Source: Octopus vulgaris (taxonomy: Eukaryota). Taken from it: a stretch of 64,000 nucleotides of DNA. Location: the NCBI GenBank assembly GCA_951406725.2, contig OX597824.1, positions 48,112,001-48,176,000 of the forward strand. Direction: 5' to 3'. The position numbers were made by a program, and so were the translations under genes. The number at the start of each line of letters is the position of its first letter. Positions within the stretch are counted from its first letter, which is position 1. Below the pieces are notes generated by a model. The model saw only the letters and a program-made list of their open reading frames with translations, had not been told where the DNA came from and did not search any database. Positions 1 to 64,000 of this stretch are shown piece after piece.

Positions 1-214
1 ATTTTCAAAAAACATCTAGACAAGCTGCTTTCCGGGATCCCAGATGAACCCACTGCAAGGTATGAAGGTAACCTAAGGGCAGCAGCTACAAACTCTCTCT
101 TAGATCAGTGGCCAGCCACGGCAAACTGGACTTAGAGAGGGTAGCAACAAGGGCGGTGCCCCAGCATGGCCTCAGCCGGATGGCTGAAACAAGTAAAAGT
201 AGAGTAAAAGAGTA
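1..214 (+). mobile_element. CR1-like LINE family A, copy 1: 3' end (ORF2 C-terminus 1-135 plus 3' UTR and tail); continues beyond the window start
   Basis: Frame +1 reads [44 protein letters not shown] (TAG 133-135), identical to the end of the 14229-17252 ORF. The 3' UTR has stem-loop TCAGCC-GGAT-GGCTGA (172-187) and an (AGTAAAAG)-like tail running into (TA)n. Confidence 0.95.
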
Positions 215-1640
<1,426 letters not shown>

Positions 1641-2210
1641 CTCTTTTACTCTTTTACTTGTTTCAGCCATCCGGCTGAGGCCATGCTGGGGCACCGCCCT
1701 TGTTGCTACCCTCTCTAAGTCCAGTTTGCCGTGGCTGGCCACTGATCTAAGAGAGAGTTTGTAGCTGCTGCCCTTAGGTTACCTTCGTACCTTGCAGTGG
1801 GTTCATCTGGGATCCCGGAAAGCAGCTTGTCTAGATGTTTTTGAAAATGTCCACATCCGCATCATGTAGATCTCTTAGTTTTCTTGGCAGTTTGTTGAAA
1901 AGCTGAGGGCCCCTGAACCCCAGGCTATTACAGTATCTGCTCCTTACCCTGGATGTGGAAGACGGGACCTTTGGCACCACACAGTGACGTCCTGTACGGG
2001 GATTGGAACAGCTCTCAATTCCAAAATTTGGTGCTAGTCCCTCCAGGATTTTCCATATGTATATCACTGCATATCTCTCTCGTCTTCGTTCCAAGGAGTA
2101 CAAATTGAGTTCCCTAAGCCTCTCCCAATAGTTCTTTTCTTTCATGGTGGAAATTCTCTTGGTGAAATGTCTTTGGATTGTCTCAAGCTCTGTGGTTAGT
2201 TTGACACTAT
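1641..2210 (-). mobile_element. CR1-like LINE family A, copy 2, 5'-truncated (~570 bp)
   Basis: Nearly identical to 14151-14725. Encodes [19 protein letters not shown]...[21 protein letters not shown]. Homology stops abruptly after GACACTAT at 2210. The tail abuts (TA)n at 1640. Confidence 0.95.
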
Positions 2211-2640
2211 AGATAAGCCAAAATTTTCTTTTCACTTCTTGACCGCCGCAATACATTTGCCTATAACACTAAAAAATGTATTATCTATTTCCTAATACTA
2301 ATACGCTTGTTTTGTTTACATCGTCTTTCCTAAATTCATTTTATGCGCTGATAGTTCCCCCTTCTCCATATCACTTTGTCTGTTCTTCGCCCTAAATTAT
2401 CCTCCATATTTATGCGCCGATAATTTCTCCAACTTCGCGCATTTTTAAGCCAACCCGTCAAGTTCAACCTTTGCATATTCCCGGTGCACCCGCCCTTGCC
2501 CACCCCCACCACCAATACCGGATATCTCTATATTTTTGCTCCATCTATACCGGATGTCGCTACTCCACCACCATTATAGGTGTCTACTCTCCGAACCCCC
2601 CTCTTCAATACGCTATTTCACCATGCATTACCCCTTCCCC
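2211..2640. other. Unclassified ~430-bp CpG-containing island embedded in the TA array (probable non-autonomous element)
   Basis: Unique, relatively GC/CpG-rich sequence bounded by the LINE junction (TA|GATAAGCC) and CCCC|TATATA. No recognisable ORF. Confidence 0.4.
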
Positions 2641-3017
2641 TATATATACATATATATATACATATATATATATATACATATATATATATACATATATATA
2701 TACATATATATATATGTGTATATATATACATGTGTATATATATATATACATATATATATACATATATATACATATATATACATATATATATACATATATA
2801 TACATATATATATATATACATATATATATATACATATATATATATACATATATATATATACATATATATATACATATATACATACATATATATATATATA
2901 TATACATATATACACATATATATATATACATATATATATACATATATATACACATATATATATATACATATATATACACATATATATATATACATATATA
3001 CATACATATATATACAC

Positions 3018-3078
<61 letters not shown>

Positions 3079-3500
3079 GATATACATATATATATACATA
3101 TATATATATATATAGATATACATATATATATACATATATATATATATAGATATACATATATATATACATATATATATATATATGTACATATATATATACA
3201 TATGTATATACATGTACATATATATATATACATATACACATGTATATACATATATATATATACATATATATATACATATACATATATATATACATATACA
3301 TATATATACATACATACATATATACATATATATATATATACATATACATATACATATATACATATACACATATATAATATACATATATACATTTATATAC
3401 ATATATATATACATATACACATATATATATATACATATACATAAATACATTTATATATATATACATATACATTTATATATATATACATATATATATATAT

Positions 3501-3547
<47 letters not shown>

Positions 3548-3583
3548 TACATACATATACATTTATATATATACGTATATATA
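2641..3583. repeat. (TA)n/(TACA)n microsatellite array
   Basis: Direct reading. Confidence 0.98.
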
Positions 3584-6411
3584 AGAAAGGAGTCATGTAG
3601 GAGTTGCTATGTACACCCGTGAGGACCTCACACCCCAGGTCCTTATGTCATACTGAAACTCGGTGTGTGACACACTAATTGTGCATGTAAGGCAACTTGG
3701 TGTAGTTGTGTGTGCTACATATCGCCCTCCAGATGCCCCAAGCCATGTAGGCAAGTTTGAAGACTGCCTTATAGAAATACAAGAAGTTCTAATCACATTA
3801 GAACAACACATAAGTGTACTTCTTATGGGAGATTTCAATCTACCCAATATCAGATGGCCCGAGGGCCTTTCTCTCTCAGGAATGACACGATGTGAACGAG
3901 GATGGGCGAGGTCCCTCCTGAACCTCATCAACACCCTGTACATGGAGCAAGTAATACTCCAACCAACCAGGGCAGGTAACACACTGGATCTCTGCTTCAC
4001 AAATAATATGGATCTCATCCATAATGTGAAAGTGACACCGACACTACTCTCGGATCACAACATGGTAGAGCTGACCATGTACGGGCCAAAAGAGAGCATG
4101 GACATGCAGCCTACAAGAAACTCTCAGAATCTTTCCAGCTTGAACTTCCATAAGGCAAACTGGAAACAAATTGAGAAAGAGATCCTCAAACAAAACTGGC
4201 CTGAATGTCTCTCCTCGCCAGACATCGACATGAAACTTCAACAATTCATGTCTGTAATGCAAGCCATATGCTACAAATGCGTCCCAGAGAGAAAGGCCAC
4301 TGTACACAAGAACAAAATCCCCAGAGAGAAGAAAATTATAATGACACGGCGTACAAAAATTTCAAATCGCCTAAACAAACAAATTGAAAGCAGTGAAAAT
4401 AAAACTGTTGGAAATTGAAAAATGTCTGCAACTCTCCCATGAAAAGGAAAGAGCAGACAAAGAAGCCTGGGCTATAGACAACATAAAATCTAACCCCAGA
4501 GCTTTCTACAGGTATGCCAAAGAAACAGCTACGGTGCACTGTAGGATAGGGGCCACTCCTTGAAAAGGATGGCAAACTCACAGAAAATCCAATGAGGGTA
4601 AGTGAAATACTAAATGAGCAATTCAAGAGTGTTTTCACTCCATCACTTGGGCATTTCCAAATCAGCAATCCAACTGACTTCTTTACCACTGCAGATATAA
4701 AATCAGAGGCAGCGATGATTGATTACATCAATATAAAGGAAGACGATGTAACAACGGCTATAGATGAAATGAAAACAAACTCAGCTACTGGCCCCGACGG
4801 ATTCCCGGCAATCCTTCTAAAAGTATGTAAGAGAGTCCTAGGAAGACCACTGCAGTTCCTCTTTCAGAGCTTCTTTGCAACTGGCAAACTTCCAAGAAAA
4901 CTGAAGGAAAGTAAAATATGCCCTATTCATAAAGGAGGTAGCAGAGCGGAGGCCAAGAACTACAGACCTATCTCTCTGACCTCACACATCAGCAAGGTCA
5001 TGGAACGAATAGTCAGAAGAAAACTGATCACCTTCCTTGAAAATGACTTGCTGCCTGACACCCAACATGGTTTCCGACCAGGAAGAAGCTGCCTAACTCA
5101 GCTCCTACAACACTATGACTGGGTGCTGAAACGACTGCTCAACCACTCAAATATGGAAGTGATATATCTCGACTTTGCAAAGGCCTTTGATAAAATCAAT
5201 CATGGAATGATATGTCACAAACTGCGTGACATTGGCATAGTTAGAAAATTGGGAGAATAGCTTCATGACTTTCTGAAGGATAGAAGTCAGGTGGTAGTAG
5301 CCATCAAGACGCAAATAGTGAGTGGTGTTCCGCAGGGCACTGTTTTGGGACCACTACTGTCCATAATGGCCCTCTCAGACATGCCCTCAGCCACGCAGAG
5401 AGCCACGATCACAAGTTATGCAGATGATACAAAAGTTTCACAGACAATACAGAACCCTGAAGACACTAAGCACCTGCAATGTGAGCTGGACAAAATATAC
5501 AAGTGGGCTGAAAAGAATAGCATGCAGTTCAATGCTGAAAAATTTCAAGCTTTATGCTATCAGCATGCAAAACTAAATGCAATACCCAATGAATACACTG
5601 GACCCTGAGGAATTGCAATCCCAGAAGCACAATCAGTGCGTCACAGTGCGTGACCTGGGTATTTACATGAGTGATGACGCAATCTTTCATGTACATGTTG
5701 CTAAATTCGCAATGACATGTAGATGGCTGGCTGGATGGATTCTTAGAACCTTTAGAACAAGAGAACAAGAAACCATGATGGTCCTCTGGAGGACACTTGT
5801 TCTCAGCCACTTCGACTATTGCTCTCAGCTATGGTCACCATCCAGTGTCAAGTTGATCATAGAACTTGAGGCAATCCAACGAAGCTACATGAAGAAGATA
5901 GCCTCTGTGCAGCATATAAGCTACTGGGAAAGACTCAAGAGATTAAAACTCTATTCCTTGGAGCATAGGCGAGAAAGATATGCCATGATATACATCTGGA
6001 AGATCCTGGAAGGACTTGTCCCAAACTTTGGCATCGAGAGTTACACAAATGCCAGAACTGGGTGCCACTGCGTGGTGCCAAGGACTCCGAATTTGTCATC
6101 AAGATGTAGGACAAGATACTGTGATAGCCTGGGCTTCAGAGGCCACAGCTCTTCAATGTCCTCCCGAAGAACCTGAGGGACCTGCATGGGGTGGATGCGG
6201 ATGTCTTTAAAGTAGGACTGGATCTCTTCCTGTCAGGTGTCCCGGATGAACCAACTTCACGGCAGGAGGTGCAGCTACATTGAACTCTCTATTGCACCAA
6301 ATAGCAGTTGCTAAAAAGCATTCGTGAAGTAAAATCATGTAGCAACACCAAATGGCGGTGCCCCAGCATGGCCACAGCTAGTGAGCTGAAACTAGATAAA
6401 ATATAAAAAAT
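3584..6411 (+). pseudogene. CR1-like LINE family B, 5'-truncated within the APE domain, with disrupted ORF2 (APE + RT)
   Basis: Collinear ORF fragments 3663-4418 (YRPP, LMGDFN, LDLCFTN, SDHN), 4592-5260 ([34 protein letters not shown]), 5291-5608 ([16 protein letters not shown]) and 5577-6176 (SYWERLKRLKLYSLE). These are broken by stops and frameshifts. The tail GGCGGTGCCCCAGCATGGCCACAGCTAGTGAGCTGAAAC is followed by TA; both flanks are TA. Confidence 0.93.
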
Positions 6412-6838
6412 ACATATACATATATATACATTTATATATATACATATCATCATCATCGTTTAACATCCGTTTTCCGCGCTAGCATATATATATATATATA
6501 TATACATATATATATACACACATATATATACATATACACATATATATACATATACACATATATATATATACATATACACATATATATATACATATATATA
6601 CATATACACATATATATATATACATATACACATATATATACATATACACATATATATACATATACACATATATATACATATACACATATATATACATATA
6701 CACATATATATACATACACATATACATACACATATATATATACACATATACATACATATATATACATTTATACATATACATACATATATATATATACATT
6801 TATACATATACATATATACATACATATACATATATACA
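6412..6838. repeat. (TA)/(TACA)/(CATATACA) microsatellite
   Basis: Direct reading. Confidence 0.95.
6447..6485 (-). mobile_element. ~40-bp 3' stub of an RTE-type tail with a (GAT)n terminus
   Basis: CATCATCATCGTTTAACATCCGTTTTCCGCGCTAGCA matches the reverse complement of the tail at 44785-44825. Confidence 0.8.
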
Positions 6839-7445
6839 CTGTCTTTCCTACCCGCCATTGCTTCTTCACCAAACTTTTTGGCGCCCTCCGATTCTTCCCC
6901 TCTCTTCCTCCCATCCTCCTCCCCTCTTCCTCCCATCCTCCTTAATCCCTTCTTTCTCCTTTTCTCTTGGTCACTGATTCTGTCCCCTGCCTTCCACCCT
7001 CTTTGATTCCCTCTCTCTCTCCTGCAACCTGCTGCTTCTTAAACCATTCTGTTGGCCATCGTATCTCGACCAACATGTGTCCCCGCTACCGAAACGGTAA
7101 TTATTTCTACGCCAGCTATGTTGTTGTTGTTGTTTTTGTCTCATTTGGTCTAAAGTCGTATGACAACCACCGTTATATATATTTTGTTTATTCATTACTG
7201 TTTTCAATTTCGTTTTCGTCTCTTGTATTTACATCCGTCTTGTGCGTTCACATTCCTGTCTTCTACCAAGAAATCTAATGCTTACAGCTTAGTTTTTTTT
7301 TCTTGGGGCTGGCCGAGTTGGAGCAAATATCAGAATTGAACAGCCGAAATTTGCTACGATGATTCGGTGTCTGACTGAAGATTGAAGGCTTCGAATGATT
7401 TGTCTGTGTTCCGTGTTCGTCCCTTCCTGTATTTCACGTTCATTA
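6839..7445. other. Unclassified CT-rich interspersed element flanked by TA
   Basis: Unique pyrimidine-rich sequence with retained CpGs between TA tracts; no credible ORF. Confidence 0.35.
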
Positions 7446-7476
7446 TATATAAAAACATTCATTCTTATACATATAT

Positions 7477-7576
7477 NNNNNNNNNNNNNNNNNNNNNNNN
7501 NNNNNNNNNNNNNNNNNNNNNNNNNNNNNNNNNNNNNNNNNNNNNNNNNNNNNNNNNNNNNNNNNNNNNNNNNNNN
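7477..7576. other. Assembly gap (100 N)
   Basis: Run of exactly 100 n, which is a typical scaffolding spacer. Confidence 0.99.
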
Positions 7577-7578
7577 AC

Positions 7579-7610
<32 letters not shown>

Positions 7611-7611
<1 letters not shown>

Positions 7612-8760
7612 CTTCTTTTTACTGCTCTTTACTTGTTTCAGCCATCCGGCTGAGGCTATGCTGGGGCACCGCCCTTGTTGCTACCCTCTCTAAGTCCAGT
7701 TTGCCGTGGCTGGCCACTGATCTAAGAGAGTTTTGTAGCTGCTGCCCTTAGGTTACCTTCGTACCTTGCAGTGGGTTCATCTGGGATCCCGGAAAGCAGC
7801 TTGTCTAGATGTTTTTTGAAAATGTCCACATCCGCATCATGTAGATCTCTTAGTTTTCTTGGCAGTTTGTTGAAAAGCTGAGGGCCCCTGAACCCCAGGC
7901 TATTACAGTATCTGCTCCTTACCCTGGATGTGGAAGACGGGACCTTTGGCACCACACAGTGACGTCCTGTACGGGGATTGGAACAGCTCTCAATTCCAAA
8001 ATTTGGTGCTAGTCCCTCCAGGATTTTCCATATGTATATCACTGCATATCTCTCTCGTCTTCGTTCCAAGGAGTACAAATTGAGTTCCCTAAGCCTCTCC
8101 CAATAGTTCTTTTCTTTCATGGTGGGAAATCCTCTTGGTGAAATGTCTTTGGATTGTCTCAAGCTCTGTGGTTAGTTTGACACTATGCGGTGACCACAGT
8201 TGGGAGCAGTAGTCCAGGCGGCTTAGGACAAATGTCCTCCATAGTGTCAACATGGTCTCGCAGTCTCTTGTCCAGAATGTCCTCAGGATCCAGCCAGTGA
8301 GTCGTCTGCACATTGTCGCCACCTTCGCGATGTGTGAAGAAAAAGATGCATCGTCACTCATGTCTATCCCCAGGTCCCGTGATTCGATACTGGGATTTCG
8401 ATCCCTCCTGGACCAGTATAGTTGTGTTGTAATGTATATGTGTTTACAGCTTGATATTGTAAGGCTTGAAATTTGCCAGCATTAAATTGCATGTTGTTGT
8501 CTTCAGCCCATTTGTATATGGCATCCAGATCTTGTTGTAAAAGGTCAGCATCAGCTGGGTTTGATTGCCTGTGCTACCAGGAGCATATATCATCAGCATA
8601 GCTAGTGAGGGATGTATATATATATATACCAAGGGCATGTCATATATAATATATATATAGCAAGGGTCCCAAGACATATATATACCTACTACATATACCA
8701 TTGGCTACTATATATGACATATATATCAGGAATATATATACGATATATATACATACCACC
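7611..8760 (-). mobile_element. CR1-like LINE family A, copy 3, 5'-truncated, with indels and a TA-mosaic 5' part
   Basis: Matches 14151-~15300 with small indels. From ~8570 LINE blocks (CATCAGCATAGCTAGTGAGGGATG, CCAAGGGCATGTCA, AGCAAGGGTCCCAAGAC, CCATTGGCT) alternate with TA runs. Confidence 0.9.
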
Positions 8761-9545
<785 letters not shown>

Positions 9546-9547
9546 TA

Positions 9548-9920
9548 CCACCTAACACGGACGTCTATACTTTCCCAGTCACGTAGCAAGCTACACAGCT
9601 TCAAAACTACACTGACCTTAAATATATATATATTTGTAACACACGTGTTTGCCTACAAACCCGTAAGTACGTTTTCATTATAACTACAAATTGTATATAT
9701 ACACCTGTTTCTTTTTAATATCCTCAAACAACCAAATAATCAAAAACTCACACCCTTATAGAGAGAACATTTATATATATATACACTTCTGCTCCCATAG
9801 AAAGAATATATATATTTTCAAAAATCAAAAGGAAAACAAACAAAAGAAAAGGGTACAAACATGACTAACTTGCAGGCCTGCAACAGACCACTGAAATTGG
9901 TCTGATAACGAAATATGTTT

Positions 9921-9952
<32 letters not shown>

Positions 9953-10260
9953 CATATATATATAGATATACATATATATATATATATACATCACATATAT
10001 ATATATATACATATATATACAGATTCGTAGCAAGTTATATACATACATATCTTTCAAACTGATAAGAGGCCATTATGAAAAGCTTCTACATATTTTCACA
10101 CATATATACAACATACAGCTAGATATATATCAGCAGCCACATATATACATACATACATATATATATGAGCCACTACATATATCCCATACACATATATATG
10201 ACATCGGTACATCACAACATATATACATACATACATATATATGTGTATAGCATACATATA

Positions 10261-10293
<33 letters not shown>

Positions 10294-12265
10294 TCATAAA
10301 TACATATATCTTTTCACCGCTCTCACAGCAACCACCACAATATATATATATATCACCACCGCTACCATATATATCTATCACATATATATAAACATATATA
10401 AGATATACATATATATACATACATATATATACTACTGCAGTAACAAAAACTTAAAGAAACATAGGATAGCATATACGGCACAAACAAGAAATCCCCAAAT
10501 ACATATATACATACATATATATATACATGCACAAATAGTGACATATATATATACATATACACTAGACGCACTACTGGCCAAGGCCAAAGCACGCATCCCA
10601 CAATAACATCAACACCACCAAATAGTAAATCAAACATTCAAAACACACACAACTATAAAATATGTATATATATATATATATATACATATATACTGAGTGA
10701 CTGTACTCATATATCCATACATATATATACAGAAATATCAAGCCAACATATATATATGAATATATATATATATATATATATATATACACTGCAGTAATGC
10801 TGGTATACATATATATGGACACATATATACAACAACATATATATATACTACAACCCTATCCAACAGTGCAACCACACCTCCAGCCAAAAACTGCTATATA
10901 AGCATATATATATATATATATATATATAGCCATATATATACATATATATATACATATATATATACATTCAACCATCACTCAACACCATCCTATATATATA
11001 CCCCAGTGCACCATATATCCCCACATATATATATACACACATATATATAAATATATGCATACATATATATACCAGCCACTACACTAACCTCCACATTCCT
11101 ATATATGCACAAGGTGTCATATATCATATGCACAAAAATGGACAGGTCACAATTCATTGAAGACATAACCATTCACACCACATCCCTTTCTTACATTCTC
11201 ACTGAGACCCACCTTGACATATATATATAGCCGAATATGAAGAATATATACATATATATAGGATATATATATATATACATATATTAACTGTATATATATA
11301 CGGCAGATGGAAATAGTATACTCCAACGGCTACTGTGAATCAGTCACCGTATACAACAAAGCCAATGATCTGACAGTAATTGGGCTCTATACAAACACCC
11401 ATACTGTGCTATATAAAGAATGCCTCAACAGCATTAAGTGCTTTATTCAACAGTGCCATTCTAGCAACATACTCATGATGGGAGACTTCAATCTACACAC
11501 ACTGGACTACAAACAAACCAAGCACTCCGCCTCAATACACACACACACACACAGTCACAAGCTTTACGAATGAGTTTTCTTGTCCCAACATATATGCACA
11601 CATATACATATATATATACATATATATATATACCACATATACATATATATATATATATACATATATACCTTCTTTCAGACCATGACATGGTTCTCTATAA
11701 CATGATATATTCCACCAGCCGAAAGCTAATCCTAGTGACCTTCCTCCAGCCCACCCATATATATATATAACATGGATCTCCATAAACCAACTGGGATGCA
11801 ATGTGGGAACGAGCTATATATATACATATATATATACATATATACACACATCTCCAGCATATATCACCATATGAAACATATCTTTGTAGACACCGTCACA
11901 GACATATATATATAACACTCCCCACCAAGACCTGTGAACAAAAAGTGCAGAATCCCCAAAACAGAAAATACCATTATCAGAAAAATAAAAAAAAGAACAA
12001 AAAATAGATATACAAACTAAAGTATAAAACATAACATATATATATAATATATATCCATATATATATATATACCTATATATATGAAGTCCCTCATCAATAA
12101 CCAAAGATCAGCTGAGGAGAAGTGGGCCATTGAATATATATATCATATATATAAAAGTGTTCTTTTCATTTGCGAGGAAACGCAGGGTCACTGTCTCCAC
12201 TGATGTATTTTGAAACGAACATCACTCGGACACATATATATATACAGATATGTAGCTGATCTGGA
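9548..12265 (+). mobile_element. Third CR1-like LINE (family C) interleaved with TA runs
   Basis: APE remnants YILTETHLD (~11190-11220), YSNGYCESVTVYNK...ILMMGDFN (11307-11495) and LSDHDMV (~11670). The later AEEKWAIE...KVFFSFARK (~12110-12180) is collinear with family [23 protein letters not shown]. The 5' boundary is uncertain. Confidence 0.7.
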
Positions 12266-14152
<1,887 letters not shown>

Positions 14153-14228
14153 CTCTTTTACTCTTTTTTACTTGTTTCAGCCATCCGGCTGAGGCCATGC
14201 TGGGGCACCGCCCTTGTTGCTACCCTCT

Positions 14229-17200
14229 CTAAGTCCAGTTTGCCGTGGCTGGCCACTGATCTAAGAGAGAGTTTGTAGCTGCTGCCCTTAGGTTACCTTC
14301 GTACCTTGCAGTGGGTTCATCTGGGATCCCGGAAAGCAGCTTGTCTAGATGTTTTTTGAAAATGTCCACATCCGCATCATGTAGATCTCTTAGTTTTCTT
14401 GGCAGTTTGTTGAACAGCTGAGGGCCCCTGAACCCCAGGCTATTACAGTATCTGCTCCTTACCCTGGATGTGGAAGACGGGACCTTTGGCACCACACAGT
14501 GACGACCTGTACGGGGATTGGAACAGCTCTCAATTCCAAAATTTGGTGCTAGTCCCTCCAGGATTTTCCATATGTATATCACTGCATATCTCTCTCGTCT
14601 TCGTTCCAAGGAGTACAAATTGAGTTCCCTAAGCCTCTCCCAATAGTTCTTTTCTTTCATGGTGGAAATCCTCTTGGTGAAATGTCTTTGGATTGTCTCA
14701 AGCTCTGTGGTTAGTTTGACACTATGCGGTGACCACAGTTGGGAGCAGTAGTCTAGGCGGCTTAGGACAAATGTCCTCCATAGTGTCAACATGGTCTCGC
14801 AGTCTCTTGTCCGGAATGTCCTCAGGATCCAGCCAGTGAGTCGTCTGCACATTGTCGCCACCTTCGCGATGTGTGAAGAAAAAGATGCATCGTCACTCAT
14901 GTCTATCCCCAGGTCCCGTATTGATTTCGATACTGGGATTTCGATCCCTCCTGGACCAGTATAGTTGTGTTGTAATGTATATGTGTTTACAGCTTGATAT
15001 TGTAAGGCTTGAAATTTACCAGCATTAAATTGCATGTTGTTGTCTTCAGCCCATTTGTATATGGCATCCAGATCTTGTTGTAAAAGGTCAGCATCAGCTG
15101 GGTTTTTGATTGCCTGTGCTACCTTTGTGTCATCAGCATAGCTAGTGAGGGATGTTGTTTGTGCTACCAAGGGCATGTCAGAGAGCGCCACCAAAAACAG
15201 CAAGGGTCCCAAGACTGTGCCCTGTGGCACCCCGCTTGCTATTGGTGTCTTTCCCGAGAGGGCTCCATTGGCTGCAACCATCTGGCTTCTGTCCTTCAGG
15301 AAGTCATGTATCCACTCACCTACTTTTCCTGTTATGCCGAGTCTGAGTAATTTGTGACATATCACTCCGTGGTCGACTTTGTCAAAGGCCTTCGCAAAGT
15401 CGAGATATACCACATCCACCTGTGAGCGATCCAGTAGTTGTTTCAGTACCCAGTCGTAGTGTTGTAACAGCTGCGTAAGGCAGCTTCTTCCTGGGCGAAA
15501 GCCATGCTGTGTGTCAGTGAGACGGTTAGTTTCTTCGAGGAACGTGATCAGTTTTTTTCTGATGATTCGTTCCATGACCTTACTTATGTGTGACGTCAGG
15601 GAGACTGGCCTGTAGTTTTTGGCCTCTGCTCTACTCCCTCCTTTGTGGATAGGGCATATGGTGCCTTCTTTTAGCGCCCTGGGCAGTTTACCGTTAGCCA
15701 AGGAACCACTGAAGAGCATCTTCAGTGGTCCCGCTAGGGCATGCCTGCATGTTTTTAGGAGGACTGCTGGGAATCCATCTGGTCCAGCAGCTGAGTTTAT
15801 TCTCATTTCTTCTATGGCAGATATTACATCCCTCTCTGTTATGTCTATGTGGTCGATGGTTGTTGTTTGGTTTTGGAGTGTTGTGGCATCAAAGAAAACT
15901 TCTGGGTTTGTGATTTGCATGTGCCCCAGAGGGGATGTGAACACACTTTTATACTGTTCCTTTAGTATTTCACTTATCCCTTGGGGGTCCTCAGTTAGAG
16001 AGCCCTTTTTATCAAAGAGTGGGCCAATCTTGCAGTGTACCGAGGTGGTTTCTTTCGCAAATTTAAAGAAAGCTTTAGGGTTTGTTTTAATATTCTCTAT
16101 GGCCCTGGCTTCTCTCTCTGCCCTCTCCTTCTCATAGGAAAGTTTGAGTGCAGTTTCCGTTTCAAAAAGTTTCAGGTGGAGTCCCTTATTGTTTCTCTGC
16201 CGTGCATTCAGTTGCTTCGAGAGCTTAGCTCTTCGCCTCATAAGTATTTTCCTGTCTCTGGGAATAACGTTCCTATGCCCGCTGGCTTTTTTCTCCGGGA
16301 CAAACTTATGGCATATGTTCTGTATTGTTGTCATGAAATGTTGGAAATGTGTGTTGGTCTCTTGTGTGGTGATGAAGTCACTCCAGTCATGTTTTCGGAT
16401 CTCTTCGTTGATCTTCTTCCAGTTTGCCTTATGGAAGTTTAGACTGGATAGGCCTGTGGTATTTTCTAATGGCTGCGTCTCAACTAACTCTCTCATACCA
16501 TATATCATTACCTCTACTAAGTTGTGATCTGAGAGAATTGTAGGTGTTACCATTATGTTGTGGATGAGCATCGGGTTGCTTGTGAAACAGAGGTCCAAGA
16601 CATTCTCACCTCTTGTTGGCCGAAGCACTGCTTGTTCCATGAAAAACTTGCGTGTGAGAGCCAACAAGGACTCTGTCTGTCTCTGTTCAAGTGATGTCAT
16701 TCCAGGGAGGAGATGGCCATCTGGCCATTTGACTTTCGGAAGGTTAAAATCTCCCAGCAGTAGAATGGTGTTACCCTGGTCCAGTTTGTCCAGGACTTCT
16801 TCTATTCTTCTGAGGCTATCTTCAAACACTCCTTCATGACTAGGGGTGTCTGGTGGCCGATATGTGACACATATTACTATTTTCGGTTGTTTCATGTGTA
16901 CTATCAGTGTGTCACAGACTGAGTTTGAGTGTGTCAACAGTACTATGGGTGTGACATCTTCACGGACGTACAGGGCAACCCCACCATGAGTTCTTTCCTT
17001 CCTGTCTGACCGAAAAACAGTATACTTTGGTACGTGTATTTCTGCATCTGCTATACTGCTTGACAGGTGCGTTTCAGTCAGCGCTATGCATATTGCATGG
17101 TTGCTTGTGCTTAAGTCCCTAAGGTAAGGAATTTTACTCATATTAGTGGGTTTCACCAGACCTCTGACATTCAGCAGAAGCACTGGTGAGATATTTGGGG

Positions 17201-17252
17201 TGTCAATAAAGGCTGTCGGTGTGGCACCTGGGCTGGTGTCAGTGGTGGCCAC
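14229..17252 (-). CDS. LINE ORF2: apurinic-like endonuclease + reverse transcriptase (1007 aa from GTG; frame open upstream to 17501)
   Basis: APE motifs [41 protein letters not shown] motifs [49 protein letters not shown]. The C-terminus [20 protein letters not shown] is CR1-type. No stops or frameshifts. Confidence 0.96.
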
Positions 17253-17667
17253 CCTGGGTCCCTTGATTGTGGTGGTCTTGAGTGCTGTTGTGAGTGCCCC
17301 TGGCTCTGAAGACGATGTATCCAGGCCAGTTGTCCCACAATTTTCTCTGCTATTTCCACAAAATTTCTTTGTTCTGCTGCCGCCGTCTGCATTTCCTCTG
17401 CAAATGTGCGCCTTCTCCTTGTTGGGGCATTCCGCACTATGTCTGCATATTTCTGGGGCAGCTTGAATTTGTTCTGGTTTTGGTTTCGGTCTTGGTTTTG
17501 GTTAAGGCATTTTGGTCGAGTGGGTTTGATGCAATTTCCATAGGGCCTGGGATGAGCGAACCTGCATCCTTCCCCTGTTTCTCCATGCCAGCAGGTTCCA
17601 TTCCGGAAGAATTTGCATGTTATCTGGGTTTTCTTGTCCCCAGTTCCTCTCTGTTTTTTCTTCCTCC
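17171..17667 (-). CDS. LINE ORF1, C-terminal ~165 aa, with a CCCH zinc finger (start lost at the TA junction)
   Basis: Unique C-terminal part of the 17171-21136 ORF: RRKKKQ...[24 protein letters not shown] (C-x7-C-x8-C-x3-H, 17552-17617), then an N/Q-rich linker, a helical [25 protein letters not shown] segment and a P/Q-rich tail. Confidence 0.75.
17360..17366 (-). promoter_or_regulatory. Candidate -1 ribosomal frameshift slippery heptamer A_AAU_UUU
   Basis: ORF1 codons AGA AAT TTT give X_XXY_YYZ in the correct phase; a -1 slip enters the ORF2 frame (AAA TTT TGT). Confidence 0.55.
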
Positions 17668-21141
<3,474 letters not shown>

Positions 21142-22404
21142 CAGAGTGTCCCTAAAAATGTACACACACTTTAGCAGCTGATAACTCTATTAACGTTTTT
21201 TTCTTTCTAGATGAAACCCAGTGGAATCAATGATGGCAAACTGACTAAGCTTTGAACGAAGAAAATTCATTCTAAAATGCTAATGAAAGTGTGAAAACAC
21301 AGTTGAAGTACAAAGACAGTTTAGGAGGGAGTTTCAAACAGAGCCACCAATGTGACTTACCATCACTCAAATTAGAGATAAGTTTGAAGCCAATGGAACT
21401 ATTCAGAATGTTCACAAGACGCGTCCCAGAAGACCATGAACATCAACAACTCCCCAAAGCAAGAAGGAGTGCTGGAAACATCACCAATGTCGAAGAAAAT
21501 CCATGCGGCAAAGAAGTAAGGATGTGGGTATTTTAAAATCGTCTTTACAACGCATTTTGAAGCATTGTCAATGGAAAAGGTACATTCCAAGATTATGCCA
21601 TGCTATTAATGATGATGATCCAGACCGGAGAGTGTAGTATTGCGAGTGGTACGTCGCATGATGTGTAGAAGATGCACATTTTCCAACAAAGATTGTGTGG
21701 AGTGATGAGGCCACATTCAAATTAAATGGTTCAATTAACTGCCACAATTGCACCAACTGGGGATCTGAGAATCCGCATGTTATGGTGGAACATCATGTTA
21801 ATTTACCAGGAGTTACAGTGTGGCGTGTCTTATCAAGAAGATTAACTGGACCAGTCTTTTTTGATGCTACTGTGACTGGTCCCGTTTACTTGAACTTGCT
21901 GCAACAGTCTGTCATGCCAAACATTAGAGAAGACTTTGACGATGAGGAGTTTTGTTTTCAGCAAGATGGGGCACCCCCACACTACTACTGTGATGTTAGA
22001 AACTTCTTTGAAGAGATCTTGCTAAACAGGTGGATTGGATAAGGGGTTTGGTTGAATACCCTCCGCATTCAATAGACCTCACACCACTAGACTTTTTTTA
22101 TGGGGATACCTAAAAGACAAAGTCTACACTATGAAACCTGCAACAGTCGCTGATTTCAGAGCAGCCATTGAATGAGAATGCACACAAATACCAAACACAT
22201 TGTTTTGTAATGGTTGCAATTCCATTGCTTCATGTTGTCAGCAGTGCCTGGACCAGAACGACGTCAGTTAGAAAACAGTTGTTGACAAAACAATAAAATA
22301 ATGTCTGTAGATTCTATTAAATTTTGAAAACGAAATGTATTTTAATAAACACCTACTTAACAATTATCTATATATAATGTATATACATTTTTTGGGATAC
22401 CCTG
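21142..22404 (+). mobile_element. Tc1/mariner-superfamily DNA transposon, probably DD41D (rosa/Visitor-like), with a decayed transposase
   Basis: TA flanks and imperfect TIRs: CAGAGTGTCCCTAAAAATGTACACACA on the left, and the right end reverse-complements to CAGGGTATCCCAAAAAATGTATATACA. Motifs [16 protein letters not shown] and (across a frameshift) YPPHSIDLTPLDFF.WGYLKDKVY. D-to-D spacing is about 41 after repair. Confidence 0.88.
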
Positions 22405-22529
22405 TATATATATATATATATACATGCACACACACATATATGTTCAAATATACAAATATTCATATAAATACACACACAAATACCTACACATAAATATATA
22501 AGTATACATGCACACACATACACACATTG

Positions 22530-22755
22530 TCATGAGGGCTTTCTCTTTCCTGTTATTTTCAGCCTTGCAACTTACCTGGCGGCCTCACTAGTACTGGTGG
22601 CATGAAAAAAAAGCACCCAATTACTTTGAGGTATGTAGAAAACTTGCCAAAGCTTACACTAGAGCTAGGCAGAGTCCTGTGGCTTGCTGAATCCTGTGAA
22701 ACCATCCAACCTATGCCAGCAAGGAAAATGGATGCTAACTGGTAATGATGATGGT
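22530..22755 (+). mobile_element. Degenerate SINE/RTE-tail fragment
   Basis: GGTGGCATGAAAAAAAAGCACCC...CCATCCAACCTATGCCAGCAAGGAAAATGGATG...(GAT)n resembles the 44640-44825 tail. Confidence 0.6.
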
Positions 22756-22869
22756 GTTATATATATGTGCAAGTGTGTATGTACTTATATACACAGGATA
22801 CATCAGCTACTTGAGAACAAAAATTATAAGAGCCATAAGTGGCCCAAGCCTTAACTAAATATCCTTTCT

Positions 22870-23805
22870 TATTCAGCTCCAACACGGAAGCTTTGAATCT
22901 AATGCAAATGATGAAAGGGCATGCCACTCTTGTTGCCTTAGCTGTCTGCAACCTTAAATGTCATCAGATCCTTCATGTTTCAAATAAGAAAAGAGCTCTA
23001 GGCATCTGGTGACAATGTGCCTTTCATGGCCAAAAGTAAACAAAACATTCTTGATGATCAAACACTGTCAAAAAAGTTGAGTTTGTCCACCAAGTCCAGG
23101 GCATCCTCAGCAATTAGATATAATGCACAAATCCTATGTTATGGGAAGAGGGTAGCTAAAGTCAAAAATGACCAAGGAGAACCATGTAATCCGGTTGAAG
23201 CATTTGCTGAACAAATTCAAGCACCCTGAGGTGGGCAAGCTCTGGTTCTGAAAAGAACTTTGTCCGAGATCAAAAAGTGAACAGGTAGAATGACAGATTA
23301 CTCTGCATCAACCTCACTGAACTTTCCACCGTTATGCACACCAAGTTCCCATCGTCTGTGGTGGTTTCGGGGCTTGTGAGCTGTAAGGGCCACGTCATGC
23401 CTCCATTCCTTGTCTTGCAAGATCTTAGGGTCAATGCAGGGAGCCTACATTGAGAGAATGGAGATGGTTGTGAAGCCCTGGATCAAAAGAGTTGCTTAGA
23501 GGAGGTCATACATGTTCCCTCTCACAGCCTCCAATGTCAAAGATTGGATGGCTGAAAATTTTCATGATCATCTTACCTTAACATTTGGCCTCCTAGCTCT
23601 CCTAATTTAAACCCCATAGGCTACTACATGTGGAATATTTTCAGAGGGAAACCAACAAGTAGGCACACAAAACCAATGACTCACTGATGTCTGCTATAGG
23701 GGAATTTATGGTCAACATGAATAAAGATCATCTGATCAACACATTTAGTCATTTTAGAAGCCGTATCTAGGCAATAACTGAGGCTGATGGTGGTTTCATT
23801 GAATA
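22870..23805 (+). pseudogene. Decayed mariner-like transposase, probably the maT/DD37D type
   Basis: Frame-hopping translation gives LLNKFKHPEVG, EKNFVRDQKVNR.NDR, MHTKFPSSVVV, GHVMPP, VVKPWIKRVA, DWMAENFHDH, IWPPSSPNLNPIGYYMW and SHFRSRI*AITEADGGFIE*. TIRs were not identified. Confidence 0.75.
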
Positions 23806-23893
23806 ATCTTTTGCTATGTGTATGTATGAATATGAGTACCAAATTCTATAAAACTATATCGGTTTTTCTAATGAATACACACACACACACATT

Positions 23894-23951
<58 letters not shown>

Positions 23952-24539
23952 TGTACATACTTCTATACATATATATATATATATAGATATATATATGTAT
24001 GCATAACGATGATGATGATGATGATGTGGGCACAGGATGCCATGAAACGTGTACACCAATATGATACAAAGCACGAGTACATGGAACATGAACTATTTTT
24101 TCAAACAACGAAAGACACAACTGGAAAACAAAACAAGCAGCATAAAGAATGACCCTTCATCAGTTGTTGGTTGTTTTTCTAGTCTCGTATTTCGAGCATT
24201 ATATATACATACATACAGTGATGCCTTGATATTCAAGTTGATTTGTTCCTGGGGACTGTTCATAAAGCAAAAACTTGTAAAGCAAGGCAATAATTTCCCA
24301 TAGTAGCAATGCTATAAATCATAATTCATTCTCGGAAAAATATTTTACCTATGAAATTTATAATACTCATAAATAAATGGTAATAAAATAAAAGTACAAT
24401 GTAAACAATATCTTATGCAAAAGAAAAATATTATTATAAGCGTTTCCCATATCCCTTTCACTCGCACTAGACTCATGCACACCATCACTTGTAGACATGA
24501 TCACCGATTCACAAGCACATTTGTGTGTGTGTGTGCACA

Positions 24540-24815
24540 AGTGAGTTTGCATTCCCTTCAACTTCATTTGTGTTGTGAAAATTAACTTTGCTACTGCCAA
24601 TCACAAAAGGATGTCCATCCAGGCATTTTCACAGTATTTGGTAACAGGGTGATATCACTGTTTGTTGTGCAATAAATTGGGAGATTATCTCGCTTGCAAA
24701 TGAATTGGAGTTGAAGACAGGAAGGGTGTCTGGTCACAGGAAACTGTCCACAACATACTCTCATCTGATCCATGCAATCATGGAAAATTAAACATTAGAA
24801 TGATGAAGATGATGA
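24540..24815 (+). mobile_element. Degenerate SINE body with RTE-type (GAT)n tail
   Basis: Ends ...CATCTGATCCATGCAATCATGGAAAATTAAACATTAGAATGATGAAGATGATG, like the other copies. Confidence 0.55.
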
Positions 24816-25525
24816 CTATATGTGTAAATATATATAACAAAGATGTATATTACGAACACACACCTACATTCATATATAGCACACTCACAGAAAGAGAGAG
24901 AGAGAGAGAGAGAGAGAGTGTGTGTGTGTGTAAAAGAGAAAGATGAACAAAAGTAAATCAGATTATACCAGTTCTGACCAAAAGGTCACACACATACATT
25001 GCTTACATTTAACAAAGCAAAGCAAAAAAACAAAAGGAAACAAGAGTAATGATAATAATAAAAACAATACTGAAACAGAGGAAATGTTGAAATCCCAAAA
25101 TCAATATGGATTTATTTTTCGATTCATTGAGTTAAAGATAATATCTGAAAACAATAAGTTGTCAGAAATCTGAGGAGAACATAAGCTAAAAACTATCTTA
25201 ACTAAAAAAGAGTCATGTGGGTGGTAAAGATATTGATTGGCTATCAATTGGAGAAATGAGCTTTTAGTCTAACAGTTCATTATAATAGGATAGTGCAAAT
25301 CCAATCTAAGTAGGCCAAAATGGAGAAAATGTTGTAACTGATGACTTTCTCTGAGTTTGATAACAAGAAAACACTTACGAATCAGAAATCAGGATGGTGA
25401 TGATAGTATTTAAAAAAAAAAAAAAAAAATTAATAACTCTAAAATTAAAAACAAACAGCTAAATTAAACTGAATAGATGTGAAAATATTTCGAGTAAATG
25501 GCAATTTTTACACTTACATGCTTAA

Positions 25526-25746
25526 CCCTTTTGTTACCATATTTATGTTGAGATGCTCTGTGTTTCTTTCCATTATTTTATATATAACAAAGAATTTAGT
25601 AAAATAACTTAGTTATCATTAAGCTAGTGTTAGGAACATAAATTGTAACTAAGGTTTGGTGAAAGAATTCAATTCAAAACTTATGAGAACAAAACATTTG
25701 TACTACAGAATCAGAGCCGGTTTCAGCCAGGTTGGTAACGAATGGG
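25526..25746. mobile_element. piggyBac-derived MITE (family 1)
   Basis: TTAA|CCCTTTTGTTACC ... GGTAACGAATGGG|TTAA; same TIRs as 35588-36672. Confidence 0.85.
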
Positions 25747-25961
25747 TTAACAAGCAATTTTTGTTATTTATTATTCTAGAAGAGCAAATACTTCATCCAA
25801 AGAAAATCATTTAGTTGAAAAAAAGAAAACCCAATTTCACTATGCTTCAATTTGTTCTCAATACTATTTTTCCCTTAATGAGATGAGATTTTTAAATGAG
25901 AACTATACAAAATAGAAATGGATAAAGAATTGGAAAAAGACATCTTTGGAGCATTGAATTT

Positions 25962-26010
<49 letters not shown>

Positions 26011-26294
26011 AGACAGGTGATGTAGATATTGTTTAGTTTCTGAGAAAGTAGTTGAAATTCACCCAGATGCTAGGGTAGGTCTGCTTACATAGATTATTAG
26101 CATGGCCAGAGAGGATTTTATCTATCATTCCTTTCATGTTTCTCAGTTCAGAAACAGGTAATTTTACTATAGAGAAAGTATTGAGTTTAAATATATTGTT
26201 TTTAAACTAAATATAGAGCGATGACAAAGTAGTAACACTGGGAGCTTAGACTTACACATCAAAGAAATAGAAAATATGCATAAAAACAACTTAC

Positions 26295-26395
26295 CAAACA
26301 AACTTATAATGATATTAAACTTGCTCTCCAGAAGTGATGGAATGATTGCGCTTGACTAAGTTTGGGATTCTACAAGTGAACACTTTTGTACCTCG
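26295..26395 (-). other. Candidate exon of a minus-strand host transcript (101 nt; stop codons in all frames)
   Basis: Acceptor TTTCTATTAATACAG| and donor TTG|GTAAGT. The best frame is RGTKVFTCRIPNLVKRNHSITSGEQV*. Confidence 0.4.
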
Positions 26396-27824
26396 CTGTA
26401 TTAATAGAAACGGATGGCAGCAATAACAATGGTATAAATAACCCCCACCCCCTCACCCTTTTCACACAGTTGACCTTTAACTGTTATTGAAACAGTGACT
26501 TCTATTTAATTAATAATAAAATGCATGTTAATTGTTTGCCACAAATTGATACTACAGTAAAATCAAATATGTGTTCATAAATATTAGAAGAAAATAGTTA
26601 CTAAGTCAATATGAGGAGCCCATTCAGTGTGCAGTAAAATTTGTTTGAAAAGAGAGCCATCTTATTGTTTTGATATAAATCTGGTCTTTCTGAATAGTGG
26701 ACCATCTGGTAAAAATCTCAGGTAATAGAAAATCAGTAATGGGTTTAGATTAGATGGGGTGCACTAAATATATTCCAAACAATTTGCATTTATCTCAGCT
26801 TTATGCCATGATTTATTTTGCTCATATCTATGCATCCACAATATTCTAAACTGCATTGGGTTTTATAAGACTTATCAATAATGTAAGTCGCTTTGTAAAT
26901 ACACCTTTGATACAGTACATTAAATTTAGAATTTTGAGTCGTGAAGGTTGTCTGCTTGCTCAAAGTTGACTTGTGGCTAACTAACAATAAGTGAACTGTA
27001 TACACTCCCTTCTAGGTGGGTATGAAGAATTAGAAATAACTGTTTATAGCAATGAATATTTATGTGTCTACTTAGGGATTACTTGTTTCTAACACTGGTA
27101 CAACCACATGTTTATAGGGCAATGGGTTATAAGAATCAATACTCAGTATGTTAGTGGTACTCAACAACTTTGAAGGAATGATCGGCAGAGGCAACTACAG
27201 TGGGATTTGACCTTAGAACATTAAGAGGCATAACAAGTTATGATATCCAGTAATCTCCCAATTTTGCCACTAATAACAAGCAAAACTTATGCATTGTAAT
27301 CTAACTAGTTTAATATTCAGAACAGTTGAATATGGACATTTTTGTGTTTTTGGCATCTGAATCAAGCATAAGATTTAATGTTGAAAATATGGTATGAATA
27401 ACTGGCCCAAATAATTGGAAGCACAGTATGATATTGTGAAGGCTGTGCTTTTGCTTAATTATATCAAATAATGAGATGGAAAAGTCTTAATTAATGACAA
27501 ATGGGCTTTCTCCTTAACACTATAACAATGTGGCTATTTTGTCTTATATGAAATGTTCTTTATATCTTGATTTCTGGATATGAAGAGAATACATTAAAAG
27601 TCATCATAATAATTAATTTGAATTATAAAATCTGTTTTCTCGGGGCTTTAACATAAAGCCTTAATTAAACTATGGCATCTCAACCAGAGGCTAGAATTAG
27701 TTCTTAACCAAAACTAGAATTTTATACTTCCGACCAACACTATCACTCAGTAATACTGATATCAATCATGAGTCAATCATAGCCTACTGTTCAAATGAAA
27801 AAAGAACACATTGAATAATGTAAT

Positions 27825-28300
27825 TCATCATCATTTAACATCTGTTGACCATGCTGGAATGGGTTGGATGGTTTGACCAGGGCTGGTAAGCTGGAAGGCT
27901 GCACCAGACTCCAGTCTGATTTGGCATGGTTTTCTATAGATGGATGCCCTTCCTAACACCAACCACTCTAAAAGTGTAGTGGGTGCTTTTATGTGCCACC
28001 AATACAGGTGCCATTTGCGTGACACCAGTATCTGCCATGACTTCAATTTTGCCTCCATGAGTCCCAATGGTTGAAGGGAACTCAGCCATTTTACCTTCGT
28101 GAGGCCCAATGCTCCAACGGTGCTCTTTATGTGCCATCAGCATGGGTGCCAGTTACATGACACCAACATCAGCCATGACCACAATTTCACTTGGCTTGAT
28201 ACGTCTTCTCAAGCACAGCATATTGTCAAAGGTCTTGGTCACTAGTCATTGCCCCTGTGAGGCTCAAAGTTTGAAGATAATGCTTCACCACTTTGCCCCA
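27825..28300 (-). mobile_element. 5'-truncated RTE-clade LINE (ORF C-terminus + 3' UTR + (GAT)n tail)
   Basis: 28190-28300 is homologous to the RTE C-terminal coding fragment at 37430-37633 (VVKH.L.TL.LT.AMTSD.DL.QYAVLEKT). The tail is CATCATCATTTAACATCTG...CCATGCTGG. Confidence 0.75.
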
Positions 28301-28389
28301 TTTCTGATGCTTATTTTGTCAACAAGTGAGCCATTATGGAGCCACTCAACTTGATATAAACTGCCCTCGAAAAAAGGATAAGGAAAAAA

Positions 28390-28535
28390 AAAAGCACACA
28401 GTACACTTTTATAAAGTGGCTGGCATTAGGAAGGGCATGCTGCTGTAGAAAACCTGTCAACGCTCCAGCTTGTTGAATCAGGTTGAACTGTTTGACCTGT
28501 GCCAGCAAAGAAAAGAGACATTAAATGATGATGTA
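28390..28535 (+). mobile_element. RTE-type 3' tail fragment
   Basis: AAAGTGGCTGGCATTAGGAAGGGCATGCTGCTGTAGAAA...GACATTAAATGATGATG. Confidence 0.65.
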
Positions 28536-30179
28536 CTAAAAGATAGATTGTTTGCAAAAGAAAAAAAAAGAAAAGAAATAAGATTTTTATAGCTGGAACA
28601 GTTTGGATCATAGGTCTGCAAGGCTAATCTGGAGTCAAACAACAATTACTCTGTGGAATGAATGGCAAAATTATCCTCAGTAGGGTTTGAACTTAGTAAA
28701 TATATGAATGAAATCAAATACTGAAATAATTTAGTCTAATACTTACTCTATTGCTTCTGCCATTCTATACTACTGGTTTTGAAATATTGATAAAATTTTT
28801 AAAATAGAATAATTATTATTTAAATGCTAATTGGATTTAAAGGGAGTCCCACTCCCACCAAAAGCAGGTAAACAAAGGAAATGCATTAAAAGTAACAGAG
28901 GGTGACAGCACTGAAGCAAAGGCTTTTCAATGCCGCTCTCCTTCCTGTCTGCTCTACTAAATCTGGATGCAGATTTCTCATCACATAAAAAGCAGGAAAA
29001 CAATGACAACATTGATTTAATTTTCAAGAGAGCTCTTGAATAAATCAGACAGGTAGCTTTATATCTAACTTTTCTAATAGAATCAAATAAGTAGATCATA
29101 AGAGAAACAAAATTTAAAAGTTGACAATTTAACTTTTACATAAGTAATTCCAGTTAAATAGGAAGATTAAATTATGCTACAATTTCAAAGCAATTTTTGA
29201 GCAAATTTATTTCAAATGCAAAGATAAACCATTCAAAAGAATAAAATGACTGCTAATTGTAAAAGATGGAATTTCATGTAAGTGAATGTAAGAGTGAGTT
29301 ATTAAGATACAGAACTTCAAAAACATAGTTACATTCAAAGCAAATTTCCTTTTTTAAATTCATTCACATCTTGAGTGAAAGTACAAATAGAATGACTTCC
29401 CTTTAAATACAGAAACATATAAAATGGGTAAAAAAGATAATATATGCAACACATATTTGTGTGTGTATGCATGTGTAACACTGTATATTTAGTGTTTTAC
29501 ACACACACGTTTATATAATTAGAAATGGTCCTCCAAAATAAAAGAATATCTAGCAAGTCCTGGCTGCTAATGCGAAAGTAACTAGAGTTATCACAACTAG
29601 GAGGAAAATAAGGGAGCAGAAGGATGCTTTTGTGAACAACTTTTGTATGGCCTCCTATAAAGTATGGGCAGAGAGGTAGATTACAGCTTGGTATTGCTTA
29701 GTGCAAAATACTGTTTAGCTATCGTCAAATAATATCAAAGTATGAACACAAGGGTATCAATGCATAAAATAAAATGCATACAGGCATGATACATACCGGG
29801 TGAGTATGTTCTATGACTGATTCACCACAATGAAAACAGACCAGAGGAATTGAAGGAAGAGTCTAGACTTGAAGAAATGAAGCCTGAGGTGGCATAACAC
29901 TAAACAAAATTAGTTACAGAGAAAGAGACTGTCTTCCAAATTATCCTTTAGTTCAGAGAAGTATTTCATAGGACATTGTGATATTAAGGTTTCTCATAAT
30001 TCTACAGGAGGAGAAGAAAGTTACATTGTTATGAAGCAAGGTTATGTATAATTGAAATAGAATTTAGATATATCAATAGGAGCCTATATGAGCTACTGCT
30101 ATTCTTTAATCAAAATTTGGTAACAGCTTTTCTAATTGGGGATTATATGAAAGAAGATACATTGATGCCTCCTATTAAG

Positions 30180-30480
30180 TCAGTAACTGTTTCTCAAGAG
30201 TGCGAAGTCATTTAGGATACCCAGCACAAGTGTCCTTTAAATTGTTGTTGTGGGTCGTACATAGAAATTTGCATTGTATGCAAATTGTCTTTCTTTGCAA
30301 AGTATGTGCACACCCATCTGAGTAACATTTGTTCAAATTTCTGCAATGAAAAAACCGATTTCATCTTGAAAACCTTGTGTGCATAGATATCTTTTTTCTT
30401 TTTCAGCTGTAAAACATATGCACATGCAGTAACACAGAGGCAATACTCCTAACTGCTTTTACTACAGTGTGAAGAACTAT
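30180..30480 (-). pseudogene. Possible highly decayed DDE DNA-transposase fragment
   Basis: The minus strand reads ...HKVF/QDEIGFFIAE...YSDGCA..., which resembles a catalytic YFSDGCA motif. The frames are broken. Confidence 0.25.
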
Positions 30481-30758
30481 AGACAAGATACTAAACATTG
30501 TACCATTTGATAGTTAGTAACAGACCACAGGTATAGCTTTTGAAGTTTGGATATGTTTTACCCATATTATCATGGGAAAACCCTCTAGGTCCAGAACAAA
30601 GCAGTGCTTGCAACAATTCAACAGTGAGCTTTAAGTAAGCTGAGGAGAAGGAATCAAGTTTTGTCAGCACAGTTTTTGAATTTGGTAAATGGAAGGCAGA
30701 TCACACTATTTAGAGTAGCACCTTTAAACATGACTTTCAGTTAATATTTCATTGAATT

Positions 30759-30975
30759 AAGGTGGCAAGCTAATAGAATTGTTACCATGCCAGACAAAAT
30801 ACTTAGTGGCATTTCCATTATCTCTACATTCTGAGTTTAAATTCGACTGAGGTCGACTTTGTGTTTCATCCTTTTGGGGTCAATAAAATAAGAACCAGTT
30901 GAGTAATGGGGTTGATGTAATCAACTTACCTGCTCTCTCAAAATTGTTGGCCTTGTGCCAAAATTTGAAACCAAT
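30759..30975 (+). mobile_element. tRNA-derived SINE family S1
   Basis: Head AAGGTGGCAAGCTAATAGAATTGTTACC, B-box-like GAGTTTAAATTC, body GGTCGACTTTG..TTTCATCCTTTTGGGGTCAATAAA, end GGCCTTGTGCCAAAATTTGAAACC. Repeated many times in the window. Confidence 0.85.
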
Positions 30976-33029
30976 ATTTCATTGGATTACACTAGGGGTG
31001 TAGCTTATGACCTTGAGAAACAGATAGTACCAGTTGGTTTAAGAACAGTTGCTACAGCATGTAATTGATAAATCCACTTCATTTTAAGATAATCTTTATT
31101 ACAAACCAATATTATTTAATCAAGAGAATAAGTATAAACAATAGCAAGAAGCCTTAAAATTTAATATTTTCCAAGATATCCTCTTCTGCTGCCACAGTGA
31201 GACTAATAACTGCATTGTTAAATGTCCTCTGTCTGTCCAGTTTGAGCAGATGTATATTTGAACGACTTGGAGACTGAGAATTAAGTCTAGTTTGAAATTA
31301 TTGCACATTCTTCCATATTTCATAATTTTTTTTTATTTTATTGTCATATAACAGGTTTTGATTGTCAGTGGGTATATATTTTTTTCTTGACATGGTCATG
31401 TAGTGCATAAAGTTTTAATGTTGTAGACTTCGCCTCACTGTGTTTGTTATCCATAACTACAGTATGTGAATAGAAGTCAGTTAATGAATTATAGCACTGA
31501 TCCCTAGAGATTGTATTTTAAGTGGCTGGTGACAAGGAAAAAGAAAAGAGAGTTGTTGCTAGGGTAAGCAGAATTGGTATATTCTAAGAAAAACTGATGC
31601 AGTTGTCATTGCCTGAAATCAGCCCTAAGTAGACTTGTGATCAAATGTGTTCTAACTAAAACCCTTCTCCTTTACTTGCGTATTTATGAGTACATTACCC
31701 AAAATATTCTTCCTATTCAAGACTGTAAGGTGTAGTTTGAGGAAAATTTGGCTGCTGTTTCTCACAGGTTAAGTGAATACATAAAAGCTATTCACTGGCT
31801 CATTACTAATGTACCTCTGCAGACTGGTATCAAATTTACTTGAACTAGGTAAAAATTGTATCAATGGCTGAGTATTTTGTAATTTAAAAAAAAAAATTTG
31901 TAATATGTTATGGTACTGAAAATGACAAGTTTGTATGGGATGCTAAGAATTTTTACTCTCTACAAATTTTAAAATCGGTAATTTCTAGCAGAATTAAACC
32001 CATGATGTATCTTTAGAATTTAACTACTCAGACACTCTTAATTTGTAATTCAATTTCTTATTGAAGTTTAATGCCTAAATATAATGACATTACTAAATAT
32101 TTTTCAGTTTTAACAAATTTTCCTGTATTCAGTTTCATATTTTCAAAATGTTGTCGAAAAGAATTTAAAAAAATGAAAAAAGTGTAAAAGAAAAATGTAG
32201 TATAAAAGTACATCACTATGCTTAGTGTGCAAGTGATGATTATCAACATTTATTCTAACCTGGTCTTATTTTCCTTTTTGTCACAGCAATGTATCACTTA
32301 TAGTCACCATTTTCAGGAATCTACCAATAATGTTAACTCATGATGTACTGCAAACTATTACAAAGTTATTGTTTATAAACATAAAATAGGTGTAATTTAT
32401 CCACAAAGCAGTGCTTGTTTACTCTCAATTTAAATTACATATGATGTATGTCAATTTGTTTCATTTTCATCTTTCTTGGTCTTCCAGAATTTTGAGCCCA
32501 GAACTGACTTTGTTGTTTAACATCTCAGGATAGCTTGGTAGTTCTACTTGCTGAGAAAGATCCATACCACAAATATGCAAGATTTAATGGTAGGCAGTCA
32601 ACCCACTCATAGAGTGTCTAGAAAACAAAACAAATGCTTTATTTTGATATCCTACACCATTTGAAGTGCATGGCTCTGTGGAGTGTAGTGTGACAACATA
32701 TTATTTTTAATTTACCAACCCAGTTCAAGAATTTAAAGTGGTGGCCACTACAAGAACACAAAGTGGATTTGAAAGGCATGTGTTAGTCTAATTATTTGGT
32801 GTTTAACAAGAGTATAATGACAATCCAATACATTGTTAGATATAGTGAATTGCTGGTCTATATAACTACTTTGCTAAGGATGTATGCTTTGCATTTGTTT
32901 GAATCAGACATGACATTGTGTTGTTATACTGTAATGTAAGTGGGTTAAAAGTAAATACTGTAGTTGCAGGGGATAACCTGGTTTTATATATGTACACATA
33001 TACACACATATATACATGTGTGTATATGT

Positions 33030-33185
33030 CATCATTATCATTTAACATCCATTTTCCATACTGTCAAGGCCAGGAACTGCTCTGGGTTCCATAGTCCATT
33101 TTGGAATGGTTTCTACAGTTGGATGCCCTTCCTAATGCCAATCACTTTACAGAATGTACAGGGTGCTTTTTATGTGGCACCATTG
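33030..33185 (-). mobile_element. RTE-type 3' tail fragment
   Basis: CATCATTATCATTTAACATCCATTTTCCA...GGATGCCCTTCCTAATGCC...GGGTGCTTTTTATGTGGCACC. Confidence 0.7.
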
Positions 33186-34119
33186 TGTGTGTATCTTATA
33201 CACACTAAGGACACCAATGTTTTTATTAGTGTCCCTTCTTTGATTTCTGGCTCTCATATATCCTTTCTTTCACAATATATAATAATAATAATAATAATAT
33301 AAGCAATGAAATAAAATAATCTTGCAATAGAAAAGAAACAAGTTTAATTTCATTTAAGAGCCTATCTATTGACTTGTAAGTGCAACAGATGGTGTAAAAC
33401 AATGAGTTATTTAATAAAACATTGGAAAAAAGATTGTAAAAATGTTATTGGTCTGATTTAATTCATAAGTGGAATACACATGGGGGGGGGGGAGAAAATC
33501 CCTATTCATATTCACAGTTAAAAAAAAATCCACATTATTGCTTAGTATCTAAAAACATTAGTTTCCAGGAAGGTACTTCTGCTGTAATGTGAAATAAATA
33601 TGTTCCAGTCTTACACAATAAAACACAGCATTTTGGTTAATCTATGACATGTAGAAAATGAATAATTGAAGATTTTTAAAAATATAATATTCAAGTAATT
33701 GCACTGGTTTGATTGAAATTGTTATAAAACACTTGTTAAAAAAAAAGTTTTTTTATTTCAGAAATAATCAATTCTATTTCTTTATAATATTTTACAATTA
33801 TATTTTGTATTATTTTTATTCATTAAAAAATAACAAAAACAATTCAAGAATGTTCTGAAAATTCAGACAACTGTCTGAATTACAGAAGCAATGCCTACAG
33901 ATATATATTTATTCTAATTATATTAGCAACTCAGTTGAGCTGTATATTTATTATTTTAGTTTAGGACAATTAATATGCTTTGCCAAAGAGACCAACTGGA
34001 AGTTTTGATCAATGGTCCAGTACTTAGCCCATTTAGATTGATTGCATCTGTTTTTTTCAATATTTTTTATGAGAAAGAGAAAATAAGGTGAATCATAAAT
34101 AACTGTTAAGATAACTTAC

Positions 34120-34178
34120 CTAAACTATCAACTTTTGTTTGCACTCATGAGTCTTTAGCAAGGTTAATACATTGAAAT
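34120..34178 (-). other. Candidate exon (59 nt)
   Basis: Strong acceptor TTTCCTTTTTTTCCAG| and donor TAG|GTAAGT. Stops in all three frames, so UTR or non-coding if real. Confidence 0.45.
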
Positions 34179-34237
34179 CTGGAAAAAAAGGAAATCACAT
34201 ACACAAATTAGAAAAATATATTTCAATATAATACATT

Positions 34238-34452
34238 AATAATCCTTTTTAATACAAGTACAAAGCCTGAAATTTTGGGCAAGGGTTAGGGTTATGTAAT
34301 TGATTATCTCAACTGGTACTTATTTCATTGACCCTGAAAAGATGAAAGCAAAGTCAACCTTGGCAGAATTTGAACTCAGAACATAAAGACAAATGAAATA
34401 CTGCTAAGCATTTTGTCTGGCATGTTTACGATTTTTGCCAGCTTACCACCTT
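34238..34452 (-). mobile_element. SINE family S1
   Basis: Reverse complement of the 30759-30975 consensus. Confidence 0.85.
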
Positions 34453-34469
34453 ATATAACACATTAATAA

Positions 34470-34692
34470 TGGTTGTGGTTGAATTAGCAAGCTTGCAGAC
34501 TTGTTAGCATGCCGGGCAAAAAACTTAGCAGCATTTCATCTGTCTTTATCTTCTGAGTTCAAATTCTGTCAAGGTAGACTTGTTTCATCCTTCCAGGGTC
34601 GATAAATTAAGTATGAATTGAGGACTGAGTTTGATGTAATCAAGTAACCCCTCCCAGAAATTGGTGGCCTTGTGCCAAAATTTGAAACCAAC
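34470..34692 (+). mobile_element. SINE family S1, head-to-head with the previous copy; a further degenerate copy lies at ~34810-34980
   Basis: AGCAAGCTTGCAGACTTGTTAGCATGCCGGGC...GAGTTCAAATTC...GGCCTTGTGCCAAAATTTGAAACC. Confidence 0.85.
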
Positions 34693-35587
34693 AATGGTTG
34701 TGGTTTGATAAATATATCACATGAAGTTTAAACTGTTCAATTATGTTATTTCTGGAAAATTGTTTCAAAATATGAACACATTCATATGACCAGATTATAA
34801 TAAATAATGGGTGGGGATTAGAGGGCTGAACCCCAGGAAAAATACTTTGCAGTACTCTACTCCTTTACTTACAGAGTTCAAAACCTACTGAGGCTGACTT
34901 CACCTTTATCAACCTTCTGAGGCTGATAAAGTACCAGTTTAAGCATTGGGGTCGAGGCAATCAACTAAACCTCCCCTTTAAAGAAACTAAGCAAATTAAT
35001 TTGAAGCAAATTGATGAAAAGATAAATATATTGAAATGAATGAACAACATATTTGATAAATTGAATATATTTAATGTTTTTATTACCAAGTCATCTACTA
35101 TTGCCTATAATTGTAGGCTACCTAAGTGTCTGGCACCACCTGCATTGAAATATTCATACTTAAATGAAAATATTGATGTAAATATGGTCATTGCATAAAT
35201 GATAATAAATAATTTCACTAGCTAAAACATTTGCTACACATTGGCTGTCTTGTTAGGACACTTGCTTCCCAACTATATTGCTTTGGTTCAGTCCTACTGC
35301 ATGGTACATTGGGTAAATGTCTTTGTATCTTCTATTACTCTCCTGGGTTTGTTAGTAGATTTGGTTGATGGAAACTGAAAGAAGCTTGTCGTAGGTGAAT
35401 GTGGTACGTTTGCACCTTCTTGACTTCACATCACAATAGTTGTAAATATGTGTCACAATGAACCAAGTGGTGTCATCCATTTCCAGTCTTCTGTAAAAAT
35501 GTCCAGTCATGGAGAAATATTGCCTTATTTGGAAACAAATGAGAGTGGGCAAAAGAAGGACATCAAACCAAAGAAATTCTACCTTAT

Positions 35588-36672
35588 CCCTTTTGTTACT
35601 ATATTTCTGACCAAAATACACCCCTTATGTGTTTCAATTAATTTCTAACATAATCAAATTTAGTCTGGTTTCATTAAACAACTATAACTTTTTTATTTAT
35701 CAATATATTAACATGAATTTTGGAAGATAATTCAATGAAATGTTCTCAACCAATTCTATACTATAATTTTTGTCACAAAGTGACTCTAATTGCAGGTAGA
35801 TACAGGTAAATTCAACAAAATATAAAATTATTAAAATTTTGTTCAAACATCGCTATAGAAAATGGGTTATTAGCTAATATTCAATTGGGTATACAACAAA
35901 ATTTTATGATAGAATTTGTTATTGTGGGTAACTTTCTGATACCCATAATAATATTTATGGCAAAATAGTCTTAATTTCATTTAAGGTTGTTGGAAACCAC
36001 TAACTATCCTTTCTTTCGCTTTGATTACATTTAGCGTAACAGTTCGTTTCCGCCATAATGATTTCAAATAGGCTCATTTGAAAAAGTAAAAAGAAATAGT
36101 CTAAGGCTTTACTCTCCTGGGAAAGTCTGTGGCTTGGTTCAGTTTCTTCAGAAAAATCACCGAAAGAAACAGTTTTTAAATTTTCACTTGATTCAGGTGC
36201 TAATTCATTTTCTTTATCGCTGTCGGAGCTCTTGGATTCACTGTTTTCACTTTCAGAAAATGAAACATCAGATTCATTATCAAATACCACGTGCTTTTTT
36301 TTTTCAGTCATAGAATTAGATTTATCAAGGTCTTCAGTAGAAAATCCTTCAAATTCTGACTCGCTGCTTGATATAATGAAATTCATATCCATTTTTTGTC
36401 AGAATTACAAATTTTGAAAACACAATAGGAACAAATTTCGGAAAAAAATCTCCCAAAATTCACAGAATTAAAATTACACTTCGATCGTTGTACAAAACTG
36501 TAGATGAACTGTTTACGAAGTATAATCACGTGTTTTCACGAATGTACTAAAGAGATTTGCTCTGATATTCTCATTTAAACATGAATAGGTAAATACGGGC
36601 GGGTTTGGGCGGTTTGGTCACATTAACCAAAATTTTTTTCAGGTGGCTTTGGGCGGTTTGGTAACGAAAGGG
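35588..36672 (-). mobile_element. Internally deleted piggyBac transposon
   Basis: TTAT|CCCTTTTGTTAC ... GGTAACGAAAGGG|TTAA (TTAA target, one copy mutated). Subterminal GGGCGGTTTGGT repeats. Carries a transposase N-terminus. Confidence 0.85.
35960..36392 (-). pseudogene. piggyBac transposase N-terminal fragment
   Basis: Acidic S/D/E-rich N-terminus, then ALDYFFLLF...IIMAETNCYA...*WFPTTLNEIK, typical of the start of the piggyBac DDE_Tnp_1_7 domain. The catalytic core is missing. Confidence 0.8.
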
Positions 36673-37428
36673 TTAATAAATTCCATTTGACCTATGCAAT
36701 TATGGAAAAGTGGATGTTAAAACAATGCTGATGTTCAGCATTTCTAAACAAGAATTTTGTTTTCCAAATATTTCTGATATTTTTCCAAACCACCACCTCG
36801 TATTTCTATTATGTACTGTTCTGTTCTTTAAATTATGTAAAGCTAGAAAAGCTCTAGTTTCAGCAATAACGACCCTGAATTTGAATTTAATTTTTGAAAG
36901 CAGAAAATAGAACAAAAAAAATATATGTAAAAAATAACATATGGTGAACTTGAAACAGGATGTTTGAATATTCCAGTGTGTAAACACTGCTGGACAGCTG
37001 CAGTGAAAACAATGATTTCCAGAAAGAGAATGGTTTAAAGTATTTCTCTTTCAAACTTATCTGTTATCCCTCCAATTCTAGTATTTATCTTTTAAATTCC
37101 TGTAGTGCTTTATCTATGTAAATCTCTCAATCCTGTTAGAAATTAGATCTTGATGAAGCATAGTTATTCCAGTTAAAATTATAAAAATATAACTGCTGCT
37201 TAAATTTGAATAAAATTTGCTGTGGCAATTTATGTTTGTTGGTGAACATTGTGAATGTGGTTATTATCTTTCTCATGTTACTTTCACTTGCCAAAGTAGT
37301 TGAATACAGTTAAGTTGATTATACAAAGATCATTAGAAGTATATTTACATCCTTTCCTGTCTCAATGCTGAGTTTGTGCTCCAGTTAATATCTATCTTGG
37401 AAGTTGCAAAACTCCTATTAGAAAAAGA

Positions 37429-37633
37429 GGGCATGTAATGTATGTGAATGAAGATGGTTGCATGAAGAGATGCCAATCTCTAAATGTAGAGGGAACATGT
37501 GGAAGGAGTAGATCCAGGAAGACATTGGACAAAGTGGTGAGAAAGGATCTGCAGACGTTGGGGCTCACAGAAGGGATGATAAGGGACTGAGACTCCTGAC
37601 GGTTTGCTGTGCTTGAAAAGATGTCAAGCTAAG
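37429..37633 (+). pseudogene. RTE-clade LINE ORF C-terminal fragment
   Basis: GHVMYVNEDGCMKRCQSLNVEGTCGRSRSRKTLDKVVRKDLQTLGLTE resembles the RTE GHV.R...G.RGRPRKTW...V..DL motif. Confidence 0.75.
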
Positions 37634-39099
37634 TAATCAATTAAAGCTATTAAATTCTAACTCACTGGTTGGGGTATAAACTGCCATTATGGTTGAAAAT
37701 CAAAGTAAGAAAACATCTAGAGAAATTTATTTGATAAAAACAAAAACAAAAAAAATTCATGGTGCAAATAGGAAGTCTTTTGACAAGAAGTTCATTCTTA
37801 AATGATACTAAACTTTGTTTCTCACCCAGAAGCCTTAAACAACAATGCTATTAAAACTGTGGTTTCATGCATTTTAAAATTTAGTGACACCTGTGGATAT
37901 TTGTGGTATAGGGTTTTAAGAGCTATTATAATGCATCAGAGTCTATTTGTTACAGAAAATATAAACTTGAGGAAAGGACAAACTGGGTCATAACCAGGGT
38001 TTATTTACTAAAAATATGAGCATTTTAGTAAGCTTCCTAATATAATATTGGTAATAAATTCAATTAATATTTTACCTTTACTTACCAGTTATCAGAAGAT
38101 GAATTTCATAATAGACTTATGAGAGAAATATTTGTTTTATTTGAAACATCATATTGATATATTAATAAATAAAATGTGTCATAATTATTTTATGAAACCA
38201 GTCTAAACCACAATTATTGTGGAAATTAATTGAAAGACGTTGGGGTGTATTTTAGTTAGGTGTATAGTAATGAAAAGGTCAAAGGGTATTGATTTATGTG
38301 GAATCAGAAAATGTGTAAAGCAACAATACTATCTGAATGTATTTAATTATAACATCAGAATTTACAAGTGTTGTTTCTCTTAATTATTTGTACAGATATT
38401 TCTGCTTCTAATTCTTAAATGTGAGTTCAATGAATTACCTCTCCTAGTTATCTAATTATATTAACCATTTTGCTAACATTAAAAATAACAGGCTGAAAAT
38501 TTCACCAACATTTTCTTTTTTAAGTAATTAAAATGTAATTTCCATTTCAGCCAGTGAATATTATAAAGTTTGCTGATATATTATAAAATTCTGATTTTTC
38601 AAAGTAAATTACTTTTGTAAATTACATATTTGTAGATTAGAATATGGTTTTAATTTAAATTAATCTTCACTATCTCATTAACAAAATCTAATGGACATGT
38701 GATGTTTTACAAAATGCTGCTGATTAAATTAAATGATAATATTTGAATGAAGAAGTTAGTAATACAGATAGTTGCTTGAGTGTCTAATCTGTATCTTGTT
38801 TAACTAACAAATTTAAATTGCTTTTTCTGAACATCCCCACTCTTAAAAAAACAACAAAAAACAAAAACAAAATACACACTAAAAATTACAAGGAGTGAAA
38901 TTATGCTTCATAGAATATCTGAAAGGATCATACTAAATATTTAACAAATTTATTGGTATACCACTCTCTCATATGAGAAATCCAAAACCTGTAGACACGC
39001 TACTTATTTTATTCCAAATCTCTCCATGCTCCATCATTTTGTACTTTACACTTTCTATTAGCAGAATTAGTATTCATAATCAACTGTCTGTTCCATTTC

Positions 39100-40320
39100 T
39101 TGGTGGTTATGGACAACCTGGTTTGCATATTCATCTGTTTGGTAGGTAATTAGGAGTCAGGTGGTTGGCAGGTTTCCTGAAGTTAGCATTGCAAATGGTT
39201 AGGAGCCTTGATCTCTCTTCATTCCATGTATCATAACCTCCATGGATACTGGAGCAGCCATCACAGTGCTATGCAATATGTCCATTAAAGCCATTAGCTG
39301 AAGTAATGAAGCTGCTGTCATTTGTTATCCAGGTACTCTATAGAAATAGTCCTTTTTGTTTATGTGTTAGTCCTTATTGGAAAGACATAAAGAGATCACT
39401 TTTGATGTTGTATTACCTATTAGTTTAAATTTAACTTTTCTCACATTTCCTTAATATCAGTTGCTCTTGCTATCCATTGTTCTTTGCTGGTGAAGACATT
39501 GGTCAAACCCCACCCTCTATTCTGCACAGTATACATCTACTTACATCCACATAAACATCTTTGCAATTTCTCCTAAACTACTTTCTACTGTGCCAATGTT
39601 GACTGTAGCAGCCAAGAAATTTTGTAAGAATAAAGTTCCCAGTCATGGTTAGGTTGTTTCACCTCTGTTTTCTACATTAAAAAAGTAGAAAGTTGGTGCA
39701 ATCATTTGATAATGGTCAAAAGCTTCTCACGCATCGTCAAATATTCCCACCTGACTACTTCACTACAGTGAGCAGTATTGACATAGTGAATGATTGTCCT
39801 GTATACTCAATTAGAAATTTTCACTGCATTCGTGATTGTCATGATTTTGGCTTGGTTTCATTGGTGGGATGCTGTTCCTATCTCCATCCACTTTACAGTA
39901 TAGTTTGGATGCATTCTAGCAAGCCACCCACTCTAGAGAAGTTGCCTTTCAAGTCTAAAATGTTCTCTCTATACACTGTCAGTTTGTAGAGTTACTGTTT
40001 TTCTAGGCAGGTTGCCTTTGCTACAACTTTTAGAATTATTTTCTCCTCTGTCCAGATTTTTAATTCAGTTACTACTCTCCTAGGCAGGCTACCTTTACTG
40101 TAGTTTTCCAAGTCTATATTCCACTCTGTAGAAATACTCTAGTTAGGTTGCCTTTAATATGACTGAAGAACTATGTTCCAAGGCACTCTAGTCAGGACCA
40201 CTCGTGTGATCACATAAAATTTCTCACTGTCAGGATAAAGTAATGGCAGCTGGTCATACTTAAGACAGAAAGTGTTCGTAGTGGGCAAGCTCATGTTACT
40301 GAGCAACTGCATTTACTAAG
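39100..40320 (-). pseudogene. Decayed 5' portion of an RTE-clade LINE (5' UTR repeats + APE start)
   Basis: The minus strand at ~39520-39620 reads AATVNIGTVESSLGEIAKMF...VDVYCA, like RTE GTLNVGT...EI..M...VDVCCVQE. Upstream are repeated AAAGGCAACCTGCCTAG units (39940-40160). Confidence 0.5.
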
Positions 40321-40922
40321 TGAGACAGCATGTTAGTGTAAGTAGATAAAGAGATAATTGTTTAAGCTTAATTTAATATCATGTCTCTGTGTTGTGATCT
40401 ATATTAATCTGTGATATTGTCTTTTATCACAATGAGCTTCAAAGAATACATAAAAAAAAAAGAGAAACAAACTGTCCGTATGTCTTCCTTGTCTGTAGGC
40501 TTGAGAGAGAGCTAGTTAGAAGTAAGAGAGAGAAGAAAATCTAGTTTAAATACATAAATAATTATTGTCTTAGCATAATTTGTATCATGTCTGTGTTGCC
40601 ATCCATAATAATCTGTAATATCATCATTTATTCTCCAGAATACATAAAAAAAAAGAGAAAAACATCCCACATATGTGTATTTACAAAATTATTTTATTAC
40701 TCTGTTAATTTGCAGAAAAATTCAGTTACTATTCAAAACATCAAAATAATTGTAGCAAAACAATATTGTAGTCCAGTCAACCTTGTTTGGATACCGAATT
40801 AAATTATGGTACTGATGAAGAAATGTTAATAATGCATAATTACTCAGTTTGAAACATCAAACCATGTGTGACTCTAGCACATGATCTAACTTTTATTTTA
40901 GCTTTGAACATATTTTTAGGTC

Positions 40923-40984
40923 AGCCTATATTATGTACTATTTTATTAGTAATAGCCTATATTATGTACTATTTTATTTGTAAT
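40923..40984. repeat. 31-bp tandem duplication
   Basis: AGCCTATATTATGTACTATTTTATT(A/T)GTAAT occurs twice. Confidence 0.9.
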
Positions 40985-42636
40985 GGTAAACAGTAGTGAC
41001 ACACATACAATCCATTCATGACCTGCACAACACAAAGGCACCAGTTGCATTAAGTGTTCATAGAAACTAGTTTTACCTAAGAAATCTTTTGAAGTTACAT
41101 ATTATTTAGAATAAGCATTAGGAGTTAAAAAAAAAAGTCCTATTTCCAACTGACATACAGTAATTATTAGGCATCATTACATTTAAAAGGAATGGGAATA
41201 TGTAAAAGACAAAGAAAAAGAAAGCAAAAATGAAACTGATTCTGTGAACACTCCATTACTGAAGGCATCAATGTTAGAAATAAATATTGCATTTAATATA
41301 TAACACAATATACTCTGAGAGCAGGAAAAAAGTTATAGCTTAGTGTTTAAAAACAGCTTTTCATATCTATGAAAGAAGATTTCTATCATCTCAAAATATC
41401 AAATTACAGAATAATCAAGAAGATTAAATATTGATCAGCATAATCTAAATGCATGTAATTGTAAACTCTTACATTAGTCTCAGTTTTTTTTTCTTTTTCT
41501 TTTGAGAAGCAGTAGTGTTGCATTATTTCATCATTAAAAAAAAAAAAAAAAATTACAGAAGCTTTTAAACAGTGTTCAATAAAGAATAATTCCAGAATTG
41601 CCAGTAACTGTAATGATTGCAGTTTAGACAAAATAAAGTAGGAGTTTCAGGCAAATTCTATTAGAATCAATATTTGTGACTTTTTTCTTTCTCTCTTTTA
41701 TTTTTTACAAATAACACTGACTACCCCTACACCACAAAAAAGAAATGTCTTTAATGTTTATGATTGCAGTAAATAACAGAAGTTACAAAACAAACAAAAA
41801 TCATAATTAAAAACCAGATTTATTCTCTACTTAGGTTTCTATTTTCCTCAGGTTACCTGATTTCTCATAATGTTATTTTGAATTAATGGCAAGTTAAAAT
41901 GTTAACCTCAAGAGAGGAATTTTTAATTTTTTTCTGACCAGTGATATTTAATTGTCAATTAAAGTGCTTGTAGAACTGGAGTAAAGAATATTGTTGTGAA
42001 ACAAGAACACAAATCAGAGGCAGCAAATATCCTTAGATATTAATACCCTCCAAAGGAATCAGGTGAAGATGCTATTGTTGCTTTTGATGAATTAAATCTG
42101 CAGCTGAATAAAATGGAACAAAAAGCAACAAAAAATAATTCTATTTCAGAAGAAGGCTTAATTGAATCTATACTGCTAAATTTAACCATCAGTGAAACTA
42201 GAAACAAAAAATAAGGTAACAATAAAAAAATAACCCTCAAAATTTTATCTTTGTAAGAAATAAACTAATTAGATTTTGTTGACAGGATGTGAATTATGGC
42301 TATGAAGATCATCATTTGAATTGTTAACAAAAGAAAATAGTTTAGTTCTATAATTATACCAAAAGATAGGTAATATATCAAGATACATGAAATTTTAAGA
42401 TAAAAATATGGTTTATATTTAGTGAGTGATCAATAATAGTTAGTCCTGATTGCACTAGTTATTTGATATCACTACTTCAAATATAGGTGGACTCAAGTGG
42501 ATACGGTTTTGACTAGTAGCAACTATTGATTCTATTTAAATTAACAGCAGGGTAAGGAGAAATACAATAGCTTTTATGAAATGCCAAAAGAATTTACGTC
42601 AAATTTTGTACAGATAAATAGCAGCAGAAATCTTAA

Positions 42637-42817
42637 CCCTTTTGTTAGCATATTTCTGTTGAAATACACTGCATTTATTTCAATTAATTTTGAAAATGAA
42701 GAATTTAGTGAAAAAACGCTTTGTCAATATTAAGCTGGCATTTTGTACTTTAATATGAAATTTTGATGGAGGTTTATATGATACAATTGGAAGTGGTCTT
42801 AGGTGGTATCAAAAAGG
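42637..42817. mobile_element. piggyBac-derived MITE (family 1)
   Basis: TTAA|CCCTTTTGTTAGC ... GGTATCAAAAAGG|TTAA. Confidence 0.75.
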
Positions 42818-42939
42818 TTAAATTTAATACAATAGGGAGTTAGCTACAAGAGGATCATATCAGTTTCTCTGAGATATTGGATTAGATAAATCTGTGAATT
42901 ATTTCTCAACTTGCCTTTTTTTTTTTTTTGATCTTAATA

Positions 42940-43110
42940 CTGATTTCAAATTTTGGCACAAGGTCAGCAATTTCAGGGGAGGGGATAAGTCAGTTACATT
43001 GACCCTGAAAGGATGAAAGGTAAAGTTGACCTTAGCAGAATTTGAACTCAGATGGATGAAATGTCGCTAAGCATTTTGTCCGGCATGGTAACAATTCTGC
43101 CAGCTCACCA
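42940..43110 (-). mobile_element. SINE family S1 (internally deleted)
   Basis: TTTCAAATTTTGGCACAAGG...GACCCTGAAAGGATGAAAGG...GAATTTGAACTC...CTGCCAGCTCACC. Confidence 0.8.
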
Positions 43111-43607
43111 TTTTATTTGGCCTTGATATTGGCTACCTCTTAACAGCATAAGAAACAGAATGGTGAATTTATATTTAAATGAAATGCAAGCAAGCATGAG
43201 TTATATATATACACAGAAGCAGCCATCACTAGATCTTCCTCAGAAATCTCTTTATTGCCCTAACACAATAGAAAAGTAATATACTTAGGGAAAAAAAATG
43301 CCGCAATTCTTAGATTTGCATTAAGTGGTTGTACTAATTGAGTGGCAGTGTAAATAAAAAAGGTATGGTTAATTCTTTGCTCAATCTTGCTAGAAATATA
43401 CTAATATACTTGTGTGAAACATACTATATTGATCATTGCCAGAATATTGATTTTCCTATTGGTCCAGGGTTTTATGAGAATTCAAAATGTATATACTTGA
43501 ACTGGTATATTTCCTTTACAAAGATTCAACATTGCAATTGTAATGGTTTATACATTCTACTCAGTTAAACTTTTTAATCATCTCGTTTCACTTTGCTACA
43601 ATGTATT

Positions 43608-43734
43608 CGGCAGACATGGTTATGTGGTTAAGAAATTCACAGTCCAACTACATAGTTTCATGTTTCAATCCTATTGTGTGATACTATAGGCAAGTGTCTT
43701 CCACCAAAGCCTTGTAAGAAGACTTGTTAGACAG

Positions 43735-43779
<45 letters not shown>

Positions 43780-44156
43780 TTGTCATCATTTGACATTCCC
43801 ATTTCCATGCTGGCATGGTTCCTACAGCTCGATGCCCTTCCTAATGCCAACCACTTAAGAGTGTACTGGGTACTTTTTACATGGTACCAGCACCGGTGAG
43901 GTCACCAAGTACCTACAATATAAAACTCTTCAATTGTGTGTGTATGCATTTCTTTGACATAACAACATGATGGTTGTAAATGAGTGTCACTGTTCTATAA
44001 GTGGTGCCATTCATTATCAGTGTTTTGTAAAACCATATCCAGCTATGGGGAAGTATAACCTTGCTTGATTCTTGGTGATAGGAAGAGAATTAAGCTGTTA
44101 AAAATCTGTCTCAGTGAATTCTGCCTGGCCCATGCATGCATGGAAACATAGATGAT
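43608..44156 (+). mobile_element. CORE-like SINE with an internal (TA)n and a nested opposite-strand RTE-tail fragment (~43780-43925)
   Basis: Head GGCAGACATGGTTATGTGGTTAAGAA...GTTTCAATCC...GGCAAGTGTCTT; tail CCCATGCATGCATGGAAA..GATGAT. Confidence 0.6.
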
Positions 44157-44311
44157 ACACACACACATAACACAGTAGTCGACACTGGAGAAGTCTATCC
44201 TTAAACATCTGTACAATGCCCAGTTTGACCAGCTTCAACAATATAAAATAGCTACAGCATAAAACCAGAATGCCTCTTATGAATTAGTAAAAAAGAATAT
44301 TTGTTTATATA

Positions 44312-44826
44312 GAAATTGAAATCGAATTGAACCAGCCAGGATCCCTGGTCTGGTGGTACGTAAAAAGCACTATCCGACTCGTGGCCGTGGCACGTAAAAT
44401 ACTCCAATGCGACCGTACGACAGGCACCCATGCCAACCCCTTTGCTTGTGAAGACATGTTGGGGCAAGCGAAATCGAAATCGAATTGAACCAGCCAGGAT
44501 CCCTGGTCTGGTGGTACGTAAAAAGCACTATCCGACTCGTGGCCGATGCCAGCACCGCCTCGACTGGCTTCCGTGCCGGTGGCACATAAAATACACCAAT
44601 CTGACCGTGGCCGTTGCCAGCCTCGCCTGGCACCTGTGCAGGTGGCACGTAAAAAGCACCCACGACACTCACGGAGTGGTTGGCGTTAGGAAGGGCATCC
44701 AGCTGTAGAAACATTGCCAGATTAGACTGGAGCCTGGTGCAGCCTTCTGGCTTCCCAGAACCCCGGTCGAACCGTCCAACCCATGCTAGCATGGAGAACG
44801 GACGTTAAACGATGATGATGATGATA
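44312..44826 (+). mobile_element. Young RTE LINE 3' UTR copy with an internal direct duplication and a (GAT)n tail
   Basis: CpG-rich, little decayed. Direct repeat 44312-44387 / 44470-44546. Ends GCTAGCATGGAGAACGGACGTTAAACGATGATGATGATGAT. Confidence 0.8.
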
Positions 44827-45139
44827 GAATATAAACGCTAATTTTATTTAATTAAAACTTTTCGGCTCATTACCTCAACTACAATAAATCTTTACCATAA
44901 GTCTTCTTAATTGTTGTGTAAATATTAATAGCACCATGACTTTCAAAGAATTATGCTCTGCTAATCTGCTTTTCACTCACATCTCAATTTTTCTTCAGAA
45001 TCACTTCATAACAGTTATCAAATTTTATATGCTTGTCCCTTTCAACACTTCGCATAAAGCCACCTCCCCTCGACTTAGTAACGAAAGTTTTCCCTTTTAC
45101 CTAGTTCTTTTTTTTTATCAGGCAAGTGACTTATCAGTC

Positions 45140-45315
45140 TCACTAGTGATGTTGGCACAAAAAAAAAAAAAATATGAATCATGTGGTTGGTGTTAGGAAG
45201 AACATCAAGCCATAGGAATATGCCAAAGCTGACAGTGGAACTTGCTGCAGCCCTGTGACTCATTGCATCTGGTCAGACTGTCAGCATAGAAAATGGATAT
45301 TAAATGATGATGATA
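45140..45315 (+). mobile_element. Degenerate RTE-type tail
   Basis: GTGGTTGGTGTTAGGAAGAACATC...GAAAATGGATATTAAATGATGATGAT. Confidence 0.6.
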
Positions 45316-45598
45316 AATTTATACATATCTGTAGTTCTTCCATCAATTCTATAATGAGATTCATAGACAAAAGAACCTGCCTAAAATACTAGAAATCATG
45401 TCCCCTCTCCTCATCTCCCTTATGGCATATATTCCTTTTTTTGTGAGTTTTATTTACTGATAATTCATAATACCAGTTAGGATCCTGAAGATTCTGGCTG
45501 GTATTATATTAATTCTGGAAATTCATGGGGTTCCTACAATATGTTCTTCCCCGAGGCACTTTAAAGTGATCAATTGTTTTGTACACACATACACATGC

Positions 45599-45719
45599 TT
45601 TTTTTTTTTTTTACTTAAAATGTTATTATAAAAGGAACTAACACGTGTACACATACACACATGTGTATGTGTACATGTGTTAGTTTCTTTTATAATAACA
45701 TTTTAAGTAAAAAAAAAAA
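45599..45719. repeat. ~120-bp near-perfect palindrome (2-nt loop)
   Basis: (T)n-ACTTAAAATGTTATTATAAAAGGAACTAACACGTGTACACATACACA-ca-TGTGTATGTGTACATGTGTTAGTTTCTTTTATAATAACATTTTAAGT-(A)n, with two mismatches. Confidence 0.92.
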
Positions 45720-45720
45720 G

Positions 45721-46098
45721 TATTCTTTTTCTTTTTTTATTCTTTTATTTCTTTCAGCCATTTGATTGAGGCCATGCTGGAGCACTATCTTTAGTCAATC
45801 AAATCGACCCTTGGACTTATTCTATCGGTTTCTTTTGCTGAACCACTAAGTTACGGGGACATAAACACAAACAGTGGTTGTCACGCGATGGTGGGGGGAC
45901 AAACACAGACACACAAACATATATATATATATATATATATTATATGACAGGCTTCCTTCAGTTTCCATCTACCAAATCCACTCACAAGGCTTTGGTTAAC
46001 CCGAGGCAATAGTAGAAGACAAGGTGCTACACAGTGGAACTGAACCTGGAGTCATGTGGTTGGTAAGCAAGCTACTTACCACACAGCCATTCCTGCGC
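45721..46098 (-). mobile_element. tRNA-derived CORE-like SINE (family S2) with a CR1-LINE-derived 3' tail
   Basis: Minus-strand head GCGCAGGAATGGCTGTGTGGTAAG (A box)...GGTTCAGTTCC (B box), an internal (TA)n, and a 3' end GTGCTCCAGCATGGCCTCAATCAAATGGCTGAAAGAAATAAAAGAATA matching the LINE A tail. Confidence 0.85.
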
Positions 46099-46297
46099 TT
46101 ACACTACAAAATTATGCAGAATCCCATTTAAAATATTAGCTAACTTAATCATTTATTTGTTCAACAACCAGGTACCCATGTAGTTAGCACTTAGAATTGA
46201 CTTCTGCTTCACTGGCTTAGCCATGCTTCTCAATGTGCTCAAGAAACAGTTATCCATCCTTACTTCAATTACCATGAAATAGAGATAAAATCCTTAA

Positions 46298-46515
46298 CCC
46301 TTTAGCATTAAGATTATTCTGTCGATTGTAATGTTTATTTATTTACATTGTTTTGAATTAATCCTGAATTAGCCCACAACTTCAGGATTTCATTTATGTG
46401 ATTCTTTATTTTTAGTGACATTGTAGGTTAAGTGTGAGAGGTTGGATCTGGTCTGTTTGAACATGAAACAAGTAGAATATTTGGGTCAGACATGGTTGGT
46501 TTAAATGCGAATGGC
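46298..46515. mobile_element. piggyBac-derived MITE (family 2)
   Basis: TTAA|CCCTTTAGCATT ... AAATGCGAATGGC|TTAA. Related partial copies lie at ~50715-50860 and ~62610-62810. Confidence 0.75.
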
Positions 46516-47414
46516 TTAAAGGACTCTATAAACATCTTTCTGAGACAAGCATATACTAAACACTACTACTTGGTTCTTTAGTGCTGTTAATAGATTTCAT
46601 TGCTGTGAGCATTCTGAGCAGACCCTGATTTGTTCCCTGCCTACATTATTTTGGAAGGTGTTTCTTTAGGAAACTAAAGAAATCAAAGAGACAGTACACT
46701 CAAAAATGCTAAGCAATAATCAGTGTAACAAGTATCATTCCAATATTACAGCTGTTACAGAAATAACTCATGAAAACACTTTCAAGATACATGCTTGATG
46801 ACAATCAAACATGAGATATCTTGGGAGTGTTCTCTTGCTTATCAAACAATATTTTATTGATTTATATATTGAACTGCAATGGAAATTTCTTATGCTGACC
46901 ATTAGAAAACCATTTCACAATTATTATTTGTAATGCTTGTCATGCAATTTTAGTATATAATACCTAGTTTGAGTGATTTTTCTCACATGATTTTCAATAG
47001 TGACATATGATATGTGATTGACGTCAACTACACCCAAGGTCAAATTTAAAGGTTCTCTCTCTCTCAGTATATTAAAAATACTGAGGGAAAAATGTTTTAA
47101 TTTTGTTGTAGCAGAGACATTAGTACTTGTGATGTCAGCAACAATGAAACTATAACTGGTGATAAAATATGTATGTATGTATGTATGTATGTATGTGTGT
47201 GTGTGTGTGTGTATATAAACTAACAGTGATTGACATCAAGGTGTAAACATTTCCAAGCTTTCAGGACAGCTGCCAGATCTCATACAGAAATTAGATATAA
47301 GACAAAAATAAATAAATATATATATATATACACACACACAAAATTATAGCCAGGACTAATGGCAGATGATGCATGGTACTAACAAAAGATCAGTCCGGGA
47401 GATGATAAACTTAC

Positions 47415-47620
47415 TAACATACAATCTTTTGTGAATATCATGAACTAATTTTAAATACATTCCTGGAAGTTCTCATTGAAGAAGTTATGATTGGTTACAA
47501 GGGTCATTTAAAATTTAAACAATATATTCTACTAAAACCATCAAAGAAAGGCATCAAAATTTGGATATATACTGCACTCGATGCCGTGCTAATTACAGTA
47601 AATTTGCTGATCCTGGTGAT
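47415..47620 (-). other. Candidate exon (acceptor well supported, donor uncertain)
   Basis: Acceptor TTTTCTTTTCTTTTCCAG| at 47621. Possible donors GTATGT (47422) or GTAAGT (47414). In phase 2 it would end the upstream frame as ...GHL-SPGSANLL*. Confidence 0.35.
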
Positions 47621-49352
47621 CTGGAAAAGAAAAGAAAAACTACAAAAATTGTTCACAACATGTTAAGTGAAATGATCCAATATTTGATTGTTAACACCAG
47701 CTAGGTAACATTGTGCATGTTCAGCAGTGAGGAAGACTTTCTATAGATGTGTAACCCACCAGAACTAGAGTAGCCAAACCAACCTGGAAACAGATCCTAC
47801 TTTCTTAAAAATAGGCTAATATAATGTAAACTTATCTCAAAATAAGACAGGTCAGTCATGACCAAAACATCTTCCATTATAGGGGATACTCTTTAGGGCC
47901 TGTTTGAGAATAAATAGTAATAACATATGTATCAATTGTTTTCTGCATGTGAATTTAAAAAAAATTTTGGTCTTTAACATTTTTTATGTATTTTAATTTT
48001 AATATTTTTGGTTCTCTCATTGTTTTACTTGTTCTCTCAAAAAGTTTTGCTCTCTTTTGAAAAATGATATATTCAGAAGTGAACAAAATTATTTTGCCAT
48101 CATCTTAAACAGACTTTGTTCTATATTGTTGAAAATTATATTGAAATTTTGATTAAAAAAAAACAAAAAAAAACTAAGCATTAGTAAGTGTTTCTTCAAA
48201 GTGATTGATTATTCACAAATGTGTTAATAATCTGTTTGGACAAGGGTTACAGAGTTTCAAAGGGAAAGAAATTATAGAATAAAGGTTAAATACTATTAAA
48301 ATTAATGCATGTCTTCACTGTAATGGTGTAGGAGATAGCTCACTCAACCCTGTGAATTTCCAGTTCATCCCAACCCAAAGAAATACATAGATATGTAAAA
48401 AAATTGGCATGAAAAGATGATTAAAGACTACCTTGAGTCAAGATAAGGTTAACAAACCAATCAATCTCTAACCCTAACTTGTATATGAGAGAGAGAGAGA
48501 GAGAGAGAGAAAGAAAGAGAGCTTATTTTAGAAAGGGACATAATTAGGTTGATATTAGTAGGCATATGAATATATTTTATACTTGTATTACCCTAATAAC
48601 AGAGTAATTAATACAAGTCTATACATATTCCAATGAAAAGACAATTAGATGTAATTTTACTTAACATCAATATCTCATTTCTGTTAGGTTTCACTAGTTC
48701 AGTTTAATTCCATTGTATCATACGTCAAGCTTTTTACAGAGATTATCAAGATTTCATTATTGCAGTTTGTATAATTTCAATTTTATAAATAACATATTTT
48801 CCAACACAGGTGGCTGATTCTGCAATACAAAATTTCTTCAAGAATTCTACTCATATGCCTTCTTATCTGAGTAGTTTAATAGTCTCAGATATGTCTGCAC
48901 CATGTTTCTCTGGATCTTCTTTGGTTTACACACACATCAGCTATCTTTCACTATCAACTCATGGCACTTTTTCACCTAGTCTCCTTGTATATAGTAGAAA
49001 AAAAAAAAAAAAACTCTCACATTATCTTTAACATTTGCTGATGCACAAATTCTATAACCTGTATATCACTTTTAATGAACATCCTGGTGCATCAGATGTT
49101 CAATTTCCTGTCAATCTGCTAGAGATCCCATTGCACCAGTTATTCACTGTGTCCAAAATAAGATGTACCAAGGCTTTTTGTGTATCTTGTGACAATTATT
49201 TTAGTGTTCAACATGTTAACCATTAGTTCCTGACTACAGCTCTCTTTACCAGAATTCAAACTTTTTCTTAGAACCCACCCCCCAATCCCTAAATATAATT
49301 CAAGAAAGTTACAGAAGGTATCTAGTTTCCAACTTGGCTGTGGTTGCATTAG

Positions 49353-49567
49353 CCTTTTGGATACCATCCTACCCAAGATCACTTCTGGTTCCATGATGTG
49401 AACTTTATGTTCTAAAGTGATCAATATTAAAATGTTTCCTCATAATTTCATGCTAAATAATGTCCCATATATCAGCTAAATAACAAGTTATTTGACTAAA
49501 TTCTTAGTAATTTTCAAAATTAATTGACACAAAGGTAGTGTTATTCAACAGAAATATAACAAAAGGG
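49353..49567. mobile_element. piggyBac-derived MITE (family 1, degenerate)
   Basis: TTAG|CCTTTTGGATACC ... CAACAGAAATATAACAAAAGGG|TTAA. Confidence 0.65.
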
Positions 49568-49817
49568 TTAAGGAGCATAGTGAATGAAATAAAGAGGGCT
49601 GAAAAATCCACAGTATAAATGCTATTTTCCTCAGATAATATATGATGAAAATATTAAGAGAAATATATAATACTTGAAAGTAAGCTGAAGTAAAATTCAA
49701 ACTGGTAAAATTTAATCTGTTATAGTATTTTTATATTGGAATCAAATTTTTGCAATAATTTATTGAGAATTCTCTTACATGACTACAAGTATAATAATTT
49801 AAACCTTGTATAGATAA

Positions 49818-50000
49818 TGGTTCCAAATCTTGACACAATGCCAGCAATCCCAGTGCTCAAATGATGCTTATTTTATCAACTCTGAAAAGACGAAAGGCAA
49901 AGTTGATCCTGGAGAAATTTTAACTCGGAATATAAAGATGGATGAAATACTGTGAAACACTTTGCCTGGTGTACCAATAATGTTGCCAGCTTGCTACCTT
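49818..50000 (-). mobile_element. SINE family S1
   Basis: GGTTCCAAATCTTGACACAA...GAAAAGACGAAAGGCAAAGTTGA...TGCCAGCTTGCTACCTT. Confidence 0.75.
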
Positions 50001-50489
50001 AAACCTTGTAAAAATATAAAAAATAATTTTTATGTAACTTTAAATATGATGCGGTTTCAGATTCAATCCTTCAGCATGTTTTCTACCATGCTCTTGGATT
50101 GGCCATAGCCTTATGAATGAAATTTGAGAAATTGAAACAATGTGAAAGCCTGCTGTTGGGGACCAATAAAACAGATATTCTAGCATGAGGTCTGCTGGCT
50201 TGCTGTCACTTCTTCCTGCTTTTTCTACTGCTAATACAATGGAATTGGCTGGGCTCATGCCACATACCACTCAAGCAATTCTAATCTGCTTCTCTGTCTT
50301 CCTCTTATCACCCTCCATGTGCCCAACCCTTTCAGGCTCTTCCCTCACTGCTCTCTGCTCATATATTTTCCTGCAGTTCTACTGATCTTGACTGTGTCAG
50401 CAAAATATAATCTAGGGTTATCAAAGAAGTTTAGATGGAAATGTAACACTATTTTTTGGAGATTAACATATTTTTGTGAGCAACCCCAA

Positions 50490-50712
50490 GATTCCAAGTT
50501 TGATTCCAAGCAGTGACCTGAATAATAATAATAATAATAATATCGAAAAATACCTTAGGAATGAGAACCCATGTTCAAAATTTCCCCAAGACACCTGATG
50601 AAGGCTGGAGGGTATATCAGCTGAAATGTTGTGTTAACAACAAACAAGATGAGGACAAATATCCGTCTAATGTAAATAATCTACATAATTCCTCATCTCT
50701 TAAATATAGAAC
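50490..50712 (+). mobile_element. Penelope-like element terminal fragment carrying a minimal hammerhead ribozyme remnant (50591-50634)
   Basis: ACAC-CTGATGA-AGGCTG-gagggtatat-CAGCT-GAAA-TGTT-GTGT: stem I ACAC/GTGT, CUGAUGA and GAAA cores, and stem II. Two apparent CpG-decay changes. Confidence 0.6.
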
Positions 50713-51584
50713 TGTATGGTCAGGTCTAGTCTCTCAACTCTACAATGTCATTTAAAAAATAAACAAACACATCACTGAAATCTTGAAGTTGAGATAATGC
50801 CTGCTTAAGTCCAAACAATGCATTGTGTTTGACAGAATAATCTGAATGCTAATGAGTTAAAGCATTTTCTAAGAACAGACGAAAAATCTCACTACTACCT
50901 TAAACTATTTTATTATTCTGGTAAATATTTTGGATGGTGTTATCAACTAGCCATTTCAGAAAAGCAAAAACTGTTGCAACAGCAAGGGGGTGGGGTGAGA
51001 GAGAGAGAGAGAATACAATGTACTAAAGGCTAGTATTCATAGAATATTGTCCATCAAAGTATGATTATTTGGAAAATGACATTAAAAAAAAAAAAACTGC
51101 TTTAAAATGCAGGTGTTGTTTACTTCTATGTAGATGACAAGTGCCACTTTTTAAAATCATAGGATGTGATTTGAAGATTTGGTTGCTATTTCAAACTGTT
51201 TGAGCAATTGTATTGAAGTTTTCTAATTGGTTGATTTTAAAATTGATAAAGTGACATGCTACACGACTTATTTTAATTTTAGTTATATAAAGAGAAACAT
51301 ATAATGAAACTGAGATTATTATTTATTGAGAGCAAATATATATGCCAAATATATGAGGAATGAATTAGAAAAACATCCCAATCTAATCAAAAGCTCTGCA
51401 CTAACTCCTGTTCCCAATCCTTCTTCCCCTGAATGTCAGATGTCTGGAGTTCCTTCCATGCTCATGTCTTACCTTCAGTTGCTGAATTGCAACAATTTAA
51501 GCAGAGCATTAATAGCATCATCTCAAACACATGTGAAGGCTAAGAGTATTATCTTTTCCTCCAGATCCAGCAAGTAAAATACCA

Positions 51585-51801
51585 ATAATCCTTTCTGCAA
51601 CAGACACAAGGCCTGAACTTTTGGTGGAAGGGACGAGTTAATTACACTGACACCAGTGATCAACTGGGACTTATTTTATTGATCCTGAAAGGATGAAAAG
51701 CAAAATCAATCATGGTAGAATCTGAACCCAGAATGTAAAGACATGAAATGCCACTAAGTATTTTGCTCAGTATGCTAATGGTTCTGCCAGCTCACTGCCT
51801 T
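51585..51801 (-). mobile_element. SINE family S1
   Basis: AATAATCCTTTCTGC...CACAAGGCCTGAA...CCTGAAAGGATGAAAAGC...CTGCCAGCTCACTGCCTT. Confidence 0.85.
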
Positions 51802-51811
51802 CATCATCATA

Positions 51812-52739
51812 ATAATCCTTTCTACGAAAGGTACAAAGCCCGAAATTTTGGGGGAGGGGACTAGTCAGTTAAATCGATCCCAGTGTTTCACTGGTACTTA
51901 ATTTATTGACCCTGAAAGGATGACAGGGGCTTCTGATATATAAATTTTTCTTTATATTTTCTCTTCCCTTAAAATCTAACCTTTTTGTTTCTACATATTC
52001 CACTTAATTCCTTCTCATGTCATCAATACTTCAGTTAAAACCTGTTTTTTGCTTGTGAATACATATCTGTGGTTCATAATTTTTCTTTGTGATAGCCCAT
52101 TCCAACTTTCCAAAAGTTTGAAAATAAAAGGATTTCATTTAATGACCCCATATTGCATAAATTTATGAAAGTGCTGGAAATCTGTATATTTATATTGACT
52201 ATTAGCAATTGATAACCAAACTTTAAACTGAGGCTTGTTTATCATTGTTTATGGAATAATTATGGTTTCACAGTTTGAAAATCTTCAGGATCTTCAAACT
52301 GGATCTTGGCTTGCACTGTGAAAATTATTACTGTAGATGTTGTTGTTGTTCTTTTTCTTCTTCTCCTCCTCTCTTCTTTTTCTTCTTCTTCTCCTCCTCC
52401 TCTCTTCTTCTTTTTCTTCTTCTTCTCCTCCTATCTTCTTCTTTTTCTTCTTCTTCTCCTCCTCTCTTCTTTTTCTTCTTCTTCTCCTCCTCTCTTCTTT
52501 TTCTTCTTCTTCTCCTCCTCTCTTCTTCTTCTTCTTATTATTATTATTATTAAGGCAGTGAACTGGCTGAATCGTTAGCACACCAGGCAAAATGCTTAGT
52601 GAAATTTCATCTATCTTTACATTCTAAGTTCAAATTCCACTGAGCCTCAGTGGAATTTGAACTCAGAATGTAAAGACAGATGAAATGTCACTAAGCATTT
52701 TGCCTGGTGTGCTAACGATTCAGCCAGTTCACTGCCTTA
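51812..52739 (-). mobile_element. SINE family S1 split into two halves (51812-51923 and 52645-52739) by the inverted duplication
   Basis: The left half stops at CCTGAAAGGATGA and the right half resumes at CCTCAGTGGAATTTGAACTC. About 13 bp of consensus (AAGGCAAAGTCGA-like) is missing between them. Confidence 0.8.
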
Positions 52740-53189
52740 ATAATAATAAGAATAATAATAATAATGGGAAGTTGATCTACAGTAATAATTTTCACAGTGC
52801 AAGCCAAGATCCAGTTTGAAGATCCTGAAGATTTTCAAACTGTGAAACCATCATTATTCCATAAACAATGATAAACAAGCCTCAGTTTAAAGTTTGGTTA
52901 TCAATTGCTAATAGTCAATATAAATATACAGATTTCCAGCACTTTCATAAATTTATGCAATATGGGGTCATTAAATGAAATCCTTTTATTTTCAAACTTT
53001 TGGAAAGTTGGAATGGGCTATCACAAAGAAAAATTATGAACCACAGATATGTATTCACAAGCAAAAAACAGGTTTTAACTGAAGTATTGATGACATGAGA
53101 AGGAATTAAGTGGAATATGTAGAAACAAAAAGGTTAGATTTTAAGGGAAGAGAAAATATAAAGAAAAATTTATATATCAGAAGCACCTG
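51924..53189. repeat. Long inverted repeat (fold-back duplication) centred at 52645
   Basis: Centre CAAATTCCACTGAG-C-CTCAGTGGAATTTG. The arms match out to CAGGGGCTTCTGATATA / TATATCAGAAGCACCTG. Only the left arm has a ~200-bp CTT/CT expansion. Confidence 0.95.
52337..52551. repeat. Compound (GTT)(CTT/CCT)(ATT) microsatellite
   Basis: Direct reading; repeated TTTTTCTTCTTCTTCTCCTCCTCTCTTC units. Confidence 0.95.
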
Positions 53190-54491
53190 CAGCTTTTAAG
53201 GATACCTGGTAGTGTAATAAATTGATGCATTTCAAAGGAAAATTAGAAATGTAGTTTTTGAGAATAGTATCAGAAAAGACTGTTTAGACAAGATAGAGCT
53301 ATATGTTCCAATATTTCTATAACTGATGTAGGCTGAAGAGCAGAACAAATTGATGGTAGAAAATATTAATAATATTACAAAAATCTATTGATGAAAAACT
53401 GAAGCCTCACCAGATATATTTTGGAACAAATACTGACCTCTTGTCTGGTATACAGCTCTGAAATCTGGCTACAATAACTAGTCTAAACATAATACAGACT
53501 GATTATTGATCACACACAAGTCTCTATAATGGGTGTCTTACTGCTACAGCTACAATCAATATTCTTGTTTTATGTAATAATTTAGGTTTGCCAGAGCTAT
53601 TTTTTACCCATTCTAATTTTTCTATCAGTTACCTTACCTTCATTTCACACACTACTAATCTTTTTATAATCATGTTTTCTATAAAATTTTTATATTGATA
53701 ATCAGAATACCAAATTAATAAAAAAAAAGAAAAGAAAATAAAAGCTATCCTTTTATTACCTAAGCATATTTTGCAGAGCTACTGTGATGGCTTACAAACT
53801 TTATTTTGAATAAAAAGGTATTCCTTGATGCCATCAAACATCTATTTATCTCATCTTAACTCTATTCAATATCTCTCCAATAATATCACTTTCTCTCAAA
53901 ACTCCATATAACTATTGTCATATGAATGGGGTCATGCCAAGCCATCCATCAGAGAATGGCAAAATTTGGTAGTGAGAATTTGGTTTTGTTTTTCTGTAAT
54001 GCACTTGAAGGCCCAAACTTTCTAAATATGATGTTGATGGCCTACCTACTACTACTACTACTACTACTACTAACATCTTCACGAATGTGCTTTACCTAGT
54101 CTTCACCTTAATACCAACCCCCTACTTTAGGTCTCAGTTCAAATTCTCTTAGATATCATTTCCTCTTCCACTCTTTATCATACATTGCCAATCTTTCTTA
54201 ATATCATTCTCTGAAACTCCTTTTCTTTACAGATTTTCTGTCAGCTGGCAACCAGCTGTTGTTCAAAAAATAGTGTAGTCTTCAATGCACTATGTCTAAA
54301 TAAAAGACAATATGACATAACAGAGCTAAGATGAAAAAGATCATCATAGATCTACTGACCTGAGGCTAAGCAACACCAAGCATCAACACAAAACAAAGAT
54401 TATGGTCTCATAGTAGTTCACATCCGACTGTGTTACATTTGCATAATTGAGAAACACTATATACATCACTTGAAGGATGTTACTAACTTAC

Positions 54492-54597
54492 AGATGTCCC
54501 ATCACCATTGCAATGCAAAGTGCCTCAAATCCCAAATTTTGGCTCAGCTTTTCCAAGTGAGTTCCTTCAAGCTTTGCAAACTGCTCAATGAAGTTGG
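54492..54597 (-). CDS. Candidate coding exon (106 nt) of an unidentified host gene, with a weak ankyrin-like motif
   Basis: Acceptor CTGTTTCTTTCAG| and donor CT|GTAAGT. One frame is fully open: ANFIEQFAKLEGTHLEKLSQNLGFEALCIAMVMGHL. The G-x-x-A-L-x-x-A-x-x-x-G-H-L pattern resembles the ankyrin consensus. Confidence 0.5.
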
Positions 54598-55412
54598 CTG
54601 AAAGAAACAGTCTTGCACTTATTTATATCAACAACACAAAATTAAAACCCTCAAAATTGCTCAAATGCTAAGCCTTACAATCAATGATTTTAACTACTAT
54701 TGTATAATCAAGGAACATCTCCAGACATGTTTGATTTTATTAAGCTCTCATCAGCAAAGCATGGACTCCAGTGTACTTGCTGAAGTAAATGAGATAATCA
54801 CTATGGTTTCACATATGACAACACAGAAAAAAAAAAAAAACAGAATTGCCACCAGCATGGCTTGTTTTAGTCTACTTAGCTGAGCTCACTCCATTGTTAA
54901 GTGAACAACTAATTGGAAGAGCATTCAGCTGTAAAAATATTAAGTGACTTTAATATCAGTTTAATAAAAAAAAAAGCACAAAACAAATAAGTTACTACCA
55001 AACTGCTTTCTGTATTTATAAAATGCTGAGTAAACTTACATAATTTATATAGTCCCACCCAACCAGTTCTGCTCAAAGAAATGGCTAATCTCATGGTATA
55101 TCTTGAAACAAACAACTGAATTACAATCCCACATTCTAGCATGAAAAACATTTGCTGCTGACTCAAAGCAGAACTGGTCTGTATGCTTCATAAAATAAGA
55201 TGTATTTTAGCTGAACTGAGAAATACTCATTTAAGGTACAATGGTAGATTAATATTAATGTAACATCAGATAGAAAATTGTTATTCTAAACAAAGTTAAA
55301 CCATTAATGGCTGCTCAATGTGTGTAAGTAATGTGTTTGTATGTACTACACACACATATATATATATATACACACACACACACACTATAGAGATCAAAGA
55401 ACCATAGCTTAC

Positions 55413-55461
55413 CTTTGTGTAGCAAAGGCAGACAATTCATGAAACATCTCATTTTCTTGGT
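55413..55461 (-). CDS. Candidate coding exon (49 nt), phase-compatible with 54492-54597
   Basis: Donor AAG|GTAAGC, with a weak acceptor ATATTAG|. Reads TKKMRCFMNCLPLLHK+G, and G|CC joins in frame to ANFIEQF. Confidence 0.35.
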
Positions 55462-56284
55462 CTAATATATATATGTGTGTGTGTGTATATATTAAAACCA
55501 CTATTCATAAAATATGCATTATTTACAACTTTTATATTAAGTAAGTCTTCCAGTTCTAAGAACTGTTGTTTGCCAGCACATATGTGCATTGTTAGCACCA
55601 ACCATCTTTCGAAATGGTACTTATTTTCTGGCATAATAGATCTCTTATAAATGCATTTTATATGAACAATGAATGAAACTATTTTTTTTCATTTTGTTTT
55701 ACTAGACCAATGCTCAATTTCAGTTTCTATAAAAAGAAGCAGATGAAAGCAAGATCTTCCATTTGATAGAATGTAGGCTTATCACAGGTAGGTAACATTA
55801 ACTGCTGGAGTAAATGGAATTTAGTACTGCAAATCAACTAACAACAAATTTGCCACTAATTATATCTATGAGCTACATTGTTTGTGGCATATTTTAAAAC
55901 ACTAACACTTACAAATTTTAGTGTTTGGGCCATGGACACATCACAGAGCTGGAGGCAGATATGAATTATTTGCCTGGTATTGTCAGCTAGGGTGCCAAGC
56001 TTTACAGTTTATTTTCAAAAATATATAAAGGAAACCACTCATGTTAAAAAGGTCTCATCATTTTTGGTGGCAAAAAATGTTAATTGCTGACAATTATAAA
56101 TTTATTGTTTACAAGGAAAGGAAGAATTATAATTTCCATTATAGATTCAACAACAAATTTTATAGAAAAGCCAGTGTAGGAATTTCTAGTTGTTCTGAAT
56201 TTTTTTAATAAGATATAATACTGTAATGTTTATATTGTGTATTTATATCTCTACTTATGTCATTATCCTTTAGAGAGCTGGACC

Positions 56285-56455
56285 TCATCATCATCATCGT
56301 TTAACGTCCGTTTTCCGTGCTAGCACTGGTTGGATGGTTTGACCAGGGTCTGGGAAGCCAGGAGGCTGCACCAGGCTCCAGTCTGATCTGGCAGTGTTTC
56401 TACAGCTGGATGCCCTTCCTAATGACAACCACTCCGTGAGTGTAGTGGGTGCTTT
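56285..56455 (-). mobile_element. RTE-type 3' tail fragment
   Basis: CATCATCATCATCGTTTAACGTCCGTTTTCCGTGCTAGC...GGATGCCCTTCCTAATG...GTGGGTGCTTT is the reverse complement of 44650-44825. Confidence 0.85.
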
Positions 56456-59400
56456 AAATTTTTAAAATGCATATTAAATTTAAAGTGAAAGGTAGTATGA
56501 AAAATACTTTGATTAAAGTAAACTTGTAAGATGCAAATTATAAAAATTGTACACAAAATTTCATAAGTTACAGAAATAGAATAATTTCCATTTAAATTAA
56601 TATTCAATCAACTTGATGAAGGTAATAGACTAAGAATTTGATTATATTTGCAGCAAAGATTTTTGCAGTCATTAAACAAGTCTCATGTAAAGTATTTTGA
56701 TTTTCCATGAAAAAGAAACAGCAAATCTAAACTTACAACCATATAATTACTGCTAGTTACACCAATATATTTACAAGTCAATAAATTATATTAAAAATAC
56801 ACTTTCTCCAGACTTGCTTCATGTTCTAGACACCTCACTATAAACTACTTTATACCTGAAAATTTCAAATTCAATCTAACAGTAGATTTTTTTTCTAAAT
56901 TCTCCATAATTTTTACTCGACCTCACTTGTCCTGAAACTCTCTGGCAGTATGATCTTAGAATTTTTGTTTAGAATGATAAAAGATTAAAGTTCCTGTATC
57001 TTTAAAGAAATATAAAGTACTTATTTTGAACTAAGCAGTTCTTTGTTTCACCATAGACAGCTTTTAAAGTTTTGGTTAAAGTGCTTAAATTTCATGTGTT
57101 AGGGAAATATTAAACTTGTTCCAGCAAAATCTTGAACGCATTTTTTATGTTCAAACTAAGTAGATGAAACCATATTCAAGTTAATTGGTGACACAATTAT
57201 ATGAGAGCAATAACTTAAGCTGTAGCTTCTTAGTTACCATTATATTGGCACTACTATAGTTGCTGTTCAATAGTAGTCATTTATGTTACACAAGTGAAGT
57301 GACATTAACCTAATTATCACTGTAGCATTGTGTATAACAGGAACTGCTCCCTCTACCAATCTTTCTTATTTTATACACACTCTATTCTTTGTGAAATGTA
57401 TTCCTCAAAATAAATTCTAAGAAGTGTTTATTCTATTGAAAAAAAAAAAAAGAATTTAGAAATTCTTTTATTTAGTCTTCTTTTATTCTCAACCTTGTTT
57501 TGTATAACTTTTATAATCTTTGGCATGTTCTCAAAAGCATTTTCTTCAGGCAAGAAAAATGTCTACTTCAAACAGTACATTTAAAGCAATTTTGCTTATT
57601 CTTTATTTATTTTATTTAATTTATTTATTCTTTTAAAGTGCAAGTATAAACTACGCTAACCTTTGACATGCCATTCTTCACATGTTTCAGGCAGTGCCTT
57701 CCTTTTAACTCTATTGAAGATAAATCAAAGAACATCAAAAGGTGTAACCATTAGAAGGGATTCATAAGATACTGGCAAATTGGTTTCACCTATCTACACC
57801 TTAACCTTAAAGCTATGTAGCAAGAGTTTAAAAGAATCCATAATCAATCAGTTCTCACAAGCTTATCACAAGAATACATAAAATTAACTGTTGCTTCATC
57901 CTTCCCTCTACTAATCATCATCTGAAATTGTTTTAGCTCCAGTTTTATTTCTCTAAATCACAGAAATTGTGGTAGCTAAAGATCAATAAACTAAATCCCA
58001 TATCAGCATTTCGATCTTTTGAGGTTAATGGCTACATGCTTCACCTATTCATGGTTTGTGAAAAGCATATGCAGAATTCATGATCATTTCATCTAACAGT
58101 TTAACATTTCTTTGGGATAAGAGTAGAATGCCAGGCTTTATCAGCTTTTGGTTTAACAGTAAAGGTACAAAGATATAAGTATCAGGATGTGAGCATGATT
58201 AAAGCAAAGGGTTTATAGTTTAGGGATGTTCTTAATAATATGATGCATACAGTGTAGAAATTAAAGGAGAAAAATAATGATTGATGATAGAGATACAAAA
58301 TATTAACAGTTAAAATGTGTCATATTATAGCAACAGATCAAATGTTAATATATTATGTACAAATAAATAACATTATTTGAAAAAGCAATAACATAAAACA
58401 TTGCTTTGATCCTTTCAGAAGCTCAAAACTAAATATATATAAATCTTATTAAACCTTACATGAATCTCACAACAGATTTTTCAAATTTAGCTATTAAATT
58501 ATAAAAGAAACCAACAAATATTGATAACTAACAAACATGTTTGTAAAAGAGAATATTTTCAGAGACCCTTAAAATGTAAGGATTAAATATGATTTAAAAA
58601 AAAAAATGAATTAAGGAACATAAATAATGTAAACATACAGGCACATGACATCAGTAGTTCAATCAACGCTTTAAAATGTTGCATAAATAAGATTACTACA
58701 TTATGTATTACTGGTTCCAACTTACTAAGTATTAAAACAAGTTTCACATCAATTTTAGAAAGAATGATAAGTAGTAGGAAGGGTATCCAATAGTAGAATC
58801 ATTTACCTAGACAATCCTACCTCAGCAAGTAAACAAAAATTTTTTTTTAAATTCAAATTCAACAGCAATGAAACATAAAAAGATGTGAAGTCAAATGTAA
58901 ACGTTTTTTTTATCAGAATCTATTTGCCGCCAGAAATATCTCTAAAGTATAGGTGAACAGTTTAACAAATAACCACACTATGTAAACATGCATATTATTT
59001 TTAGTACAACAGGAAGACATGTTTGTTCTGCAATACAATAAAACTTAAAAATAACAAGCCAATGACAAACCTCTATGCAGCAGTAACCATAAATAGTAAG
59101 CAAGTCTCTCTCTCAAATTACATCCTATCATTTCAACCCCCCCCCACCAAAAAAAAAAGAAAGGACATACTGGATAATGTACTCCTAGATATACTATGTC
59201 TGTAAACAGAATGGCCACAGCTTAAAAACCTCCTGAGATCACGAGCCTTCTTATTCAAGGTTCATCTGAGGCTAAACAATTTGGAAAAACACAAACATAC
59301 ACACACATAAAAAAAACCCACCAAAATTTGAAAGCTTAAAGCTAGTTTCAAGAGGAAATAAATACTTCCAAATATAATTACATGAGTGTGCACAAACACA

Positions 59401-60113
59401 TTCATCATTATCGTTACCATATTTTGGGGCATGGTAGAAACATCTTGAATTCAGTCACATGGTTGAAAATACTGCTGGCCCAAATTTGGACAACTGATTT
59501 ATAAGGGAGAAGACTGGCTGAAGTGTATATTCATAAACAATGGAGTCTATGCCATATGGCTTGTAGTCAACAATAACATGAATTTGTATTGCTCAGCTCA
59601 GAATGTTCAAACAGTTACATCACACCTTGGAGTTTCTATTGATGAATATTGCAAACTGCCTCAATATAACTTTTCAGATAAGCAAAGTCTACAGTTATGC
59701 TCGGATTGGACAGGTACTACAGTATCTATCTCTCAATCTAACATATTTTATTATTACTAGCATGAAAATGGCCATCAATTGTTTCATGAGCCCAGTTTAT
59801 AATTGTGTACTGAGTCCTTATTTGAACTTTGGTCCTCTCAAATCCTCCCTAACTGGTAATATTCCATGTACAAGGGGTGTATGAAAAATTTTGAGCCTTG
59901 AAGTCTTGCACCATGTTTTGTTTTTTCATACATCCCTCGTATGTGTATGTACACACAAACACACACATATATAAATAAATATGTGGAACATACCATAGTC
60001 TATCAGTGGCCTAAAATATTCTAATCTAATATATATATATATATATATATATATGCAAGGACACATACACACAGAAAACCAGAGAAACCAAAATATTAAT
60101 ATTAAATAAACAT

Positions 60114-60322
60114 AAGGTGGTGAGCTGGCAGAATCATTAGCACACTGGGAAAAATGTTTAGCTGCATTTAGTCTGTCTTTACTGTGAATTCAACCGAGGT
60201 ACTTTGCTTTTCATCCTTTCAGGGTCAATACAATAAGTACTAGTTGAGCACTGGAGTTGATGTAATTGGCTTAACTCCTCCCTCTGAGTTAGCTGGCCTT
60301 GTACCAAAATTTGAAACTAATA
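60114..60322 (+). mobile_element. SINE family S1
   Basis: AAGGTGGTGAGCTGGCAGAATCATTAGCAC...TTTCATCCTTTCAGGGTCAATA...GGCCTTGTACCAAAATTTGAAAC. Confidence 0.85.
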
Positions 60323-60479
60323 TAAAAAAACATCAATTCACCTGACACAATGCCATGCTTCAAATACAAAATCTCATAGGTAGATGAATAAACAGCGAAC
60401 ATATAAGAAATATCATCAAATTCGGTTTGTGGGCCTTTTATGTCATCAGTAGTGTGGCATAAAGGCTCCTACACTAGTT

Positions 60480-60835
60480 TTAATCATTGGAATGAAGCCA
60501 TGTGGTGGCATCACTTCAGGGTTTTTTAATTCAGTTATATCAATCCCTGTACTTGTTTTAGGGATCCTTGTTTACTGAATGGTTAAATTATATTTTAATA
60601 TAAAATGCCTGTAACTTGATGCATTGTTTTACACAGGTATACATAAACAAATACACACACACATGCATACTGGCACAGAATGGGTTTCAGCACAATTTCC
60701 ATTAACCAAATTCTTTTCAGAAAGCTTTGGTCAATTTGAGGCATGAATTGGAGAAATTTTCTCAAGGTACAGCATGTCCAAATTTGAAACTAAGCATTTA
60801 CAAAGAGAACTTTTTAAAAACACATAAATATGCTT
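60480..60835 (-). mobile_element. Degenerate SINE family S2
   Basis: ATCATTGGAATGAAGCCATG...CAATTTCCATTAACCAAATTC...AAAGCTTTGGTCAATTTGAGGC aligns loosely with 45750-46040. Confidence 0.5.
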
Positions 60836-60943
60836 GCAAGTGCACATGCACACACACACAAATGCACATTATTTGCAAATAAGTCCAATTTTTTTTGTTA
60901 AAGAAACCTATATATGTAGTTAAATGTGCATTAACGTACTTAA

Positions 60944-61143
60944 TCCTTTTGATACTAAACTGTGTGAGACCAACCCCTGGTTCTATGATACAAACTTATT
61001 TAAAGTGATATAAATTAAACCTTCCTTTAACATTTCATGTTCCAAAGACCAGTTTAATAATGAGTAAAATATTTTATTAAATTTTTCATAATTTTCAAAA
61101 TTAATTGAACCAAAAGCAGATTCTTTTAACAGAAATATAACGA
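60944..61143. mobile_element. piggyBac-derived MITE (family 1, degenerate)
   Basis: TTAA|TCCTTTTGATACT... The body TTCAAAATTAATTGAA...AACAGAAATATAAC matches 49353-49567. Confidence 0.6.
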
Positions 61144-62259
61144 TTAATGCAGTGAATTACAATTTTTAATCAACTGAAATTATATATGTAATGAAAATTA
61201 ATAAGCATTAATGAAAACTGCTCTCAAAAAACAAACAGAAGGGAGGAAACTCTGGAACTTCAATTTACCAATAGTGATATGCTGTGGACAGGGAGACAGT
61301 CTAATTTGATGGTAATTCTGGATGTTTCCACTTTATCAGAACTCTTTGGTAAAAAATAGTCAACATATAGATACCAGACTACAGAAGGATTGAAATCGCA
61401 TATAGATTTGGTATGATGATAATTTATTGATTCAATTATTTGAAACAATGTCACTGCTAAATGTCTCAAGCTTATCACCTACATGAAGAACATTTAGTTA
61501 AGTACAGGCAACCATATTTAATGTAGTGAGTTAAAAATAATCTTTAATCAAATGAAATTATAGCTGTAAGTCATTAGCACTAATAAATCTGTGTATCAAT
61601 CTCAGTAATTTTAGCCTAAGTGGAAATTATTTATATTTGTGTTATCTTAGTTATACAAGATATATCAAAAGTAATACTGTTTAGAGCAGTCTGCTGAAAG
61701 TTTTTGAATTGAACACAAATAAAACAATCACCACTTTACACAGCAGAAAGCTAAGTTTTTCTAGTTGTTTTATAGCCATAGAAAAAATATGGTTGTCACT
61801 TGACCAACTCAGTCCAATTTTCCACAATACTGGAACCAGTGTCTTTGAAATGGGGACATCTGAACTTCTGTTGACTTAGAATAACATGACAATAACATAT
61901 AGCTGCATATTCATCTCTATCTCACCTCCATCATGACACCTCCGTAAAAGAGGATAACATCAAAGCTCTCCATTACCAACTACCCACCTCTATTACTATC
62001 TACTAACATGCTCTCTTATCATCAATCATATTTTCTGTAATTCCATCATTCTATTTATGCTGCTTTTTTTTCTATTTATTCTCCACACTAATAACCTATA
62101 CATAGTTATTACTAGTTCTTTTCTATTACTCACTCCTCTAACATCTCACTCCTATCACTGTTTTCTTCCTCACTCACTCTTCCCTTCCTTCTCTACTTTC
62201 ACTGTCTTGGCTATGTTTACCTTGGAAGGTAGACAATAGAGTAGAGAGAAATCTTTAGT

Positions 62260-62600
62260 TCTACAGGAGACAAAGGAACCTCTCTAGTGCTGGTGCCATA
62301 AAAAAAATGCAGCCAATACCTCTCAGTAAGTGGCTGATAAATGAACAGAGACAGTAATAAGTAAAAAAGGGACTCTTTAATCTTGTCATGAACATGACAA
62401 CTTCTCTTGCACTGGTGACAATGAAATGCATCCAGAACAGCCTGTTGGTTATGTTAGGAAGGGTGTTGAGCCTTTGAAACAATGTCAAAAGCAGAACATG
62501 ACTAAGACATGATTTATTGACCAGTCTAGGAAGGCAATAACCCTAAATAAGAACTGCCTAGAAGCACATGGCATGTGCATCCAGTATGGAAAGAGGACAT
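62260..62600 (+). mobile_element. Degenerate SINE/RTE-tail fragment
   Basis: CTAGTGCTGGTGCCATAAAAAAAATGCA...TGTTAGGAAGGGTG...CCAGTATGGAAAGAGGACATT. Confidence 0.45.
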
Positions 62601-62609
62601 TCACACGTA

Positions 62610-62810
62610 GCTGTATCCTGCCCAAATATTCTACGTGTATTATGTTCAAACTGGCCAGATTTGGCCTCTCATATCTATCTTACAATGTCATTCTAAAAAT
62701 AAACAATCACATCATCACAATCTTGAAGCTTCAAGATAATGCATAATTAATTCGAAAGAACGTGAATGAAAAAGTGTTACATTTGACAGAATAATCTGAA
62801 TGCTAAAGGG
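62610..62810. mobile_element. piggyBac-derived MITE (family 2)
   Basis: Ends GACAGAATAATCTGAATGCTAAAGGG|TTAG, the reverse complement of the 46298 end. Confidence 0.7.
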
Positions 62811-63158
62811 TTAGATGATAATGAATTAAGCTCCTTAACAGCCAATGTGGAATACTGAACAATGTTGAAGTAAATGTCTTCTACACAAGCACCTTTATTG
62901 CTAGACAGAAGGACCATTAAATGCCTAAAGTATCATTGTTTGGAACAATACTAGCTACTGGATTTGATTTGTTAATTCTTTTGAATTCACAATCTGCTTA
63001 ATCTCAAAGACAAGTAGTAGCAATTCATCTCTACTTTTGAAAAGCACCCAATACCAATTTCAGACACATAAGCAAAGCCTCAAGTGAAGTTCATTGCCTA
63101 CAAGACTAAAGGTAAAAAGATTCAAATAAGAGATAAGTTGATAAATCTGGTAACTCAC

Positions 63159-63183
63159 CAAAGCAATTTTAATGCAATCTTAT
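63159..63183 (-). other. Candidate 25-nt micro-exon
   Basis: Acceptor (T)n-CCAG| and donor TTG|GTGAGT. The only open phase is (D)KIALKLL. Confidence 0.4.
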
Positions 63184-64000
63184 CTGGAAAAAAAAAAACA
63201 AAACTATGATAGAAAGAGAGGGCAAGAGTATAAAGTATAAAAAGCAATATGTTTCAAAAGCTCACAGTTTAGAGGTAAAATGCATCTTTTATAGAAACCA
63301 TTAAGAATTTCTTTAAATCGATAACCTACATCACAAAGAGAAAAAGCAACCTCCAAAAATTTTAAATATATTTTATCACATATTTCATTGTTGTTTAAAG
63401 TGAATATTATGACTGTGTTCCAATAAATAACTACTAGAAGTTTTGGTTAAACAGTCTGTAAATAACTGTAAAGTGTGTTTTCAAACACAGTTTTTTGTTT
63501 TCCTACTGGGTTTATGGAAAACAACAGGTCACATGAGAATACATATATGCTCTGGCCTGTTCATCATGATGATGAACTACTTTTTCTATCTACTTCTGCA
63601 GTCTTTCCATTATAGCTAAGATGGAATTAATTTGTCTTTTTTTTTTCTCTTGTCTTCATCTATCTTCTTGTAGACAATATTTAGGTAATCAGAATGCAAA
63701 TGAATGGCTATGATGCCAACAAAATTCCTTACACATTGGTCTATTTCTTTGTTGTCACTAAAGTTTGACTTACAACAAATATGGTCAACTATAAGTTTAT
63801 ACAACTATAGTAAGTACTAGTCAAGTATAGTATTATAATGAACTGTTAGTCACTTGCTATATTACGTCATACAACATATATAAATATCCATTTATAAATA
63901 TTGTAAAACCAGTTTAGTACATTTTCTTTCTGGAGATGGTCTTATAAATAAACTTTTGGTATGAACTGTAGTTGTAAGTAGGGTTATGGAATTGGCAAAC

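What the first reader, a model, noticed from the sequence alone, without database searches (positions are those of the whole stretch)
17141..17504. Probable -1 programmed ribosomal frameshift linking ORF1 to ORF2 in a LINE
Seen: the ORF2 frame is open from 17501 (after a TAA at 17504-17502), while ORF1 continues to TGA at 17173-17171. That gives a 331-nt overlap with ORF2 in the -1 frame and both frames stop-free. The ORF2 frame has no AUG until 17141, downstream of the first APE motif LLLNVRGL; the track's start at 17252 is a GTG. Within the overlap, ORF1 codons AGA AAT TTT form A_AAU_UUU (17366-17360), a correctly phased X_XXY_YYZ slippery heptamer. Possible downstream pairing CTGGC...GCCAG / CCTGG...CCAGG begins ~30 nt 3' of it, farther than the usual spacer. 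Known: -1 frameshifting is the rule in retroviral and many LTR gag-pol genes, while characterised LINEs (L1, SART1) use termination-reinitiation. Inference: this LINE makes an ORF1-ORF2 fusion, so the CCCH finger would be covalently attached to the endonuclease-RT.
Basis: partly seen in the sequence, partly recalled or inferred. Interest (0 to 1): 0.8.

Follow-up and report, generated by a model that had tools for sequence, protein, structure and literature searches.

The report
Retrovirus-style frameshift site in a LINE
In this jumping gene (a LINE retrotransposon) the two genes overlap at a 'slippery' sequence, and distant relatives keep an HIV-type slippery sequence at the matching spot, so the copying enzyme is likely made as a fusion protein by a ribosome slipping back one base, which would explain how these elements translate a second gene that has no usable start codon.

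Summary
On its own the heptamer is weak: shuffled overlaps hold one 26% of the time. Relatives carry the case. Of 14 relatives with the whole junction (APE identity 31-78%), 12 have in-phase U_UUU_UUA at ORF1's 'xFL'; the other two have G_UUU_UUA and G_GAU_UUU. Twelve lack an AUG ahead of the endonuclease Asn that aligns with L1 N14. Other Phe-Leu pairs are spelled this way 1 time in 50. Contigs from four runs keep the frame offset and the heptamer, so this is no copy-specific indel. Three of them put a stop in the ORF2 frame at 17432, so their overlap is about 259 nt, not 331. Caveats: this family's A_AAU_UUU sits one codon before the usual site, its hairpin starts 12-19 nt downstream, and no DNA of close relatives was found. 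Best reading: -1 frameshifting gives an ORF1-ORF2 fusion (0.72; untested at the bench). Reviews already assert -1 frameshifting for Dictyostelium TRE5-A and TRE3-A, and this scan noted a similar LINE site on other DNA (e1-9568866).

The parts
14151..17667 (-). 5'-truncated APE-type LINE copy, flanked by (TA)n on both sides
   Evidence: Sequence; in 4 of 4 runs the contigs continue with unlike letters beyond 17667, by up to 1714 nt (tables 7 and 8)
17171..17667 (-). ORF1 remnant (165 codons): one CCCH finger, then a conserved helix-like tail 'xF(L/V)x(M/I)AxxIVxxLxW' and a Pro/Gln/His-rich end, stop TGA 17173-17171
   Evidence: Pfam zf-CCCH E 0.0075, below the curated cut-off; five ORF1 relatives at 30-53% identity keep the tail in this frame
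14229..17501 (-). ORF2 frame, stop to stop, 1090 codons: Thr/Ser/Pro-rich linker, APE endonuclease, reverse transcriptase
   Evidence: APE model pLDDT 95, best fold match LINE-1 endonuclease, E 1e-13
17360..17366 (-). Slippery heptamer A_AAU_UUU (ORF1 codons AGA AAT TTT), predicted -1 shift site
   Evidence: no difference listed here in 4 of 4 runs; its Phe aligns with the Phe of 'FL' in ORF1 relatives
17280..17347 (-). Predicted hairpin 3' of the heptamer (firm stem 17340-17288), candidate stimulator with a long spacer
   Evidence: -22.6 kcal/mol, z -3.2, 0 of 200 shuffles as stable for 17356-17285; z only -1.4 in a 110-nt window; no difference listed within it in the four runs
17430..17432 (-). 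Polymorphic codon: GAA here, TAA (ORF2-frame stop, silent in ORF1) in 3 of 4 runs; it bounds the shift site on the 5' side
17169..17180 (-). APE strand 1 (LLLN); the Asn aligns with LINE-1 N14 and its codon overlaps the ORF1 stop (cTGAat)
   Evidence: Profile alignment to 8uw3; strand E2-4 in the model
17322..17324 (-). In-frame CUG with G at -3 and +4 (the -1 reading of the conserved ORF1 Trp); candidate non-AUG start in the rival reading
   Evidence: P0004 begins with Met at a similar distance from the Asn (the correspondence is my inference)
17250..17252 (-). In-frame GUG with A at -3 and G at +4; second candidate non-AUG start
17139..17141 (-). First in-frame AUG of ORF2, 10 codons after the conserved Asn

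Best explanation
This LINE family likely makes its endonuclease-reverse transcriptase as an ORF1-ORF2 fusion, by a -1 ribosomal frameshift at A_AAU_UUU (17366-17360). Shown: the overlap and its phase, the heptamer, the absence of an AUG before the conserved endonuclease Asn, and a slippery heptamer at the matching ORF1 position across a diverged clade. Inferred: most ribosomes finish ORF1 (about 285-300 residues in a full copy) at the stop inside 'LN'; a minority slip on Asn-Phe, read on as ...EQRNF-CGNSR... through a linker of about 60 Thr/Ser/Pro-rich residues into the endonuclease, and give a fusion of about 1,260 residues. The 3' hairpin would be the stimulator. The clade's usual site is U_UUU_UUA (Phe-Leu). 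This family lacks the Leu codon and has a slippery run one codon earlier, as does one unrelated branch (L063, G_GAU_UUU).
For: (1) 12 of 14 informative relatives have in-phase U_UUU_UUA at ORF1 'xFL'; L034 has G_UUU_UUA and L063 G_GAU_UUU. (2) Given the amino acids, the chance of a canonical heptamer there is 0.004-0.047 per locus; 1 of 50 other FL pairs in these elements and 1 of 37 out-of-clade LINE junctions show U_UUU_UUA. (3) The ORF2 frame closes a median 16.5 nt 5' of the heptamer but stays open a median 253.5 nt 3' of it, to the Asn (n=16 including the window and L088). (4) 12 of 14 have no ORF2-frame AUG before the Asn, and in 11 of 14 the ORF1 stop overlaps the Asn codon, as in the window. 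(5) That Asn aligns with L1 N14; N14A and the Zorro3 equivalent cripple retrotransposition (PMC1965478). (6) 4 of 4 runs show no frame-changing indel, no joint and an unchanged heptamer; the natural ORF2-frame stop falls 5' of it. (7) Folding is enriched only at +4 to +75 after the site: 7 of 17 with z below -1.5, against 1 of 15 upstream and 1 and 3 of 17 further down. (8) The window lies in a 100/98-supported clade with all 13 junction loci that entered the tree.
Against: No experiment. The window's own heptamer is unremarkable alone: 0.26 by shuffling, 0.136 given R-N-F, and 18 of 37 out-of-clade junctions hold some canonical in-phase heptamer. Its hairpin starts 12-19 nt downstream, against the usual 5-9 nt (range 3-14; PMC5009743). 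Ten of 17 sites show no strong 3' structure. A clade profile ranked the window's Phe103 second, behind Phe89; the register rests on the alignment with five ORF1 relatives. No DNA was found for the nearest relatives (P0003-P0005, about 63% identical), and their predicted ORF2 proteins carry Met ahead of LLLN. Two of 14 DNA relatives have such AUGs, and L069 has no overlap at all. The loci share ancestry, so the per-locus probabilities cannot simply be multiplied.
Confidence: 0.72

Rival explanations
1. The clade frameshifts, but this sub-branch has moved to separate initiation of ORF2 at a near-cognate codon inside the overlap (CUG 17324 or GUG 17252), by internal entry or backward reinitiation. 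The heptamer would be a leftover and the hairpin would help the ribosome start there.
For: Both codons have a purine at -3 and G at +4. They are the -1 readings of two Trp codons conserved in ORF1 relatives. P0003 and P0004 have Met in this stretch. The CUG lies within the predicted hairpin. The family has lost the canonical U_UUU_UUA, and the spacer is long.
Against: The five closest ORF1 relatives keep 'xFL' at the site. Twelve of 14 DNA relatives have no AUG in the stretch. The codons lie about 80 and 150 nt before the ORF1 stop, unlike the overlapping stop-start of SART1. The Trp residues may be conserved for ORF1's sake.
Confidence: 0.13
2. A -1 shift occurs, but elsewhere in the overlap (for example the imperfect A_AGA_AAU one codon earlier, or G_CCU_UUA at 17213) or by a non-canonical route.
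For: The hairpin spacing fits the named heptamer poorly; relaxed heptamers exist at 17369 and 17213; a second folded stretch (z -2.8) lies near the ORF1 stop.
Against: Only 17366 is a perfect heptamer in phase, and it aligns with the clade site; a shift at 17369 would move the site still further from the hairpin.
Confidence: 0.07
3. Termination-reinitiation at AUG 17141, 30 nt after the ORF1 stop, as in L1 or SART1, giving an ORF2p without the first endonuclease strand.
For: It is the first AUG and lies close after the stop; reinitiation is the mechanism described for SART1.
Against: It removes the strand with the N14-equivalent Asn. It leaves unexplained the open -1 frame of 200-380 nt and the conserved heptamer in relatives.
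Confidence: 0.04
4. The RNA is put in frame before translation, by polymerase slippage on the U run or by splicing, or the offset is a fixed mutation in a dead family.
For: Clade sites are runs of six or more T; only contigs, not reads, were laid, so rare joined forms could be missed.
Against: The window has only four T. No joint or frame-changing indel appears in 4 runs, two of them guessed to be RNA. ORF2 is intact, and 14 relatives share the offset.
Confidence: 0.04

Closest known systems
HIV-1 gag-pol -1 frameshift (U_UUU_UUA) and pea enation mosaic umbravirus site (G_GAU_UUU)
   Same: The same heptamers occur in phase in the relatives (12 of 14 and 1 of 14); both are named as shift sites in PMC5009743. 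Overlap in -1 phase, no start codon for the downstream frame, a 3' structure.
   Different: Here the element is a non-LTR retrotransposon with APE and RT, and Pfam finds no protease in either ORF, so the fusion would probably stay whole. The window's own heptamer is A_AAU_UUU, which the held part of that review does not mention (0 hits); its use in insect gypsy-type elements is recalled, not retrieved.
Dictyostelium TRE5-A and TRE3-A (APE-type non-LTR elements)
   Same: A review states that both need a -1 frameshift for ORF2 (PMC5911963, figure legend).
   Different: Amoebozoan, tRNA-gene-targeting elements with a C-terminal zinc finger. I saw only the review sentence, with no heptamer or assay. 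The present clade has CCCH-type ORF1s and named members from animals.
SART1 (UAAUG termination-reinitiation) and mammalian L1 (unconventional initiation)
   Same: Bicistronic APE-type LINEs with the same problem of making ORF2p; an RNA structure near the junction matters in SART1.
   Different: They have a stop-start or an intergenic spacer. Here ORF1 runs into the first endonuclease strand, and the AUG right after the stop (TGA ATG) is in ORF1's frame, not ORF2's.
Paramecium non-LTR groups 1-3
   Same: ORF2 translation suggested to need recoding (PMC5405496).
   Different: +1 frameshift or reinitiation, or stop readthrough; proposed from consensus sequences only.
CR1/L2 group of LINEs (Jockey superfamily)
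   Same: Two ORFs, APE + RT, no RNase H or C-terminal zinc finger found by Pfam. The group label rests on C-terminal motifs that I recall, not on a call.
   Different: Exact clade not determined; an ORF1 survey of this superfamily has no hit for CCCH, frameshift or overlap (PMC4120745).

Membership tests
-1 programmed ribosomal frameshift signal | Downstream ORF overlaps in the -1 phase and is open from the site | tested here: met
   same offset in 4 of 4 runs
-1 programmed ribosomal frameshift signal | X_XXY_YYZ heptamer in the upstream ORF's phase | tested here: met
   A_AAU_UUU at 17366-17360
-1 programmed ribosomal frameshift signal | Heptamer conserved beyond what the protein requires | tested here: met
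   Met for the clade: 12 of 14 against 1 of 50 other FL pairs. For the window's own variant only near-identical copies could be checked
-1 programmed ribosomal frameshift signal | Stimulatory structure 5-9 nt 3' of the heptamer | tested here: inconclusive
   A stable hairpin is predicted but starts 12-19 nt away; 7 of 17 sites fold well at +4 to +75; pseudoknots were not modelled and no covariation could be tested
-1 programmed ribosomal frameshift signal | Trans-frame product made in cells | not testable with these tools
   Needs a reporter, ribosome profiling or mass spectrometry
SART1-type termination-reinitiation | ORF2 start codon overlapping or next to the ORF1 stop, ahead of the endonuclease | tested here: not met
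   The ORF1 stop lies inside APE strand 1; the adjacent ATG is in ORF1's frame; the first ORF2 AUG is 30 nt later
APE-type non-LTR retrotransposon | APE endonuclease followed by RT | tested here: met
   Pfam PF14529, PF03372, PF00078; L1 ORF2p best PDB match
APE-type non-LTR retrotransposon | 5'-truncated copies sharing a 3' end | tested here: met
   Truncation at 17667; three further 3'-end fragments of the family in the window
CR1/L2 group (Jockey superfamily) | RT phylogeny with labelled clade references | not testable with these tools
   No labelled references were available; the APE tree shows only that the clade is well supported
Proto2 clade | ORF2 similarity to Proto2 references | tested here: inconclusive
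   Proto2 3' ends in the supplement of PMC7846101 were read by eye only and did not resemble this ORF2's C-terminus; nothing was computed

The most novel reading that the evidence does not exclude
A whole clade of animal LINEs with CCCH-finger ORF1s makes its polymerase as a retrovirus-like but protease-free Gag-Pol fusion. The slippery site is under selection for slipperiness itself: when the Leu codon of U_UUU_UUA is lost, another heptamer appears one codon upstream (A_AAU_UUU here, G_GAU_UUU in L063). The fusion would set the ORF1p:ORF2p ratio and tether the enzyme to the ORF1 particle on its own RNA.
Probability: 0.6. Interest if true: 0.82.

Novelty: new variant of a known kind. Interest (0 to 1): 0.72.

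Why it matters
How LINEs translate ORF2 is called an open question in the reviews read. This gives a precise, testable answer for one widespread clade: a seven-base site, a predicted junction peptide and natural variants of the site. It would place HIV-type -1 frameshifting in animal non-LTR elements, where my searches found no description, and it would mean that ORF2p is annotated with the wrong N-terminus in these families. A fusion with no protease to cut it would also differ from both retroviral Gag-Pol and L1 in how the particle is assembled.

Tried and rejected
Copy-specific indel: rejected. No genome is held for the window, so copies were seen only as contigs of four runs. Searches for fused ORF1-ORF2 proteins found none (233 candidates, 4127 candidates); the tool calls this weak evidence. 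Viral scans gave nothing of use (L121 is an unrelated virus with a CCCH finger). The five genome-contig loci are out-of-clade LINEs. Single-sequence search of the PDB missed the APE domain; the profile found it. Folding the family variant at 17351 did not change the hairpin or bring a stem nearer. I considered reading 'PGFSG' in P0017 as the -1 shadow of a G_GAU_UUU site and dropped it, because by eye it lines up 3' of the site in its neighbour L006. Proto2 was a recalled guess and was not supported. Rows dropped before the 14-locus count: 89 of 115 loci were out of clade; of 26 in clade, 10 end before the ORF2-frame stop (one of them, L086, still shows U_UUU_UUA), L088 holds only one ORF1 codon before it (and shows U_UUU_UUA), and L069 has no overlap. 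Three of the 26 (L007, L064, L069) were added by hand.
Full report
What is there. The finding lies at the 5' end of a LINE copy on the minus strand, 17667-14151, with (TA)n on both sides. ORF2 is one open frame of 1090 codons with an APE endonuclease and a reverse transcriptase. The APE model folds like the LINE-1 endonuclease. ORF1 is present only as its last 165 codons, with a weak CCCH match.

The copy alone proves little. A canonical in-phase heptamer appears in 26% of 5000 shuffled overlaps. The -1 frame stays open from the heptamer to the ORF1 stop in 11% of synonymous resamplings, because a Pro/Gln/His-rich tail rarely makes stops in that frame. The downstream hairpin is stable in short windows (z -3.2, -2.3, -2.7) and less so in a 110-nt window (z -1.4). 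Its firm stem begins 19 nt after the heptamer, or 12 nt with a weak extension.

The family. Eighteen of 24 listed runs hold half or more of the element's sampled words, under five organism labels. I laid four of them on 16900-17669. Three have one contig across the whole stretch and the fourth covers it in overlapping pieces. None shows a frame-changing indel or a joint; the only indel is an in-frame 18-nt deletion at 17475 in two runs. The heptamer is unchanged. Three runs carry a change at 17432 that is silent in ORF1 and makes TAA in the ORF2 frame, so their overlap is about 259 nt and any shift must lie 3' of 17430. Of 12 differences in the overlap, scored singly, six are silent in ORF1 and three are silent in the ORF2 frame, so ORF1's tail looks like real protein and the ORF2-frame extension like a tolerant linker. 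The numbers are small. Contigs drop rare variants and cannot show RNA starts or levels.

ORF1 relatives. A search of 1.84 billion representatives gave nine hits. Five (P0124-P0128, 30-53% identity) keep the tail after the heptamer in ORF1's frame, and the window's R-N-F-V aligns with their S/A/N-F-L. P0123 looks like a frame-broken copy of this family and supplies about 119 more N-terminal residues. P0128 has a weak Myb/SANT-like N-terminus (E 0.0017, below cut-off). Full ORF1 is therefore about 285-300 residues (inferred).

DNA relatives. Twenty-six fall with the window's clade by best hit (23 by the script's rule, 3 added by hand). A tree of 47 APE sequences puts the window and all 13 such loci that entered it in one clade of 29 rows with 100/98 support. 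Fourteen loci show the whole junction; 12 were dropped (10 too short, L088 nearly so, L069 without overlap). The 14 are 31-78% identical to each other in APE and 31-43% to the window. My filter asked for an open -1-phase frame, so the phase is not a free result; it is backed by a CCCH pattern in that frame in 11 of 14. Twelve have U_UUU_UUA in phase at ORF1 'xFL', L034 has G_UUU_UUA and L063 has G_GAU_UUU. Across the 15 sequences there are 14 canonical heptamers in phase and 3 in the two wrong phases together. Given the residues, the chance of a canonical heptamer at the site is 0.004-0.047 per relative, and of an open -1 frame after it 0.006-0.108. One of 50 other Phe-Leu pairs is spelled T_TTT_TTA. 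Among 37 out-of-clade junctions 1 has U_UUU_UUA, but 18 have some canonical heptamer, many in related copies. So a heptamer as such means little; its identity and place carry the weight. The ORF2 frame closes a median 16.5 nt before the site and stays open a median 253.5 nt after it. Folding is enriched at +4 to +75 (7 of 17 with z below -1.5, mean -1.5, 60 shuffles each) and not in three flanking windows (1 of 15, 1 of 17, 3 of 17), but 10 of 17 sites show nothing strong.

Why ORF2 must start inside ORF1. In the window and in 11 of 14 relatives the ORF1 stop overlaps the Leu-Asn codons of the first endonuclease strand. That Asn aligns with L1 N14. N14A is reported to cut L1 retrotransposition to 1%, and the Zorro3 equivalent to under 5% (PMC1965478). 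Starting at AUG 17141 would lose it. Twelve of 14 relatives have no AUG ahead of it.

Mechanism. The most likely reading is tandem slippage of Asn and Phe tRNAs on A_AAU_UUU, giving ...EQRNF-CGNSR... and a fusion of about 1,260 residues beside the main ORF1 product (inferred). The clade-level case is strong; I put it near 0.88. The case for this exact site is weaker, 0.72, for four reasons. The site is a variant one codon 5' of the usual one. The spacer is outside the usual 5-9 nt (range 3-14). A clade profile that found 'FL' in six other ORF1 proteins and the site in both held-out loci ranked the window's Phe second. The nearest relatives are known only as proteins, and they have Met in the extension. 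L063 shows the same kind of one-codon shift when Leu is lost, which is what selection on slipperiness predicts, but it is a single case. The main rival is initiation at CUG 17324 or GUG 17252 (0.13).

Against what is known. U_UUU_UUA is the HIV site and G_GAU_UUU an umbravirus site (PMC5009743, passages). A review legend says that TRE5-A and TRE3-A need a -1 frameshift (PMC5911963, passages). Paramecium LINEs are suggested to use +1 shifting, reinitiation or readthrough (PMC5405496, passages). SART1 uses reinitiation (PMC3894237 and PMC10275272, passages). The frameshifting review lists HeT-A, TART and L1 under non-LTR elements but no such clade; only the first 300,000 of its 449,034 characters are held. 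Passages only were also seen of PMC1965478, PMC5006619, PMC10294476, PMC4120745, PMC4700185 and PMC11835228; of PMC7846101, passages and parts of its supplement. Ten searches ran, of which 18, 21, 52, 60, 75, 84 and 95 asked about frameshifting in LINEs; none showed a paper describing a conserved slippery site in this clade. The library lacks most subscription journals and Repbase Reports, and bioRxiv supplements were closed, so an earlier remark may exist. The CR1/L2 label is recalled from motifs and was not tested.

Earlier notes of this scan. e1-9568866 reports a conserved U_UUU_UUA site in a CR1 LINE of another genome, and e1-7350016 pointed to TRE5-A. They are unchecked notes and are not counted as support. 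Look-ups by sequence and by place found no note on this family.

Verdict. Real and not an artefact; a known recoding mechanism, likely at work in a clade of LINEs where I found it undescribed; directly testable. Interest 0.72; new variant of a known kind.

Noticed in passing
window 1-132 (+), 1718-2226 (-), 7734-8675 (-): Three more 3'-end fragments of the same family (up to 100% amino-acid identity to ORF2), a sign of recent activity.
   Followed up: partly
window 3585-6400 (+): A 5'-truncated copy of a sister family (55-69% identity, several frame breaks) that begins right after a (TA)-rich microsatellite. It is cut inside APE, so it lacks the junction. Both families share a 3' UTR motif of about 20 nt (GGCGGTGCCCCAGCATGGCC), perhaps the RT recognition signal.
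   Followed up: partly
window 14151 and 17667; 3585; 8675: Copies abut (TA)n tracts, which suggests that the endonuclease prefers (TA)n microsatellites; not tested on other loci.
   Followed up: no
window 17112-17466: Ten of 14 differences between the window and the laid contigs are A here and G there on the sense strand, clustered at 17192-17243. Several are CG versus CA, which fits CpG decay in the window's lineage; RNA editing before insertion is the alternative.
   Followed up: partly
P0128 1-63; P0123 and P0124 N-termini; P0130: ORF1 in the window's branch seems to pair a Myb/SANT-like N-terminus (weak) with a single CCCH finger, whereas other branches have tandem CCCH fingers; P0130 also has a Cys-rich N-terminus that looks PHD-like by eye.
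   Followed up: partly
window 11090-11770 (+): Decayed APE-like fragment broken up by microsatellites.
   Followed up: no
window 21662-22042 (+): Tc1/mariner-like transposase fragment (WSDEA...QQDGAPPH; family label recalled).
   Followed up: no
L010, L044, L065 (out-of-clade LINEs): These also have a long frame in -1 phase before the ORF2 frame and an in-phase heptamer (A_AAA_AAC, A_AAU_UUU, A_AAA_AAC), so frameshifting may reach beyond this clade.
   Followed up: no
L116-L120: LINE sequence inside five bacterial genome assemblies, probably eukaryotic contamination.
   Followed up: no
runs X1-X18: Near-identical sequence (share of words 0.86-0.93) under five organism labels: close species, mixed samples or horizontal transfer; not resolved.
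   Followed up: no
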